Positions 1-64,000 of a stretch of 64,000 nt of DNA are shown here, in pieces (positions within the stretch are counted from its first letter, which is position 1; each line of letters begins with the position of its first letter). The notes beneath the pieces were generated by a model that was given only the letters and a program-made list of their open reading frames with translations, made no database searches and was not told where the DNA came from. The stretch is from positions 110,236,001 to 110,300,000 of the forward strand of contig NC_043002.1 of NCBI RefSeq assembly GCF_006345805.1, in the 5' to 3' direction. A program made the position numbers and the translations under genes. Source of the DNA: Octopus sinensis (lineage: Eukaryota).

Positions 1-129
1 TTGGGGAATGAGAGCTAGGCATAGAGTATGAAGGAGGTAATGTGAGGAAGAGGAGAGATGTAGATTGGTTTGTTGGGGGTAGAGTGAGGGAAAATTTTCT
101 TGTTATGTGTGGGTGGAACACCCAAGTCA

Positions 130-810
130 GGGGCTAGCAGATGTCAAGAACATTATTGCTGGCAGAAAAGAGTTACAGCCAGATTGAAAAAGAGGCATTA
201 GCTATTACATTTGGTATGGAAAAGTTTCACAGGTTCATTCACTGCAGACATTTTTGGTTTCAAAGGGACCATAGACCTCTAATGACGATATACAGATCCA
301 AGAAAGGAATCCCAACACATACTGCAAACAGACTGCAGTAGTGGGGTACCGTTCTATTTAACTATGATTATAGAATGGAATATCTGCCTTTAGGAAAGTT
401 GGAGCATGCTGATGGTCGGTCTAGATTAATTTCAAGAAATAACAAACTGTTGGAGGACACCATAATAGCAGTACTAAGAGTGGAGGCGAAAACAAAAAAA
501 AAAATGATGTGGAACATTGTGCGTGAAGTACCAGTAACTTTGGAAGAAATAAAAAGAAATGCAAGAAATGACAAATTTATTGATGATACAAAAAGAAAAC
601 TTGTCGACAAAAGGAAATAAAGAAAGGTCTGATGCAAAGAACTGCCAAGATGTGAGCATGAACCCTATATGTGATGGTGTACTAATGTAAACTCAGAGGG
701 TGGTCATACCACAGACATTACAGAAGAAAATGCTAAAAGAGTTCCATGTGGGGCATCCAGGTATCTCTAGAATGAAAGCACTGATGCGAAGCTTTGTATA
801 TTGTATATAA
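130..810 (+). mobile_element. Degenerate Ty3/Gypsy-type LTR retrotransposon pol fragment (RNase H and integrase zinc-binding region)
   Basis: ORF 141-341 has YSQIEKEALAI...DHRPL...ANRLQ, the retroelement RNase H motif. Downstream LQKKMLKEFHVGHPGISRMKALMRSFVY (~715-800) matches the integrase HHCC region. Stops and frameshifts are present. Confidence 0.85.
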
Positions 811-1379
811 AAGTAGACCCTAAGAAAAAAAGATATTGAATATATATATATATATATAAAGGAGAAGGTGGGGTGAATAAAAGAAATTGATTGTTAAATA
901 TGATAATTAAAAGTGGAGATTTACTGTATGCCCCTCCTGGTAAAAAGGAGCCAACCATTATAAATAGACCAGTAGCCAGTAGTCAAGGGAGGGTCGAGAG
1001 TCGACAGTTGTAGTTATTGTCTTGTGGAGCTATCAGTGATAGTAAGACAGAAGAAGTTAGTGTATTACTATTCCTGTATGAAGAGATACAACAGTATCCA
1101 ATGACTAGTAACTATTGTGTCTACTAACATAAAACAGCATCTACAGTACAATTACAGTCATACATCACACCAGTGGGAGGAAACCCACTTTACAATGGGT
1201 GCACAAAGTAAAAATGGTGAAAAATTTTAGAAAAGTAAGTGTTGTAAGAGAAGAGGACAAGTTATGCAAGGAATTTCTGTTTTTTATCACAGAAATGCTA
1301 AGATTTTATGGAGTCCACTTGATGGTTGACACAAATGATTTTTAGACCAAAGAATATTTTTGTATAAAAAGGAAATTTA

Positions 1380-2780
1380 CTTTGAATGTGATACTAAAAA
1401 AAAAGGATAGTAAATAAAGTTAATAGCATACTGTAACCTGAAGCCAATATCCTTTGCAATAGCTTCATCAGGAATGCAGCAACTTTGGGACATTGCATTT
1501 CATGCTAATGTGTGAATGTATTAACAATGATATTATTACTGTAACGTTATTTACAAGAACATTAAGCAATTGTTTGAGATGAAAGCATTATATCATATTT
1601 GAATTTGTGACTGTTGATAGAAAATCTTAGGAAATCATATTTGTATCTGATTTCTTTTCTGACAAAAGGAACAAAAGAAGATAAAGTTAATGACGGAATA
1701 AAGGCCTAGTAAAGTAATGCTGTAGATGCTGGGAATTTTTCAAAGTTACTTATAACAGCTGGCAAGAGAGAAATAGTCCCAGTTGTCGCAAATGGAATGA
1801 TAGATTTTAAAGAAATATGTGGTATGTTGGATAACAACAGAAACTGAATTAGGTAAAAATTCTAGCTGGTTTTGGAAAAGATAAATTTCAGCTAATAGGT
1901 ATTACAGTCCAGATCATTGATTCTGAAATCATGAATGAAATCTTTTGGCAAAAATATGAATATGATTTCATTGATATAGAGAGTGGCATCGCAGTAAATA
2001 GGAATTGATTATTTTACTGAATTTAAAAATTTCTTGAGAAATACTGAAGATTAATGCTCCCATAATGTTATTTCAAAAATGTTGATGCTACTAAACCAAG
2101 TGTAAAAAATACAAAAAAAAAAGGAAAAATCAGGCAAGTTACAAAGCAAAAATGTTTCCATTCCAAGAACTCCAATAGCGCCAACTGATTATGGAATTGA
2201 ACTTTAAAGAATTTAGGATTTCTGTTTGAATAGGCTTTGCAATGTCAATTAATAAAGCCCGAAGTTGGAGCTAAAAATGCTGACCTTTATCAGTAATTCA
2301 TGTAATTTTAGATTCCATGTTTAACAGTTGGAAGAACAGAAAACCATTATATATCATTGTAAAATGGAAAACCAAGAATAATTCTCATCATAAAGCTCTT
2401 TAGTATTATTCCTTATATTATATTCCTCTTATCTAATATAAGTAATTACATTATTTCAACTGATTTTATATTGCAAGAAAACAGTATGAAAAAATATATT
2501 TTCCATGATAAAAATATGCATTATATATATATTATATATATGTGTGTGTGTGTGTGTGAGTATATGTGCATGCATGCAGAAACACACACACACTCCCACA
2601 CACATACACAAACACATACACGCACACAATAGGAGGATGGGCACAAATAGCCTGAAACTGTACGGGCTAGTGATCCTGTTGTCTGCTAGAAGATAGTAGG
2701 GTTTACTCCCCAGCTTGCAATATATATTTTAAAATTTCATTATGCTCTTTAATCCAGGCAAAGCCAGGTATTTCTGCTAG
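1380..2780 (+). mobile_element. Decayed Helitron remnant (Pif1-type helicase pieces and 3' end)
   Basis: Fragments AIASSG(I)AATL (~1457-1490) and PRTPIAPTDYG...GFAMSINKA (~2160-2260) resemble Pif1 helicase motifs. A hairpin-like ccaggcaaagccagg followed by CTAG|T ends at 2780. Confidence 0.65.
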
Positions 2781-2820
2781 TATATATATATATTCTAGTA
2801 TATCTAGTGTATATATATAT

Positions 2821-2861
<41 letters not shown>

Positions 2862-2865
<4 letters not shown>

Positions 2866-4439
2866 ATATAAAACTGAGAATATGTGTCTATCTGTCTGTC
2901 TGTGTGTTTCCCTAAAACTTGAGAACTACACAACCAATTTCATTCAAATTTTACACATGCCTTACTTAGGGTCCATGTAGTTTCAGGGGCAAAAAAATGT
3001 TCAACTTCTTGTCTAGGGCGAGCCCATAGCAATATTATATCTTCTTCACTTTCAGTATTACGTGTTAAAAGTGAAACAAAAACATTTCTCTATTTTATGT
3101 CAGATACTTTCACTTTAACAATAAAAATTAGAGATAATAATAACAATTGAATTATATGTAGTAAGTAATAATTAAAATCAAACTAAAGTATAATATAATA
3201 ATTAAATCGTAATATAACAATTAAAAGTAAAAATAGCAATTCGCATAAAATTGCATCAATGACTTGAACTTGAATAAGTGGTTTTACATGAAGGGGAATA
3301 AATTAAAAATAAAAATAGTGTGCAGAAATGGAATAGTCAAGATGGAGCTGTGCACATACCCTTTACCATGGCTTTTACATCAGATTATCTGCTAATTAGC
3401 TAGCATTAAGTATCTATACGAAGTTTGGATGCATGTAATGTCTGTTTTCTTGAACATCCGCTTCTACTGAGTACTGCTGTTGGTTTATTTCTTATACATA
3501 AAGACTATAGCTTCAACTGCGTACTGCTTTTTGATTCACCGTAAGGTTTGTTATTATTATTACTGTTTAACTATTGTTATCAAGTTTGTTGATTCCTCGT
3601 AAGGGAAACGTTGTTGTGTTGCATTTGTTAAATAATTGTAAACCGTAACCCTCCCCATTTGGGAGAAGGAGCTTTGGTTATTGTTTAAAAATGAATTGTG
3701 TCCCTGTTTGGGGAAATTGACAATATTTTCACCGTTTATACGGAAGCATTTTTGTTAGAATGCCTTCGATAGAAGAAAGTCCAAAAATGAATTTCGCTGC
3801 AGCCGTCGGCGGGCGTGAACTCATTTAAATTGAAATGGAAGAAATACAAATCTAATTCGGATTGATCACCAACAAAGACGGTGAATCTAGGATAACACCA
3901 CCAAACGAAATAAAAAATTAAATTAAAAGAAAAGACTATTGTCTATAAAGTATACAATGTAGAAAAAAAAAAAAGATTTGAACACCTGGAGGAAAGCACC
4001 ATCGAAAAGTGTCTTGGTGCCACTATGAAAGATATCAAGTATCTAACCAGAGGCGGTAAATTTGCCACAATAGAAGCAAGGTTCGAGTCAACAGAGCGTG
4101 CAAAGGAGTACTCGACTCGAACCTTGCAAAGTGGAAATATCTTATTTTTACCTTTATATCTGGGACGTAGGACATCCTGGATAGAAATTAAAAATGTCCC
4201 CCCAGAAGTAGAGGTAGGCTGGATTGTAGTCACATTTCTATACAAGAGTGAGGACAAGATACAATTGATCGAAATTGCAAGTCTGTTATATATTTTGAGT
4301 ATTGTTATCACTAGCGATATCAAGATATTTGTATTTTGTATTTTATGTGTAGATGTAAATATATAGATGTACATGTAATATGTACACATATATACATGCA
4401 CTAGCACTATGACCCAGCAACGCCGGGTCATAATGCTAG
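2862..4439 (+). mobile_element. Non-autonomous Helitron-like element carrying a retroelement ORF1-like fragment
   Basis: 5' tatatataaaactgagaatatgtgtc...(tctg)n start. 3' hairpin gacccagcaacgccgggtc followed by CTAG|T at 4436-4440. Internal decayed reading frame at 3760-4280. Confidence 0.6.
3760..4285 (+). pseudogene. Decayed gag/ORF1-like fragment (L1/Tx1-type non-LTR retrotransposon, tentative)
   Basis: ORF 4025-4366 contains ...LGRRTSWIEIKNVPPEVEVGWI, resembling the 'xIxNVPPEV' RRM-like segment of Tx1/L1 ORF1. An upstream NFAAAV motif and in-frame stops are present. Confidence 0.4.
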
Positions 4440-4545
4440 TATATATATATAGACTTTTTCTATTCCTGAGTGTTATGCTAATACATCTGTTTGTCTTCAT
4501 CTTTTGTTTTTTTCACAAACTCTCCCTACATATATATATATATAT

Positions 4546-5147
4546 CATCATCATCATCATCATCATCATTTAACGTCCGCTTTCCATGCTAGCATGGGTT
4601 GGACGGTTCAACTGGGGTCTGGGGAGCCCGAAAGCTGCACCAGTCCAGTCAGATCTGGCAGTGTTTCTACAGCTGGATGCCCTTCCTAACGCCAACCACT
4701 CCGAGAGTGTAGTGGGTGATTTTATGTGCCACCGACACAGGTGCCAGACGAGGCTGGCAAACGGCCACGCTCGGATGGTGTTTTTTTATGTGCCACCGAC
4801 ACAGGTGCCAGACGAGGCTGGCAGACGGCCACGCTCGGATGGTGTTTTTATGTGCCACCGACACAGGTGCCAGATGAGGCTGGCAAACGGCCACGATCGG
4901 ATGGTGTTTGTTACGTGCCCACAGCACGGAGGCCAGTCGATGCGGTACTGGCTACCGCTACGTTCGGATGGTTTTCCTGTGTGCCACGTGCCACCGGCAC
5001 TGGTACCACAAAGATACAAATTCCATTGATGTTCATCTATTTTGATTTGTTTTGATTTTCACTTGCCTCAACAGGTCTTCACAAGTGTCACAAGAAGGAA
5101 GGTAAGCACAGGTGGACTGACTACGTCCCAGGTAAGGGTCACGGGTT
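4546..5147 (-). mobile_element. RTE-clade LINE 3' end fragment with (GAT)n tail and ~63-bp internal tandem units
   Basis: catcatcatttaacgtccgctttccatgctagcatggg end, homologous to the 3' UTR attached to the RTE RT ORF at 48720-50303. Confidence 0.8.
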
Positions 5148-5164
5148 ATATATATATATATATA

Positions 5165-6050
5165 TATATGTTCTATTTTATTAACATATTATATGACTAA
5201 ACGCACGCACCCTATTAAGTAAGATTGTTCTGTTTATCAAGTTAGCCTTGATATTAACTCTCACGCGACTCTGCATCTTTCTTTCTTTCTCTCCCATTCC
5301 CTTTTTCGTCTTTTTTCCCTCACTTAACTTGTCTCTTCCTCTCTCTCTCATTCTTCATTCTCTCTCTCCCTTTCACCATTCTTCATGGTCTCCTCGCACC
5401 ATTCCCCTTCTTCTCTCTCTTCCTCTTGCTCCTCCTCCCCCATTCCCGTCGTCCATCTGCGACGATACTTCCGTCGTAACTGCTATCCTGTCTTTTCTCG
5501 CCCGCCTTCCAAGGCTACTGGTCGACATTTTTTCTCTCTCGTCGTCCACTATAATCCAGCGTTTGCAATACTTTTTTCGTCTGGCGTTACAGCCCTTCTT
5601 ATCTTGTTCTCCTTGTCCTGTCTCTCACTGTTATATATTTATTTTTCCACTGTTTATATATATATTTTTTTTACTATTTATATGTTTGTACTGTCGTTAC
5701 CGTCTTGCTTTTTTTACCCCTCTGCGAAAAGATCTCAGAATTTTAATTGATTTGCTTTTCGCAGGAAGGAAGTTTTCTTCGAAGTATATGTCTCGCTTTT
5801 ATCCTTCGAAACGTTTAGTAGATGAAACCTTAGCGACTGAAGAAGGGGATTTTTCGTTGTGCTTATTGTCCTGTATCTCCTTTTTTTGCTTGTCTTGTTC
5901 CTTGGTTTGTGTCTATGTTTTTCGTCTCTCTATGTGTTCGACGTCTTTTTGGTGTCCTGTACACATATATGCGTGTATATGTACATGTAGAGGTAGGTAC
6001 GTACATATATGTTTATATATATGCATATGTTCTATTTTATTAACATATAT
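5165..6050 (+). mobile_element. Small PLE/retrozyme-like repeat with short terminal direct repeat, containing a permuted hammerhead
   Basis: atatgttctattttattaacatat occurs at both ends (~5166 and ~6026). The 3' part is homologous to 22517-22830, 23432-23748 and 52000-52420. Confidence 0.55.
5788..5849 (+). ncRNA. Candidate non-circularly permuted hammerhead ribozyme
   Basis: atGTC-tcgct-ttta-tccttc-GAAA-cgt...agcga-CTGAAGA-agggga. Stem I is tcgct/agcga, stem III atgT/Acgt, stem II tcctt/gggga. Confidence 0.55.
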
Positions 6051-6372
6051 ATATATATATATATATACTGCATCAGATTTCTGTCTGAAAAATAAAAAAT
6101 AAAAATAAGAAATAAGTGGAAATTTTACCAGTGAGTGTGTTAAATAATAAGGCACTAAAAGAGAATGACTCTCCCCAGACACAACAGTATATATATATAT
6201 GTATATACATATATATCTTTTAAATTTGTTTATTGGAAGCGTTTTGAATATGCAAATAAAACTTCTGTTGTAAAGATGTTGACTGGTGAACCAATTGTTT
6301 GGGTTTGCATCAACCTGTACCAATATAATGTAGGATAACCATTGTAATAATAACAATAATCCTTGGATGTGT

Positions 6373-6745
6373 GGAGGCGCAATGGTCCAGTGGTTAGGGC
6401 AGTGGACTCGCGGTCATAGGATCGAGGTTTCGATTCCCAGACCGGGTGTTGTGAGTGTTTATTGAGCGAAAACACCTAAATCCCCACGAGGCTCTGGCAG
6501 GGGGTGGTGGTGATCCCTGCTGTACTCTTTCACCACAACTTTCTCTCACGCTTACTTCCTGTTTCTGTTGTACCTGTATTTCAAAGGGCCGGTCTTGTCA
6601 CTCTCTGTGTTCCCCGAGAACTACGTTAAGGGTACACGTGTCTGTGGAGTGCTCAGCCACTTACACGTTAATTTTACGAGCAGGCTGTTCCGTTGATTCG
6701 GATCAACCGGAACCCTCATCGTCGTAACCGACAGAGTGCTTCCCC
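6373..6745 (+). mobile_element. tRNA-derived SINE family 2
   Basis: Head ggaggcgcaatggtccagtggttagggcag...ggtttcgattccc has Pol III A/B-box-like motifs. Six similar copies occur in the window. Confidence 0.85.
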
Positions 6746-6784
6746 AATCCTTTGATGGAATTTATAAATATTTTAATGCATTGC

Positions 6785-7037
6785 TACACATGTTTCCATA
6801 TATCACATGTCTCTTAAGATCACAGTCCATATTCCTGGGATGATTACAGTGTAGTCTGTAGTATCTGTGGGTGTTGGGTAGAGCATCTTCATTTGTTCAG
6901 GCGTTTAATGCTATATCATCTGAAGAAATGAATCCATGAAGATAAATTACCTAATGCCCATGGGTTCTATGGACTACATTGTAATTGTCGCAGGAATATG
7001 GACTGTGATCTTAAGAGACATATGGAAATGTGTGTAA
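6785..7037. repeat. Inverted-repeat (foldback) element, ~70-bp imperfect arms
   Basis: tgtctcttaagatcacagtccatattcctg (~6807) is the reverse complement of caggaatatggactgtgatcttaagagaca (~6991). Confidence 0.7.
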
Positions 7038-7112
7038 TGATGCATCCAAAGATTATTGTTGTTATTACTATATATATACATATATGTATGTATGTAACAA
7101 TAACAATGTATA

Positions 7113-7189
<77 letters not shown>

Positions 7190-7280
7190 CAAAAAGGGTG
7201 AAATATAATTAATTCAATAAAAATTAATAAATTTCACCTAGTAGTTTTATCGGTATGGAAAAGACAATATTTGGTAAGGA

Positions 7281-7400
7281 TTATATTAATTATAATAAAG
7301 GGTTAATTGCAACAAGTTGCTCAAAACCACATACCGAAAATATTCGGTATGTGGTTTTGAGCAACTTGTTGCAATTAACCCTTTATTATAATTAATATAA
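7281..7400. repeat. Perfect palindrome, 58-bp arms with a 4-nt loop
   Basis: 7281-7338 is the exact reverse complement of 7343-7400, with loop aata. Confidence 0.9.
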
Positions 7401-7439
<39 letters not shown>

Positions 7440-7911
7440 ACTCTATGTATCATTAACATATATTCAATATGCTATGTGCATTTATATATACTCTTATTTC
7501 AGTTTTAATCATTCTACTTCATATGTTCCACTATATTCTTCTATTACCTTTTATGTTCAAACTTACTGACCAGTATCATGTTTTCAGCTTTAGCCTATTT
7601 ACTTATTACGCTGCTCACATGTATTCCTTACAAAAACCAGAGATAATTTGAAATAGCAGAAAATTCAGAAGGCCAAGGTTTGTTGGTGCCTCCTCCTGTT
7701 TAATATTATTCTGCAGGAATTTTGACAGTGGGTGTGAATAATAATGAAAATGGCATGCATTTTCAGCTTTTGCAAAGAATATATCATATATGTTGTAAAT
7801 GTACAGCTTTTACATAAATTGAACTTGCTGTCCTTTGAAGACCTTTAGAAAATATTTGTAACCTGTTTTTAAGACCATGTACTCATGTGTAAATATACAT
7901 ATATATTTTGG

Positions 7912-8280
7912 AACCAACCACATGGTTCCGGGTTCAGTCCCACTGCGTGGCATCTTGGGCAAGTGTCTTCTGCTATAGCCCCGGGCCGACCAATGCCTTG
8001 TGAGTGGATTTGGTAGACGGAAACTGAAAGAAGCCTGTCGTATATATGTGTATGTGTGTGTGTGTGTGTTTGTGTGTCTGTGTTTGTCCCCCTAGCATTG
8101 CTTGACAACCGATGCTGGTGTGTTTATGTCCCCGTCACTTAGTGGTTCGGCAAAAGAGACCGATAGAATAAGTACTGGGCTTACAAAGAATAAGTCCCAG
8201 GGTCGATTTGCTCGACTAAAGGCGGTGCTCCAGCATGGCCACAGTCAAATGACTGAAACAAGTAAAAGAGTAAAAGAGTA
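7912..8280 (+). mobile_element. tRNA-derived SINE family 1 (5' truncated)
   Basis: Matches the ~400-bp family with an internal (TA/TG)n tract and an (agtaaaag)n tail. Confidence 0.85.
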
Positions 8281-8813
8281 TACATGTACAACATTTGTGA
8301 AAATAGGTGGAGCATTTATTGTAGAAAACAACATAATGTAGAATAATGAGTGAATCATTGACAACAACACATTGTACATGTTATGACTTGTATAATATTT
8401 GGGGAATGATGAATATAAGTTTCTTACATTCCTGTTATTTTCTTATTTTGGCATTTTTATTTACATCCTCATAGTCTCATTAGTAAACTTCATCATGTAT
8501 ACTTTTCAACAATACCGCCAACTGGAAAATTCAAATATTTGTACATGCAAGCAAACTATTGTAATTATCACAAAGTATAGAAAAACACCTGCCATCATTA
8601 TTGACACCTCAGGTATTTTAGTAGATATGTATTATGTACACACACACACACACACACACACACATGTTACATAAATACATCTGCATGTACATATATATAA
8701 GCACATATTTATAACATATATGTGTATGACTATTTCTTAATTATATCTATCTATCCACCCATCCATCCATTCATTCATCCATTCATCCATCCATTCATCC
8801 ATCTATCCATCTA

Positions 8814-8945
<132 letters not shown>

Positions 8946-8974
8946 TACATAAATACATATACACACACACACCA

Positions 8975-9330
8975 TAGCTCAGCTCTGTATAGAGATAATG
9001 GCCTGGCCTATGATCAGCTACATCATTGACGCATTCAGGAGGGATCTGATAAAGATCTTCAAAGAATTTTGCATGATTATAACAGTTACTACCAATTTGA
9101 CAAAGGTCAACTTCCTGAATGTAATCTAAACTTGAAGACAGTTAACTTTCGCCCTTACAGAAAGCCCTTTGATCAAACTGTTTACATTCATAGAAACTTC
9201 AACTACTTCCCAGCTGTAATTAGAAATCTTGTCACATGTAGAAGAATCTCTAAACTATTAGTGGACAGAGAAGTCTTTAACATGGGCTCCACCCCATAAG
9301 CTAAAAATTAGTAATTAGTGGCTTACCAAA
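8975..9330 (+). mobile_element. Penelope-like element reverse transcriptase remnant
   Basis: ALYRDNGLA (cf. PLE RT GLYRDDGL) at ~8982, followed by [35 protein letters not shown]...RRISKL, a PLE RT thumb-like segment. Confidence 0.75.
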
Positions 9331-9431
9331 AAGTTAGTATACAAAGACACTCAGCTCTGAATCTGAAGTGAATCAGAAAGAGAAAGATAATCAGGTTCAA
9401 TCCTTCATCCAACCTAGAAGTGTCAACTAAT

Positions 9432-9854
9432 AGGCGCAGGAGTGGCTGTGTGGTAAGTAGCTTGCTAACCAACCACATGGTTCCGGGTTCAATCCCACTG
9501 CGTGGCATCTTGGGCAAGCGTCTTCTGCTATAGCCCCGGGCCGACCAATGCCTTGTGAGTGGATTTGGTAGACGGAAACTGAAAGAAGCCTGTCGTATAT
9601 ATGTATATATATATAAGTGTGTGTGAATATGTTTGTGTGTCTGTGTTTGTCCCCCTAGCATTGCCTGACAACCGATGCTGGTGTGTTTACGTCCCCATCA
9701 CTTAGCGGTTCGGCAAAAAGAAACCGATAGAATAAGTACTGGGCTTACAAAGAATAAGTTCCGGGGTCGATTTGCTCGACTAAAGGCGGTGCTCCAGCAT
9801 GGCCGCAGTCAAATGACTGAAACAAGTAAAAGAGTAAGGGTAAAGAGAGAGAGT
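9432..9854 (+). mobile_element. tRNA-derived SINE family 1
   Basis: Head aggcgcaggagtggctgtgtggtaag...ggttcaatccc (A/B boxes) and tail aagtaaaagag. Confidence 0.9.
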
Positions 9855-9939
9855 AACATAGCTTGGAGTTCTCAGACACTAATTAAAAGACATTTGCCTA
9901 GATCCCATATGTATTATAAACTCTTCTATCCCCACGGTG

Positions 9940-10870
9940 TTCATCATCATCATGATCATCGATTAAAATCTGCTTTCCATACTGGCAGGGGTTGGACGGT
10001 TTGACTGAGGACTGGTGAGCCAGAGGCTGGACCAGGCTGAATCTGGTCTGGCAAACATTCTACAGCTGGATGCTCTTCCTAACATCAACCACTCTGAGAG
10101 TGTAGTGGGTGCTTTTTACGTGCCACCGGCACGAGGGCCAGTCTGGTGGTTCTGGCAATAACCATGCTCAAAAGGTGTTTTTATGTGCTACCTGCACAGG
10201 AGCCAGTCTGGTGGCACTGGCAACGACCATGCTCAAATGTTTTTCATGTGCCACCGGTAAGGCAACACTGGCAATGAACATGCTTGAATGGTGCTTTTCA
10301 TGTGTCATCAGCATGAGAGCCAATCCATGGCCCTGGCAACGATCATGCTCGGATGTGCTTTTAATGTTCCACTGGCATGAGTGCCAATCGGGCGGCACTG
10401 TCATCGGCCATGTCAGTAATTTTGATTTTGATTTCTCTTACCTCAATAGGTTTTCACAAGCAAGGTTTATTGTCCAATGAATGAGGGGTATTCATAAATG
10501 GGCTGGTTACACCTACTGGCATAGGCATTGGGCTATGGTCTCACTTGGCTTCTCGGGTCTTCTCAAGCACAGTGTATTTCCAAAGGTCCCGGTCACTAGT
10601 CATTGCCTCAGTAAAGCCTAATGTTCAAAGGTCATGCTTCACCACCTTATCCCAGGTTTTCCTGGGTCTACCTCTTCCACAGATTCCCTCAACTACTAGG
10701 GTGTGACACTTTTTCACACAGCTGTCCTCATTCATTCATAACACATGACCATACAAGTGCAGTCGTCTCTCTTGCACACCACATCTGATGCTTCTTAAAT
10801 CCAACTTTTCTCTCAGGGCGCTTACACTCTGTCATGTATGCACACTGACATTACACATCTAGCAACGTAA
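9940..10870 (-). mobile_element. Older RTE LINE 3' fragment (end of RT ORF and 3' UTR)
   Basis: Homologous to 48720-49570. The GRGRPRKTW-encoding segment lies at ~10650-10680 on the minus strand. Confidence 0.8.
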
Positions 10871-11537
10871 GGTTAGTTATTCCTGCCTAGACAACATTGC
10901 TTCAAACCTTGCACACAACAAGAGACAAAAAAACACACACTTACACAGCGTACAATCCATACCTCTGCCTGTAACTTCTGTAATCGTACCTACTACCCAT
11001 TGGGAGGGTCCTACATCTCAAAAGTTAGTCTATTGAGCCACTTTCACACTAAGTTCATATGGAGACAGCCGGAGTATCTTAATTCTCATTGGTGGGAATT
11101 AACATACTCTACATCAAAATTCGAACTCATTGGCAACCTGGCTTTGTCCACTGGGGAACTTATCTCCCTTGCCAATCATTAAGATAGTGCATTTGGGGCT
11201 ACTGAACTGTTTTGACTCCTATTTCTAGCAATGCCAGTACCACTTAGTACCCTCTGTCACTTTAGTGATGTTTATAAATTTGCCTTTAGATTATTAAATT
11301 GCTAATAAGCCACCTATATTACTTATATATATATATATGCACACACACACACACACACACACAAAAACCTCTTTGATTATATTGCTTCCAACTTTAGACA
11401 TAATGAAAAATGACAGGAAATGTCAAAGAGTTAGTGACAGTGCATATATGTTGGAGAAACGGTTGAAGAGAGCAGTGGTAGGAGGGAGAAGGGACAATCA
11501 TTAAGGAAAAGGTGATGTGCAGAGAAAATAAAAGCAA

Positions 11538-11900
11538 TAGGTGCAGGAGTGGCTGTGTGGTAACCAACCACATGGTTCTGGGTTCAGTCCCACTGCGTGG
11601 CATCTTGGGCAAGTGTCTTCTGCTATAGCCCCGGGCCGACCAATGCCTTGTGAGTGCATTTGGTAGACGGAAACTGAAAGAAGCCTGTTGTATATATGTA
11701 TATATATATATATGTATGTGTGTGTGTTTGTGTGTCTGTGTTTGTCTCCCTAGCATTGCTTGATAACTGATGCTGGTGTATTTACGTCCCCGTCACTTAG
11801 TGGTTCGACAAAAAGAGATCGATAGAACAAGTACTGGGCTTACAAAGAATAAGTCCCGGGGTCGATTTGCTCCATGGCCGCAGTCAAATGACTGAAAAAA
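11538..11900 (+). mobile_element. tRNA-derived SINE family 1
   Basis: Matches the family, with small internal deletions. Confidence 0.85.
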
Positions 11901-12139
11901 AAAATAAAATAAGGGAAAGAGAATGGTAGAATGGAAAGCAATGGTCTGCTTTAGGAGGAAAGTGATTGTTTTTGATTGCCAGACTTGTGAATACATGAAT
12001 ACATGGGAATATTCCCTGCCTCACATACACACATCTGGCTAGCAAGAACACAGACACTCACGTATGTACATGGGGGTCACACACACACAAAAGAAAAAAC
12101 TGGGGTAACACTTGCACACCAGTGCATATGTGTTTATAT

Positions 12140-12353
12140 ACTCTTTACTCTTTTACTTGTTTCAGTCATTTGACTGCGGCCATGCTGGAGCACCACCTTT
12201 AATCGAGCAACTCGACCCCGGGACTTATTCTTTTGTAAGCCCAGTACTTATTCTATCGGTCCCTTTTGCTGAACCGCTAAGTGACGGGGACGTAAACACA
12301 CCAGCATCGGTTGTCAAGCAATGTTGGGGGGACAAACACAAACACACAAACAT

Positions 12354-12386
<33 letters not shown>

Positions 12387-12559
12387 CATATATACGATGG
12401 GCTTCTTTCAGTTTCCGTCTACCAAATCCACTCACAAGGCATTGGTCGGCCCGGGACTATAGCAGAAGACACTTGCCCAAGGTGCCATGCAGTGGGACTG
12501 AACCCGGAACCACGTGGTTGGTTAGCAAGCTACTTACCACACAGCCACTCCTGCGCCTA
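12140..12559 (-). mobile_element. tRNA-derived SINE family 1
   Basis: Reverse-complement full-length copy. Confidence 0.9.
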
Positions 12560-12849
12560 AATATAATAATATTTATATTAGAAATATGATAAAACTAGAT
12601 GAAAATTACTGAAATAAAATGGAAAAATAAAGATAAATGTATTCTTAAATAGATATTGCATTAGGCTGTCAAATAAATTCCTTTGTTTTTTCCTAATGCT
12701 ATTTGAATTAACAAGAAAAATATTTTTATCATTGTGTTTTATGGGAATTTTTCGTAGCTCTATTCTTCCTACAATTTTTGATCATTTTTGTAATTTGAAT
12801 AAATTTTATCTCTTTTCAGACATATGATGATGGAGAGCGTTAAATAGAA

Positions 12850-13450
12850 AGAAAAATTAGCACCTTTGACACCTGCTTCTCTTCACTTTCAATCAAGGTT
12901 CCAAAGCTGATAAAACCATTTGAGATATTTGTGCTGTGTATGGAGGAGTTGCTATTAATGAAAGAGCTGCACAGAAATGACTTTAACACTTCAAAGAGAG
13001 AAAAATTCAACTTGACAGACTCCCCATATTTTAACCAATCTGTACAGTCCAATGATGATTGATTGAACAAACTCATTCACAAGGACCCTTAGTAGATGGG
13101 ATGCTCTCATGATATTGTTTGCCTGTTACCTGCACTCAACGAGTAAGGTCTATTCAGGTGAAACAACTGACTGGTGACATGACATGCTTCTTAAACACAA
13201 CGCTCACTTCGTGCCGCTAATTTTGACCAAAAGCTTGGGTGGACAGTTCTATCACACTCACAATATTCTCTCAATAGAGTGTCTTCAGATTATTACCTTT
13301 CATGTTTGCTATCCAATAATCTGAAGGGCATTTCATTCAATGACATGGAGCTGAAAATGTAGATTGATGAATCCTTCAACTTAAGACATCTGCTATCAAA
13401 GTATAGGACAAGCTAGTTGAATGTTGGCAAGAAGTCATGAACAAGGAAAG
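12850..13450 (+). mobile_element. Highly decayed mariner transposase remnant
   Basis: GWTVLSHSQYSL...SDYYL...LSNNLKGISFND (~13235-13345) corresponds to the mariner GWEVLPHPPYSPDLAPSDYHLF...L region. Confidence 0.6.
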
Positions 13451-13454
13451 AAAA

Positions 13455-13853
13455 TCTTTATATATAAAAGTGAAGTTGTGTGTCTGTCTCCTACGATTTA
13501 GATTTCTAACTACTCCCACATTTTGTGGTGCAGTTTAACCAAAACCGGGTATCTTATAGTCGTGATTCATATCAAGCCCTTCTGGGTATTAGCGCGCGTC
13601 TACGATGAGTCTACGATTTAAAAAAAAATTTACCATCACTTTTTTCCATTTTAATGCATTATTTTCGCTATTATATAAGGGAAGTAACTCTCTAAAAATG
13701 TCTACGATGAGTCAACGATTTAAAAAAAAATTTACCATAATTTATTTTCCATTTTTAATGCATTTTTTTGCTATTTTTTGGCTATAACTCTCTAAAAATG
13801 CTTATATAGTTATTTCCCTTACAAACCCGAGCAACGCCGGGCGATACTGCTAG
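13455..13853 (+). mobile_element. Non-autonomous Helitron
   Basis: A|TC 5' end, 3' hairpin cccgagcaacgccggg followed by CTAG|T, and no TSD. Five copies occur in the window. Confidence 0.85.
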
Positions 13854-14213
13854 TATATTATATAACAATGAAAGCGAATATTATTGACTGATTTATTAAA
13901 ATTAGTGATGGAAAATAGGGATTAAAATAAATGGGAAAAAATGAATTAATTATCTGTCAACCCAATACATAACACACATACATAAAACAAGTGGTGGGTC
14001 GGTGCAGAATTTGGAAAAGAAGAAATGTTTTTCTCTGAAAGGAACTGATGTTTCCTGAAGTGTGATGCACCATGGCAGGACAACATACCAGACATCAAGA
14101 AGTATTTAATGGAGTGGCCGGTTTTACACTGCTCCTTAAATACACTTACATGCTCAATTTGAAGCTAGTGTTTGCAATAATATGAAAACAAAAATTAACA
14201 TTTAACTAACAAT

Positions 14214-14620
14214 AGGCGCAGGAGTGGCTGTGTGGTAAGTAGCTTGCTAACCAACCACATGGTTCCGGGTTCAGTCCCACTGCGTGGCATCTTGGGTAAG
14301 TGTCTTCTGCTATAGTCCTGTGCCGACCAATGCCTTGTGAGTGGATTTGGTATACGGAAACTGAAAGAAGCCTGTCGTATATATGTGTATATATATATGT
14401 ATGTTTGTGTTTGTGTGTCTGTGTTTGTCCCCCTAGCATTGCTCGACAACCGATGCTGGTGTGTTTACGTCTCTGTCACTTAGCGGTTCGGCAAAAGAGA
14501 CCGATAGAATAAGTACTGGGCTTACAAAGAATAAGTCCTGGGGTCGATTTGCTCGACGAAAGGCGGTGCTCCAGCATGGCCGCAGTCAAATGACTGAAAC
14601 AAGTAAAAGAGTAAAAGAGT
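14214..14620 (+). mobile_element. tRNA-derived SINE family 1
   Basis: Full-length family match. Confidence 0.9.
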
Positions 14621-15267
14621 ATTCACTAAAAAGGGATTTGTTATGTTATTAGAGTCTGTAACTTCAAAATTTCACTGACACAATGATCACGAGAAAGTTG
14701 GTAGCTAGTATACATATAGAAAATGGGAAGAATTGAATATTAAGAGGATGGCTATAGAGTTTAGGAGTTGCTGAGATAAACAAAGGCAGATGATTAAAGA
14801 GTTACAGAAATAGAAAGATAGGAAGAATTTGCGTGAAAATTGGCAGAAGAGGGAAGACCAATACAACATCAGATGCAAAGGTTCATTATAAAAGCACAAT
14901 AAGATATATGTATATATACAAAAACTTGTACACAGGTTCATAGATTCATGTGTGCATGCAACTCACACAACCATTTAGTAAAAATATATGAAGGTTATGA
15001 TGAAATATATCGAGAGATTTTTTTTTATTCTGTGAAGAAGATTAGGTTGATTGGAACAAAACAAGAGATTCAAAGATATAGTGCAAGATGAAAAAAAAAA
15101 AAAAGGAACATCACATATAGCAACAAGTTCACACACAACATTGTTTGTGTTCACAAGAATGGATAAGCAAAAAGTGTTCATGAGAAATTAGCAAGATAAA
15201 TCAAGAAACAAATATTGCAAGCATAGAATGATGTCTCTGTCATAATACTTGTGTTCATGCATGTGCG

Positions 15268-15416
15268 TTTGTGTGTGTGTGTGTGCACGCGCATGCATGA
15301 GTGCTATCTGTGTGTGTGTGTGTGTGTGTGTGTGTCTGTGTGTGTGTGTTGTGTGGTGTGTGTGTGTGTGGTGTGTGTGTGTGTGTGTCTCTCTGTGTGT
15401 GTGTGTGTGTGGTTTG

Positions 15417-15451
<35 letters not shown>

Positions 15452-15461
15452 GTCTGTTGTG

Positions 15462-15513
<52 letters not shown>

Positions 15514-15695
15514 AGTGTGTTTGTGTGTGTGTGTGTGTATGTGTGTGTGTATGTGTGTGTATGTGTGTGTGTGTGTTTGTGGTGTGTGTGTGTGTATTTG
15601 TGTGTGTGTGCGTGTGTGTGTGCATGTGTGTGTGTTTTTGTGTTTGTGCATGTGTGTGTGTGTGTTTTTTTTTTGTGTGTGTGTGTGTGTGTGTG
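15268..15695. repeat. Long imperfect (TG)n microsatellite
   Basis: Seen directly in the sequence. Confidence 0.95.
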
Positions 15696-15907
15696 CATGC
15701 CAACAGTTGTGTGGATTTATTTTGCAACTATTCAACTCGGTTGAAATGATAAAGAATTACTTTGCTTATAGATTTTACTAAGCTCCGAATGAATCTTTCT
15801 GTGACAAATGAGCATGCTAAAAGTATCAATTGTGATTGGCTGGAGATAACCACAAACATAATGTAATCATGTAAGTTCCCTGCAAATTCTCTGATATGTT
15901 CATGTAT

Positions 15908-17115
15908 CAGGTCATCCCATAAGTTCTATCCAAATTTTGAGTAAAGAAAACAAGTGATCAAATGTTATATTTAATTGAAATTTAATCATCAATGTACTTT
16001 CCCTGATTCTCTATGACTTCCTTCCATCTATTTACAAGCTTTTTAATCGCATCAATGTAAAACTCTTTTGGTTTCAAAGCGAAGAACTCTGAAGTGTCAG
16101 TTTCAACCTCCTCCTGGCTTGCGAAAGTTATGTCCCCCAAATGATTCTGTAAACTACGAAACAAATGGTAGTTTGAAGGAGCAAGGTTGGAAGAATAAGG
16201 TGGATGAGGAATTTTTTCCCAACCAAGCTCTTCAATCTTTGTAGTGCGGCGTCGTGAATTGTCCTGATGAAACAACACTCCTTTTCAATTCACTAAAGCA
16301 CGTCTTTTTTTTTCCTTCAAAGCTTGGTTCAAACACTGTAATTGCTGACAGTAGACTTGAGCATTGATTGTTGCATTAGGTGGTAACAATTCAAAGTGAA
16401 TTACTCCTTTGCAATCCCACAAGATAGAGAGAAGAAATCTTTTTTCCATGAAGTTCCCTTCTCGGTTGTGATTGAGCTTTTTCCCTTTTACCAAGCCACT
16501 GTTTACAACGTTTAACATTTCGATAGAAGACCCATTTTTCGTCACCAGTCTATCCAAAAAGGGTGAAATGAGGTCATGAGAATGGAGAGAAGAACAGATG
16601 TCAACTCAGGGTTTGCAGTTGCTTTTGGACAATTCATGAGGCAGCTATTCTCCAAGTTTAGGGACCTTTCCAAGTTGTTGAAGATGATGATGAACATTTG
16701 ATGGTTGGAATTAAGCTTTATTGCCAATTCTTCAACTGATAATGCAGAATTTTCTTCAAGTAATGCCTCAAGGAGCTTATCATCAAACTCAACAGGACGT
16801 CCTGTTCGATCTTCATCTTCAAGGCTGAAATCTCCACTTTCGAATTTTGCAAACCATCTTCTGCAAGTTCTTTCATTCAAGCATTCTTTCACATAAACTG
16901 AGTGTATGTTTCAAGTCACTTCGGCTGCAGAGTTTCCTTTTTTGTACCCATAAAGCACTATGTGCCTTAAATGCTCTTTAGATACTTCCATGTTAGAAAA
17001 GGGTTTTAATCAAAGAAATTTTAATTCTATTATTCTGTAAAATAATATTTAATTAGTTTAAATGTACACAAATGCATGAAAATAACTTTTAATTCCATTA
17101 GACATTCTAAAATAC
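15908..17115 (-). mobile_element. Mariner (Tc1/mariner DD34D-type) transposon with frameshifted transposase 16991-15982
   Basis: N-terminal HTH segment RRWFAKFESGDFSLEDEDRTGRP, then ILWDCKGVIHFELL, FHQDNSR and LGWEKIPHPPYSSNLAPSNYHLFRSLQ...RWKEVIENQGKYI. Confidence 0.92.
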
Positions 17116-17149
17116 TATTAAATTTCATTCAATTTTAAAAAAGGTAAAA

Positions 17150-18180
17150 TTGGGAAAACCTGAGGAACAAAGGAGAGATTGGAAGAAAAGGGATATGGCC
17201 CAAAAGGAAAGAAAAAATACTGGCATACATAATCCCTACACACAAAACATATGGAAGAAACCAAACAAAAAGTACAAAGATTCTGAAGTCCTATGGTATA
17301 ATTCATTTTTGGACTCCAAATATCATCCAAGATTGGTAAGCAATTCATTGCACCATTAAATAGATGCTTTCCTAAAACACATAAATACTACCATTTATTC
17401 AACAAACACAGTGAAATTATCGTATGCAACATCTCACAACATGGAGTACTACATACACAAATACAACAACCAGAAATTGAACACACAAACAACGTCTGCT
17501 GGTAGAGAACAAGCAAATCAAAACTACACAGAATTTAACACCAATAACCAAAATAAACAACAGATAGACTGCAAAATCTCAGAGAGCATAAAAGACGGTG
17601 ACAATATAGTTGAAATATATAATCTAAAAGATCCAACAAAACAGATTACTGATTAAACAAAGCCTCAGGTACTAGAAATCAAACGGAACATCATGAAAAC
17701 AGAATCAAAAAGCCACCAGATAAACATAAGAATGATAAGAATATGATTCAATGCACATGCCGTAGAAAATCCGCATGTCCGCTCCTGAACCAATGTGCTC
17801 AAAAAAACATTGTACTATAATGCATAATCTATAATCTCAACATATTTACATGACAATAAGTGCCACTGAAAACCAATTTAAAAGTCCGTTATTGAAACCA
17901 CATCTTGTTATTTCTGAAAAATAGACGGCACATGACCCGCTGGCAGACTTCATATGGGGGGGACTGGAAGAATCAAAAATTAAAGACCAAATAGAATGGC
18001 CAAAAATTAAAAAACGCACATCCATGTACTTCACTATCCGGCAAATGTGACCCTTGCCTTGAGGAAGCACTGAGTATTCTACTGAGTAATGAAAATCTAG
18101 TGAATAATCATGATGAGAAAATTGCTACATGTAACCACTGTGCCAAATATGCATTTTCCAGAAGGAACAGTGTGTAAAGT
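17150..18180 (+). mobile_element. Penelope-like element remnant (RT C-terminus and GIY-YIG-associated Cys motifs)
   Basis: FPKTHKYYHLFNKHTVKLSYATSHNM, then CTCRRKSACPLLNQC and C-terminal ...EEALSILL...ATCNH. Multiple stops. Confidence 0.75.
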
Positions 18181-18410
18181 ATAATTATTATTATTATTCT
18201 ATCTCGCTAAAACTATTTTTTTACCGCCTTCATCTATGTATAGGAGTGTATTTATGATGGAGCATTCAGCAATATAACTATGTAGATATAACTATGTACG
18301 TGGAAATGAGTAGATAACTGTATAAGCGTCCATGAATAGATGTGAATGTGTTTATTGATATGTAGGCGAGTATATGTATGCGTATGTGCATCTGAATATA
18401 TGTACATATA

Positions 18411-18789
18411 TCTTTATATATAAAAGTGAGGTTGTGTGCTGTCTGTCTCCTACAATTTAGATTCCTAACTACTCCCACATTTGCGGTGCGTTTAACCAAA
18501 TGGGGTATCTTATAGTCGTGATTCATATCGAGCCCTTCTGGGTATTAGAGCGATCTACAATGAGTCTACAATTTAAAAAAAAATTTACCATCAATTTTTC
18601 ACATTTTTAATGCATTTTTTGGCATATATAAGGGAAGTAACTCTCTAAAAATTATTATTAAATCTCAGAAGTAACACCCCCCACTTTGTGGTTAGCCAAT
18701 TTGAGATGGCTGTTATACTTTACATCTCTAAAAATGCTTATATAGTTATTTCCCTTACAAACCCGAGCAACGCCGGGCGATACTGCTAG
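18411..18789 (+). mobile_element. Non-autonomous Helitron (variant with captured fragment)
   Basis: TC...hairpin-CTAG ends, plus an extra segment gtggttagccaatttgagatggct. Confidence 0.85.
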
Positions 18790-19145
18790 TATTTTATATA
18801 TGTGCATGTATGTGTGTACGTGTCTGTGTGTAAGTGTATGTGTGTGTGTGTGTGTGTATGTATGTAAACACTCGGTGATGAATGGTACATCAGTGTGCAA
18901 GTGATTGTATAAGTATGAGCTAATGGATGAATGTATTTTTCGTGACGGTACAGTTTGGCATGTGCAGAATAACATGTTGAAACTGAATAAACAGACAACA
19001 TGTGCATTGCAGCACATGTCGAACGTGATAACACACTCATACCGCGAGGGAATTGAAACTGTCAGCAGTTGTTAGTTTCAAAGAAGAAGCCATGGATGTT
19101 GTAGTATGGAAATCTAGATTTACTTACAGAGACAGCAACTGAGTA

Positions 19146-19265
19146 TCGCCTGAGGAGATACAGGTAGATCTTTTTATACAGGTAAATTGTAATATAATTT
19201 AATTTAAAATCAACTTAAACCCGGTATATATGAGGATCGGTAGCACCGAAACATTTTGTAGCAAT
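19146..19265 (+). ncRNA. Degenerate type I hammerhead with long stem II insertion
   Basis: tcgc-CTGAGGA (19150-19156)...~90 nt...GAAA-ca-ttt-tg-TA-gcaa (19248-19264). Confidence 0.35.
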
Positions 19266-19520
19266 TAAAAAGCTGCCTAAATGTACTAGCTCTTCTTGTG
19301 ACTCATTTTACTTTTGACTTTTTATTGTTATATATATATAATATACTATATTATACCTATATATATATAATATTATATATATAATATATATATCTATATA
19401 GATATATATATAATATATATATATATAGATTATAATATATATATATATAATATATATATATATATACTATATATATATATAATATATATATTATATATAT
19501 ATATATATATTATATATATC

Positions 19521-19551
<31 letters not shown>

Positions 19552-19563
19552 ATATATATATAT

Positions 19564-19970
19564 AGGCGCAGGAGGAGTGGCTGTGTGGTAAGTAGCCTTG
19601 CTAACCAACCACATGTTCCGGGTTAGTCCCAATGCATGGCATCTTGGGCAAAGTGTCTTCTGCTATAGCCCTGGGCCGACCAATGCCTTGTGAGTGGATT
19701 TGGTAGGCAGAACTGAAAGAAGGCCTGTAATATATGTACTTTATGTGTATGTGTGTATTTGTGTGGTCTGTGTTTGTCCCACTAGCATTGTTTGACAACC
19801 GATGCTGGTGTGTTTACGTCCACGTCGCTTAGCGGTTCGGCAAAAAGAGGCCGATAGAATAAGTACTGGGCTTACAAAGAATAAGTTCCAGGGTTGATTT
19901 GCTCAACTAAAGGCGGTGCTCCAGCATGGCTGCAGTCAAATGACTGAAACAAGTAAAAGATAAAAGAAAG
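19564..19970 (+). mobile_element. tRNA-derived SINE family 1
   Basis: Family match with many small indels, preceded by an (AT)n tract at 19328-19563. Confidence 0.85.
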
Positions 19971-20749
19971 AAGAAGATATGATGATACACCTATTCCGTT
20001 TGAAGACCCTGGCTGTAAAATACGAATCTCAGAGGATGAAAAATTTCAAAGAGATTTTAACCTTTCAACTTGTTACCTACATTCCATTGTATTTCTGCGA
20101 GTACTCATCATAAAGCCTTATTATTATTTCCCCTCTATTCTGTCTTATTCTGTCTATTTCAGCACCATGCCATCATGTAAATATAGTTCTATAGTTTCGT
20201 CTTACTTATTGACGTCTAAGATAACTTTAGCTCATGCATTTCAGTTCTATATTTTCGTCTTACTCTTTTCCTAATCTGCAACATATTCTTTCGCTCATCT
20301 ATGAAAATTTATCACACAATCACACAGTCATTCGTCTCTAATTTTGTCCTTCTTCAAATCCCGGAACCATTCCGCCCACGTGTCGTGACCCCACCCCACC
20401 GCCTCACTATGTGCCTATCTCTCTATCTATCTAAAGGTGGTGCTCCAGCATGGCCGCAGTCAAATGATTGAAACAAGTAAAAGAGTAAAAGAGTAACAGG
20501 TAACCTTGCATGTCACACAATATTATGGCAAGGGACAGACAAAGTATCATGGATGTCTGAACTATGCCCTGCCTCTCTCAAATCAGAGAGAGAGAGAGAA
20601 AAAAACAATAAAGATAAAAGGTGTGGAAGTAGAACATTGGCCAAACTGATAGATCATCCTGAGGTTGATGACCCAAAACATACCACACTGGACATTGGAG
20701 TGGAGAGTGAAACCCACTACCAAGCTTGTTGTAGCATTTTAAAGTGTTT

Positions 20750-20756
20750 ACACACA

Positions 20757-20804
<48 letters not shown>

Positions 20805-20818
20805 ACACACACACAAAC

Positions 20819-20869
<51 letters not shown>

Positions 20870-20887
20870 CACACACAAACACACACC

Positions 20888-20969
<82 letters not shown>

Positions 20970-20975
20970 CACACA

Positions 20976-21020
<45 letters not shown>

Positions 21021-21085
21021 AACACACAACACACACACACACACAAACACATACACACACACACACACAAAACAACACACACACA

Positions 21086-21123
<38 letters not shown>

Positions 21124-21147
21124 ACACACACACACACACACAAACAC
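20750..21147. repeat. Long imperfect (CA)n microsatellite
   Basis: Seen directly in the sequence. Confidence 0.95.
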
Positions 21148-21262
21148 ATGACAGGCTTTTTTAGTTTCTGCCTACCAAATCCACTCACAAGACTTTGGTC
21201 ATTCCAGACTATATGGGAAGACACTTGTCCATGTGTATGTGTGTGTGTGTGTGTGTATATAT

Positions 21263-21428
21263 AGGCACAGGAGTGGCTGTGTGGTAAGTAGCTTGCTAAC
21301 CAACCACATGGTTCCGGGTTCAGTCCCACTGCGTGGCATCTTGGGCAAATGTCTTCTGCTATAGCCCCAGGCCGACCAATGCCTTGTGAGTGGATTTGGT
21401 AGACGGAAACTGAAAGAAGCCTGTTGTA

Positions 21429-21467
<39 letters not shown>

Positions 21468-21700
21468 ATGTGTATGTGTTTTGGTGTTCTGTGTTTGTCC
21501 CCCAGCATTGCTTGACAACTGATGCTGGTGTGTTTACGTCCCCGTACTTAGCGGTTCAGCAAAAGAGACCGATAGAATAAGTACTAGGCTTACAAAGAAT
21601 AAGTCCCGAGGTTGATTTGCTCAACTAAAGGCGGTGCTCCAGCATGGCCGCAGTCAAAATGACTGAAACAAGTAAAAGAGTAAAAGAGTAAAAAGAGAGT
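21263..21700 (+). mobile_element. tRNA-derived SINE family 1
   Basis: Full-length family match. Confidence 0.9.
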
Positions 21701-22030
21701 ATATATATACATACATATATACACATACACACTCACACACATGAAAGTAGCATTAATTTTCTAGGTCATTCAATTTTTCTCAACTGATGAATGGGTCAAT
21801 TGAATAAACCTATCAATAACGAACCTATAATAACTACAGGAAACATCTGTAAGTCAAATTTACTACAATAAAGAATAATATATAAAGACCATTATCTATG
21901 CCTTATCTTATAAATATATACACACATATATATATATATACACACACACACACATAATATATATATACACATACACATATATATACACACACACACACAC
22001 ATATATATAATATTATATATATAATAGAAT

Positions 22031-22258
22031 TACCGGAGTAGGAGTAAACACATAAATGTGAAACAAGGTGGAAAAAAGAGTACTCAAATACCAGTGGTAG
22101 AGTAATATGCTTTATTTAAAGCAGCAGAAAATTCTACAAAACCTGTTACTCTGAGTTTCGCGTTGCCGTTCATCGGACAGTTGTTGTTAGAATCTGTCCG
22201 ATGAACGGCAACGCGAAACTCAGAGTAACAGGTTTTGTAGAATTTTCTGCTGCTTTAA
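22031..22258. mobile_element. PLE-type pseudo-LTR fragment with inverted duplication; minimal hammerhead motif on each strand (22143-22180 minus, 22194-22231 plus)
   Basis: ctgt-CCGATGA-acg-gcaa-cgc-GAAA-ctc-a-gag-TA-acag. Arms 22117-22180 and 22194-22258. Other copies at 29453-29605 and 51209-51290. Confidence 0.65.
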
Positions 22259-22732
22259 TAAACTATATATATATATATAATAATATAATATATAAGTAGT
22301 AGAAATGGCTAAAGAAAATTTTTTGGGCTGCTATTTCTAAAAATTTCAGTATGTGGCAAAGTAAATTATTTTACTGAGCCCTTAATTATATAAAGAATAT
22401 TCTGAATACGCCTTGAATGGTCCTTTTACATACTGAAAAATACTTGGTGAAATTAATTAATAACTAATTGATTTCACCCTTAATTATTGATATATAATAT
22501 ATATATATATATATATGTGATAAATAAAAATATATGCATACATACAAACATATATGTACGTACCTACATCTACATGTATATATACATGCATATATAAATA
22601 TTATACGTGAGTACAGGACATCACAATAAGACGTAGAGAAACGAAAAAACAAACAAAAAACAAAAACAAGAAAACGAAAAACGAAAAACAAGAAAACGAA
22701 AAACATACAGGACGAGCTACACAAGGACAAAA

Positions 22733-22792
22733 CCCCCGTCATCAGCTGTCGCTAGTGGAGTCAGGCATGTTTCGAAGGCATAGACAGAACAC
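22733..22792 (-). ncRNA. Candidate non-circularly permuted hammerhead ribozyme
   Basis: Minus strand reads gtGTT-ctgtc-tatg-ccttc-GAAA-cat...gacag-CTGATGA-cgggg. Stem I ctgtc/gacag, stem III gtgT/Acat. Confidence 0.55.
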
Positions 22793-23648
22793 TAATCCAA
22801 TAGGCCTTCCTGCGAGAGAATTAAAATAAAATTCCAAGCAGCGGGGCAAAATGAGTACGAACACAAACAAACGAAACGTAACATAGACTACAAAATTAAA
22901 ATACATGTACAAAAAATGCAATTAATTACAAAACGAAAAACGAAAAATAAAAAGAGAAATACGATACAGGAAATCAAACACATGAAGACGAACGAAAAAG
23001 CCTTTTTTGGCATAGACAAACAATAAAACTGCAAAAATAAAAATACACGTACAAAAAATACAATTAGTTACAAAACGAGAAAATAAAAAGAATACGATAC
23101 AGGAAATCAACCACACAAGGGGACGAACGAAAAAGCCTTTATGCTGGCGAAGACGAATGGTAAAGTATCAGCGCGTGGAGGCAGTCTTTTCAATAGTGAG
23201 AACCACGTGTAAAGGAATTTTGTTTTATAAGCTGGCAGTAAAGAAGAAGGAAGGAGGAGGGGGACAGGCGGCGAAGAGAGAGGAGGAGTGGGAGGGAGAG
23301 AGAATGAAGAGGTTAAAGCAAAGGGAGAGAGTTCCGCATCTTAAATATAATAATATAAAAAAAGGAACAAAGAAGTGGACCGAAACGACGAATCGGAATG
23401 AACCTGATGCGGGGCGCTGTCAGACAATAAGGTGATAAATAAAAATATATGCATACATACAACATATATGTACGTACCTACATCTACATGTATATATACA
23501 TGCATATATAAATATTATACGTGAGTACAGGACATCACAATAAGACGTAGAAACGGAAAAAACCAAAAAACACAAAACAAGAAAACGAAAAAAAACGAAA
23601 AACAAGAAAACGAAAAACAATTACAGGACGAGCTACACAAGGACAAAA

Positions 23649-23708
23649 CCCCCGTCATCAGCTGTCGCTAGTGGAGTCAGGCATGTTTCGAAGGCATAGA
23701 CAGAACAC
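23649..23708 (-). ncRNA. Candidate non-circularly permuted hammerhead ribozyme (second repeat copy)
   Basis: Identical to 22733-22792. Confidence 0.55.
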
Positions 23709-23928
23709 TAATCCAATAGGCCTTCCTGCGAGAGAATTAAAATAAAATATATTCATATATATATTTCATTATTAGCCATGGGAGCAGTATTAGTTCAGAA
23801 CAGCATTCCATATCTCCTATATATTACTTATAGATATACTATAGAAACCCACAGCACTGCAGTATTTGTCTTGAGAAAGTATCTCGTGCAGACATATTGT
23901 GCAAAACAACACAGATGTATATCAATGG

Positions 23929-24012
23929 CAGGGATGGCCTTAAGCCAATTAGACCAATTGCTTCCAATCGGGCCCCACACTCAAGGAGGCCACATTCCCA
24001 AGGCTGGCCCTG
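23929..24012. mobile_element. 84-bp hAT-type MITE
   Basis: TIRs cagggatggcctt / aaggctggccctg with 8-bp TSD atcaatgg (23921-23928, 24013-24020). Confidence 0.75.
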
Positions 24013-24081
24013 ATCAATGGAAGATGAAACATATCCAGCAGTATTGGTCCAATTCCAGCTATAGTATTTTTTAGAGCCATA

Positions 24082-24471
24082 TCTTTATATATAAAAGTCA
24101 AGTTGTGTGTCTGTCTCCTACGATTTAGATTCCTAACTACTCCCACATTTTGCGGTGCAGTTTAACCAAAACCGTGTATCTTATAGTCGTGATTCATATC
24201 GAGCCCTTCTGGGTATTAGCGCGCGTCTACGATGAGTCTACGATTTTAAAAAAAATTTACCATCCTTTTTTTCCATTTTAATGCATTTTTTTCGCTATTA
24301 TATAAGGGAAGTAACTCTCTAAAAATGTCTACGATGAGTCAACGATTTAAAAAAAAATTTACCATAATTTTTTTCCATTTTTTTGCTATTTTTTGGCTAT
24401 AACTCTCTAAAAATGCTTATATAGTTATTTCCCGAGCAACAAACCCGAGCAACGCCGGGCGATACTACTAG
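24082..24471 (+). mobile_element. Non-autonomous Helitron
   Basis: A|TC...hairpin-CTAG|T ends. Confidence 0.85.
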
Positions 24472-24699
24472 TATCTATATGAAATGCTTCTTTAAAGAAA
24501 ATACCATGGCTTTCAGCAGTATATCCACGTTAAGTAAGATATGCAGAATGCTTTCGACATATCTTTCTATAAACACTTGCCAATTACATCTTTCTTTGAA
24601 CAATTAAACTATTTCTTTCTTCTTGAGTTTTTACCTGAAGCTAATCATACTTATTGAAAAACTAATGATGTTGAGCACGACATTGTTATTGAATCTTAA

Positions 24700-24918
24700 C
24701 CCTTTCGTTACCAACCCGGCTGAACCAGCTCTGGTTCTGTAGTACAAATGTCTTGTTTTCATAAGTCTTGAATTAAAATCTTCTACCAAACCTTAGTCAC
24801 AATTTATGTCCTAACACTAGTTGAATGATAACTAAGTTATTTTACTAAATTCTTTGTTATATTTAAAGTAATTGAAAGAAACACAGAGCATCTCAAAATA
24901 AACACAGTAACAAAAGGA
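24700..24918. mobile_element. piggyBac-type MITE (right end decayed)
   Basis: TTAA|CCCTTTCGTTAC left end and partial inverse gtaacaaaagg at ~24907. Confidence 0.5.
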
Positions 24919-25343
24919 AATGTAACCATAGCAATTCTGTTTTTGTTGTGTTTGTGAAGAATAAATTCGATATTTTGCATCAAATTGATGTGCAGTGAGT
25001 CACTATATTTTTGCCTCAAGGAAACATTCTAACAATGTTGCACCAGCATTTTAAAATATATACTGATCATACAAAATCTTATCAATCAGGCAATGGTCTT
25101 CATGGGTCACAATCTGCACTTTCTTAATGTGATCATCACCAGGGATGGATTTATAGGGGGTAAAGGGAGCAACTGTTCTGGGACCCCTGATAGATACTGG
25201 TGTGTGTGTGTGTGGGGGGGGTCCCTGCTATGAAGAGTATACAACACTCAGCACAGGAAAGTCCTACCTCCCAGCAATCAGGCAAGAAGAGGCTCTCTTT
25301 CAGCATAGAAAGATATTTTGCCTTCTTAACGTAATGAATTCTC

Positions 25344-25927
25344 GAAAAACTGTATGCAAGCAATAATAATCTCTGAACGAGATGTAAACAGTAACTGCAC
25401 AACAATGTGAGGTATACTAGCCATCTCAATATGGCTAACCACTAAGTGTGGGTGTTACTGTAGCTTGTAGCCCCAGGAGATCATCGTCTCCAGCTGGCTT
25501 TAGGCACACTTTCTGTGCCCTTATGGTATTTGCAAAGGGAGGTCATCCCTCCTTCGTCAACCTAGGTGACATGCACGGACTGCAGTTTCTAGGTATTTGC
25601 CTGTCTTAAACGTACAGCAGTCACTGGATGTCGATGAAGGGAGTCCCAATGCAAATCCTTATATCGTTTTTCCAGTAACTTTTCGTCACTGATCTCGAAA
25701 AACTGTATGCAAGCAATAATAAATCTCTGAACGAGATGTAAACTGCACGACAATGTAAAGTATACTAGCCATCTCAATATGGCTAGCCACTAAGGGTGGG
25801 TGTTACCATAAGGGCACAGGAAGTGTGCCTAAGCCAGCTGGAGACGATGATCTCCTGGGTCTACAAGCTACAGTAACACACACCCTTAGTGGTTAGCCAT
25901 ATTGAGATGGCTAGTATACCTTACATT
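25344..25927 (-). mobile_element. Retrozyme-like insertion: ~1.3 tandem monomers (353-bp period) plus terminal inversion
   Basis: 13-bp TSD gtaatgaattctc (25331-25343, 25928-25940). Degenerate hammerhead at 25572-25616. 25803-25927 is an inverted copy of ~25403-25530. Confidence 0.7.
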
Positions 25928-26125
25928 GTAATGAATTCTCTTTTATGGTAAATAACCATAGATTTTGTCACTTTAGAGACACCAATTAATTCAATTAAAA
26001 AACAGTTCCAAAGCAGCTTTTGGGACAACAACAGAGAAAAGAGAAACACCAGAACACTCCTGAAAATGTTTGTATGTATATGTGAGTGTGTGTGTGTGTG
26101 TGCGTGTGTGTGTGTGTGTGTGTGT

Positions 26126-26161
<36 letters not shown>

Positions 26162-26223
26162 GTGTGTGTGTGTGTGTGTAAGTATGAGTGTAAATAAGGA
26201 GATTGATAGAAAGAAGTTATTGT

Positions 26224-26438
26224 CTCTCTTTACTCTCTTTTACTTGTTTCAGTCATTTGACTGCGGCCATGCTGGAGCACCGCCTTTAGTCGAGCAAATC
26301 GACCCTGGGACTTATTCTTTGTAAGCCCAGTACTTATTCTATCGGCCTCTTTTTGCCGAACCGCTAAGTGATGGGGACGTAAACACACCAGCATCGGTTG
26401 TCAAGCAATGCTAGGGGGACAAACACAGACACACAAAC

Positions 26439-26478
<40 letters not shown>

Positions 26479-26648
26479 ATATATACGACAGGCTTCTTTC
26501 AGTTTCCGTCTACCAAATCCACTCACAAGGCATTGGTCGGCCCGGGGCTATAGCAGAAGACACTTGCCCAAGATGCCACGCAGTGGGACTGAACCCGGAA
26601 CCATGTGGTTGGTTAGCAAGCTATTTACTACACAGCCACTCCTGCACC
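26224..26648 (-). mobile_element. tRNA-derived SINE family 1
   Basis: Full-length family match. Confidence 0.9.
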
Positions 26649-27151
26649 CAGGTCAAATTCCTTCTTTCAACATAAGATTGAGCAATGACCTTGGCTTGAC
26701 TGCTTGTAGTTAAAGGCATACACATACACACACATGCACACATACACCCCCACACACACATACATACATGCACGCATACATTGCTCCTTCTAAACTCAAT
26801 TATTTCAGTGAGGCATTGAAAACTGGTCTTATTTTATGAAACAAGTAAAGAATATTGTTCCATAATGAATTTTGAATTTAGTATAAAAAGCACTTTTTTT
26901 CTGCTTTAGAATTATTACAAACATGTTCAAGTATTTTTCATTAAATCAAACATTTTTTCTTATTTTTTTCCTATACTTTACATCATTTTGTCAAACACTT
27001 GAAATTACTATATGGGAGTGGGGCAAAATGAATAATTTCCAATTTCTTGTTATTTTTTCCCTTTCTATTTTCAACCATTACATTGCAAGTATTGCATTCC
27101 TATTTTTGTACCTTTACATCATCTGTTGGAGTAACAATTGGTCATGTAGTC

Positions 27152-27652
27152 GTTGAAGTTGAGAGAGTTTGAAACAGGTGACAAGAATTTTTTCCTCAAC
27201 TTTCACCTAATTATAATTGAGGAGCCAATAAAGTATCTGGGTAATTTTTGGTGTTTAACCACCAATATTCTTTTCTCTGTTGGATTTTACATCGATTTTT
27301 TTCTGCGCTTTTATCTGATTTGATAATTTTCAAGTTTCAGAAAAAAAAAATGTCTAAATTGGGGCAAAATAACTAATTTTAATAATTTTGATAATTTTCT
27401 TTTCTCTTTAACTGCATAGTGCATAAATATATCAGGAAGAGAGCCACTCCAGCAGCTCATGAAGAAGCTACAGAGAATATTTTATGTTGCATTTTTAGAT
27501 TTTGTCAAGTTTCATTAATTTCATATAATGGTTAAACACCAAAGATTATCCTGATATTTTAATAGCTACCGCAATTACAGTCAGGTCAAAGTTGAGGTAA
27601 AATTTCCTGAAAAACAAAATTGCTTGTTACCTTTCAAACTCTCAACTTCAAC
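27152..27652. repeat. Old foldback/MITE-like element with ~110-bp imperfect inverted arms
   Basis: gttgaagttgagagagtttgaaa...ggtgtttaacca versus tggttaaacacc...tttcaaactctcaacttcaac. Confidence 0.6.
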
Positions 27653-28591
27653 ATCACCAACTTTTACCTTATTTTATCTTATTCATTTTTACTCCACCTA
27701 AATTTGTCTCAAAGAGAACAGTGATAATTTTCTGATATAGTGTTCTGAATATGTTATAGGTTTTACTGCATTTAGAGAAGGCCTTTACTTAGCTGATATT
27801 CTTTTGGCAAGGTAGTAAAGATTTTTGAAAAATATATTTTCTTCAGAGTCAAAAATGCAGTAAATATTACTCATTGTGCTCCACTTGCCCCACTACTGGA
27901 AACTGGAAAAGCAGACTTTCAGAAAAGCTGTTTGAATTTCCCTGTTTTTGTTGAGATATTCCCTTCTTTTCTCATGCATTGCAAGACAATGAAGAAGAAT
28001 TTTAAAAGAAGAATTTTAAAAATCCTTGTCTTTTAAGTGTTGGTATCTCCACCCACCCTTCTCGAACACACGCACACACACTCATCATACCTTTGGAACA
28101 GCAACAACCACTTTTATCTCTTTTTGTAATTTTCTGTCATTTTATCACGTTCCACATGCTGAAATATTTGTAACTTGCATTAAAAGAAAAAAAATCTTAC
28201 CCCCTCTTCCCTCCTTTATTGCACTTTTCACAATGAAGGAAAAGTCAAACACTGCAAGTGGATGTGTGAAAAACAAAATTCAAATTTTGAAAAATATATC
28301 TATAAAGTAACATTTTCAGTCATTTATTTAAATTTTCTCTCATCGAATTCAATTACATGAAATAAATGGGTTTTGAGATTTAAATTTGGTAAATTTAAAT
28401 CCAGCCCTGATCATCATTCATTGTCATAAAAGGGTTCAAGATTTGAAATTATCTTCAGTTATTCAGTGGATGTTCTCTGTCTAAAGTGTACTACTTGTGA
28501 CATTGTTTACCAGTAAAAATGATTTTGCCCATGGCTGAAGGTCAAGTTTACCCTTTCACATCACTGCAGTCATGTATATAGTGTGCAGGTA

Positions 28592-28993
28592 TACTCTTTT
28601 ACTTGTTTCAGTCATTTGACTGTGGCCATGCTAGAGCACCGCCTTTAGTCGAGCAAATCGACCCTGGGATTTATTCTTTGTAAGCCCAGTACTTATTCTA
28701 TCAGTCTCTTTTGCCGAACCACTAAGTGACGGGGACGTAAACACACCAGCATCGGTTGTCAAGCAATGCTAGGGGGACAAACACAGACTCACAAACATAT
28801 ACACACACACTTATATATATATGCCTATATACGACAGGCTTCTTTTAGTTTCCATCTACCAAATCCACTCACAAGGCATTGGTCGGCCCGGGGCTATAGC
28901 AGAAGACACTTGCCCAAATGCCACGCAGTGGGACTGAACCCGGAACCATGTGGTTGGTTAGCAAGCTACTTACCACACAGCCACTCCTGCACC
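28592..28993 (-). mobile_element. tRNA-derived SINE family 1
   Basis: Full-length family match. Confidence 0.9.
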
Positions 28994-29170
28994 TATATAA
29001 GTCCATTTCCATTAGAGAGGAAGGAGTCCTTAATTTTTCTTGTGTTACTGTTTATAAGTGTAAATCATAATATTTAGACACTGAAGCATGATTGTACAAT
29101 TATTCTGTTTTCATAAATATGATGACATCAGTCAACTAAAATCATTCCCAAATTGGAAGCATACACTCAC

Positions 29171-29288
29171 CAACACAGTTTCTTTGCTACAAGCTGGTAT
29201 CCTGATTTACAGGAACATTTGTAGCTTCCAACTGAATTGAGACAGTTATGATGGCAGCCACCATTTCCTTTAGCACATTCATTTATAT
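29171..29288 (-). CDS. Calcium-binding EGF exon, type A (118 nt as assembled; 2 nt shorter than its paralogues)
   Basis: ttttccag|AT ATA AAT GAA TGT...|gtgagt encodes (D)[33 protein letters not shown]...C, matching the cbEGF consensus. Confidence 0.75.
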
Positions 29289-29417
29289 CTGGAAAATTAT
29301 CATAGGAGAGAAAATTTTATTAAAATAAAACATGCACCTATATTTACATACAAATGCATTTACTTGAATTTTGAATACATATATTATCTACTATATATAT
29401 ATATTCACACACAAATG

Positions 29418-29450
<33 letters not shown>

Positions 29451-29613
29451 TATACCGGAGTAAACAAATAAATGTGAAACAAGGTGGAAAAAAGAGTACT
29501 CAAATACCAGTGGTAGAGTAATATGCTTTATTTAAAGCAGCAGAAAATTCAACAAAACCTGTTACTCTGAGTTTCCCGTTGCCATTCATCGGACAGTTTT
29601 TGCTAGAATATAT

Positions 29614-30110
29614 ATCTCTTATTATAAAAGGCAGATTTTATCTGCCTCCCTTTGGGAGTTATACAAATCTACAATATAGGATTTCTTCAATTACAATTTA
29701 CCTAGCATTTTTAAGAGTACAATGCATCGCGTCATGCCAGGTCCAGTTTTTAAAATTTAAACTCCAATTAAGCAAAATTTACAGAAAACTCACATTCTGG
29801 TGTGTGTGTCAAATGCTTTTCTTAGTCTGGTTTACACCACACGCAAACGCACACACACAGTGGGCAACGAATAAAATGAAAGTAATTGACTTACTGTAGT
29901 GAGTGATTCTTTCACTCTGCCTCCCACTTCCTCTTTCCACACATGGACACGCAAATATATAAATAAAATTGTAAGCTAACGTGCGTGTGTGTGAGTGGGT
30001 GTGTGTGGGTGTGCGCGCGTGTGTATGTATGAGGGTGCGTGTGTGTGTGTGCGTGTGCGTGAGTGTTTGACAGGAAAGTTTTTTACGACGAATATAACAC
30101 CTATATCCAA
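29614..30110 (+). mobile_element. Probable Helitron 5' portion (different family)
   Basis: atctcttattataaaaggcag start is typical of Helitron TC-TATATAAA-like 5' ends. No 3' end found. Confidence 0.35.
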
Positions 30111-30119
30111 GTAGCAGAA

Positions 30120-30385
30120 AGATAAGACAGTAAGGTGTGATTTGAGGGAGATTTGGCTGCTATTTCTACCATGTCTAGCTGCCATGTAGGGGTCTCCCTC
30201 ATAGGCTCATACATACATATATACATAGATAAGACAGTAAGGTGTGATTTGGGGGAAATTTGGCTGCTATTTCTACCAGGTCTAGCTACCATGTAGAGGT
30301 CCCTCTCATTGGCTCATATATATATACATACATAAGACAGTAAGGTGTGATTTGAGGGAGATTTGGCTGCTGTTTCTACCAGGTC
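30120..30385. repeat. Tandem triplication of a ~106-bp unit
   Basis: ataagacagtaaggtgtgatttgagggagatttggctgc recurs at ~30122, ~30228 and ~30332. Confidence 0.85.
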
Positions 30386-30751
30386 TGTTAGGCCTTCTCA
30401 TGTAAACTCAAGCTTTCTCATGCCTTGAACATAAGACCAAAGCAGAGAATGTATTCTTTTATTCTTCTGCTTTTTCCAGCCATTGGTCTGTGGCCATGCT
30501 GGGGCAATGCCTTGAAGAATTGTAGTTTAATGAATCAACTCCACTTTTATTTTTGTAAGCATTGTACTTATTCTATCTGTTTCCTTTGTCAAACCACTAG
30601 GTGACAGGGATGTAAACAAACCAACATTCATTGTCAAGCAGTGGTGGAGGACAATCACAAGCACAGACACGCACACACACACACATACATGCATACACAT
30701 ATACACACATACATACATACATAGATATATATATATGTGTGTATATATATA

Positions 30752-31075
30752 TTGCAGCGTGGAAGGTGTTTGTAAGCCATTTAAGAAACACACAAAAACC
30801 GTTACATTCACTTCAACATTTAAATTTAATTTGCCAAAATATTTTCGTCGCTTTGAGACCGCGACCTGTTCACTGACAAAAATATCGTGCTAACAGGTCG
30901 CGGTCTCAAAGCGATGAAAATATTTTGACAAATTAAATTTAAATGTTGAAGTGAATCTAACGGTTTTTGTGTGTTTCTTAAATGGCTTATAAACACCTTC
31001 AACGCTGCAACTGTTTTCGTTCCAGCACACGATCTCAGATCAAGTCACTTGCTATGCAAGTACATCTCTGTAACT
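30752..31075. mobile_element. PLE-type repeat with inverted duplication; hammerhead motif with G3:C8 swap at 30831-30879 (minus)
   Basis: Minus strand reads ttgtca-GTGAACA-g-gtcgc-ggtctcaaa-gcgac-GAAA-atat-TT-tggcaa. Related copies at 32753-33045 and 50367-50661. Confidence 0.65.
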
Positions 31076-31174
31076 ATATATATATTTATATATATATATA
31101 TATATGTATATTGGTAAAAACAGTAAGATAACAAAAGAAAGAAAGAGACCTCAATATTATGTAAATAGAGGAAA

Positions 31175-31569
31175 TCTTTATATATAAAAGTGAGGTTGTG
31201 TGTCTGTCTCCTACGATTTAGATTCCTAACTACTCCCACATTTTGCGGTGCAGTTTAACCAAAACCGGGTATCTTATAGTCGTGATTCATATCGAGACCG
31301 TCTGGGTATTAGCGCGCGTCTACGATGAGTCTACGATTTAAAAAAAAATTTACCATCAATTTTTCCCATTTTTAATCCATTTTTGACATATATAAGGGAA
31401 GTAACTCTCTAAAATGTATTATTAAATCTCAGAACGTAAAAAGCTACAGTAACACCCCTTCCCCTTTGTGGTTAGCCATATTGAGATGGCTATTATACTT
31501 TACATCTCTAAAAATGCTTATATAATTATTTCCCTTACAAACCCGAGCAACGCCGGGCGATACTGCTAG
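31175..31569 (+). mobile_element. Non-autonomous Helitron (variant with captured retrozyme-like fragment)
   Basis: TC...hairpin-CTAG ends. 31438-31505 resembles the minus strand of the 31918-32291 element. Confidence 0.85.
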
Positions 31570-31917
31570 TATATTCTAAAGGCGGTGCTCCAGCTTAGCC
31601 GCAGTCAAATGACTGAAACAAGTAAAAGAGTAAAAAGAGTATATATATATACAAACACACGCATACTTATAAATTAATGTTGATAATGAACTCAAGTTTC
31701 ATCTAACAATTGATTAATAGACCAATAGGTGAAATTTGAAGTCTCAGTCAAATGTAATTCCAATAAATTTGACCTTACTAAAAATATTGAGTTCCATTTC
31801 AGCAAGTGCTCCATTGTTACCGTTAATATTTCTTTAAAATAACATTAAAAAATCAATGTGTGCAAACCCCCTCCCCCCATACACACACAGAATTTATCAA
31901 AAATAAACTACACTATG

Positions 31918-32291
31918 ACATTAATAAATCTCCGAACGAGATGTAAACAGTAACCGCTCGACAACGTAAAGTGTACTAGCCATCTCAATGTGGTTAGCCA
32001 CTGGGGGTGGGTGTTACTGAAGCTTTTAGCCCCAGGAGATCATCGTCTCCAGCTGGCTTTAGACACACATTCTGTGCCCTTCTGATATTCGCAAAGGGAG
32101 GTCATCCCTCTCTCGTAAACCTAAGTGAAACGTATGGACTATAGTTTCAAGGTTTTTGCCTCTCGTCAACGTACGGTAATCACCAGTTTTCGATAAAGAG
32201 AGACCTGTTTGTGAATATCTATTTAATGTTTTTCCCAGCATCCACTGTCACTGATTTAGAAAAACTGTCTGAAAGCATTTATAAATCTCCG
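31918..32291 (-). mobile_element. Retrozyme-like monomer insertion (357-nt period, terminal redundancy)
   Basis: 12-bp TSD aactacactatg (31906-31917, 32292-32303). ataaatctccgaac is repeated at 31924 and 32281. Contains a hammerhead. Confidence 0.75.
32131..32175 (-). ncRNA. Minimal type I hammerhead ribozyme (C3U variant)
   Basis: cgtacg-TTGACGA-gagg-caaaaa-cctt-GAAA-ctatag-TC-catacg, with palindromic stem III ACTATAGT. Confidence 0.6.
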
Positions 32292-32752
32292 AACTACACT
32301 ATGGGAGAACCATAATCCAACTTTATCTTCCTTCAGATCATTTGTATAGTTTTGTCAAGAGAATTACCATATAGGACTTAGAACTCGTATTTCTGGCTGT
32401 CATGTTTTATGTTACTATTTTTGGCCACCAAAGGGGCACACTACTTTCATGATTTAGTTGTTATCCACTCATTGCAAATAGTAGACAGGCAGATGAAAAT
32501 TTAACATGCCTTTCATCTTTCTCGGAGAATTTTTTCATTCAAAGAATTTTAAAATGTTTCTTAATGTTAACAGAGTCGTTAAATATTGTAAGACACTTAG
32601 GTGAGGGTTAAGTCTGCTGTGAGAGGAGTATAATGAAATGATGTGACTTTTCCACATAATTACTGATATAATGTAAGCAATTCTTCATTAGTTTGTACTT
32701 ATAGTTGGTGATAATTTGGCTTATTTTCAATATTTTATTATTAGTAACAATT

Positions 32753-33045
32753 ATTGTAGTGTGGAAGGTGTTTATAAGCCATTTAAGAAACACACAAAAA
32801 CCATTAGATTCACTTCAACATTTAAATTTGATTTGCCTAAATATTTTCGTCACTTTGAGACTACAACCAGTTCACTGACAAAATTCCATGCAGCAAATAT
32901 TTTGGCAAATTAAATTTAAATGTTGAAGTGAATCTAATGGTTTTTGTGTGTTTCTTAAATGGCTTATAGACACCTTCCATGCTGCAATTGTTTTTGTTCC
33001 ATCACACGATCTCAAATCAGGTCACTTGCTATGCAAGTACAACTC
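32753..33045. mobile_element. PLE-type repeat with inverted duplication (G3:C8 hammerhead family, decayed)
   Basis: Homologous to 30752-31075. Confidence 0.65.
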
Positions 33046-33729
33046 CATAACAATTATTGTATCTTGCAGATATACACAATTATTGGGCTCCCTAGTCTAT
33101 GGCACTTCCATCTGATACACAAATGTGTAGCGGTCTCTGATATCCTCACTGTTTGAGAGACATGGCAGGAATGATCTCGTTTGAGATTACAGCCATCTTT
33201 GGCCGAGTTGTTCCTGTTGTGACCACTGACCTGATTGGTTGACATGTGGCGCAATTTGTCTCTACTTATTCTGCGCCACTGGCCAAAGCCAACCAATCAC
33301 GGCCTGTATTAGATGTAGGATAGTTTTTTGGTACATTTAAAGATAAAACAACACATCTTATATGTCAGCAAATATAGTACACACATGCATACACACATGC
33401 ATGCACACACACTCACACGTGTGTGTGAGTGTGTGTATCTGGATGGAGTGTGTGGAAGAGCAAGATCCAGGAAGATGTGGAATGAAGTGGTGACAGGTGA
33501 TCTCAGGGCCTTGAACTTGGAGAAAATGACAGTATATGGCTCTCCAGAAGACCCACCTACCTTGGTGAAACTGAGATTCTGGAAACACAGTGATTATATG
33601 TATGCACAACTTACTCCATGCCATTCTCACCTTAAGACATTCCTACCACTCATCATATCTCTAAATGAAAATCTTCTACTGTTATATCAAATATGAACAG
33701 AACTGCTTACTCCATCAACCTTTCCTTGA

Positions 33730-34112
33730 TGGAAGCACTCCGTCGGTTACGACGACGAGGGTTCCGGTTGATCCGATCAACGGAACAGCCTGCTTGTGAA
33801 ATTAATGTGTAAGTGGCTGAGCACTCCACAGGCACGTGTACCCTTAAAGTAGTTCTCGGGGATATTCAGCGTGACACAGAGAGTGACAAGGCCAGCCCTT
33901 TGAAATACAGGTGCAACAGAAACATGAAGTAAGAGTGAGAGAAAGTTGTGGTGAAAGAGTACAGCAGGGATCACCACCATCCCTGCCGGAGCCTCGTGGA
34001 GCTTTTAGGTGTTTTAGCTCAATAAACACTCACAACGCCCGGTCTGGGAATGGAAACCGCGATCCTACGACCGCGAGTCCGCTGCCCTAACCACTAGGCC
34101 ATTGCACCTCCA
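33730..34112 (-). mobile_element. tRNA-derived SINE family 2
   Basis: Full-length family match. Flanking cctttccttgat is duplicated (TSD-like). Confidence 0.9.
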
Positions 34113-34829
34113 CCTTTCCTTGATACCTCTTATCTTTCTCACTATCTGGAACCATTTCTTTTGATATCCATCTTTCATTCATAATACTCTCCTTTACATC
34201 CACATTTTACATCCATTACCCTCCTGAGCTCTCCTCCACCACCATCCACTCCTTCTCCCTATTTGCTATGTTTGTCCCTCACTCTTACAACCTGTCCAAC
34301 CACATTCCACCTAGCTATCTAGCTCTCTCACCCTTTCTCCTTCTCTCTGTTTCTTCCCATGTAGTGTATTACTGCTGCTACTACTACTACTACTACTACT
34401 ACTACTATTGCAACTCTGCTGCCCTTTATCCCCTTCTCTGTTACTTGTCCCCTCTCTCCTACTTCCTTCCTAACTCATGTATGACCCCTCAACCCCTCAA
34501 CCCCTCAACACTTATTCTTCATAATTTCACTCTCTCCCTCTACACTTCATAACTAATTTTATTTCTCTCCGGGTTTCATCCCAGTTACTGTGAGTAACTC
34601 CCTACAGCAAGAAACCTATTCTGTTCTGGGCCCTTCTCTTTCACTTTAATTTTTCATCTCCTTCTTAACTCTAACCCCTCTCATTTGAAGGGGGTCTTAG
34701 TTTTGCAGGCTTCATGGGGACCTTATTAATGCTGGTGCCATGAAAAAGTACCCAGTACATGCTGTAATGTGGTTGGCATGAGGAAAGGCATCCAGCTATA
34801 GAATTCATGCCAAAGAAGATATTGGAGTA

Positions 34830-35392
34830 TGTGTCGGTGGCATAAAAAAAACACCATCCGAGCGTGGCTGTTCGCCAGCCTCGTCTGGCACCTGTGTCGG
34901 TGGCACATAAAAAACACCATCCGAGCTTGGCCGTTCGCCAGCCTCGTCTGGCATCTGTGTCGGTGGCACATAAAAAACACCATCCGAGCGTGGCCGTTCG
35001 CCAGCCTCGTCTGGCACCTGTGTCGGTGGCACATAAAAAACACCATCCGAGCGTGGCTGTTCGCCAGCCCCGTCTGGCACCTGTGTCGGTGGCACAAAAA
35101 AAACACCATCCGAGCGTGGCCGTTCGCCAGCCTCGTCTGGCACCTGTGTCGGTGTCACATAAAAAACACCATCCGAGCGTGGCCGTTCGCCAGCCTCGTC
35201 TGGCACCTGTGTCGGTGGCACATAAAAAGCACCCACTACACTCACGGAGTGGTTGGCATTAGGAAGGGCATCCAGCTGTAGAAACACTGCCAGATCTGAC
35301 TGGCCTGGTGCAGCCTTCGGGCTTCCCAGACCCCAGTTGAACCGTCCAACCATGCTAGCATGGAAAGCGGACGTTAAATGATGATGATGATG
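34830..35392 (+). mobile_element. RTE LINE 3' UTR fragment with an expanded ~63-bp tandem array (about 6.3 units) and (GAT)n tail
   Basis: Unit tgtgtcggtggcacataaaaaacaccatccgagcgtggccgttcgccagcctcgtctggcacc is repeated from 34830 to 35230. Confidence 0.85.
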
Positions 35393-35654
35393 CAGTCTTT
35401 GGACAAGTTGGAACCTGTCAAACTATCCAGCCTATGCCAACTCTGTACTGCAATAAATATGACCTTAACAGGTTGATGCTTGGCAGATGGTTCCAGTGAG
35501 TATCTGCTCAATGCATATGACAATAATTCCACTTTTTCTAAATCCATGTATCACCAATTCAACATCCCATACTAATGTTAATCACTAACAATAAATTTTA
35601 TAACTTATTCAAAATCCACTAACAAACTTTGATTTAATTAACTGAACAATATTT

Positions 35655-36049
35655 ACCCTTTTACTCTTTTACGTATTTCAGTCATTTGACTGCGGCCATG
35701 CTGGAGCACCGCCTTTAGTCGAGCAAATCGACCCCGGGACTTATTCTTTGTAAGCCTAGTACTTATTCTATCGGTCTCTTTTGCCGAACCGCTAAGTAAC
35801 GGGGACGTAAACACACCAGCATCAGTTGTCAAGCAATGCTAGGGGGACAAACACATACACACACATATGTATATATACATATATACGACAGGCTTCTTTC
35901 AGTTTCTGTCTACCAAATCCACTCACAAGGCATTGGTCGGCTTGGGGCTATAGCAGAAGACACTTGCCCAAGATGCCACGCAGTGGGACTGAACCCGGAA
36001 CCATGTGGTTGGTTAGCAAGCTACTTACCACACAGCCACTCCTGCGCCT
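35655..36049 (-). mobile_element. tRNA-derived SINE family 1
   Basis: Full-length family match. Confidence 0.9.
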
Positions 36050-36445
36050 ATTTGTGAATTTAATCTAAACGAATCAGCTGTTCCAGGTTGTATAGTGATA
36101 TAGAGATATAAAAACTGCTTTACTATAGTTACATTAATTAACTGCATTGATTAATGAGATTCAATGATATCAACTTCCATAGATTGATAGTAATTTAGTA
36201 ACTGCTATTGATAGCAAGAACATTTATTAACAGCATCACTGTTTAGTAAATTATCATTGTGGTTGAGGAATAAAATGAACCACTCTACATTAACTTGATA
36301 TAACGACTGTACTTCTAGCTATTCTGTAACCTTTTAAGTAACACATTCACTTTCATCTTTAGTAATCTAATTAAGTCCCAGGATGCAGTTGCACTTTAAG
36401 AAGCCCAGATTTAGACAAACAAGGCCAGCATAGTATAAAATACAT

Positions 36446-36829
36446 GGATGGAAGCACTCTATCGGTTACGACGACGAGGGTTCTGGTTGATCCGATCAAC
36501 GGAACAGCCTGCTCGTGAAATTAACGTGTAAGTGGCTGAGCACTCCACAGACACGTGTACCCTTAACGTAATTCTCGGGGATATTCAGTGTGACACAGAG
36601 AGTGACAAAGCCGGCCCTTTGAAATACAGGTACAACAGAAACAGGAAGTAAGAGTGAGAGAAAGTTGTGGTGAAAGAGTACAGCAGGGATCACCACCATC
36701 CCTGCCGGAGCCTCGTGGAGGTTTAGGTGTTTTCGCTCAATAAACACTCACAACGCCCGGTCTGGGAATCGAAACCATGATCCTACCACCACGAGTCCGC
36801 TGCCCTAACCACTGGGCCATTGCGCCTCC
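36446..36829 (-). mobile_element. tRNA-derived SINE family 2
   Basis: Full-length family match with TSD-like ataaaatacat on both sides. Confidence 0.9.
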
Positions 36830-36905
36830 ATAAAATACATATACTTTTATTAATGAGATGATTCAATATAAACAAAAGGTAAGTGAAAATGATGGATTAT
36901 ATATA

Positions 36906-37139
36906 TATTTCTTTACTACCCACAAGGGGCTAAACACAGAGGGAACAAACAAGGACAGACAAAGGGATTAAGTCGATTACATCGATCCCAGTGCGTAACT
37001 GGTACTTAATTTATCGGCCCCGAAAGGATGAAAGGCAAAGTCGACCTCGGCGGAATTTGAACTCGGAATGCAACGACAGACGAAATACGGCTACGAATTT
37101 CACCCGGCGTGCTAACGTTTCTGCCAGCTCGCCGCCTTC
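36906..37139 (-). mobile_element. tRNA-derived SINE family 3 (Meta-domain-like core)
   Basis: Minus strand has gcctttcatcctttcggggccgataaattaagtaccag. 17-bp TSD atgatggattatatata (36889-36905, 37140-37156). Confidence 0.85.
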
Positions 37140-37162
37140 ATGATGGATTATATATAACTTAC

Positions 37163-37282
37163 CTACATACTTTTTACCATTGTTAAGTTTATAGCCAAGT
37201 CTACACTGACATTGGTAGCTTCCTTGAGTGTTTTTACAAATGTGTTGACATCCTCCATTTGATTTGTAGCATTCATTGATAT
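37163..37282 (-). CDS. Calcium-binding EGF exon, type B (120 nt, phase 1-1; sixth Cys replaced by Tyr)
   Basis: ttctag|AT ATC AAT GAA TGC...TAT GTA G|gtaagt encodes (D)[39 protein letters not shown]. Confidence 0.85.
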
Positions 37283-37458
37283 CTAGAATAGGACATAATG
37301 CTGAATAAATAAGCTGATATTGCTATGCACGTATACATGTGTACAATGAGAAACACAGAATATAGTTACAGACAGAAGCTTTTTGGTCACAATAAATACA
37401 TAAACTTTACTCTAACTATTTAGCACTATTTCAATCATGTTTGTTTGCCTAAAAGTTT

Positions 37459-37502
<44 letters not shown>

Positions 37503-37602
37503 GACAAGAAAAATTATATGGTCAGAGGAAATGCTTTATGCACAGTAGAAAAAAGTCCATGGGGAGTAGTGAGAAATCTGCAGTTACTCCTTCCAAACAA
37601 TA

Positions 37603-37819
37603 TACTCTTTACTTGTTTCAGTCATTTGACTGCGGCCATGCTGGAGCACCACCTTTAATCGAGCACTCGACCTCGGGACTTATTCTTTTGTAAGCCCAGT
37701 ACTTATTCTATCAGTCTCTTTTTGCCGAACCACTAAGTAACGGGGACGTAAACACACCAGCATCGGTTGTCAAGCAATGCTAGGGGGACAAACACAGACA
37801 CACAAACATACACACGCAC

Positions 37820-37850
<31 letters not shown>

Positions 37851-38026
37851 ATATACATATATACGACGGGCTTCTTTCAGTTTCCGTCTACCAAATCCAC
37901 TCACAAGGCATTGGTCGGCCCGAGGCTATAGTAGAAGACACTTGCCCAAGGTGCTACGCAGTGGGACTGAACCCGGAACCATGTGGTTGGTAAACAAGCT
38001 ACTTACCACACAGCCACTCCTGCGCC
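37603..38026 (-). mobile_element. tRNA-derived SINE family 1
   Basis: Full-length family match. Confidence 0.9.
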
Positions 38027-38839
38027 TTTATATCTTTAGATTTCTTTAGATTTATATCAGTAATTGGAGCCCTTGCAAACATAGCTAACTGCTTCAGCAC
38101 CAACCATGAGATACTTGGCTTTGTAAAACCAGAAAAAAACATGGTATAATTAGAAAATTACTGTTAAATGTCATTAAAAGCACTGCTCAAATATGAAGTT
38201 GTAAAATATGTATATGTAAAACATTCCAGTTGTTAGCATGCTTACACACATATGTAGACTTCCAAATATGTTTGTGTAAAACATAGATATATTATAACAC
38301 AGATTCACACATGTAATGACATATACACTTGCTTATGGGCATGCATACACACATACAAACACACTTAAACACCCACATACATATACATACCTACTTGTAA
38401 ACATACATACATACACACATACATACACACACACACATATATACATACACACACACACATAGATACATACATACATACATACATACATACATACATACAT
38501 ACATGCATACATACATACATGCATGCATACCTACATACATGACTAATCCATACAAATGGAAGGTCTTTGTTTCTGGGTAAGAAACCAGTTCTTTCTCCAT
38601 AGGTGATAAAATTCAAAAATAAAAGCAGAATAATATACATACAAATAATGAATATCAAGTGAATGTTTCATTCACATCTTGGATTTGTGTTCTATCCCTG
38701 ACATTTTGTACAAATCTCTTCCATTATAGCATCAGATACAGACAGACATACCTATATTTGTATTTATATCTATATCCATCCATCCATCCATCAACCCATC
38801 TGTCTCTCCATTCGTCCATCCATCCATCTGTCCATTCAT

Positions 38840-38880
<41 letters not shown>

Positions 38881-39359
38881 CATATGAGAGGGATGACCAC
38901 TATGTGGACAACCCTAATGCTAGAAGTAGATCCGCTATGATCTTACCACTAAGAAATGTTCTCTAGAAAATTTAGCAAACACCAGAAACGTAAGCGAGCA
39001 AGACAAATGAAAAGTAACAAAAATATAGTTTAATCATAAACACATGTTTCACCATCAACAATTTACGTAATTTTTCTTACATAATTTATCTGTAGATCTT
39101 CAGTATGATCGTCCATACAAATATAATTTGAAGAACTACACACCAGACATCTGCACGAGGTCGAACATGTATGTAGTTCTACCTATTACACACTTTGGCA
39201 CGCTAAATTACAGGAAATAATACTGCATAAAATAATTCACTGCAGTAGCTTTTGCCGGTTTGAGAATGTCCAATATCCAATTTTTCACCCTCATTTTAAT
39301 TATATATATATATGTGTGTGTGTGTAAGTGTATGTGTGTGTGTGTGTATATATATATCT

Positions 39360-39845
39360 TCGTCATCATCATTTAACGTCCATTGTCCATGCTGGCAAGC
39401 TGGAAGGCTGCACCAAAATCCAGTCTGACAGTCTGGTTTGGCATGGTTTCTACAGCTGGATACCCTTCCTAATGCCAATCACTCCGAGAGTGTAATGAGT
39501 GTCTCCACGTACCACTGGCATGGGTGCCATTTGTGTAACAGCAGTATCTGCCATGACTGCGATCCTACTTGGCTTGATGGGTCTTCTTCTCAAGTACAGC
39601 ATAATGTCAAAGTCTCAGTCATTCATCATTGCCTCCATGAGGCCCAACCCTGAAAAGGTGCTTTTTACATGCCAGTTATGTGACCCCAGCATTAGTCACA
39701 ATTTCATCTTTTTGAGTCCACTTTCCATGCTGGCATGGGCTGGATCATTTTACAGGATCCATTGAACTGCAGAGCTGCATCAGGCCCCAATGTCAGCTTT
39801 GAAATTGCTAGATGCCCTTCCTAATGTCAACTCCTTTACAGTGTG
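39360..39845 (-). mobile_element. Old RTE LINE 3' fragments
   Basis: catcatcatttaacgtcc end and ctacagctggatacccttcctaatgcc motif. Confidence 0.65.
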
Positions 39846-39963
39846 AACTAGGTGTTCTTTTGTGACTCTGGCATTAGTGAAGTCACCAAAAAACTTGCAT
39901 GACAAAGGAAAGAAAGGAAATGGAAACAGCTCTTTGACTGAGCAGGAGTGTATTTGAGAGAGG

Positions 39964-40360
39964 AGTGGCGGCGCAATGGCCCAGTGGTTAGGGCAGCGGA
40001 CTCGCGGTCGTAGGATCGCAGTTTCAATTCCCAGACCGGGCGTTGTGAGTGTTTATTGAGTGAAAGCACCTAAAGCTCCACGAGGCTCCGGCAGGGGATG
40101 GTGGTGATCTCTGCTGTACTCTTTCACCACAACTTTCTCTCACTCTTACTTCCTGTTTCTGTTGTACCTGTATTTCAAGGGGCCGGCCTTGTCACTCTCT
40201 GTGTCACGCTGAATATCCCCGAGAACTACGTTAAGGGTACACGTGTCTGTGGAGTGCTCAGCCACTTACACGTTAATTTCACAAGCAAGCTGTTCCGTTG
40301 GTTCGGATCAGCCGGAACCCTCGTCGTCGTAACCGATGGAGTGCTTCCATTCCATTCCAT
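39964..40360 (+). mobile_element. tRNA-derived SINE family 2
   Basis: Full-length family match with an (ttcca)n tail. Confidence 0.9.
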
Positions 40361-40687
40361 TTGAGAGAGGGGAAGTTGGCTTTATGCTAGATATTGAAGG
40401 CTAAAGTATGATACGGAAACTAGAACAAGTGTCTGGTTAAGGTGGAGATACATGCTTACCCTGCATTATGAGAGGGTATGTGAGAGATACTGGAAGGGAG
40501 GTAAAGCTAGTGGTGATAGGTTGCCAAGATAAAAGAAGGTGAGTATAAGGAAGACCGTAGACAGTGGAGAAGGAGGGAAGGAAAAGGTGGGTAGTTCCAT
40601 AAGAGCGTTAGAGTAGAGTGACAAACGGTTAAAGTTAAACCTAGAGGTGATTGTAGGGGTGCTGAATATGTGTGGATGTATGCTTAA

Positions 40688-40908
40688 CCCTTTAGCATTC
40701 AAACCGGCCATATCCAGCCAAAATATTTAACCTGTTTTATATTGAAACTGACCAGCTCTCACGTCTCACCTCAGCCCTACCATGTCATTCTAAAACTAAA
40801 AAAATCACATCATTGAAATCTCTAAACTAAAAGATAATGCAGGATTAATTCAAAACAATATGAATAAACAAATATCACATTTGAGAGAATAATCTGAACA
40901 CTAAAGGG
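40688..40908. mobile_element. piggyBac-type MITE
   Basis: TTAA TSDs (40684-40687, 40909-40912) and TIRs CCCTTTAGcaTTCA / TGAAcaCTAAAGGG. Confidence 0.8.
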
Positions 40909-41379
40909 TTAATGGTAAATATCAGCATGGAATGGGAGGTGAGAGAAACAGAAGGGACTCAGGAGAAAGGTGACAAGCAGCAGCATTGGCAGTACAAAGA
41001 GCAGCAAGATCAGAAAGTCGGGAGAGGATTTAATATCTGTTTGGCGGACATCAGTACAAATTAGCAAATAACGTTTGTTGATTTCTATAAATAAGAACCA
41101 AAATTCCTGTTAGATTCATTGGTCCAAGGCTCTGAAGAGACACAACCAAGTCTCCTTACCTCAATGAATTGAATATGCTGTGAACACACACTATCTGAAA
41201 GAAGATGTTCTCCGTAAACAAACAAACAAAAAACAGTGATTAGAATTTGTGTATGTGAATCTGCTGGAATGTATTAAGAATGAACATGTACATCATTGTT
41301 TTGATTTTGACCGTTTTCCATGCTTGTGACAATTTATGATGTAAATTATATTTTTATTTAAAAAAAAAATTATTATTTA

Positions 41380-41669
41380 CTAGCAGTATCGCCCGGCGTT
41401 GCTCGGGTTTGTAAGGGAAATAACTATATAAGCATTTTTAGAGAGTTACTTCCCTTATAAAAAATGCATTAAAAATGGGAAAAAATGATGGTAAATTTTT
41501 TTTTAAATCGTAGACTCATCGTAGACGCATGCTAATACCCAGAAGGGCTCGATATGAATCACGACTATAAGATATCCGGTTTTGGTTAAACTGCACCACA
41601 AAATGTGGGAGTAGTTTGGAATCTAAATCGTAGGAGACAGACACACAACTTCACTTTTATATATAAAGA
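41380..41669 (-). mobile_element. Non-autonomous Helitron
   Basis: Reverse-complement copy with TC and hairpin-CTAG ends. Confidence 0.85.
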
Positions 41670-41699
41670 TATTTTGGAGGATACTTTGATATGTTTTTT

Positions 41700-42850
41700 T
41701 AGCATCTGGAATTAGAAACCTGCAAAAGGCTCAGCCTGCTATTGTAGATCCCAAATCTTCGGCCAGACCTTTGCTTTCCTGTCTTGTACCTGCTTGCCCA
41801 TCAAATGAATTCAATTCCTCCACACATTCCATCAAGCCATCCAATCCCACCAGCATGCTATTTTCTACAACTTTCACTTTCTTCTGTCTGGATCAATTCT
41901 AATTTATTCTATCTTTAACATAGTCTTACCTCTCTATGACATACAACTGAAACATATGTAAATACCTAGCTAGAAGTTCCTTTGCTTCTAGTCACAACCA
42001 ATCTGGAGCCCTCATCTGTTCTCACACTCATCGCAATAACTATACTTTTATTTCTAACATCACAACTCTATGAGAATCTAAGTCCACATTCCAAATTTTT
42101 GTCTACATTACATGTATCTGTATAATTATATGATATGAAGAAATGCCATTAAATGCCAATTGTTTCACTACATCATGTGCATATTATACGATATGTTGCT
42201 GAAACTGACAGATAAACTCAATGAGTATCTTAAAACTTATCACAAAATTTCCAGTTCCTGCAAACCTCTGGAACACCAATTCAACATTCCACACCAATGT
42301 TGAAAACTAATGATTAATCTCACAAATTACTCAAAGTCAAATCACAAGATTTTTAATAAAAAAGACTCATAATTTTATTATAATGAAAATAATTGTTTGA
42401 AGTTGTATAGGGATTTAAAAACTGCTTGGCTCTATACTTAGTAGTAACATTACTGTTGCGACTTTAATTAACAGCATCAATAAACTAAAGCCAGCAAAAT
42501 CAACATTTCAAAGACTGATAGTAATTTAGTAACAGCCGTAGATAGACAGAACATTATTAGATGCATCGCTGTTTAATAAATTCTCATTGTGATTGATCAA
42601 TGAAATAAAACACCCTGTATATTAACTTGATATAACAGCTGCACCTATAGCTATTCTGTAACCTTTTAAGTAACACATTCACTTTCATCTTTAGTAATTT
42701 AATTAAGTCCCAGGATGCAGTTGCACTTTAATGGAACCACAGACTTAGACAAACAAGGCCAGTAGAGTATAAAAGACATATACATTTATTAATGAGATGA
42801 TTCAATATAAACAAAAGATAAAAAAAAAAAAATGATGGATTATATATAAC
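41700..42850. repeat. Duplicated intron segment of the EGF exon-pair unit, lacking its exons
   Basis: Homologous to 54160-55864 and 36110-36905 (e.g. taacacattcactttcatctttagtaat...aagtcccaggatgcagttgcac). Confidence 0.75.
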
Positions 42851-42853
42851 GAT

Positions 42854-43270
42854 AGGCGCAGGAGTGGCTGCGTGGTAAGTAGCTTGCTTACCAGCCACAT
42901 GGTTTCGGGTTCAGTCCCACTGCATGGCATCTTGGGCAAGTGTCTTCTACTCTAGCCTCGGGCCAACCAATTCCTTGTGAGTGGATTTGGTAGACGGAAA
43001 CTGAAAGAAGCCCGTCGTATATATGTATATATGTATATATGTGTGTGTGTGTGTATGTTTGTGTGTCTGTGTTTGGCCCCCTAGCATTGCTTGACAACCG
43101 ATGCTGGTGTGTTTATGTCTCCGTCACTTAGCGGTTTGGCAAAAAGAGACCGATAGAATAAGTACTGGGCTTACAAAGAATAAGTCCCGGGGTCGATTTG
43201 CTCGACTAAAGGCGGTGCTCCAGTATGGCCGCAGTCAAATGACTGAAACAAGTAAAAGAGTGAAAGAGTA
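42854..43270 (+). mobile_element. tRNA-derived SINE family 1
   Basis: Full-length family match. Confidence 0.9.
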
Positions 43271-43438
43271 ACTAATGTTATATTCATGTCCTCTTGTGTT
43301 CTGGTTTTCCACTGTATTATTTCAGTTTTCTTGTGTAATGTTGGAGTGAAGTGACATACTTTTTTTCGCACCTTTTCCATATTGGTTACTTTTGACACTG
43401 GAAGTAATTTTCAAAAATAGTTGAACAATACTTTAGAA

Positions 43439-44172
43439 CAGGGGTTCTCAAACATTTTTTTTATCTATACTCTTTACTCTTTTACTTGTTTCAGTCATTT
43501 GACTGCGGCCATGCTGGAGCACCGCCTTAATCGAGCAACTCGACCCCGGGACTTATTCTTTTGTAAGCCCAATACTTATTCTATCGATCTCTTTTGCCGA
43601 ACCGCTAAGTGACGGGGACATAAACACACCAGCATCGGTTGTCAAGCAATGCTAGGGAGACAAACATAGACACACAAACACACATATACATATATACATA
43701 TATATGACGGGCTTCTTTCAGTTTCCGTCTACCAAATCCACTCACAAGGCTTTGGTCGGCCCGAGGCTATAGTAGAAGACACTTGCCAAGGTGCCACGCA
43801 GTGGGACTGAACTCGGAACCATTTGGTTGGTAAACAAGCTACTTACCACACAGCCACTCCTGCCCACTCTGGACCCCTTTGATTACTATTATATTTTGGT
43901 GGACACCCATGGCCATTTGATGTTTAAAAACTAGTTTTATAGAAACTTCTTTCAAAATCCCTAGTTTGTTTTTCACCCATTAACTTGTGTAGGTTGAACT
44001 ACGTAAAATGCTGGAGAAAGAAATCTGGCTGTTTCTTGCAATGCATACACCTAAAGTAAAAGTTTTTCAGGGCCCTTACAATTCTGTTGTGGACAATTCA
44101 CTTAATTTGTTGTGTGGAGCCCCCACCAAATCTTGTATGGACCCTCAGGGGTCATATGGCTGAGAACCACTG
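43439..44172. mobile_element. hAT (Charlie-like) MITE with a nested family-1 SINE (43468-43864, minus)
   Basis: TIRs caggggttctca / tgagaaccactg and 8-bp TSD ctttagaa (43431-43438, 44173-44180). Confidence 0.85.
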
Positions 44173-44664
44173 CTTTAGAAAATGAAGGCAGATACAAAAT
44201 ATTTAGTTATTGGTCACACTTCTTATTGACCTGAATGTAAACAATAATAGAATGATGTTGATAATCAGGAAAAAATATTTGGTGAAGTGGAAAGTTGGGT
44301 CTGCTAGACTACTGGATACCTGGTGAATGGAATTTTACTGTAGTTATGATGTTTTTGTATCTTGGAATGGTCGTTATACCAATAATAACACACACAAACA
44401 CTAATGAGTGTGTTATTATTATTGGTGTAATGACCCTCCCAAGAAACAACAAGATTTTTTTTCAACTCATGAATTCACATGAAGAATTTTGCAAGCCAAA
44501 TACCAAAGCAAAGTAAAATGTTTTTCTTATTCTTGAGTTGTTATTTATAAATATAAACCATATTATATGCATACTCATGTACTCCAATACAATCATTCAA
44601 AATTCTTCCACAAATATAATGACATAAATTACGAATCATTCCAAAATTAGCACTACATACTCAC

Positions 44665-44784
44665 CAGAGCACTGCTTGTTGTTCACAAGCTGGTATCCTG
44701 ATTTACAGGAACATTTGTAGCTTCCAACTGAATTGAGACAGTTATGTTGGCAGCCACCATTTCCTTTAGCACATTCATTTATAT
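44665..44784 (-). CDS. Calcium-binding EGF exon, type A (120 nt, phase 1-1)
   Basis: ttttccag|...|gtgagt encodes (D)[39 protein letters not shown], with six Cys and cbEGF D-x-N-E and CxNxxGSYxC motifs. Confidence 0.9.
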
Positions 44785-44823
44785 CTGGAAAATTACCATA
44801 GGAGAGAAAATTCATGCATATAT

Positions 44824-44868
<45 letters not shown>

Positions 44869-44871
<3 letters not shown>

Positions 44872-45106
44872 TTGTGAGTGGATTTGGTAGACGGAAACTG
44901 AAAGAAGCCTGTCGTATATATGTATATATATGTATATGTGTGTGTCTGTGTTTGTCCCCCTAGCATTGCTTGACAACCGATGCTGGTGTGTTTATGTCCC
45001 CGTTACTTAGCGGTTCAGCAAAAAGAGACCGATAGGATAAGTACTAAAGGTGGTGCTCCAGCATGGCCGCAGTCAAATGACTGAAACAAGTAAAAGAGTA
45101 AAGAGT
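44869..45106 (+). mobile_element. tRNA-derived SINE family 1 (partial)
   Basis: 3' portion of the family. Confidence 0.8.
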
Positions 45107-45204
45107 TAATCCAAACATGAAAACACAAAGAGAAAACACAACATGAGGATGTGAAACAAGTATAGTGTTATTGGACGCTCAGGAAAGGAAAGAAAGAAGG
45201 AGGA

Positions 45205-45237
45205 TTTAACGTTTCGAGCAGAGCTCTTTGTCAGAAA
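45205..45237 (-). ncRNA. Decayed minimal PLE-type hammerhead (G8A)
   Basis: ttt-CTGACAA-a-gagc-tct-gctc-GAAA-cg-TT-aaa, within a PLE-like repeat at ~45110-45310. Confidence 0.45.
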
Positions 45238-46051
45238 CACAGAAAAAGGAAAGATCCAAGGAAGGGAACATGGAGGAAAAAAATCACCAACAGTACACAT
45301 GTGGTCATAACGTATATATATATATATGTTATCATCATCACCATTATTGTTCAACATCTAACTTCCATGCATGCATGGGTAGGACATATATATATATATA
45401 TATCCAGCTGTATAAAAGTAAACACATTTTTTTCTTCTTTATCTCTTCCTTCTTCCTTTCATTCTCTTTTCCATTGACACTTCTTTCAGATACAAAGGCA
45501 CACACACACACACACACACACACTGTCTCTCACTTTCTCCCCATTCCTCACCTTCTTTTACAATATTATATCTCTCTCCACCCCTACACACTCAATAATA
45601 CTATAAAAAGAGACAAATCTCCTGAAAAAATTCAATCTGAAGACTCCACTAGAGTGGACACAAGCGCTTATATATGATTTATAAAAACATGTGACATATT
45701 AATAAATATCTGTAAATATAAAACCATCCAGATTTCTGAGTACCTTATTTCTTCTAATATATAATACCTGTACATCTACCAAATCCACTCACAAGGCTTT
45801 TGTTGACCTGAGGCTATAGTAAAACTTGCCCAAAGTGCCATGAGTGGGACTGAACCGGGAACCCTGTGGTTGGGAAATCCATCTTTACATTCTGAGTTCA
45901 AATTCTGCTGAGGTTCACTTTGCTTTACATTCTTTCAGGGTCATTAAAATAAGTACCAGTTGGACACTGGGGTCAATGTAATTGGCTTATCCCCTCCTCC
46001 AAAGTTGCTGGCCTTCTGCCAAAATATGAAATGAATATTATGTTACAGAGA

Positions 46052-46285
46052 AAGGTGGTGAGCTGGCAGAATCATTAGCATGCCATGCAAAATACTTACT
46101 CTTTTACTTGTTTCAGTCATTTGGCTGCGGCCATGCTGGAGCACCACCTTTAGTCGAGCAAATCAACTCCGGGACTTATTCTTTGGAAGCCCAGTACTTA
46201 TTCTATCGGTCTCTTTTGCCGAACCGCTAAGTGACAGGGACGTAAACACACCAGCATTGGTTGTCAAGCAATGCTAGGGGGACAA

Positions 46286-46319
<34 letters not shown>

Positions 46320-46690
46320 ATACATATATACGACAGGCTTCTTTCAGTTTCCGTCTACCAAATCCACTCACAAGGCATTCGTCGGCCTGGGGCTATAGCA
46401 GAAGACACTTGCCCAAGATGCCACGCAGTGGGACTGAACCCGGAACCCTGTGGCTGGTTAGCAAGCTACTTACCACGCAGCCACTCCTGCGCCTACAGCC
46501 ACTCCTGCGCCTACTTAGTGGCATTTCATCCATCTTTATGTTCTGAGTTCAAATTCCACCAAGCTTGACTTTGCCTTTCATCCCTTTGAGGTCAATAAAA
46601 TAAGGACCAGTTGAGCACTGGGGTCAATCTATTCAACTTACCCCATCCCCAAAATTCCTGGCCTTATGCCAAAATTTGAAACCAATAATG
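46052..46690 (+). mobile_element. Family-3 SINE interrupted by a family-1 SINE (46097-46512, minus)
   Basis: Head aaggtggtgagctggcagaatc; the body resumes at ~46513 with gagttcaaattcc...tttgcctttcatccc. Confidence 0.75.
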
Positions 46691-47251
46691 TTACAAAGTG
46701 CTAAAGACTTTATCTCTCTATAGCATGATGCAAAATAATGTTTCCCGATGATCTACTGTGGTTAAGCATCCAATTGCACTTGGAACCTTTGAAGCATCCA
46801 ATGTAGAGTTCCACGCAAACTCAATGGTGAAACATCCGTAGAAACAGATGATGTAAACTTAAGTTTATTGTAATTTCTCCTAGATATTCACTCTGTATAT
46901 GAAAGCTAGTAATACTAGTAAGTATAGTAGTAGCTAAACCACTATACTAGAAGCAGACTGGACGATGATAATTGATGTGGCGCTCTAAGCTCAACAGTAG
47001 CATTCGAACATCAATTTGTATACACATAATATACCATGTGTGTGTGTGTGTATGCACATGTAATTGTCTATATATTTCATGAGTCAGAAAGAATGGCTAT
47101 AGTATTATATATCATTTATACTATATCATTGTATACTTTATGTTAAGTATACTATTCCATTCAGTCATATCAGATAATTACTGAACTTGCTTCTCCTTTC
47201 TTGGCATTAATCCCATTTGGTCATATATTGGCTGTCATGAAACAGTATTAT

Positions 47252-47651
47252 TACTCTTTTACTCTTTTACTTGTTTCAGTCATTTGATTGCAGCCATGCT
47301 GGAGCACTGCCTTTAATCAAGCAACTCGACCCCGGGACTTATTCTTTTGTAAGCCCAGTACTTATTTTATCGGTCTCTTTTGCTGAACTGCTAAGTAACG
47401 GGGACACAAACACACCAGCATCGGTTGTCAAGCAATGCTAGGGGGACAAACACAGACACACAAACACACACCCGCATATATATATATATATATATACACG
47501 ACGGGCTTCTTTCAGTTTCCGTCTACCAAATCCACTCACAAGTCTTTGGTCGGCCTGAGGCTATAGTAGAAGACACTTGCCCAAGGTGCCATGCAGTGGA
47601 ACTGAACCCGGAACCATGTGGTTGGTAAACAAGCTACTTACCACACAGCCA
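47252..47651 (-). mobile_element. tRNA-derived SINE family 1
   Basis: Family match. Confidence 0.9.
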
Positions 47652-48001
47652 TGTAAATAATTATTAGATATATGTATGGGAGAGCTTATGTGAAATGAGG
47701 TAATTTGAGAATAAAGCAAGTGAATGAAATGATGTGGCCTCAGAATAGCAAAAGCACAAGTTCTGCTGAGCTAGACATGAGTCAAGGTCAACAGACAAGT
47801 AACTGATGTGTCTAGTTGCCAAGTGGTATTAAAGAGAACAGAAAAAGCCACTTGAAAGGTTTCCAAAATGATAAGAATTTAGTTAAATAATTTGACCCAA
47901 TATGGCAAGAAAGGTGCAATCAAGAAAGAATTGGAAGCACTTTGTGATCAGCAGTATATAACAACATCCAATTTTTGGGTGATAAATATATATATATATA
48001 T

Positions 48002-48622
48002 ATATTGAGAAGAAAGGAGGTCACGGAATTTTGGAAAAAGAATTTTTTTATTTACACTTTACTCTCTCTTTTACTTGTTTCAGTCATTTGACTGCGGCCA
48101 TGCTGGAGCACCGCCTTTAGTCGAGCAAATCGACCCCGGGACTTATTCTTTTGTAAGCCCTGTACTTATTCTATCGGTCTCTTTTGCCGAACCGCTAAGT
48201 GACGGGGACGTAAACACACCAGCATCGGTTGTCAAGCAATGCTAGGGGGATAAACACACACACACACACACAAACACATACACACATACATATATATATA
48301 CATATATACGACAGGCTTCTTTCAGTTTCCGTCTACCAAATCCACTCACAAGGCATTGGTCGGCCCGGGGCTATAGCAGAAGACACTTGCCCAAGATGCC
48401 ACGCAGTGGGACTGAACCCGGAACCATGTGGCTGGTTAGCAAGCTACTTACCACACTAGCAGTTTTGTTCATTTTTTGAACTTGTCAAATAAAATTTTTT
48501 TTGTCAATGTACAAAAAAATTTTATTTGACAAGTTTGAAAAATGAATGGAAGTGCTAATAATAATGACTAAATAAAAAAATTCTCTTTCCAAAATTCTGG
48601 CGACCTCCTCTTTTCCCAATAT
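48002..48622. repeat. Foldback element with a nested family-1 SINE (48060-48456, minus)
   Basis: Arms ggaggtcacggaattttggaaa / tttccaaaattctggcgacctcc, plus an inner palindrome at 48456-48560. Confidence 0.7.
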
Positions 48623-48651
48623 TCAATATCTGTACCCCACTTCTAACACTC

Positions 48652-48682
<31 letters not shown>

Positions 48683-48719
48683 ATCCCTCACCATATTGTG
48701 GTTTACCTATCACGGTTTA

Positions 48720-50303
48720 TTCATCATCATCGTTTAACGTCCGTTCACCATGCTAGCATGGGTTGGACGGTTCGACTGGGGATCTGGGAAGCCAGAAGGC
48801 TGCACCAGGCTCCAGTCTTATCTGGCAATGTTTCTACAGCTGAATGCCCTTCCTAACGCCAACCACTCCATGAGTGTAGTGGGTGCTTTTTATGTGCCGC
48901 CCGCACAGGTGCCAGGCAAGGCTGGCAACGGCCACAGTCGGATTGGTGCAATTTATGTGCCACCGGCACAGAAGCCAGTCGAGGCGGCGCTGGCATCGGC
49001 CACGATTCGGATAGTGCTTTTTACGTACCACCAGTCCAGGGGTCCTGGCATCTGCCAGGTGCCAGTCATAGGATTGGTTCAATTTCGATTTCGATTTCGA
49101 TTTCACTTGCCCCAACATGTCTTCGCAAGCAAAGGGGGTTGGCATGGGTGCCTGTCGTCGGATGAGGTTCGATATCGACTTCACTTGCTTCAACAGGTCT
49201 TTGTGTCCAAGGGAGGAAAGGCATGCATAAATGGGCTGGGCTCACTTGTCCTGCCTGGTTTTCTCACGTACAGCATATTTCCAAAGGTCTCGGTCGCCGG
49301 TCATTTCCTCAGTGAGGCCTAAAGTTCGAAGGTTGTGCTTCACCACCTCGTCCCAGGTTTTCCTGGGTCTACCTCTTCCACGGGTTCCCTCAACTGCTAG
49401 GGATTGGCACTTTTTCACACACCTATCTTCATCCATTCTCGCCACATGACCATACCAGTGCAATCGTCTTTCTTGCACACCACAACTGATGCTTCTTAGG
49501 TACAACATTTCTCTCAAGGTACTAACGCTCTGTCGAGTATGTACACTGACATTACACATCCATCGGAGCATACCGGCTTCATTCCTCACGAGCTTACGCA
49601 TGTCCTCAGCAGTCATGGCCCATGTTTCACTGCCATCTAGTATGGCTGTTCGTACACATGCATCATACAGTCTGCCTTTTACTCTGAGCGAGAGGCCTTT
49701 AGTCACCAGCAGAGGTAAGAGCTCCCTAAACTTTGCCCAGGCTATTCTTATTCTAGCAGTTACACTTTCAATGCACCCACCCCCACTACTGACTTGGTCA
49801 CCTAGATAACGGAAGCTATCAACTACTTCTAGTTTTTCCCCCAGGAAAGTGACGGAAGTTGTTTTCTGCAGATTTTTGGAGGTTAATGCTCCCGAGCATC
49901 TGCCACATACAAAAACTATCTTCCCAGTTAGCCTACCTTTGACATTGCTGCACCTCTTATGTGTCCATAGCTTACACTGGGTACATCTTATAGAGTTTCT
50001 ACCTACACCTTTTCTACAGATCGAGCAGTGCCATCTTCCTGAAGACATTTGTGGATTGTCTACCTTCCTACTTATTAGTACTTTGGTTTTAGCTAGGTTG
50101 ACTCTAAGGCCCCTCGATTCTAAACCCTCCTTCCACACCTGGAACTTCTCCTCCAGTTCTGATAGTGACTCAGCAATTAGAGCAAGCTCCCAGGGGCAAC
50201 CTGTCTTGAATTCCTCCGTAATTGCTTGGAGGACTATGATAAATAGGAGGGGGCTGAGTACTGAACCCTGGTGGACCCCAACCTCTACTTTGAATTCTTC
50301 TGT
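48720..50303 (-). mobile_element. 5'-truncated RTE-clade LINE (RT C-terminal half, 3' UTR, (GAT)n tail)
   Basis: Open frame 50300-49242 contains GVHQGSVLSPLLF...FRYLG...GSETW...RLHWYGHVARM...GRGRPRKTW. Confidence 0.92.
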
Positions 50304-50366
50304 GTATTATTTAAGCTTATGTCATTTCCTCCATTGTGTTGTTTTTTATAATAGAATAAATATATA

Positions 50367-50661
50367 TTACGGAGATGTACTCGCATAGCGAGTGATTTGA
50401 TCTGAGATCGTGTGCTGAAACGAAAACAATTGCAGCATGGAAGGTGTTTGTAAGCCATTTAAGAAACACACAAAAGCCGTTCGATTCACTTCAACATTTA
50501 AGTTTAATTTGTCAAAATATTTTCGCCACTTTAAGACCGCGACCTGTTCACTGACAAAAATCTGTGCTGCATCTGTGCAGCACAAATTTTTGTCAGTGAA
50601 CGAAAATATTTTGACAAATTAAACTTGAAGTGAATCGAACGGCTTTTGTGTGTTTCTTAAA
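50367..50661. mobile_element. PLE-type repeat with inverted duplication; G3:C8 hammerhead at 50508-50558 (minus)
   Basis: tttgtca-GTGAACA-g-gtcgc-ggtcttaaa-gtggc-GAAA-atat-TT-tgacaaa. Confidence 0.65.
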
Positions 50662-50805
50662 TAAATATATACAAATTATGAAAATAATAAAATAAACATA
50701 CAGTAGAGTAGTTTTTACTTTGCGGATTTTCACCTATCACAGGGGTTTTTGGAATGTAACACAATAACAGTTGCGGGATTACTGTATGTATGTATATATA
50801 TATAT

Positions 50806-51100
50806 ATCATCATCATCATCATCATCATCGTTTAACGTCCGTTTTCCCTGCTAACATGGATTGGACAGTACGACTGGGGTCTGGGAAACCAGGAGGCTGT
50901 GCCAGGCTCCAGTCTGATCTGACAGTGTTTCTACAGCTGGATGACCTTCCTAATGCCAAACACTCCATGAGTGTAGTGGGTGCTTTTTACGTGCCACCAG
51001 CACAGGGGCCAGAGGAGGCTGGCAAACGGCTATGATCAGTTGGTGCTTTTTACATGTCACTGACACGGACACCAGTCAAGTGGCACTGGTGGTGCAACTC
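50806..51100 (-). mobile_element. RTE LINE 3' end fragment
   Basis: (cat)n-cgtttaacgtccg end. Confidence 0.8.
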
Positions 51101-51296
51101 CCTGGCTTTCCAGTTCTCAGTCAAACCATCCAACCCATGTCAGCATAGAAAATGGATGCTGATGTTTATATATATTGATTATATATATTTGTTTATATAT
51201 ATATATATACCGGAGTAAACACATAAATGTGAAACAAGGTGGAAAAAAGAGTACTCAAATACCAGTAGTAGAGTAATATGCTTTATTTAAATAAAG

Positions 51297-51400
<104 letters not shown>

Positions 51401-51458
51401 ATACACACACATATGTAGTAGAATTGTAAAGAGAAAATACTTGGTACAGTATTATATC

Positions 51459-51941
51459 CATTTGCACGAATGAGTTGAGATGGCTTTTTGAGGGATAATT
51501 TTTATTTTAATCTTAATAATAATCTTTACACTGAGTTACTCTATGAGTTTCAATCTTCAAAGTAGTCATTTTCAAACTGAAAAATATGTTGTACTGATTG
51601 CTTAAATAGCAAAAGATATTCTTATAAGTATACATACAAAAAGAAAAAATAATAAAAAATAAAAAAGAATTTTATTTTTATTTTATTTCTATTTTTCATT
51701 TTTTATATTATTTATTTATTAGTTTTTCTTTTCCCTTTTGTGTATATTTTTCGGCATGTATACTTATAAGAAAATCTTTTGCTAGTTAAGCAACCAGTCA
51801 AACCCTTTTTTTTTTGCAGTGTGAAAATGGCTATTCTGAAGCTTGAAACTCATAACAGAGTAACTCAGAGTAAAAATTATCATTAAGATTAAAACAAAAA
51901 TTATCCCCTCGAATAGCCATCTCAACTCATTTGTGCAAATG
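51459..51941. repeat. Foldback element with ~190-bp imperfect inverted arms
   Basis: catttgcacgaatgagttgagatggct versus agccatctcaactcatttgtgcaaatg. Confidence 0.75.
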
Positions 51942-51960
51942 TCTATATATATATATATGT

Positions 51961-51993
<33 letters not shown>

Positions 51994-52206
51994 ATTTATT
52001 AATAAATAAAATATATGCATATATATATATATACATATATGTACGTACCTACCTCTACATGTATATATACACACATATATGAGTACAGGACACCAAAAAA
52101 ACGTCGAAAACAATGAGAAACGAAAACATGACACAAACCCAAGGAACTAGAGATTTTACTTAAACAACAAAAAAATAGAGTACAGGACAAATAACACAAG
52201 GAAAAA

Positions 52207-52268
52207 ACCCCTTCTTCAGTCGCCATGGTTTCATCTACTCTACGTTTCAAAGGTGAAGGCGAGACGTA
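52207..52268 (-). ncRNA. Candidate non-circularly permuted hammerhead ribozyme (best-paired copy)
   Basis: tacGTC-tcgcc-ttc-accttt-GAAA-cgta-(16 nt)-ggcga-CTGAAGA-aggggt. All three stems pair and the core is intact. It lies within a repeat at ~52000-52420. Confidence 0.62.
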
Positions 52269-52659
52269 TCTTCGATAGAAACTTTCCTTCCTGTGAAAAG
52301 CAAATCAAATAAAATTTGAGATCTTTTTGCAGAGGGGTAAAAATGGTAACAAAAACAGGACAGTAACGACAGTACAAAATATAAGCAGTAAAAGACAGGA
52401 CAAGGAATATATATTGAGGGCATTACTATACATAAATGCCACACACTAGGAGGGACTCTTAAAGTCAAAACTACCAAAATAGATAAACACATTGTACCGA
52501 ATACGAAGGACTGCACGTTGTACCGAGATGCAATTCTAAAAAAAATCCACCTTTTACATAGATATATAAGGATGAACAATTCTGTATACTACGCTGGATA
52601 CATCTTGGTGTTCGTCGGGTATGTTGATTTTTGTTCATTCTCTATGTATCTTAAATTAT

Positions 52660-52721
52660 GCTTGCACTGAAGATTAAAAAGTGCATTTGTGCACTAATTA
52701 TGAAATCATATGATATGCAGC
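52660..52721 (+). ncRNA. Type I hammerhead ribozyme with intact core
   Basis: tgca-CTGAAGA-...agtgca-tttg-tgcact...-GAAA-tcatatga-TA-tgca, with palindromic stem III. Flanked by inverted repeats ~52420-52530 and ~52760-52860. Confidence 0.6.
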
Positions 52722-52962
52722 TGAATTCTTTTTTTAAAAGGCTCGCTTCGAGAGTTGCATTCCCTCGAATTCGGTACAATGTTTATTCATTTTGGTAGTT
52801 TTGACTTTAAGAGTCCCTCCTAGCATGTGGCATTTATGTATAGAAATGCCCTCAATATAAATAAAATATATTTAAGAGGAAAAATTGATAGGTTTTTACC
52901 TTATGAGGTTTTTCATGTTAACTACTTGATAAATTCTTATAAAGATTTTATCCTATTTTTCA

Positions 52963-53019
<57 letters not shown>

Positions 53020-53662
53020 CACCATCATCATCATCATCATCGTCATTTAACGTCCGTTGTCTATGCTGGCATGGGTTGGACGGTTTGACTGGGCTGTTAC
53101 ACTGGAAGGCTGCATCAGACTCCAGTCTGATTTAACATGGTTTTCTACAGCTGGATACCCTTCTTAATGCCAACCACCCTGAGAGTGTAATGGGTGCTTT
53201 TACATGCCACCAGCATGGGTGCACTTGGTTTGATAGGTCCTCTCAAGGACAGCACATTGCTAAAGGTTCTTGGTCACTAGTCATCGTCTCTATGAGGCTC
53301 AAAGTTTGAAGATCATGCTTCTCCACTTCGTTCCATGTCTACTTCTATCACAGGTTCCCTCCACAATTAGAGATTGACACTTCTTTACACAGCTGTCCTC
53401 GTCCATATACATCACATAACCATACCAACACAGTCATCTCTCTTGCACACTACAACTGTCTAACTTTTCTCTCAAGATGCTTACACTCTGTCAAACATGC
53501 ACACTGACATGGCACATCCAGTGAAGTATGCTGGCTTCATTTCTTTCAAGCCTATGCATGACCTTAGCTTTCATAGTCCATGTTTCACTGCCATGTAGCA
53601 TTGCTGTTCACACACAGGCATCAAACAATCTGCTTTTCACTCTGAGAGAGAGGCCTTTTGTT
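53020..53662 (-). mobile_element. Old RTE LINE 3' fragment
   Basis: Homologous to 48720-49700. Confidence 0.8.
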
Positions 53663-53897
53663 ATATCTAGCCATAGAAAATCTGCTTCAGCGAATACTGT
53701 GTGACACATGGAAACATGGAACAGGGATTATTAAATGACAACGGTAATGATATAGATACCACACACATTCCCACACACACATGCCCCCCCCCACACACAC
53801 ACACTCACACACTCAAACACACAATCATTCAAACTATTTTCATAAATATGATGACATCTGTCAACTAAGATCATTCCAAAATTACAGGTACACTCAC

Positions 53898-54017
53898 CAG
53901 AGCACTGTTTGTTGTTCACAAGCTGGTATCCTGATTTACAGGAACATTTGTAGCTTCCAACTGAATTGAGACAGTTATGTTGGCAGCCACCATTTCCTTT
54001 AGCACATTCATTTATAT
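53898..54017 (-). CDS. Calcium-binding EGF exon, type A (120 nt, phase 1-1)
   Basis: ttttccag|...|gtgagt encodes (D)[39 protein letters not shown]. Confidence 0.9.
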
Positions 54018-54476
54018 CTGGAAAATTACCATAGGAGAGAAAATTCTTGAAAATAATTCACACAAAGACACACGCAGATAGACATTTTCTATAAAAGAAC
54101 GTATTTTCATATTCTCAAAAGTACCTATATATATTTCCTTCAAACCTCCTGGATTAACAATGTGCAAAAAGGCTCAGGTCCTAAACCATTGTCCACTATA
54201 GCCCATCCACCAACTGTGTTCAATTCACCTTCTACTCTACCACTCAACTTCTCCAGCATGCAACATGTCACAACATTCAGTTTCTCCAAGTTGATTTAAC
54301 TACATTTCCAATCTTTCCCAAATCCTGCCCCACTCATACATGAATACCTGATTTGCCGTTCCTTTGCTTCTAGTCAATCTCATCATGGAACCTCCATCTT
54401 CCTACTCTCACTGCAAAAACTAACTTTTTGTCAACATCACTCCACAAGTGTAGATTCAAAATTTTGGCTTCATTAT

Positions 54477-54863
54477 GGATGGATGGAAGCACTCCGTCGG
54501 TTACGACGCCAAGGGTTCCAGTTGATCCGAATCAATGGAACAGCCTGCTCGTGAAATTAACGTGTAAGTTGAGCACTCCACAGACACGTGTACCCATAAC
54601 GTAGTTCTCGGGGATATTCAGCGTGACACAGAGAGTGACAAGGCCGGCCCTTTGAAATACAGGTACAACAGAAACGGGAAGTAAGAGTGAGAGAAAGTTG
54701 TGGTGAAAGAGTACAGCAGGGATCACCACCATCCCCTGCCGGAGCCTCGTGGAGCTATAGGTGTTTTCACTCAATAAACACTCACAACGCCCGGTCTGGG
54801 AATCAAAACCGCGATCCTATGACCGCGAGTCCGCTGCCCTAGCCACTGGGCCATTGCGCCTCC
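54477..54863 (-). mobile_element. tRNA-derived SINE family 2
   Basis: Full-length family match with TSD-like tttggcttcatta on both sides. Confidence 0.9.
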
Positions 54864-55083
54864 ACACTTTGGCTTCATTAGTAGCTCCATTGTACAATAC
54901 CACTGTGTACTGCACAACAAAAAGCTGTAATTTGTTTGATACCTAGCAGACAGCTCCAGATAAAAAGTTTCCAATGTTCATTACAAGAGCTCCAATTACC
55001 CAAATTTATACCTCACCATTTCAACAATTCATTTCACAAATTATTTGGGATCTGATTACAAGATTTAGATATACTTAATTGAA

Positions 55084-55413
55084 CATCATCATCATCATCA
55101 TCATCATTTAGCGTCCGCTTTCCATGCTAGCATGGGTTGGACGGTTCAACTGGGGTCTGGGAAGCCAGAAGGCTGCACCAGGCCCAGTTTGATCTGGCAA
55201 TGTTTCTACGGCTGGATGCCCTTCCTAACGCCAACCACTCGTGAGTGTAATGGGTGCTTTTTACGTGCCAGACAAGTTTGGCAAACGGTCACGATCGGAT
55301 GGTGCTTTTTATGTGCCACCAGCACGGGGGCCAGGCGAGGCTGGCAACGGCCACGAACGGATGGTGCTTATTACGTGCCACCGGCACGAGGCCAGTCGGG
55401 GCGGCGCTGGCAA
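55084..55413 (-). mobile_element. RTE LINE 3' end fragment
   Basis: (cat)n tail and family 3' UTR. Confidence 0.8.
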
Positions 55414-55869
55414 ATTTAATTATGCAAAATTAGCAATTCAAAGTTGTATAGAGACTTAGAAACTGTTTTAGGCTCAATAATCAGTTACTACTTTACTCCA
55501 GTCACATTAATTAACAGTGTTGATTAACTAGATCCCATGATATCAACTTTTCGGAGACTGATAGTAATTTAGAAAGGTAATTTATTAACTACAACACTGT
55601 TTAGAAAATTCTCATTGTGATTGATGAATAAAATAAATCACTCTATACATTAACTTGATATAACAGCTGCTATTCTATAACCTCTTAGGTAATATTTTAA
55701 CTTTCATCTTTAGTAATCTAATTAAGTCTAAAGATGCAGTTGCATTTTGGGAACCATAAATTTAGACAAACAAGACCAACAAAGTATAAAAGACATACTT
55801 TTATTAATGAGATGTTTCAATATAAACAAAAGGTTTTTTAAAAAAAATGATGGATAATATATAACTTAC

Positions 55870-55988
55870 CTACACACTTTTTACCATTGCTAAGTTATAA
55901 CCAAGTTTACACTGACAGTGGTAGCTTCCTTGTGTGTTATTACAAATATGCTGACATCCACCATTTGACTTGGAACATTCATTGATAT
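55870..55988 (-). CDS. Calcium-binding EGF exon, type B (119 nt as assembled; 1-nt deletion relative to its paralogue)
   Basis: ttctag|...|gtaagt encodes (D)[30 protein letters not shown], then TATAACTT (versus TATAAACTT in the 37 kb copy), then ...NGKKCV. Confidence 0.75.
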
Positions 55989-56130
55989 CTAGAATAGAAC
56001 ATAATACCAGATAATTGAATGAATACATTTATGTACATATACATAGATGCAATATAAAAGACTGAGTATTGTGAAAGAATGAATATTTCTTTAGGCTTGA
56101 ATGAATGCCTAAACTCTTCTATACCTATTT

Positions 56131-56542
56131 ACTCTCTTTTACTCTTTTACTTGTTTCAGTTATTTGACTGCAGCCATGCTGGAGCACCACCTTTAATCGA
56201 GCAACTCGACCCCGGGACTTATTCTTTGTAAGCCCAGTACTTATTCTATCAGTCTCTTTTTGCCGAACCGCTAAGTAACGGGGACATAAACACACCAGCA
56301 TCGGTTGTCAAGCAATGCTAGGGGGACAAACACCGACATACAAACACACACACAAACATATATATATATACATATATACGATGGACTTCTTTCAGTTTCC
56401 GTCTACCAAATCCACTCACAAGGCTTTGGTCGGCCCGAGGCTATAGTAGAAGACACTTGCCCCAGGTGCCATGCAGTGGGACTGAACCCGGAACCATGTG
56501 GCTGGTAAACAAGCTACTTACCACACAGCCACTCCGGCGCCT
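56131..56542 (-). mobile_element. tRNA-derived SINE family 1
   Basis: Full-length family match. Confidence 0.9.
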
Positions 56543-56877
56543 ATATTGTAGTTGGAGTTATTTTTGTAACTGGACAGCTTTCCTGCTGGTAGTCACTTAT
56601 AGATCTGGTGTTTTAGTAAGGTATGGATTCATAACAGTTCAGTTGGTAGTCAGATACATTTACCTTAACTCCGAAGCAACTCATATAGAATTAAGACAGT
56701 TTTAAATTGATAACTAGTATATACATTTAATACTTATGGATATAGCTAATAAAGAAATTCTTAGTAAAAAGCAAAATAAAGATATATATTATATTTACAA
56801 ATGGTAATGACAGTTATATTACTTAACTTAAAAAGTAAATATTTAATAAAATTATGAAATAATAAAATTAATCTTAC

Positions 56878-56895
56878 CTTTACAGATTCCCACAT
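56878..56895 (-). CDS. Putative 18-nt phase 1-1 microexon, (D)VGICK
   Basis: tattttccag|ATGTGGGAATCTGTAAAG|gtaaga. Same acceptor style and phase as the EGF exons. Confidence 0.5.
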
Positions 56896-56932
56896 CTGGA
56901 AAATATAATATTATTATTATTACTACTAATAC

Positions 56933-57015
<83 letters not shown>

Positions 57016-57016
<1 letters not shown>

Positions 57017-57230
57017 GGGGACAAGCTGACAGAATCGTTAGTATGCTGAACGAAATGCTTAACAATATTTTGCCCATTGTTATGGTATGAGTTCAAATTC
57101 TGCTGAGGTCAACTTGACTTTACACCCTTTCGGGGTTGATAAATAAAGTACTAGTTGAGCACTAGGGGCCGATGTAATTGACTAGTCCCTGACCCCTAAT
57201 TTCGGGCCTTTTGCCTATTGTAGAAAGGAC
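57016..57230 (+). mobile_element. tRNA-derived SINE family 3 (diverged)
   Basis: gagttcaaattc B-box and ccctttcggggttgataaataaagtac core. Confidence 0.7.
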
Positions 57231-57269
57231 TGTCTGCTGGCATTTCGTTCTGAGTTCAAATTTGAAATC

Positions 57270-57779
57270 CATTTCTTGCCGAGTGTCATTCCGACTCCTA
57301 GGGCAAAGAAACTCATAGTATACATTGGTAGGCCATTAAACTAAACTCACTAGTTCGTTCATTTTTTTTTTTTTTAAGTTAAATTAAAACACATGGGTAG
57401 TAATAGTTCTCACATCGACAATGCTCTTCTCAATACCTGTGATGTACCAGTTAAGACAATCTTTTGCACTTCTTGCAGGGATGGTAAGCCAGGGATCATT
57501 CTCTTATAATTTTCGGTTTCCTTCTTGATCATTCCTAGTGCTCCTACGTTCACTGGTATTGTAACCGCCTTGAGATGCCACATTTTCTCAATTTCAATGA
57601 GTAGGTCTTTATATTTTCTGAGCTTGTCAAACTCTTTCGTCGAGATATTATGATCACAGGGGATGCTCATGTCGATCAATAAGCAAACTTTATTGTTTTG
57701 GTCTTTCACAACAATATCTGGTTTAATGGCTTTGATGGTTCGGTCTGTATGTACTGGAAAGTCCCACAGAATCGTTACA

Positions 57780-57780
<1 letters not shown>
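57270..57780 (-). mobile_element. R4/Dong-like non-LTR retrotransposon 3' fragment (restriction-like endonuclease)
   Basis: ILWDFPVHTDRTIKAIKPDIVVKD...LIDMSIP...KLRKYKDL...GALG carries the PD..D RLE motif. Confidence 0.85.
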
Positions 57781-57834
<54 letters not shown>

Positions 57835-60829
57835 GTCTTTGCACAGCTTCTAATGCTGGAGATATACTATGGTGTCAACTGTTCACTACCAGTGAACTAA
57901 GGTAACACCTCTTATTTTTCACTCACCTTCCGAAGTATTCAAGCAGTTCCAAGCAGTGCAGTTTTCTGCAAGTGCTCCACCTTTATTGCATCCCCTATTT
58001 TTTCCATATACTTCTCAAGATTTTTACTCACTGTTCCCAGGGCTCTGATAATTATTGGTACTACTACCACCTTTTTTATCAACCACAACTGCTAACCTCC
58101 CAAGCTAATCTGTCATATTTATCTACTTTTCTTTCTTCCTTATCGCATACCTTGTTGTCAGCTGGGCATGCTATATCTATGATCCAGCATAGTTTGCTTT
58201 CTTTCTCAAGACTATGTCTAGCTTCCTATTCTCTATCTCATGGTCGCACTGAATCAGAAAATCCCACAGGATCTTTGCATTATCATTTTCGATGATGCCT
58301 TCGGGTTTGTGGTCATACCAATTTTTTGCTCTGTCAAGTCCATACATGTTGCAAAGTGTCCAATAGACAAGCCTTGCTATATTGTCGTGGCATCTCTTAT
58401 ACTCCTTCTGGGCTAGTGGCATACATTGACTGGCAATATACCATATGGTTTTACCATTTTGTCCACAGATTCTGCACTTAACACTTTCTGATGTATTGTC
58501 TACTCTGTATTTTATGTAGTTTGTTCTTAGGCAGCTCTTGGGTAGCACAGATTAGAGCCTCCGTTTCCAGTTTTAAATCACTTTTAGTCATCCACAGCCA
58601 TCTTTTTTTCTCTGTCTGTCTTATCTTCAACATCCCTATGAAATTGCCCATGCATTCTTTTCTTTACCCACCTATTTTCAGTTTCATTTGTTTTCAATTG
58701 CTTGTACAGTGCTTTATCTTTGCAAACTTTCATCCTGCACAAGCCTGACCGTCTTACTTCTAATAATAGTGGTTTTTACATACCATGCTATGTTGTTTCC
58801 TTCTGCTCTAATGCTGTGTTTGCATCCACTAAGTCCTCTTCATCCAATTTTTCTTGGTACATACAGTCTGTCTGTGTCACATTTTGGGTGGAGTGTCCCA
58901 TATCTAGTTAGCAACTTCCTTGTCTTTCTGCCTAAGCTGTTTAGTTCATCTACTGTCCATGCGATTTCCCTGGCTCCATATCCAAGGAGTGAAACCGCCC
59001 AGGTGTTGATAGCTTTAATCTTATTCCATCCGTTTAATTTCGACTTAAGGAACAGTCTCAGTCTGCACATATACTCCACCTTAAATTTTCCTGTCATTTC
59101 TTTCTCCATCAATTTATCCATTTCCAAAATTCCCAAGTACTTATAGCCCATCTCTTCTATCTGCTTCATAACCTCCCCCAACAGTATCGATAGCCCATCC
59201 ATACATTTGATTTTGCCTCTCTTCAATACTAACACTCCACACTTTTTCAGTCTGAACTCCATTCTGATATCAGCACTGAAAGTATACACCATATCAATGA
59301 GGGAACTGACTTGGGCTTCATCTTTACCATAAAGTTTGAGGTCATCCATGAATAACAAGTGGTTGACTTTTTGTTGGTGGCTTTTGAATATATACCCAGC
59401 TTTATCTTTCCTCACAACTAGTGTTAGTGGTATCAAGCACAGTACAAAGATCAGTGGGGATAGGCAGTCCCCTTGGAAGATACCCCTCCTGATTTCTACT
59501 GTCCTTAAACTTCTTCCGTATGCTGTCAGGTCCGTCCTCCAATTCGTCAAACTTTTTCCAAGCAATTGCTCAACATTTGATGCAATGCCAAACAGATTCA
59601 TACATTCCTTAATCCAAGAATGTGGGATCATATTGTATGCCTTAAGATAGTTAATTCATGACAAGGCTAAGTTTGTCCATGAAAAGATGATGGATTGTAT
59701 CTTTTCTTTCCTTGAACTTGTACTTGGCATTCATGTTTCTCAAAGTCAAAAAGCAATGATGAGGAGCCATTTTTTGGAAGAGTCCAAATTTGATTTTTGA
59801 CAAACTCAACTTCCTTGATGTGATTTCAGTGGTGCATCCCCTCATACTTTAGTTCAATGAATTCATGATAAGAACAATTCCAACTATTTTCCTGCAGCCC
59901 ATAATCTACAAATGAGGATCCATATCATATGCTTTCTGGTAGTCTATCTACACCATCCCTAAGTCTGTTTTGTGCTTTTTGCAGTGTTTTATCGATCGGT
60001 GGTTAATCTTGGTTTCCCTGCATCTACATTTGTAGACTTTAACCAGAAGAAACAACTCTTCTGATATGAATATTCTGGTCCTTGAACTCACACATTGCAT
60101 CTATCAGTATTTCAGCAACCAGCTTCCACATGACAGGCAGTCAGAATATTGGTCTAAAATAGTCAACAGCATTTCCCTTGATACTACTTTCTGGTACATT
60201 ACTTTTCTGCCCCCCAGTCAACCAACTTAGGATTTCTGTGTGATTTTGATGTAATAAGCATAACTGTTCTGCAATCATTTATTAACATTCAGTAAATTTC
60301 TTCACCCAGTATCCCTGAACTCAATTTGGGCTTGCTGTTTCCCTCTTGTTCATCTTCCAACTTATACATCCAACATCCTCCTTGTTTATCTCAATATCTT
60401 CTTGTAGAGGATTTATACTTATTTCATGTTACATAGCCACTGTGCGTTAGTGTTGTGTTTCTTCTTCCCTCATATCCCATTCCCAAATCTTTGTCTATCC
60501 TCTGCATTTGTGGTGTCTGTTTCTCTGTTTATTTCTTGATAAAATCTTTCTTGGTCAACTTTGAAGAGTCTGTTTTATCTGTTTTATTCTCTTTGAATCT
60601 CTCATCATATCGAGCAAGTTTTGCTCTCTTGGCTTGCACCCACTGTTTTAGTTCCTCAATTACTACCAGTAACCTTCTGAAATCAATACTGAACTTTTGT
60701 TTCAGCATGTCATACTTGTGATAATTCTGCAGTTCTCCTTTCCTTCTTTCAGTTACTGACATTAATTCCTTTTTATGCCTCCAAATATCTTTCTCTTCCA
60801 CCATGGTTCTTTGTTCACCCTTCTATTCT

Positions 60830-61239
60830 GTCTCTCTTTCTCTTTTTCTCTTTTACTTGTTTCAGTCATTTGATTGCGGCCATGCTGGAGCACCGCCTTT
60901 AGTCGAGCAAATCGACCCCGGGACTTATTCTTTGTAAGCCCATTACTTATTCTATCGGTCTCTTTTGCCAAACCGCTAAGTGACGGGGACGTAAACACAC
61001 CAGCATCGGTTGTCAAGCAATGCTAGGGAGACAAACACAGACATACACATATATATATATATATATACATATATACGACAGGCTTCTTTCAGTTTCTGTC
61101 TACCAAATCCACTCACAAGGCATTGGTCGGCCCAGGGCTATAGTAGAAGACACTTGCCCAAGATGCTACGCAGTGGGACTGAACCCAGAACCATGTGGTT
61201 GGTTAGCAAGCTACTTACCACACAGCCACTCCTGCGCCT
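60830..61239 (-). mobile_element. tRNA-derived SINE family 1
   Basis: Full-length family match nested in the LINE. Confidence 0.9.
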
Positions 61240-61577
61240 ATTCCCTTTACTTAGTAAACATCACTTGAAATGTCTTATTTTCTTCCACCATTATACATGC
61301 TTACTTAAGAAGTTTGTTAGTTTTAGTAATATTGTTTACGTGTATATACTTTAAGATCATGTTTAATTTACTTGATTGCTGCGTCAGTTTCCATTGATTC
61401 ACTCCAAAGTTCTCTGACTTCACTGTCTCTACCACTTGATCTATAATCATTTTCTCTTCAATCTCTGTTGGCTGTATCTATTATTGTTCATATCTCAGTT
61501 AGATTGATGTAAATCACTTCTGCATTTTGAGGAGTTGTATTGGTGTTGGTTAGCTCTTCTTTATTTGCAATATTATC

Positions 61578-61900
61578 GTCATCATCATCATCATCGTTTA
61601 ACGTCCGTTTTCCGCGCTAGCACGGGTTGGACGGTTTGACCGGGGTCTGGGAAGCCAGGGGCTGCTCCAGGCTCCAGTCTGATCTGGCAGAGTTTCTACG
61701 GCTGGATGCCCTTCCTAACACCAACCACTCCGCGAGTGTAGTGGGTGCTTTTTACGTGCCACCTGCACAGGTGCCAGGGGGGGGGTCCGGCATCGGCCAC
61801 GATCGGTTGGAGCTTTTAACGTGCCAGCGGCACAGAAGCCAGCCAAGGCGGCACTGGCAACGTTCGGATGGTGCTTTTTATGTGCCACCGGCACATGGTT
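61578..61900 (-). mobile_element. RTE LINE 3' end fragment
   Basis: (cat)n-cgtttaacgtccg end. Confidence 0.8.
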
Positions 61901-62199
61901 TTCAGAATTGACATTGTCTTCAAATACTCTTTTCTGAGGTATTTTCAGTTGCAAATGTTAACCAGCCTTTCTTTCTTATCATTCTGGCTTGCTTGCATAT
62001 TCATTGCTCTGTTGTTTCAATCATTCCTAATTGCTGCCATTCTCAGTACATCCTTTTTCTATATCCTCTTATTAGCATACAATTTTATCCATGGGTTGGC
62101 TCCTTTACAAATGGGGACTGAAAAGTTCATAGTCTGACTATGAAGGAGTGATGCTAAAGCTGTGAAACCTTGCATGCATTAATTTCAACTCTGCATTGT

Positions 62200-62960
62200 T
62201 TTTTTCCAAGAAGTTAACTAATGCCTGACCATTCAAAGAAGACTTCAAAAGTAACTAGTAGTGACTTCCCTTGAAACTGGACAAAATTTGGCATTGTGGT
62301 GTTATCAAGTCAAGTACCTTCAGAAAAAGGGTCTAGACCCTAATGACATTCATATTGACATGGTTGCTACATGAGAGGATGACACTTCAGCTTTATCAAC
62401 AGTGCAAAGCTGAATTTAGGAGTGGAATGGAGAGTCTTTAAGATGACCCAAGGTCTGGACATCTTGCAACTGCCACCGCTGAGGAAAATATTCATTGTCT
62501 TCACCACATGGTGGTGGATCACAAGCAATTGGCTATAAATCAAATAATTAATGCAATTAGCATATCCCGTGACAGTTGAGAATATTCTGCACAAAGAGAA
62601 TGGCATGATAAAGCTTTCTGTTTAGTGGATGCTACGTCTTCTGACACTTAATGAACAACAAACCAGGCTGGTCATATCACTGGAAAAATCTAACATTGTT
62701 TGAGGTAGATCCAGCTGGTTTCCTTGAACCTTTCCTAAGCCATCACATAGACAAAGAGACAATCCATGCAGTGGAAACATCCCTCCTTCCCTGCTCCAAA
62801 GAAGTCCAAGGCCATTTCATCTGCAGGGAAGGTGATGGCCTTAGCTTTGGGGGATGCAAAACGCAATGTGTTTATTGACTTTCTTACAATAGGCTATCAA
62901 GACCAAAAACCCTGGAAAATTGACAAAAGGGGTCCTGTTTCATCAGGACTGTGTAAAAAA
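62200..62960 (+). mobile_element. Decayed mariner transposase
   Basis: KYLQKKGLDPNDIHIDM...DDPRSG...ENILHKE...WMLRLLT...QWKHPSFPAPKKSKAISSAGKVMA. Confidence 0.85.
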
Positions 62961-63632
62961 GTGGTTCTGTACTTGTTAAAACCCTGGAACTCCTGAACCA
63001 GAATCCCACTACCAGATGTAGTTCAGAGCCTAATTCCTGAAGTAAAAAGGGCTCCTCCTCTCCTCCTTCTCCTCCTCTTCACACAGACACACACACACAC
63101 ACACGATGTAATATAATGAATCACTTCTCCTGAATTTCTGGCCTTGTGCCAATGAAAGAAATTATTATCATTATCAGATTGGAAATGGTCCTTCAAGTCC
63201 TCCCAGACTCAAGTGGTTGAAGTAGTTATTGCCTTGTGAAATTTTCTGTGGGTTTATGTCTTAATAGATTGGGCAAGAAAGCAGGTTCTGGGTAGGATAT
63301 ATTGAGTAAAGTAGTTAGTACGAGGATGGTCAGAGTAGGTACAGTAGAAGCGAAAAGTAAAAGATGCATTTACTGGGTTTGGGAAAGAGTGGTAGACTAT
63401 TTTCCAAGTCAGATGTGCAGGGTAGTACTGCTGTCACAAGAGTACTACTGCCACAAAATTAGGTAAGATAAACTACCAGTCAAGCACTGGGTTGATTTAA
63501 TTAGCTAACCCATTCCACTAAATTTCAGTCCCTGTGCCTATATTAGCAACAATGATTCTAATGTCAATATGCTACTCTGCACTCCCTCTACATCTAGCAT
63601 TGTACAACTACCAGCAGACTACTACCATTGTG

Positions 63633-64000
63633 CGGAGGTGCAATGGCCCAGTGGTTAGGGCAGTGGTCTCGCGGTCATAGGATCGCGGTTTCGATTCCCA
63701 GACCGGGCGTTGTGAGTGTTTATTGAGCGAAAACACCTAAAGCTCCACGAGGCTCTGGCAGGGGATGGTGGTGATCCCTGCTGTACTTTTTCACCACAAC
63801 TTTCTCTCACTCTTACTTCCTGTTTCTGTTGTACATGATTTCAAAAGGCCGGCTTTGTCATCTCTGTGTCACGCTGAATATCCCCGAGAACTACGTTAAG
63901 GGTACACGTGTCTGTGGTAGTACTCAGCCACTTACACGTTAATTTCACGAGCAGGCTGTTCCGCTGATTCGGATCAACCGGAACCCTCATCGTCGTAACC
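63633..64000 (+). mobile_element. tRNA-derived SINE family 2 (runs off the window end)
   Basis: Family match. Confidence 0.9.

Follow-up and report, generated by a model that had tools for sequence, protein, structure and literature searches.

A candidate type-SGC permuted hammerhead ribozyme in non-coding Penelope-like repeats of Octopus sinensis

The motif and its carrier repeats

Within the window, by which we mean the whole 64,000-nt stretch of Octopus sinensis DNA analyzed here, positions 5788-5849 read as the three conserved blocks of a hammerhead ribozyme, arranged in the order cleavage site (GUC), GAAA and CUGAAGA. The order site-GAAA-CUGANGA is that of the non-circular permutation type SGC, in which three stems are predicted to cross. 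The motif lies in a non-coding repeat that we term family A, and motifs of the same order occur in two further repeats, families B and C (Table 1).

A two-strand descriptor scan of the window gave exactly four matches (+ 5790, - 52265, - 23706 and - 22790), and the core, comprising CUGANGA, GAAA and NUH with A15.1-U16.1, is complete in all four. The same kind of scan found none of the circular block orders (CGS, GSC and SCG) around this core in the window, and an Rfam scan of the window returned no hammerhead at E up to 1, the output being microsatellite-driven miRNA and snoRNA noise only. A stricter descriptor was applied to 464 kb, made up of the window and 40 stretches of 10 kb each. The four SGC matches obtained all lie inside the window, with none in the 400 kb outside it, none in the reversed 464 kb and none in each of three shuffles.

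The initial annotation had reported diverged copies at 52.2, 22.7 and 23.7 kb. These exist, on the minus strand, but those at 22.7 and 23.7 kb belong to one family; since the two family-B matches are identical tandem units, the window holds three independent variants. The pairings that it listed are all present, with stem I reading ucgcu/agcga at 5.8 kb, ucgcc/ggcga at 52.2 kb and cuguc/gacag at 22.7 and 23.7 kb, and stem III reading augU/Acgu, uacgU/Acgua and gugU/Acau. Its observation of conserved spacing is borne out by linkers of 10, 9 and 9 nt and of 20, 20 and 19 nt in the window copies. Two copies carry minority variants. At 5.8 kb the U.G pair of stem III is rare, with C-G in its place in 40 of 42 family-A descriptor matches (a count in which overlapping loci enter twice); at 52.2 kb position 11.1 is a U, where 31 of 35 C/F3 contexts have C.

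Table 1. Repeats and predicted ribozyme elements in the window
Feature	Position	Strand	Remarks
Family A non-coding repeat unit (~860 bp)	5194..6053	+	Ribozyme ~210 nt before (TA)n end; ends approximate
3' end of preceding 5'-truncated unit (partial tandem)	5147..5193	+	Last 47 nt; self-match of A 1-47 with 860-907
Block S	5788..5797	+	Stem III 5' strand 5788-5791; GUC 5790-5792; stem I 5' strand UCGCU 5793-5797
Block S, predicted cut	after C5792	+	Prediction from sequence
Block G	5804..5814	+	Stem II strand CUUC 5804-5807 (C11.1 = 5807); GAAA 5808-5811; stem III 3' strand 5811-5814
Block C	5832..5848	+	Stem I 3' strand AGCGA 5832-5836; CUGAAGA core 5837-5843
Block C, rest	5844; 5845-5848	+	Extra A 5844, an extra nucleotide as in PLE hammerheads; stem II strand GGGG 5845-5848
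Family B partial tandem	22517..23748	-	Truncated unit plus full ~916-bp unit; ends at (TA)n
Family B type-SGC ribozyme, downstream unit	22733..22792	-	GUU site; stem I CUGUC/GACAG; CUGAUGA; extra C
Family B type-SGC ribozyme, upstream 5'-truncated unit	23649..23708	-	Identical to downstream one, 916 bp apart
Family C 5'-truncated repeat copy	51989..52406	-	Ends at (TA)n; 82% identity to family A over ~400 nt
Family C type-SGC ribozyme	52208..52268	-	GUC site; stem I UCGCC/GGCGA; U replaces C11.1 in this copy

The 3' parts of the three families are homologous (A-C 82%, A-B 72%). Copies have variable 5' ends and a fixed 3' end at (TA)n, at a distance from the core of 211-217 nt in 22 of 30 loci of family A and of 185-199 nt in 21 of 27 loci of family C. 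Loci with same-strand tandems number 12 of 30 in family A, where the spacing is 832-874 bp, 6 of 30 in family B and 2 of 27 in family C. The window repeats encode no protein. They have the anatomy of a non-autonomous Penelope-like element, with partial head-to-tail tandems, 5' truncation, a fixed 3' microsatellite end and no RT ORF; partial tandems, 5' truncation and a preference for (TA)n are described for Penelope-like elements (PMC8557442).

In this 2.7-Gb genome the top 40 matches for each window variant are 97-100% identical, and those for the ribozyme region of family A are 98-100% identical. First-look candidates for the three variants number 1,477, 1,254 and 2,387, which are not copy numbers. 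A genome-wide core-spacing pattern gave 31,718 matches compared with 1,750 in the reversed control, some places being counted twice through its variable gaps, and a narrower pattern for one family group gave 1,494 compared with 0. The genome holds predicted SGC motifs in thousands of copies, in many diverged families.

Splice-like motifs were seen within the unit. A donor-like GTAAG lies ~25 nt after the unit start in A, C and D (window 5219-5223), and a pyrimidine tract with CAG/GAAG lies ~28 nt before the cut site (window 5757-5768), at the same places in B, C and F5. These donor-like and acceptor-like motifs suggest an intron of the Penelope type within the unit. The AG of this putative intron is missing in some copies. 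None of the runs listed as containing the sequence is recorded as RNA. In contigs from seven runs guessed to be RNA and one without a label, the unit is covered, reads continue through its junction and through the predicted cut site alike, and no splice-like joint occurs. Contigs that cross the junction are uninformative on circles or cleavage because the junction also exists in DNA.

Pairing in stems I, III and II

By themselves the three variants of the window are thin evidence for covariation. The comparison between families uses 14 hand-picked representatives, 13 of which come from 63 clusters of 166 core-only matches, the other being the majority family-C copy; the clusters left out were near-duplicates, decayed copies and chance matches. 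Watson-Crick pairs fill 64 of 70 stem I positions, compared with 2.12 of 5 when strands are taken from different families, and this level was reached by 0 of 100,000 permutations, a figure that overstates significance because the families are related. Stem III has 49 of 56 Watson-Crick pairs, a count that is partly circular. The position of the site deduced from stem III alone equals that deduced from stem I alone in 12 of the 14. Stem I pairs among the fetched loci include UUGUC/GACAA, UCAAG/CUUGA, UCGAG/CUCGA, UCAGA/UCUGA and CUGCC/GGCAG.

The core-spacing search patterns imposed no pairing rule. The core itself was part of them, so its conservation is not independent evidence. Taken without selection, the first consecutive core-spacing matches comprise 23 distinct ones, of which 13 pass for stems I and III together, compared with a shuffled mean of 0.37. 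MAFFT alignments of two family groups were made without fitting to structure. In that of the window's group (13 sequences), two-sided changes occur at four of five pairs in stem I, three of five in stem III and none of four in stem II, and 96% of cells are paired compared with 36-57% when the partners are slid. Two-sided changes occur at five of six stem I pairs in the second group (16 sequences).

These pairings could instead be chance complementarity spread by the copying of the repeat, with no selected RNA structure. High copy number reflects amplification rather than selection, and the window provides only three independent variants. Yet the pairings lay outside the search patterns and two-sided changes hold across families, while reversed and shuffled controls gave nothing; the unselected check and the two alignment groups already largely refute this explanation, and we consider it highly improbable. 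The comparisons support the view that, between families, stems I and III conserve structure rather than sequence. The earlier claim that structure rather than sequence is under selection is supported for stems I and III, with two-sided changes in unfitted alignments; stem II shows no such changes. Families with a broken stem I or III, or lacking NUH, were not found among the representatives tested.

Stem II depends on the register chosen. The mismatch at 10.1/11.1 noted at first is a register error, and placing one extra nucleotide after CUGANGA restores a G-C pair. In this +1 register four of four stem II pairs starting with G-C are formed in 22 of 22 A, 23 of 24 B/F5, 30 of 35 C/F3 and 11 of 23 D/F8 contexts, sets that lean towards near-identical top matches. 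The direct register, with four of four pairs in 0 A, 0 B/F5, 4 C/F3 and 0 D/F8 contexts, was rejected. We infer that stem II is formed in the register with the extra nucleotide. The same extra nucleotide, between 9 and 10.1, is found in three of nine canonical-order matches of the fetched loci, and it is listed together with G10.1-C11.1 as a trait of metazoan PLE hammerheads (PMC4209133). In family B it is a C, which is reported to be harmful in a viroid hammerhead (PMC3705267).

Stem II of the window copy has 4 bp, two of them G.U. In E/F13 a shift of 5 nt is seen in 10 of 19 contexts, and in the +1 register stem II is formed in none of five F11 and one of 34 Naiad-type contexts. Nor did we find the fourth helix, between the free ends of stems I and II. 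This stem I-II interaction is described as necessary in the published SGC ribozymes (PMC10085705); here the best duplex beats shuffles in one of 13 families, and we reject the helix as unsupported in the other 12. Nested folding of the window copy produces a rival hairpin that conceals the CUUC-GAA strand.

These properties bear on the possibility that the motif is a dead or nearly dead hammerhead relic, whose stems I and III serve as a binding or priming structure for a Penelope reverse transcriptase. Several families are still spreading although their stem II is gone or shifted, and most bivalve and hemichordate Naiad tails lack the motif by eye, yet Naiads are reported to proliferate (PMC8557442). 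Against a relic, NUH stands directly 5' of stem I in the representatives, although the site could have been located from either stem, and G10.1-C11.1 is kept in the young families A, B and C. We regard a relic as quite unlikely.

A copy of the GAAA block, CUUCGAAG, was observed at window 5777-5784, just upstream of the site, and likewise in C, F3 and D. It may be a duplication relic, and it is able to form a rival hairpin with 5805-5811. A further observation concerns families E, F11 and F12 (L038, L172, L186, L195), which are the commonest SGC-like families among the first core-spacing matches. Their stems I and III are kept, and either a possible stem II is separated from CUGANGA by 5 nt, in many cases with NNGA as the last letters of this spacer, or stem II is absent. 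They are possibly a further core variant.

Related ribozymes and Naiad elements

The first non-circular permutations of an RNA fold came from environmental sequences and were described in 2023, when Eckert et al. defined type SGC from metatranscriptomes and showed in vitro cleavage for five such RNAs (PMC10085705). That report finds no SGC or CSG form in the genome of a known organism and leaves the origin open; the CSG permutation is reported from two metagenome sequences only. The present motif and type-SGC/HRIMA-1 share the block order, all core nucleotides, a 5-bp stem I and a short linker between the stem I and stem II strands (PMC10085705). They differ in setting, HRIMA-1 being metatranscriptomic whereas the copies here lie in chromosomal repeats of retroelement type and have one more nucleotide after CUGANGA. 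Stem II is here G.U-rich or displaced, with no supported fourth helix, and the first linker is 6 nt in family A and typically 3 there (PMC10085705). Our literature search, made outside subscription journals, found no earlier account of SGC or CSG hammerheads from animal genomes or from Naiads, and PMC13725137, in its available part, cites alternative permutations only in passing.

The type I hammerheads of PLE pseudo-LTRs (Cervera and de la Pena 2014, PMC4209133) resemble these motifs in lying near the 3' end of Penelope-like repeats, in the extra nucleotide 9/10.1 with G10.1-C11.1 and a short stem I, and in forming many diverged families per genome. Their order is C-G-S, whereas that found here is S-G-C, and their stem III is minimal, palindromic and dimer-needing, in contrast to the 4-5 bp of covarying stem III here (PMC4209133). 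Animal non-LTR retrozymes, which are derived from Penelope-like elements, likewise consist of non-coding tandem units with one hammerhead each (bioRxiv 10.64898/2026.07.22.740005). SGC units would escape the search by which those were found, because its description gives type I descriptors only (bioRxiv 10.64898/2026.07.22.740005).

Penelope hammerheads are said to cut as dimers, a result attributed to Luense et al. in 2017. Applied here, the blocks would act only between copies, with the site and GAAA of one unit meeting the CUGANGA of another in a dimer or multimer. Tandem units are common, stem II is weak and the fourth helix unsupported, a monomer requires three crossing helices, and metazoan PLE hammerheads act as dimers with low activity (PMC4209133). 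But stem III is mostly non-palindromic and has a dedicated, covarying upstream partner, and the linkers are tightly kept, at 8-11 and 18-21 nt in 13 of the 14 representatives. A canonical or dimeric reading through the GUH right after GAAAC was rejected, as there is no stem I partner downstream. Finally, published SGC RNAs cleave as single-motif constructs during their transcription (PMC10085705). We consider action between copies only unlikely and favor a fold completed within one unit.

Naiads are autonomous elements of 3.4-4.4 kb, described by Craig et al. 2021 (PMC8557442) as without canonical hammerheads, some being flagged 'HHR_half_core'. We read by eye the last ~300 nt of 53 published Naiad consensuses (supplement File S5, PMC8557442). 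Five tails have SGC with good stems I and III and a poor stem II, two from octopus and three from the coral Acropora, the latter with a 10-bp stem III. Five others, all nematode (Nbra 1-3, Hcon and Hpol), have a complete CSG hammerhead with three Watson-Crick stems. Among the rows of the supplement seen, the half-core flag stands on three of these ten. The remaining 43 tails have by eye no clear permuted form, two being partial.

A short motif from an octopus Naiad tail occurs 350 times in this genome, compared with 0 in the control, and a 67-aa open stretch upstream of one of these occurrences gave 89 matches as a query. Among the top 30 Naiad-like ORF-remnant loci, an SGC ribozyme follows in the sense orientation, 0.46-1.4 kb downstream, at 12, or at 11 of 29 when the seed is left out; a 13th script match is chance by eye, and there are also four upstream and three antisense loose core matches. 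The resident Naiad ORFs are decayed. The predicted SGC fold is common to the 3' ends of these decayed Naiads and to those of published octopus and coral Naiads.

The window repeats are like Naiads in their preference for (TA)n, partial tandems and 5' truncation (PMC8557442). Unlike them, they have no ORF with an N-terminal GIY-YIG and a C-terminal RT, and share only the type of ribozyme with the 3' ends. In the fetched loci, BLAST did not match families A, B and C to the ribozyme stretch of the Naiad type, and no homology of the window repeats to the Naiad 3' end was found outside the ribozyme pattern.

Another Penelope protein probably moves family A, because the Naiad copies are decayed and family A is young. 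We presume the clades of two candidate drivers to be Hydra-like and Neptune-like, names assigned on the basis of motifs and of a comparison by eye with the supplementary consensuses of Craig et al. The Hydra-like family (L231-L237) is abundant and young, with open frames near 900 aa and reaching 923 aa, but was rejected as the driver, for it carries a canonical-order core with a long stem II in its terminal repeat and not SGC. The Neptune-like family (L287-L295) is also young. Its open frames include ones of 784 aa and reach 789 aa, a second ORF lies upstream, and its tandem units measure 4.4 kb. It too was rejected, there being no SGC in the 14 stretches fetched, and no intact hammerhead core was seen in its 3' region. 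A copy of the family-A type lies just past the element end at two of 30 GIY-YIG loci; these two are probably separate insertions, since the sister copies stop at that point. Among the Hydra-like, Neptune-like, GIY-YIG and Naiad-like loci, the clades sampled, there was no autonomous element whose end is an A/B/C-type unit, and Pfam gave nothing useful.

A proposed cycle of cleavage and insertion

The order of the blocks, stems I and III, the anatomy of the repeat and the link between the fold and Naiad ends are established at the level of sequence. We put at roughly 0.7 the probability of the following reading: an SGC hammerhead, carried by a non-coding Penelope-like repeat, cuts its own transcript after C5792 and takes part in a cycle of circularization and reverse transcription. 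Since the pairings change in step between repeat families, the motif likely cuts the RNA of a Penelope-type element.

In the proposed fold, a loop closed by stem III would contain the cut site together with a single strand of stem I and another of stem II. The strand bearing CUGANGA would pair back into this loop, creating three mutually crossing short helices, of which the stem II pairing is the one we infer. Cutting is likely to be slow, or aided by a partner copy or a protein. Head-to-tail copies cut once per unit would release monomers of ~860 nt, and these would likely be ligated to circles, following the model for PLE hammerheads (PMC4209133). The circles would then likely be copied by the RT/GIY-YIG protein of an autonomous, (TA)n-targeting Penelope-like element, and reverse transcription of more than one unit into (TA)n targets would generate 5'-truncated tandem insertions such as those observed (PMC4209133).

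Naiad is the likely source lineage of the fold. Speculatively, the permuted order may have originated in tandem canonical units, with the site, GAAA and CUGANGA blocks taken from successive units. An origin from tandem units fits with the decayed, CUUCGAA-like GAAA-block copy that precedes the site in A, C, F3 and D.

A broader proposal, to which we give even odds, is that non-circularly permuted hammerheads are the missing ribozymes of Naiads and of their non-coding derivatives across animals. They would be active as SGC in octopus and corals and as CSG in nematodes, in tens of thousands of copies, and would have arisen from tandem, dimer-type Penelope hammerheads by the loss of alternate blocks. 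If true, non-circular RNA permutation would gain its first home in genomes and a route by which it evolved. The finding joins the non-circular hammerheads with the unexplained 'half cores' of Naiads. It would also offer a natural covariation series and a path from dimeric to permuted hammerheads that can be tested, and would explain how a large class of genomic ribozymes escapes Rfam and the usual descriptors.

Some further features were observed in the window and elsewhere in the genome. Window 4240-7400 is 99.7% identical across 3.1 kb to a stretch ~170 kb away (L003, G000:C6:110068831-110071990). By our reading the pair is a recent segmental duplication (or an assembly duplicate), the rare stem III variant being common to both. 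At another locus (L181-L182, G000:C1:5161001-5181000) a composite array is made up of two different SGC families in alternation, spaced 3-5 kb apart. A tandem unit of 62-65 bp lies inside another dispersed repeat family, at window 4715-4919, 10108-10389, 34830-35233 and 55279-55402. Fragments like those of transposable elements are found at window 49242-50306 (-), 57410-59655, 16542-16910 (-) and 3914-4366 (+), and we take them to resemble RTE/R4-type non-LTR reverse transcriptases, a mariner-like transposase and a gag-like frame.

Follow-up and report, generated by a model that had tools for sequence, protein, structure and literature searches.

What kind of element carries a hammerhead-like ribozyme in scrambled order in each of two repeats, and what might the ribozyme do there? 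These questions are raised by a locus in the 64,000-nucleotide stretch of Octopus sinensis DNA analysed here (the window). Consistent with the original prediction of two near-identical direct repeats, we found copies of about 316 nt at 22517–22832 and 23432–23748, which are 95.96% identical over 322 BLAST columns and spaced 914–916 nt from start to start (direct-repeat families D9, D5 and D4). All of the differences between them, including several indels, fall within a T-rich/(GTTTT)n tract, and the ribozyme portions are identical (alignment A1, columns 18–145). The stop-to-stop frames overlapping the element span only 95–139 amino acids and none has a Pfam match, in agreement with the earlier view that no credible open reading frame lies between the predicted cut sites.

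Comparison with other copies in the genome resolves this locus into a full unit and an upstream partial copy. The unit of this non-coding element occupies 915 nt (22517–23431, with the minus strand as sense) and consists of an internal part of 599 nt (23431 to 22833) followed by a 3′ module of 316 nt (22832 to 22517). Its end at about 22517, which adjoins a (TA)n microsatellite flank (22489–22516), is fixed and shared with other copies, and the ends toward 23431 are variable; if the minus strand is the sense strand, these variable ends represent 5′ truncation. The conserved 3′ tail of the module (22517–22700, minus strand) contains the T-rich tract, a GUCCUGUAC motif and an AT-rich hairpin, terminates in ...UUUAUCAC at the (TA)n target and likely holds the start site of reverse transcription. 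By repeat identity, the second repeat (23432–23748, minus strand) is the last 317 nt of a unit, including a second ribozyme, and its sense-upstream neighbour is further AT-rich flank (23749–23766), at the 5′ end of the element, rather than unit sequence. At other loci the upstream partial copies differ in length, and in tandem copies the module end ...ATCACC joins directly to TTATTGTCTGACAG, the start of a unit. The repeats are a Penelope-type pseudo-LTR, that is, a 915-nt unit preceded by a 5′-truncated copy. The element had been described as LTR-like, which holds for the presence of terminal repeats that each carry a ribozyme; these are not intrinsic LTRs, as the upstream one is a 5′-truncated partial unit whose length varies by locus.

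Two other origins for the two-repeat structure, an error of assembly or a true LTR element like the plant retrozymes, are highly improbable. Simple repeats are abundant in this region, and an assembly duplication had been put forward as possible; it is unlikely, because the repeats differ by several indels, the same two-repeat architecture recurs at other loci and the point where a unit end meets a unit start, found at many loci, is also crossed by contigs of three other sequencing runs. A true LTR element is disfavoured by the variable repeat length and the dominance of solo 5′-truncated copies, as well as by the lack of a primer-binding site, polypurine-tract logic or a target-site duplication. 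Plant LTR retrozymes reportedly have true LTRs and type III hammerheads, use LTR-retrotransposon machinery and yield excised RNAs of 600–1000 nt. The element resembles them in being non-autonomous, in having a hammerhead in each terminal repeat and in the predicted size of its excised RNA, but differs in that its repeats are pseudo-LTRs of variable length.

Read on the minus strand, both repeats contain GUGU-U^CUGUC-UAUG-CCUUC-GAA-ACAU-(16 nt)-GACAG-CUGAUGA-C-GGGGG, in which the cleavage-site block is followed by the GAAA block and then by the CUGAUGA block (S-G-C order). The ribozyme domain of the full unit (22706–22813, minus strand), delimited by sequence, by the S-G-C order and by the covariation of stems I, III and P4 described below, begins at 22813 with GCAGGA, GGAAGG, the 5′ strand of P4, the 5′ strand of stem III, the cut site and the 5′ strand of stem I. 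It continues through the linker UAUG, the stem II strand CCUUC, GAA and the 3′ strands of stem III and P4, and closes with the 3′ strand of stem I, CUGAUGA, an extra C and the stem II strand GGGGG, up to UCCUGU (22706). The S block (22783–22792) comprises stem III GUGU (22792–22789), U17 (22788) and stem I CUGUC (22787–22783); the G block (22767–22778) comprises stem II CCUUC (22778–22774), G12, A13 and A14 (22773–22771) and stem III ACAU (22770–22767); and the C block (22733–22750) comprises stem I GACAG (22750–22746), CUGAUGA (22745–22739), the extra C (22738) and stem II GGGGG (22737–22733), all on the minus strand. The 5′ strand of P4, CCUAUUGGA (22796–22804, minus strand), pairs with UCCACUAGC (22759–22751), which continues without a break into the stem I strand. 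The same domain in the upstream partial copy (23622–23729, minus strand) is identical to 22706–22813 and matches the descriptor with H17 at 23704. Hammerhead rules (U16.1, then an H17 that is not G, then stem I) place the predicted cleavage between U17 (22788) and C1.1 (22787) on the minus strand, with a partner at 23704|23703 that is 916 nt away; these are the same positions and the same spacing that the original prediction gave.

Standard searches did not detect this motif. Rfam reported no ribozyme over the window at the gathering score, and at E ≤ 10 over 22300–23950 it returned nothing other than AT-rich miRNA-like matches, a form of noise that sits on the AT-rich hairpin of the 3′ tail, and one CRISPR-repeat match. 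A canonical-order hammerhead is absent from both repeats, and attempts to fit type I, II and III layouts by hand and by regular expression failed. Nested minimum-free-energy folds of the ribozyme region were no better than those of shuffled sequences (z −0.64 to +0.64, with one value of −1.43), as expected of a pseudoknotted motif.

As a ribozyme form, this permuted topology has been described before. Type-SGC hammerheads, comprising the HRIMA-1 motif and its SGC variants, were published in 2023 by Eckert, Friedrich, Weinberg and Weinberg (PMC10085705), whose text describes cleavage validated in vitro, a short linker, typically of 3 nt, between stems I and II and one- or two-nucleotide insertions beside CUGAnGA. 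The examples presented there are metatranscriptome and metagenome contigs associated with hairpin ribozymes, and no animal or retrotransposon is named as a host in the main text. We found that the motif at this locus has the block order described for type-SGC, a fully conserved core, stems I, II and III that all cross one another, a similarly short linker (3–5 nt in most copies) and a strand after stem III that runs straight into the stem I strand. The S, G and C blocks are each uninterrupted, and every copy carries an additional C or A that separates A9 from stem II. Unlike in type-SGC as described, this nucleotide after A9 is universal here, cleavage is a prediction from sequence and the segment before the stem I strand pairs upstream of stem III, forming P4; in the published fourth helix, the same segment pairs with a segment after the stem II strand. 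No helix of that kind, linking the free side of stem I to that of stem II, was found in this family. The locus motif is a type-SGC non-circular permutation with an intact catalytic core and is predicted to cleave.

The motif is not explained by chance. CTGATGA alone occurs 7 times in the window against 10.1 expected and is not enriched, whereas the full scrambled-order descriptor gave 4 matches in the window and none in 200 block-shuffled windows. Across the 2.72-Gb genome, the pattern GGAAGG..CCTTCGAAA..CTGANGANGG had 3,824 matches, compared with none in the reversed control. A stem I of at least 5 bp together with a stem III of at least 4 bp was present in 32 of 43 genome matches (from the first 40 places listed), and matches to the core of the G and C blocks fitted both stems in 32 of 42 cases in this genome but in only 1 of 70 in metagenome contigs. 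The 70 metagenome matches came from 80 loci examined with their flanks, out of 119 reported stretches, and this sample yielded no relative, the sole sequence that fitted both stems looking like chance.

Comparison of the copies supports stems I and III by covariation, with slid and shuffled controls far lower. In alignment A2 (41 sequences), 89.7% of cells were paired, 7 of the 15 pairs had changes on each side and the covariation score was 0.383, compared with 0.218 in shuffles (none of 500 reached the native score) and at most 0.155 in slid controls. Two-sided changes affected four of the five stem I pairs and three of the five stem III pairs, with 97.4% and 92.6% of cells paired, respectively. 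Among 40 distinct sequences, pair 1.1–2.1 of stem I was U-A in 19 and C-G in 16, pair 1.2–2.2 was C-G in 19 and U-A in 19, and pair 15.3–16.3 of stem III was A-U in 18, G-C in 14 and G.U in 6. Most of the 40 had a linker from stem I to stem II of 4 nt (24 sequences), with lengths of 3 nt (8), 5 nt (6), 2 nt (1) and 6 nt (1) in the others. A one-nucleotide deletion that is abundant among the copies removes C1.5 (22783); a U.G pair and a linker of 3 nt remain. Together with the S-G-C order in both copies, this covariation upholds the claim of a permuted hammerhead in each repeat.

P4 is supported by its duplex energy, which in 36 sequences was −8.0 kcal/mol for native pairings, −3.7 kcal/mol for cross-family pairings and −4.8 kcal/mol for shuffled ones, and by examples of compensatory changes across subfamilies. 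Because its 3′ strand continues straight into stem I, a tight turn is needed at the internal loop, and this may not suit the active fold. A kink-turn at the internal loop between stem III and P4 was considered by eye and set aside: some subfamilies have tandem G.A/A.G beside P4, without the canonical three-nucleotide bulge. Stem II (CCUUC with GGGG, giving C-G, U.G, U.G and C-G) was invariant in all 40 distinct descriptor matches from 448 kb of loci, an invariance that is partly fixed by the search pattern, and so draws no support from covariation. This stem is weak, and CCUUC can pair better with the conserved upstream GGAAGG, as it does in the nested folds. The closing helix GCAGGA:UCCUGU and the helix GGAAGG:CCUU show one-sided changes only or are broken in one subfamily, the latter pairing being lost in subfamily B3, and we regard both as leads only.

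Covariation establishes structure rather than catalysis, and the motif could instead be a conserved structured RNA, for example a signal for reverse-transcriptase recognition or initiation, that looks like a hammerhead and does not cut. The weakness and invariance of stem II, the availability of competing pairings and the position of the motif within the 3′ module, which every subfamily keeps beside the reverse-transcription start, would all suit such a role. Yet the positions needed for hammerhead chemistry are kept across subfamilies whose stems have diverged. A15.1–U16.1 is present in 39 of 41 rows (with one other pair and one gap), H17 is C in 21, U in 12 and A in 7 sequences and never G, and GAA and CUGANGA are retained, with N7 being A in 21, U in 17 and G in 2, although CUGANGA and GAAA were imposed by the search pattern itself. 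The same topology also cleaves in vitro, as described for type-SGC by Eckert et al. (PMC10085705).

A further argument against a non-cutting structure comes from where the copies begin. In the sister subfamily B2, 11 of 12 copies with a (TA)n flank 0–11 nt upstream of the start of stem I begin exactly at position 1.1, the predicted cut, and the remaining copy begins at −4. Immediately past the cut, B2 truncation points beside (TA)n are also numerous, with 67 and 45 reverse-strand matches in the next two 11-nt windows downstream, and they are rare 29–39 nt upstream of it (four places, two of which resemble intact copies); of 29 B2 copies sampled, 6 have their start between 0 and +7. The footprint is weak in the window's own family and, as a non-cutting motif would predict, almost absent: a start within 2 nt of the predicted cut is seen in 1 of 28 independent copies, and 2 of the 5 (TA)n-flanked copies that end no more than 11 nt from the cut start at it. 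Taking these observations together, we consider a non-cutting structured RNA unlikely. Separately, in two putative RNA runs, each from a different study, two contigs apiece stop precisely at 22787; we gave these ends no weight, because contigs bridging the cut site exist, both in putative RNA runs and in a large run of unlabelled kind, and because unitig ends can reflect sequence variants.

The anatomy of the family points to how the element moves. Its copies show 5′ truncation, partial tandems, inverted 5′–5′ copies (loci L141 and L144) and (TA)n insertion, with one ribozyme per unit. Solo 5′-truncated copies predominate, and at least six tandem pairs 789–879 nt apart occur among the first 100 places listed. 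All subfamilies terminate about 200 nt past the ribozyme core, adjoining a (TA)n run (39 of 43 sites). With the covariation, this anatomy corroborates the earlier assignment to a non-autonomous retroelement of the retrozyme or Penelope pseudo-LTR kind. Craig et al. (2021; PMC8557442) describe partial tandems or pseudo-LTRs, 5′ truncation and adjacent inverted 5′-truncated copies as hallmarks of Penelope-like elements (PLEs), and Frangieh et al. (2024; PMC11167929) describe PLE reverse transcription as initiating internally in the RNA. Similar to the hammerhead-bearing PLEs of the Naiad and Neptune clades, as these are described, the element has pseudo-LTRs derived from partial tandems, 5′ truncation, inverted 5′-truncated neighbours, a (TA)n target and, in the 3′ portion that is repeated, a ribozyme located a few hundred nucleotides upstream of an internal reverse-transcription start. 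It differs from PLEs in lacking an open reading frame for a reverse transcriptase (RT) and GIY-YIG endonuclease, in the non-canonical order of its hammerhead and in sharing no sequence with the intact Neptune-like PLEs that were sampled.

Intact Neptune-like PLEs are plentiful in the genome. We found at least 5,029 GIY-YIG candidates, with open frames of up to 883 amino acids that encode an RT, then CX4CX2C and then a C-terminal GIY-YIG domain, and these PLE copies likewise end at (TA)n. Mobilisation by PLE machinery, as originally proposed, is thus likely on the basis of the insertion hallmarks and of these intact elements elsewhere in the genome, but the part of the proposal that placed PLE RT and endonuclease remnants at 9.0 and 17.1–18.2 kb was not confirmed: the four open reading frames there have no Pfam match, and a Neptune-like PLE protein from this genome gave no tblastn match to the window at E ≤ 1e-3 (best E 0.86). 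No PLE with an N-terminal endonuclease (Naiad type) was present among the loci inspected. Searches of PLEs for canonical hammerheads found none, whether in 20 loci at the gathering score, with a cutoff of E ≤ 5 in 3 loci or with a regular expression, and the 1.5 kb past the endonuclease of sampled intact Neptune-like PLEs contained neither a canonical nor an SGC hammerhead. Separate insertions aside, the unit has no similarity, in 5′ or 3′ regions, to two full Neptune-like copies or to 30 PLE loci. An upstream open reading frame of at least 180 amino acids was present at 5 of 178 ribozyme sites; one of these is a juxtaposition with a PLE (L052), L017 and L018 overlap, and three others have no Pfam match, leaving no recognisable coding region upstream at any of the 178 sites apart from that juxtaposition. 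L052, in which a PLE 3′ end is fused to a 5′-truncated B-type element, was rejected as a partner, being a single case that could be a nested insertion.

We also considered whether the element could be SINE-like and travel as the passenger of a LINE or another non-PLE RT, with tandems produced by unequal crossing-over or replication slippage. Copies made by LINEs are typically 5′-truncated too, RVT_1 remnants are present in the window at 49.2–50.3 and 58.8–59.7 kb, and the unit shares no sequence with any PLE compared. However, the element lacks a poly(A) or simple-repeat tail and inserts strictly beside (TA)n, the target that it has in common with the Neptune-like PLEs of this genome, and the combination of partial tandems with variable upstream truncation, inverted 5′–5′ copies and (TA)n is the PLE signature described by Craig et al. 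(PMC8557442). We therefore regard a non-PLE passenger as quite unlikely. The reading that we favour, and hold with reasonable confidence, is that the locus is a partial-tandem copy of an abundant non-coding retroelement that carries an SGC hammerhead in its 3′ module, is predicted to cleave itself at 22788|22787 and 23704|23703 and is likely copied by a PLE RT.

Under this favoured reading, a transcript spanning both repeats would be cut at both ribozymes, releasing a 916-nt RNA with a 5′-hydroxyl and a 2′,3′-cyclic phosphate, which a host ligase could circularise by analogy with retrozymes. In sequence, the junction of such a circle would be indistinguishable from the tandem DNA. A PLE RT may then prime on a nicked (TA)n target and begin copying at the ...AUCACC boundary, which lies about 270 nt downstream from the cut. 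By copying on around a template that is circular or multimeric, the enzyme would generate the unit-plus-partial-unit structure of the locus. Animal retrozymes have been proposed to be PLE derivatives (Li, Clavereau and Pollet, 2026 preprint, 10.64898/2026.07.22.740005). Like a retrozyme, the element is non-coding and carries a hammerhead in every repeat or unit. It shares with the animal non-LTR retrozymes, as far as these are described, a non-autonomous nature, head-to-tail copies and one hammerhead per unit, and those retrozymes are proposed to move through a unit-length (circular) RNA. They reportedly carry classical type I hammerheads in units of 170–400 nt. The units of this element, by contrast, are 790–916 nt long and occur mostly as solo 5′-truncated insertions rather than in long arrays.

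These results bear on a topology that was known in 2023 from environmental RNA and that is present here in thousands of copies of an animal mobile element. The element gives the SGC topology a host, a plausible job in the processing of retroelement RNA and a natural mutational series for structure–function work, and its P4 is relevant to a geometric puzzle that the discoverers of type-SGC raised about the direct connection from the end of stem III to stem I. Rfam and canonical hammerhead descriptors are blind to the SGC order, a point relevant to reports that some Penelope-like clades lack hammerheads. A broader possibility, about which we remain somewhat doubtful, is that type-SGC hammerheads are working, genome-encoded animal ribozymes that provide a large superfamily of Penelope-dependent retrozymes with its processing module, with their own P4 and perhaps an on/off switch in which CCUUC toggles between GGAAGG and GGGG. 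If this is true, retroelement lineages reported to lack canonical hammerheads may carry permuted ones, and some of the SGC ribozymes found in environmental RNA may derive from such elements.

The element carries two direct repeats on the minus strand, at 22517–22832 (downstream in the sense direction) and 23432–23748 (upstream), which a repeat search placed 914–916 nt apart from start to start and which are separated by 599 nt. They were 95.96% identical over 322 columns (BLAST), and in the alignment all differences, indels as well as substitutions, were confined to a T-rich, (GTTTT)n-like tract, leaving 128 columns of the proposed ribozyme without any difference. As originally noted, no convincing ORF lay between these near-identical repeats, and the element-overlapping stop-to-stop frames (95–139 aa) had no Pfam match. 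An AT-rich microsatellite adjoins both ends of the two-repeat structure. A perfect 65-nt inverted repeat (22116–22180/22194–22258; 100% complementary, 13-nt spacer), possibly a foldback or MITE-like element, also adjoins AT microsatellite, ~260 nt left of the element.

Consistent with the permuted hammerhead proposed for each repeat, all three hammerhead junction strands were intact in both, on the minus strand, as GUGU-U^CUGUC-UAUG-CCUUC-GAA-ACAU-(16 nt)-GACAG-CUGAUGA-C-GGGGG. The order is cleavage site, GAA, CUGAUGA; as read from the sequence, circular permutation of types I–III does not yield it, and each of the three stems crosses the others. The motif matches exactly the topology of the type-SGC hammerhead, including its short linker between stems I and II; this non-circular permutation was described in 2023 by Eckert, Friedrich, Weinberg and Weinberg and cleaves in vitro (PMC10085705). 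Hammerhead rules predict cuts on the minus strand between 22788 and 22787 and between 23704 and 23703, the same positions as in the original prediction. The canonical CUGANGA...GAAA order was not found on either strand. Rfam returned no match in the whole window at the gathering score and no ribozyme in 22300–23950 at E ≤ 10, where the only matches were AT-rich miRNA-like noise and one CRISPR repeat.

Retrozymes and hammerheads in the pseudo-LTRs of Penelope-like elements (PLEs) are already known, and a preprint from 2026 makes the case that PLEs gave rise to animal retrozymes (10.64898/2026.07.22.740005). The type-SGC topology itself is also already published, and the 2023 paper was the only description of a non-circularly permuted or SGC hammerhead that we found in the literature. 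In the portions available, its main text does not mention animals and has retrotransposons only in a reference, and the tested accessions in its supplement all come from IMG/M except one bacterial record (PMC10085705). In print we found neither a type-SGC hammerhead from an animal genome or retroelement nor a comparable case in the literature on hammerheads, retrozymes and Penelope in octopus or other cephalopods. Craig et al. describe cases in Naiad in which half cores occur at 35–50 nt on either side (PMC8557442), which could be the same permuted arrangement.

Stems I and III covary. A relative at another locus, L052, which lies beside a PLE, is 68% identical and keeps the core, with UCGCU/AGCGA in place of CUGUC/GACAG in stem I and ACGUA/UACGU in place of ACAU/GUGU in stem III. 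Across 40 distinct sequences, stem I pair 1.1–2.1 (1.1 being the first nucleotide after the predicted cut) was U-A in 19 and C-G in 16, and pair 1.2–2.2 was C-G in 19 and U-A in 19; in stem III, pair 15.3–16.3 was A-U in 18, G-C in 14 and G·U in 6, and pair 15.4–16.4 was C-G in 17, U-A in 16 and U·G in 7. Structure-pair counting across 41 MAFFT-aligned sequences gave 89.7% paired cells and changes on both sides in 7 of 15 pairs (99 cells). The covariation score was 0.383 versus 0.218 in shuffles, none of which reached 0.383 (0/500), and slid partners gave at most 0.155. Stem II (CCUUC with GGGG) has no covariation support because it is invariant across the sequences compared.

In a further helix, P4, the stretch lying between the conserved GGAAGG and stem III is paired with the one that separates stem III from the stem I strand. 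It is formed by CCUAUUGGA with UCCACUAGC in the window and elsewhere, for example, by ACUAGUUUGAC with GUCGAACUAGU, or with GGC/GCC replacing GAC/GUC. The mean duplex energy was −8.0 kcal/mol for native P4, compared with −3.7 for cross-family combinations (620 pairs) and −4.8 for shuffled partners. P4 prolongs stem III beyond an internal loop, and its 3′ strand leads directly into stem I, a connection from stem III that, according to Eckert et al., is hard to reconcile with the crystal structure (PMC10085705). A sharp bend is required for this connection. In length P4 roughly equals stems III and I combined, which would fit a fold-back. Nested minimum-free-energy folds show alternative partners: the conserved GGAAGG for CCUUC, and a CCUU further downstream for GGGG. 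It is possible that these competing pairings, which lack covariation support, act as an on/off switch.

CTGATGA alone was not enriched in the window (7 versus 10.1 expected), whereas the full descriptor had four hits there and none in 200 block-shuffled windows. Besides the two element copies, it detected scrambled-order hammerhead motifs from other subfamilies, one B3-like, at 5788–5848 on the plus strand (hit at 5792), and one B2-like, at 52205–52268 on the minus strand (hit at 52263; C-to-U change at stem II position 11.1), so the window holds four motif copies. Genome-wide (2.72 Gb), a tight conserved-block pattern matched 3,824 places and none when read backwards, and a variant pattern gave 39 matches versus none in the backwards control. 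The first 40 pattern places, fetched regardless of subfamily, contained 43 matches; 32 of these had at least 5 bp in stem I and at least 4 bp in stem III, and the rest had small indels or single-copy mutations. Metagenome contigs served as an empirical control: of 70 chance matches there to the G and C blocks, 1 had both stems, compared with 32 of 42 in this genome. A 133-nt repeat probe had at least 1,245 candidate genome matches, the best 40 at 97–100% identity. The family also occurs in contigs of four organisms from public sequencing runs, where its sequence variants leave the core and stems unaffected.

Element copies have one fixed end, adjoining (TA)n at ~22517, and a variable end towards 23431. 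If the sense strand is minus, this corresponds to 5′ truncation, and the ribozyme is then in sense. Tandem copies show the module end ...ATCACC leading into TTATTGTCTGACAG, the unit start; the unit is therefore 915 nt (23431 to 22517). The element is LTR-like, as first described, in having terminal repeats, but these are not intrinsic LTRs: judged from its structure, the upstream repeat is a 5′-truncated partial copy, that is, a pseudo-LTR. Other loci have upstream partial copies of differing length, longer arrays and inverted 5′–5′ neighbours; the first 100 pattern places included six direct pairs 789–879 nt apart and one inverted pair. A 3′ module common to all subfamilies ends ~200 nt past the ribozyme, at (TA)n in 39 of 43 sites. 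The truncation, partial tandems, inverted copies and (TA)n end match features that Craig et al. list as PLE hallmarks, (TA)n being the target of Neptune and Naiad (PMC8557442). Two individual loci were also recorded. At G000:C6:110504802-110505755, which lies ~205 kb outside the window, a pair of B2-type copies is spaced 916 nt apart; each is preceded by (TA)n and starts exactly at the predicted cut site. At L298 (G000:C9763:27004-27313), one of two copies inverted 5′–5′ has its start exactly at this site.

Mapping of retrocopy 5′ ends served as an indirect test of cutting in the animal. In the window's own family the footprint of the cut was weak: the 5′ ends of 28 independent copies were scattered over the unit, with one within 2 nt of the cut, and of five copies with a (TA)n flank ending no more than 11 nt from the cut, two start at it. 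The footprint in the sister subfamily B2 was sharp. With the flank 0–11 nt upstream of stem I, 11 of 12 copies start at 1.1 and one at −4. (TA)n-flanked truncation points were common just past the cut, in the next two windows of 11 nt on its downstream side (67 and 45 reverse-strand matches; overlapping registers inflate the forward counts), and rare 29–39 nt upstream (4 places, including 2 seemingly intact copies). In a similarity-ranked sample, 6 of 29 B2 copies start at 0 to +7. Templates whose 5′ end was made by a ribozyme would leave a step at the predicted site; the alternative is that transcription starts at the same spot.

The PLE reverse transcriptase and endonuclease remnants originally placed at 9.0 and 17.1–18.2 kb were not confirmed in the window. 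Pfam identified, all on the minus strand, the remnant of a mariner/Mos1-type transposase, divided between adjacent frames (15982–16910; match at 16.3–16.9 kb; Transposase_1, E = 9.7e-20; HTH_48, E = 1.1e-7) and two RVT_1 remnants (49242–50306, followed by a PHD/C1-like zinc-finger match, and 58840–59655), neither of which resembles the genome's Neptune-like PLE protein. At least 5,029 GIY-YIG candidates were found in the genome, and many of them lie in open frames 781–883 aa long; the PLE ORFs read encode a reverse transcriptase, a CX4CX2C linker and GIY-YIG at the C terminus, and PLE copies likewise end at (TA)n. We found no sequence common to the unit and the PLE loci compared, no hammerhead of canonical or SGC order in the 3′ 1.5 kb of the PLEs examined, and no recognisable coding region upstream of 178 sampled ribozyme sites, one PLE juxtaposition excepted; a PLE is thus the presumed partner. 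At L052 (minus strand, ~2690–2700 of the reverse complement), a Neptune-like PLE copy whose 3′ end is ~12 nt short abuts a 5′-truncated B-type ribozyme element with no (TA)n between them. This could reflect a nested insertion, or a single reverse-transcription event that switched from one template RNA to another.

We infer a mechanism in which the two ribozymes would each cut a transcript spanning both repeats, releasing a 916-nt RNA with 5′-OH and cyclic-phosphate ends that could be ligated into a circle, as in retrozymes. PLEs begin reverse transcription at an internal position of the RNA instead of its 3′ end (PMC11167929). Here, with a (TA)n target nicked, a PLE enzyme would begin at the ...AUCACC boundary, ~270 nt downstream of the cut. 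If the template were circular or multimeric, copying beyond one unit would produce the unit-plus-partial-unit structure seen in the window, and copying the cleaved linear RNA would produce short copies starting at the cut, as in subfamily B2.

What the first reader, a model, noticed from the sequence alone, without database searches (positions are those of the whole stretch)
31906..32303. ~355-nt circularly permuted, TSD-flanked element with a hammerhead: non-LTR retrozyme-like family
Seen: a 12-bp TSD flanks one 357-nt unit plus a short terminal redundancy. The minus strand has a minimal type I hammerhead (32131-32175; UUGACGA core, palindromic stem III ACUAUAGU, GUC site) and several further hairpins (ggagacgatgatctcc, agggatgacctccct). 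A second copy at 25.3 kb starts at a slightly different point in the same unit and runs for more than one monomer. Known: animal non-LTR retrozymes are small tandem hammerhead repeats copied from circular RNAs. Inference: this is a retrozyme family reverse-transcribed around a circular template.
Basis: partly seen in the sequence, partly recalled or inferred. Interest (0 to 1): 0.72.

Follow-up and report, generated by a model that had tools for sequence, protein, structure and literature searches.

The report
Hammerhead retrozyme copy, Penelope-style insertion
This is an aged copy of an abundant, protein-free mobile repeat that carries a hammerhead (self-cutting RNA) motif with an unusual core letter. 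Copies of the family begin at two fixed points rather than at scattered ones, so it was likely pasted in by the enzyme of a Penelope-type jumping gene, which makes it a real but fairly ordinary member of a known class.

Summary
A 12-bp duplication (AACTACACTATG) flanks a 357-nt unit plus 17-20 nt of a second round. A complete type-I hammerhead topology lies on the minus strand at 32131-32175. A second copy lies at 25.3 kb.

The family has at least 2,803 first-look candidates in its 2.72-Gb animal genome. It is non-coding and 43% G+C, makes 12-14-bp duplications and often lands in (TA)n.

The hammerhead helices covary. The core is UUGAC(G/A)A in all 46 copies read, not CUGANGA. Rfam scores it 15 bits, below the 34-bit threshold. 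A younger 352-nt sister family keeps CUGAUGA in 35 of 38 copies.

The permutation points are not scattered. Of 135 cDNA-start ends in two families, 127 lie at unit position ~1 or ~46. Of 57 multi-segment insertions, 53 are two arms that both read inward. This matches the Penelope-like-element footprint: partial tandem, inverted 5' copy, a ~45-nt tail, (TA)n bias.

The template must exceed one unit, but circle versus multimer is not settled. No partner element was found in 32 Penelope loci. No RNA evidence was obtained.

Earlier AI notes of this scan describe the same system on other DNA of this genome. Verdict: a new member of a known kind (animal non-LTR retrozyme).

The parts
31906..31917 (.). 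Left target-site duplication, AACTACACTATG
   Evidence: Read directly; identical to 32292-32303.
31918..32291 (-). Family A element. It holds one 357-nt unit (U1 = 31918) plus the first 17-20 nt of a second round. The RNA sense (hammerhead sense) is the minus strand.
   Evidence: U1->U20, 377 nt; family matches. A near-identical copy lies 177 kb upstream inside a duplicated segment: L001 and L002 differ at 4 of 3,374 positions.
32292..32303 (.). Right target-site duplication, AACTACACTATG
32131..32175 (-). Type-I hammerhead-like motif: helix I CGUACG/CAUACG, core UUGACGA, helix II GAGG/CCUU, GAAA, palindromic helix III ACUAUAGU, and C17. The predicted cut lies between 32137 and 32136 (U220|U219).
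   Evidence: Rfam alignment over the full model, 15 bits. Covariation in 35 distinct family copies.
31918..31962 (-). Tail segment U1-U45. It is present at the U1 end of insertions and absent from inverted arms, which begin at U46.
32035..32050 (-). Hairpin GGAGA-TCATCG-TCTCC inside the block that is best conserved between families A and B
   Evidence: circular fold; conservation profile.
32095..32109 (-). Hairpin AGGGA-GGTCA-TCCCT
   Evidence: Sequence read. In the circular fold these bases pair with a distant stretch, so the local hairpin is not predicted.
25344..25806 (-). Older copy, main arm U342->U100 (463 nt, 1.3 units, 80% identical to the window unit). Its hammerhead core has decayed to UUUAAGA.
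25804..25929 (+). Inverted arm of the older copy, U170->U44, ending at the U46-type site
   Evidence: (inverted repeats I3, I8).
25331..25343 (.). Target-site duplication of the older copy, GTAATGAATTCTC. The second copy of it lies at 25928-25940.
31416..31504 (-). Two-arm mini copy of 89 nt. Read on the minus strand it runs U48->U110 and is then joined to an arm that ends at U1. It is flanked by ATTTT(T)AGAGA. It is embedded in another repeat, which was later copied with it (paralogue at about 18650-18725).

Best explanation
The element is an aged copy of a non-coding, hammerhead-bearing repeat family that was likely inserted by target-primed reverse transcription of its hammerhead-sense RNA by the enzyme of a Penelope-like element (PLE). 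That would make it an animal non-LTR retrozyme.

**Shown.**
- The family is abundant, dispersed and non-coding, and it is flanked by 12-14-bp duplications.
- Reading inward from an insertion end, the DNA almost always begins at unit position ~1 or ~46, always in the sense complementary to the hammerhead strand.
- Half or more of the insertions are two arms that face each other, one from each start site.
- Arms from either site can exceed one unit.
- The hammerhead helices covary.

**Inferred.**
- Two staggered nicks 12-13 bp apart each prime cDNA synthesis on the same kind of RNA, at two defined sites 45 nt apart. The two cDNAs are then joined.
- The 45 nt between the sites is the 'tail' seen at one end of PLE insertions.
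- The window copy is the simple one-arm case: started at U1, copied 1.05 units, then joined.
- The RNA template is longer than a unit. It is either a monomeric circle made by hammerhead cleavage and ligation, or a multimeric transcript.
- The U3 core would cleave weakly. The change to A8 in part of the family restores the 3-8 pair, which suggests the ribozyme stayed under selection.
For: **Family.** There are 2,803 first-look candidates, 40 scored, giving 94 matches at 71-100% identity. The longest stop-free run in a trimer is 62 aa. G+C is 43%.

**Duplications.** Twelve family A insertions have 12-14-bp duplications outside microsatellites, plus the window copy by eye. About 8 more lie in (TA)n.

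**Start sites.** Three samples gave 82 insertions.

| Sample | cDNA-start ends | U1-type | U46-type | Other |
|---|---|---|---|---|
| Family A | 46 | 29 | 15 | 2 |
| Family B, sample 1 | 42 | 26 | 14 | 2 |
| Family B, sample 2 | 47 | 22 | 21 | 4 |

The two site classes cover about 11% of the unit. The 29 far ends scatter from U8 to U319.

**Arm orientation.** Of 57 multi-segment insertions, 53 are exactly '+-' (both arms read inward) and 1 is '-+'.

**Template length.** Arms longer than one unit arise from both sites. Examples are 996 and 1,416 nt in L015 and L016, and 582, 529 and 498 nt from U46.

**Hammerhead.**
- Rfam aligns the whole model.
- 96.4% of pair cells are paired, against 19-51% when the partner is slid. 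Five pairs have changes on both sides, and 0 of 500 shuffles reach the covariation score.
- Stem III switches between two palindromes, CUAUAG and CUGCAG.

**Sister family B.** It is 66-73% identical (BLAST hits 73-74%, full-length alignment 66%), has 2,100 candidates and copies 95-99% alike. It keeps CUGAUGA in 35 of 38 copies, and the nucleotide before the cut is C, A or U, never G. Rfam gives 26.6 bits, E 2.4e-4. It has the same two start sites.

**PLEs in this genome.**
- GIY-YIG has 5,029 first-look candidates, with open frames up to 781-883 aa.
- The L038 frame holds RVT_1 plus GIY-YIG.
- Of 13 aligned PLE 3' modules, 12 read UUGAUAAGG and one UUGAUAAAG, so the U3/A8 core UUGAUAA is in all 13. 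Twelve end TTTTTTACAA next to TA repeats; the thirteenth (L053) diverges before that end.

**Literature.**
- PLE insertions form partial tandems, an inverted 5'-truncated copy and a 30-40-bp tail at one end, with (TA)n bias in the Naiad clade and hammerheads in the pLTRs of canonical PLEs (PMC8557442, passages).
- U3-A8 covariation occurs in PLE hammerheads (PMC4209133, passages).
- Animal retrozymes are proposed to be non-autonomous PLE derivatives (10.64898/2026.07.22.740005, sections 14 and 16).
Against: - **No sequence link to a PLE.** None of 32 PLE loci resembles the unit (12 loci; 20). The single hit, in L049, is an independent family B insertion in a (TA)n tract.
- **Different end sequences.** The sampled PLE 3' ends (TTTTTTACAA) do not resemble the retrozyme start sites. 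One inverted PLE copy (L054) includes its full 3' end, so the 45-nt tail was not reproduced on PLEs themselves.
- **Weak ribozyme support for this family.** Position 3 of the core is U in every family A copy. Rfam scores the window motif 15 bits against a 34-bit threshold, and even family B stays below it. Cleavage is untested.
- **No RNA evidence** was obtained.
- **Biased samples.** They are the best-scoring 30 loci per search, with 40 candidates scored out of 900 to 2,800.
- **PLE duplication length** was not measured for comparison.
Confidence: 0.75

Rival explanations
1. A monomeric circular RNA is reverse-transcribed from arbitrary points, LINE-like, giving copies whose start and end points are scattered round the unit.
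For: Copies exceed one unit. One contig of a run that is only guessed to be RNA shows a 'goes back 357' joint. Animal retrozymes are known to form circular RNAs in other species (PMC7229834, passages).
Against: Of 135 start ends, 127 sit at two positions. Arm orientation is fixed in 53 of 57 multi-segment insertions. There is no poly(A) or simple-repeat tail at the 3' end.
Confidence: 0.04
2. Same enzyme and same start sites, but the template is specifically a covalently closed monomeric circle, made by hammerhead cleavage and ligation and copied round and round from internal start sites.
For: - The unit is seamlessly continuous across the U357/U1 junction in all tandem copies.
- Arms from both sites pass the predicted cleavage site (U219/220) and exceed one unit.
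- No arm end clusters at U219/220.
- In family B, rounds of one insertion differ by 2.4% (pooled) and arms by 2.4%, against 3.9% between insertions.
- A conserved stem-loop lies just 3' of the U1 start in the RNA sense, so the template seems to continue past the start (1 covarying pair).
Against: - Rounds within one insertion are not identical: 2-7% differences in L016, graded with distance.
- A homogeneous tandem master transcript predicts the same data.
- No circular RNA was observed.
- The U3 core of family A may cleave poorly.
Confidence: 0.4
3. The hammerhead of this family is a dead relic. The C3-to-U change abolished cleavage, and family A spread (or decayed) without self-cleavage, as a plain non-autonomous PLE-type repeat copied from linear read-through transcripts.
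For: U3 is present in 46 of 46 copies. Rfam gives 15 bits against 26.6 for the canonical sister. Family A copies are older than family B: 89-95% identical to the window unit, against 95-98% to the query for family B.
Against: - Helices I, II and III keep pairing through compensatory changes that arose within family A.
- G8 became A8 in 14 of 35 distinct copies, turning U.G into U-A.
- U3-A8 is a reported natural PLE hammerhead variant (PMC4209133).
- All 13 PLE 3' modules of this genome carry the U3/A8 core UUGAUAA.
Confidence: 0.3
4. It is a tRNA- or 5S-type SINE moved by a LINE, or a satellite or foldback DNA element, and the hammerhead resemblance is incidental.
For: The element is short, abundant and non-coding. 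Inverted arms superficially resemble foldback elements.
Against: - ARAGORN finds no tRNA-like gene in 24000-34000.
- There is no poly(A) or microsatellite tail.
- The fixed end is the 3' end of the hammerhead-sense RNA, not a pol III start.
- The arms are asymmetric (U1 against U46), and 12-14-bp duplications flank dispersed copies.
- The hammerhead helices covary.
Confidence: 0.03

Closest known systems
Metazoan non-LTR retrozymes (Cervera & de la Pena 2020, PMC7229834; passages read)
   Same: - Type-I hammerhead with helix I of 6 bp, helix II of 4 bp, and helix III of 2 bp capped by a 4-nt palindromic loop.
- Unit within the 150-450-bp range.
- Low G+C (43%).
- No LTR and no open reading frame.
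- Duplications larger than 4 bp.
- Dimers to multimers occur.
- PLEs are present in the same genome.
   Different: - The core has U3 instead of C3 in every copy of this family.
- Most copies are 1-1.7 units or two-arm structures rather than long arrays.
- Circular RNA and cleavage are not shown here.
- The paper does not describe fixed start sites in the passages I read.
Insertion architecture of endonuclease-positive Penelope-like elements (Craig et al. 2021, PMC8557442; passages read)
   Same: - Partial tandem (pseudo-LTR-like).
- Inverted 5'-truncated copy at the 5' end.
- An extension at only one end (30-40 bp reported there, about 45 nt here).
- (TA)n insertion bias.
- Hammerhead in the repeat.
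   Different: - No RT/GIY-YIG frame in the element.
- No sequence similarity to 32 sampled PLE loci of this genome.
- The paper attributes the tail to endonuclease-mediated resolution. The two-start-site reading is my inference.
Animal retrozymes as non-autonomous PLE derivatives (Li, Clavereau & Pollet 2026, bioRxiv 10.64898/2026.07.22.740005; abstract and sections 14 and 16 read)
   Same: Retrozymes co-occur with PLEs, and a SINE/LINE-like dependence is proposed.
   Different: Their evidence is sequence relatedness of Xenopus retrozymes to PLE pLTRs, which I did not find here. They state that invertebrates were not examined and that the mechanism is open.
Minimal PLE hammerheads with U3-A8 core covariation (Cervera & de la Pena 2014, PMC4209133; passages read)
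   Same: U3 is paired with A8 in part of family A and in all 13 aligned PLE 3' modules of this genome. Helix III is palindromic, implying action as a dimer.
   Different: Family A has canonical-size helices I and II rather than the long helix II of the minimal PLE hammerheads. Of 35 distinct copies, 21 keep G8, which gives a U.G wobble.
Twin priming of LINE-1 (recalled from memory, not read here)
   Same: Both nicked target strands prime cDNA on one RNA, giving an inverted 5' segment.
   Different: In L1 the second priming site is variable. Here it is fixed at U46 in two families.

Membership tests
Metazoan non-LTR retrozyme | A type-I hammerhead motif in each unit | tested here: met
   Rfam aligns the full model topology. 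Helices covary in 35 distinct copies. The motif is present in all 46 unit copies read.
Metazoan non-LTR retrozyme | Short (150-450 bp) non-coding unit in head-to-tail copies, with low G+C and no LTR, PBS or PPT | tested here: met
   The unit is 357 nt and occurs at up to 4.0 units (L016) and 2.8 units (L015). The longest stop-free run is 62 aa. G+C is 43%. PBS and PPT were not searched for specifically.
Metazoan non-LTR retrozyme | Dispersed copies with target-site duplications longer than 4 bp | tested here: met
   Duplications of 12-14 bp in 12 insertions, plus the window copy.
Metazoan non-LTR retrozyme | Self-cleavage and expression as a small circular RNA | not testable with these tools
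   No run on record as RNA was listed. Only contigs of runs guessed to be RNA could be laid.
PLE-type (Penelope-like) insertion / non-autonomous PLE derivative | Partial tandem plus an inverted 5'-truncated copy at the 5' end | tested here: met
   Of 57 multi-segment insertions, 53 are '+-'. Arms of more than one unit are seen.
PLE-type (Penelope-like) insertion / non-autonomous PLE derivative | A 30-40-bp tail present at one end only | tested here: met
   U1-U45 is present at the U1 end and absent from arms that start at U46: 50 U46-type ends against 77 U1-type ends. The length is about 45 nt, slightly above the published range.
PLE-type (Penelope-like) insertion / non-autonomous PLE derivative | Microsatellite, (TA)n, insertion bias | tested here: met
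   About 8 of 30 family A insertions and most of 26 family B insertions lie in (TA)n.
PLE-type (Penelope-like) insertion / non-autonomous PLE derivative | Sequence relatedness to the pLTR or 3' end of an autonomous PLE in the same genome | tested here: not met
   No similarity in 32 PLE loci. Only a small part of 5,029 GIY-YIG candidates was sampled.
Hammerhead ribozyme type I (Rfam RF00163) | Score at or above the curated gathering threshold | tested here: not met
   The window motif scores 15.0 bits and the family B copy 26.6 bits, against a threshold of 34. There is no hit at gathering level in the window.
Hammerhead ribozyme type I (Rfam RF00163) | Conserved core C3-U4-G5-A6-N7-G8-A9 ... 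G12-A13-A14 ... H17 | tested here: not met
   Position 3 is U in 46 of 46 copies. Position 8 is G or A. All other core positions match the consensus. Sister family B meets the feature in 35 of 38 copies.
Hammerhead ribozyme type I (Rfam RF00163) | Three helices supported by covariation | tested here: met
   helix I has 3 pairs with changes on both sides and helix II has 1. The palindromic centre of helix III switches AU to GC in 11 of 35 distinct copies.
SINE mobilised by a LINE | A pol III-type head (tRNA, 5S or 7SL) and an A-rich or simple-repeat 3' tail | tested here: not met
   ARAGORN finds none. There is no tail at either end.

The most novel reading that the evidence does not exclude
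A Penelope-type reverse transcriptase starts cDNA at two sequence-defined internal sites, 45 nt apart, on a covalently closed hammerhead-processed RNA circle. It does so from both nicked target strands at once, which would be a telomerase-like internal-template mode. This would explain the long-unexplained tandem/inverted/tail structure of PLE insertions. The U3.G8 to U3-A8 change would show that the ribozyme is kept by selection because the circle is the transposition intermediate.
Probability: 0.3. Interest if true: 0.65.

Novelty: new member of a known kind. Interest (0 to 1): 0.38.

Why it matters
How animal retrozymes are copied back into DNA is an open question. So is how Penelope-like elements produce their odd tandem/inverted/tail insertions (PMC8557442; 10.64898/2026.07.22.740005).

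This family and its younger sister give a clean footprint: two fixed start sites, arms that face inward, and arms longer than a unit. That footprint turns the question into a testable model. The family also offers a natural series of ribozyme cores for cleavage assays: C3-G8, U3.G8 and U3-A8.

The window copy itself is an old, probably inert insertion with no sign of a host function.

Tried and rejected
- **Rfam on large stretches.** Scans of the whole window (gathering level) and of 24000-34000 (E up to 10) list no hammerhead. Only the 111-nt scan shows it.
- **RNA evidence.** No RNA holder was listed. Contigs of four runs that are only guessed to be RNA carry pieces of the family and one 'goes back 357' joint. 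This cannot separate DNA from RNA, or tandem from circle. The uneven depth there is explained by blocks shared with sister families and by a mini copy carried inside another repeat.
- **Partner search.** BLAST of the unit against 12 and then 20 PLE loci, plus a motif search for the 3' end, found nothing.
- **Arm length as a test for a circle.** In the first sample, arms cluster just above one unit. That is ascertainment bias. A sample keyed on U1-75 shows many arms shorter than a unit.
- **Circular fold.** It gives -95.7 kcal/mol, z = -2.5 against 60 mononucleotide shuffles. The opposite strand gives z = -2.3, so the result is not specific. The first attempt timed out.
- **Differences between rounds or arms of one insertion.** They are 0-8% in family A. 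In family B they are 2.4% within against 3.9% between insertions. This fits one source per insertion but does not separate a circle from a homogeneous tandem master.
- **Palindromic arm junctions.** By eye, about 10 of about 50 two-arm copies have arms that stop within 20 nt of the same unit position, where about 12% would be expected. This is not convincing.
- **Consensus fold around the U1 start.** It gives 20 pairs, of which only 1 covaries. It remains a lead only.
- **Literature.** The search 'octopus' plus 'hammerhead ribozyme' found 5 papers (4 listed), none describing such a family by title or abstract. An Octopus vulgaris repeat paper (PMC13282606, passages) does not mention it. I did not establish the organism myself.
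- **Activity of U3 variants.** A search for C3-G8 and U3-A8 found only PMC4209133 and one unrelated paper. What I say about the activity of U3 variants is otherwise recalled.
Full report
**1. Observation**

- AACTACACTATG occurs at 31906-31917 and 32292-32303. It brackets 31918-32291, which is a 357-nt unit followed by the first 17-20 nt of the same unit. The redundant 20 nt contain two mismatches, and 3 nt at the right edge are ambiguous.
- On the minus strand, 32131-32175 reads CGUACG-UUGACGA-GAGG-CAAAAA-CCUU-GAAA-CUAUAG-UC/CAUACG.
- In a 111-nt scan, Rfam's only match is Hammerhead_1, aligned over the whole 45-position model at exactly these coordinates. The score is 15.0 bits against a gathering score of 34 (E 0.37). 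Larger scans do not list it.
- The copy at 25.3 kb (25344-25929) begins 15 nt earlier in the unit and runs 1.3 units.

**2. The family**

- The window lies in a 2.72-Gb genome of 13,516 contigs.
- The unit has 2,803 first-look candidates. Forty were scored, giving 94 matches at 71-100% identity on many contigs.
- One 100% match 177 kb upstream lies in a duplicated segment: L001 and L002 differ at 4 of 3,374 positions. It is not a separate insertion.
- The unit has no frame longer than 62 codons, even read as a trimer.
- It is 43% G+C and holds no tRNA-like gene.

**3. The hammerhead**

- All 46 unit copies read have U at core position 3. The core is UUGACGA or UUGACAA.
- I tested the three helices, the 3-8 core pair and the palindromic centre of helix III on 42 copies (35 distinct):
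  - 96.4% of cells pair, against 19-51% when the 3' partners are slid by 1-3 columns.
  - Five pairs carry changes on both sides.
  - None of 500 shuffles reaches the observed covariation score.
- Helix III switches between two palindromes, CUAUAG and CUGCAG. This is expected for type-I hammerheads that act as dimers (PMC4209133, passages).
- The 3-8 pair is U.G in 21 distinct copies and U-A in 14.
- U3-A8 in place of C3-G8 is a reported variant of PLE hammerheads (same paper).
- The motif is therefore a structurally maintained hammerhead with a non-canonical core. Whether it cleaves is untested. From memory, not from a call, C3 substitutions lower activity and a restored 3-8 pair recovers part of it.

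**4. Insertion architecture**

I placed each copy on unit coordinates (U1 = window 31918).

*Duplications and targets.*
- Twelve family A insertions have 12-14-bp duplications outside microsatellites, as does the window copy.
- About eight more lie inside (TA)n.
- In eight, the script found none.

I call an end a cDNA start if the DNA read 5'->3' from the flank into the element is complementary to the hammerhead strand.

| Sample | Insertions | Start ends | U341-U11 | U43-U52 | Elsewhere |
|---|---|---|---|---|---|
| Family A | 30 | 46 | 29 | 15 | 2 |

The 14 opposite ends scatter from U12 to U286.

*Two-arm copies.* Fifteen insertions consist of two arms that both read inward, and none has the reverse order. 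The older copy at 25.3 kb is of this type. So is an 89-nt mini copy at 31416-31504, which sits inside another repeat and was propagated with it.

*The window element* is the simple case: one arm, started at U1, 1.05 units long.

**5. A sister family and the Penelope-like elements**

While sampling PLE loci, I found a related element at 73% identity inserted in a (TA)n tract (L049).

*Family B.*
- Its unit is 352 nt. It has 2,100 first-look candidates, and copies are 95-99% alike.
- It keeps the canonical CUGAUGA core in 35 of 38 copies. The nucleotide before the cut is C, A or U, never G.
- It scores 26.6 bits on Hammerhead_1 (E 2.4e-4).
- It has the same two start sites, although the sequence around U46 differs: 26 + 14 of 42 start ends in one sample, and 22 + 21 of 47 in a second sample keyed only on U1-75.

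*Both families together.*
- 127 of 135 start ends lie at the two sites.
- 53 of 57 multi-segment insertions are inward-facing pairs, and one is the reverse.
- Arms from either site can exceed one unit.
- Conservation between the two families peaks at U1-30, U101-160, the hammerhead core and U331-350.

*PLEs in the genome.*
- GIY-YIG has 5,029 first-look candidates, with open frames up to 781-883 aa.
- One frame holds RVT_1 plus a C-terminal GIY-YIG domain.
- All 13 aligned 3' modules carry a hammerhead-like U3/A8 core, UUGAUAA. Twelve end TTTTTTACAA next to TA repeats, and L053 diverges before that end.
- None of the 32 PLE loci shares sequence with the unit.

**6. Mechanism**

*Shown.*
- The RNA that was copied has the hammerhead polarity.
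- Copying starts at two defined positions 45 nt apart.
- Both target strands can carry a start.
- The copied template is longer than a unit.
- The target is AT-rich, with a 12-13-bp stagger.

*Inferred.*
- Insertion is by target-primed reverse transcription by a PLE enzyme.
- The two cDNAs are joined in the middle.
- U1-U45 is the 'tail' seen at one end of PLE insertions.

*Open: circle or multimer.*
- For a circle:
  - The unit junction is seamless in all tandem copies.
  - No arm end clusters at the cleavage site.
  - Arms and rounds of one family B insertion are more alike (2.4% differences) than different insertions (3.9%).
  - A conserved stem-loop lies just beyond the U1 start in the RNA sense (one covarying pair).
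- Against using any of this as proof:
  - A homogeneous tandem master gives the same data.
  - Rounds of one insertion are not identical.
  - No RNA data could be had.

**7. Comparison with what is known**

- The element meets the descriptive features of metazoan non-LTR retrozymes (PMC7229834, passages).
- It matches the insertion footprint described for endonuclease-positive PLEs: partial tandems, an inverted 5'-truncated copy, a 30-40-bp tail at one end, and (TA)n bias (PMC8557442, passages).
- A 2026 preprint argues from vertebrate data that animal retrozymes are non-autonomous PLE derivatives. It states that invertebrates and the mechanism remain open (10.64898/2026.07.22.740005, sections 14 and 16).
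- Three membership features fail here:
  - the Rfam gathering score;
  - the canonical C3;
  - sequence relatedness to a PLE of the same genome.

**8. Earlier notes of this scan**

- After I had formed this reading (stated), look-ups showed that other agents had described retrozyme-like families on other DNA of this same genome. They report units of 349, 352, 488-492, 534 and about 600 nt, with two fixed end registers and (TA)n targets.
- They also describe a 356-nt unit in another genome, which they call octopus.
- These are unchecked AI notes. I reproduced the two-register, inward-arm footprint myself on two families, but I did not test the organism name.
- New to this window's family are the fixed U3 core with the G8/A8 split and its relation to the canonical 352-nt sister.

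**9. Verdict**

- The finding is real and correctly classed as retrozyme-like.
- The 'circularly permuted' description and the expected CUGANGA consensus are wrong for this family.
- The best-supported mechanism is PLE-type two-site priming on a template longer than a unit.
- It is a new member of a known kind. Its interest is moderate, because the footprint makes an open mechanistic question testable.

Noticed in passing
L047:5343-5460, and the equivalent 3' modules of L043, L045, L046, L048, L051-L054, L056 and L060: The Penelope-like elements of this genome (RT plus GIY-YIG frames of 780-883 aa) all carry a hammerhead-like motif with a U3/A8 core: UUGAUAAGG in 12 of the 13 aligned 3' modules and UUGAUAAAG in one. 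It lies about 75 nt before a 3' end TTTTTTACAA (12 of 13; L053 diverges) that abuts TA repeats. In upstream tandem copies the junction is followed by a palindrome, CTCGTATACGAG.
   Followed up: partly
window 31416-31504 and about 18650-18725: An 89-nt two-arm mini copy of the family (U48->U110 joined to an arm ending at U1, flanked by ATTTT(T)AGAGA) sits inside another repeat. That repeat was later copied, so the mini copy occurs twice in the window with homologous flanks.
   Followed up: partly
alignment A2, columns 98-132; in unit terms about U347-U313 of the RNA sense: A stem-loop (UUUUUC...CAGUGAC/GUxxCUGGGAAAAA) is conserved between families A and B, with one covarying pair. In a multimer or circle it lies immediately 3' of the U1 start site, so it is a candidate recognition signal for the reverse transcriptase.
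   Followed up: partly
L015:1470-1520 (also L027 and L072:1130-1160): Some insertions begin with a short aborted piece (about U4-U29) followed by a restart at U1, as if the first cDNA start slipped or re-initiated.
   Followed up: no
L098-L100 (G000:C15:13700002-13703428) and L118/L119 (G000:C7:33059850-33063393): Whole two-arm family B insertions are themselves repeated head to tail, at periods of about 929 and 469 nt. These are DNA-level duplications of complete insertions.
   Followed up: no
window 30752-31010 and 32746-32995: A 119-nt inverted repeat (96% complementary, 21-nt spacer) has a second copy 2 kb away. It looks like a hairpin-forming, MITE-like repeat. It gives a sub-threshold match to the microRNA precursor family MIR8675 (43.6 bits against a threshold of 90.8).
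   Followed up: no
window 26233-26650 and 28592-28993: Two copies of a roughly 400-nt repeat lie 2.35 kb apart (89-96% identical over the matching blocks). Each contains a stretch that looks like the reverse complement of a tRNA B-box region, so it is probably a tRNA-derived SINE. It is flanked by CA/TA microsatellites.
   Followed up: no
G000:C6:110089296-110092669 (L002) against window 30418-33791 (L001): The 3.4 kb around the element recurs 177 kb upstream with 4 differences. This is either a recent segmental duplication or an assembly duplicate.
   Followed up: partly
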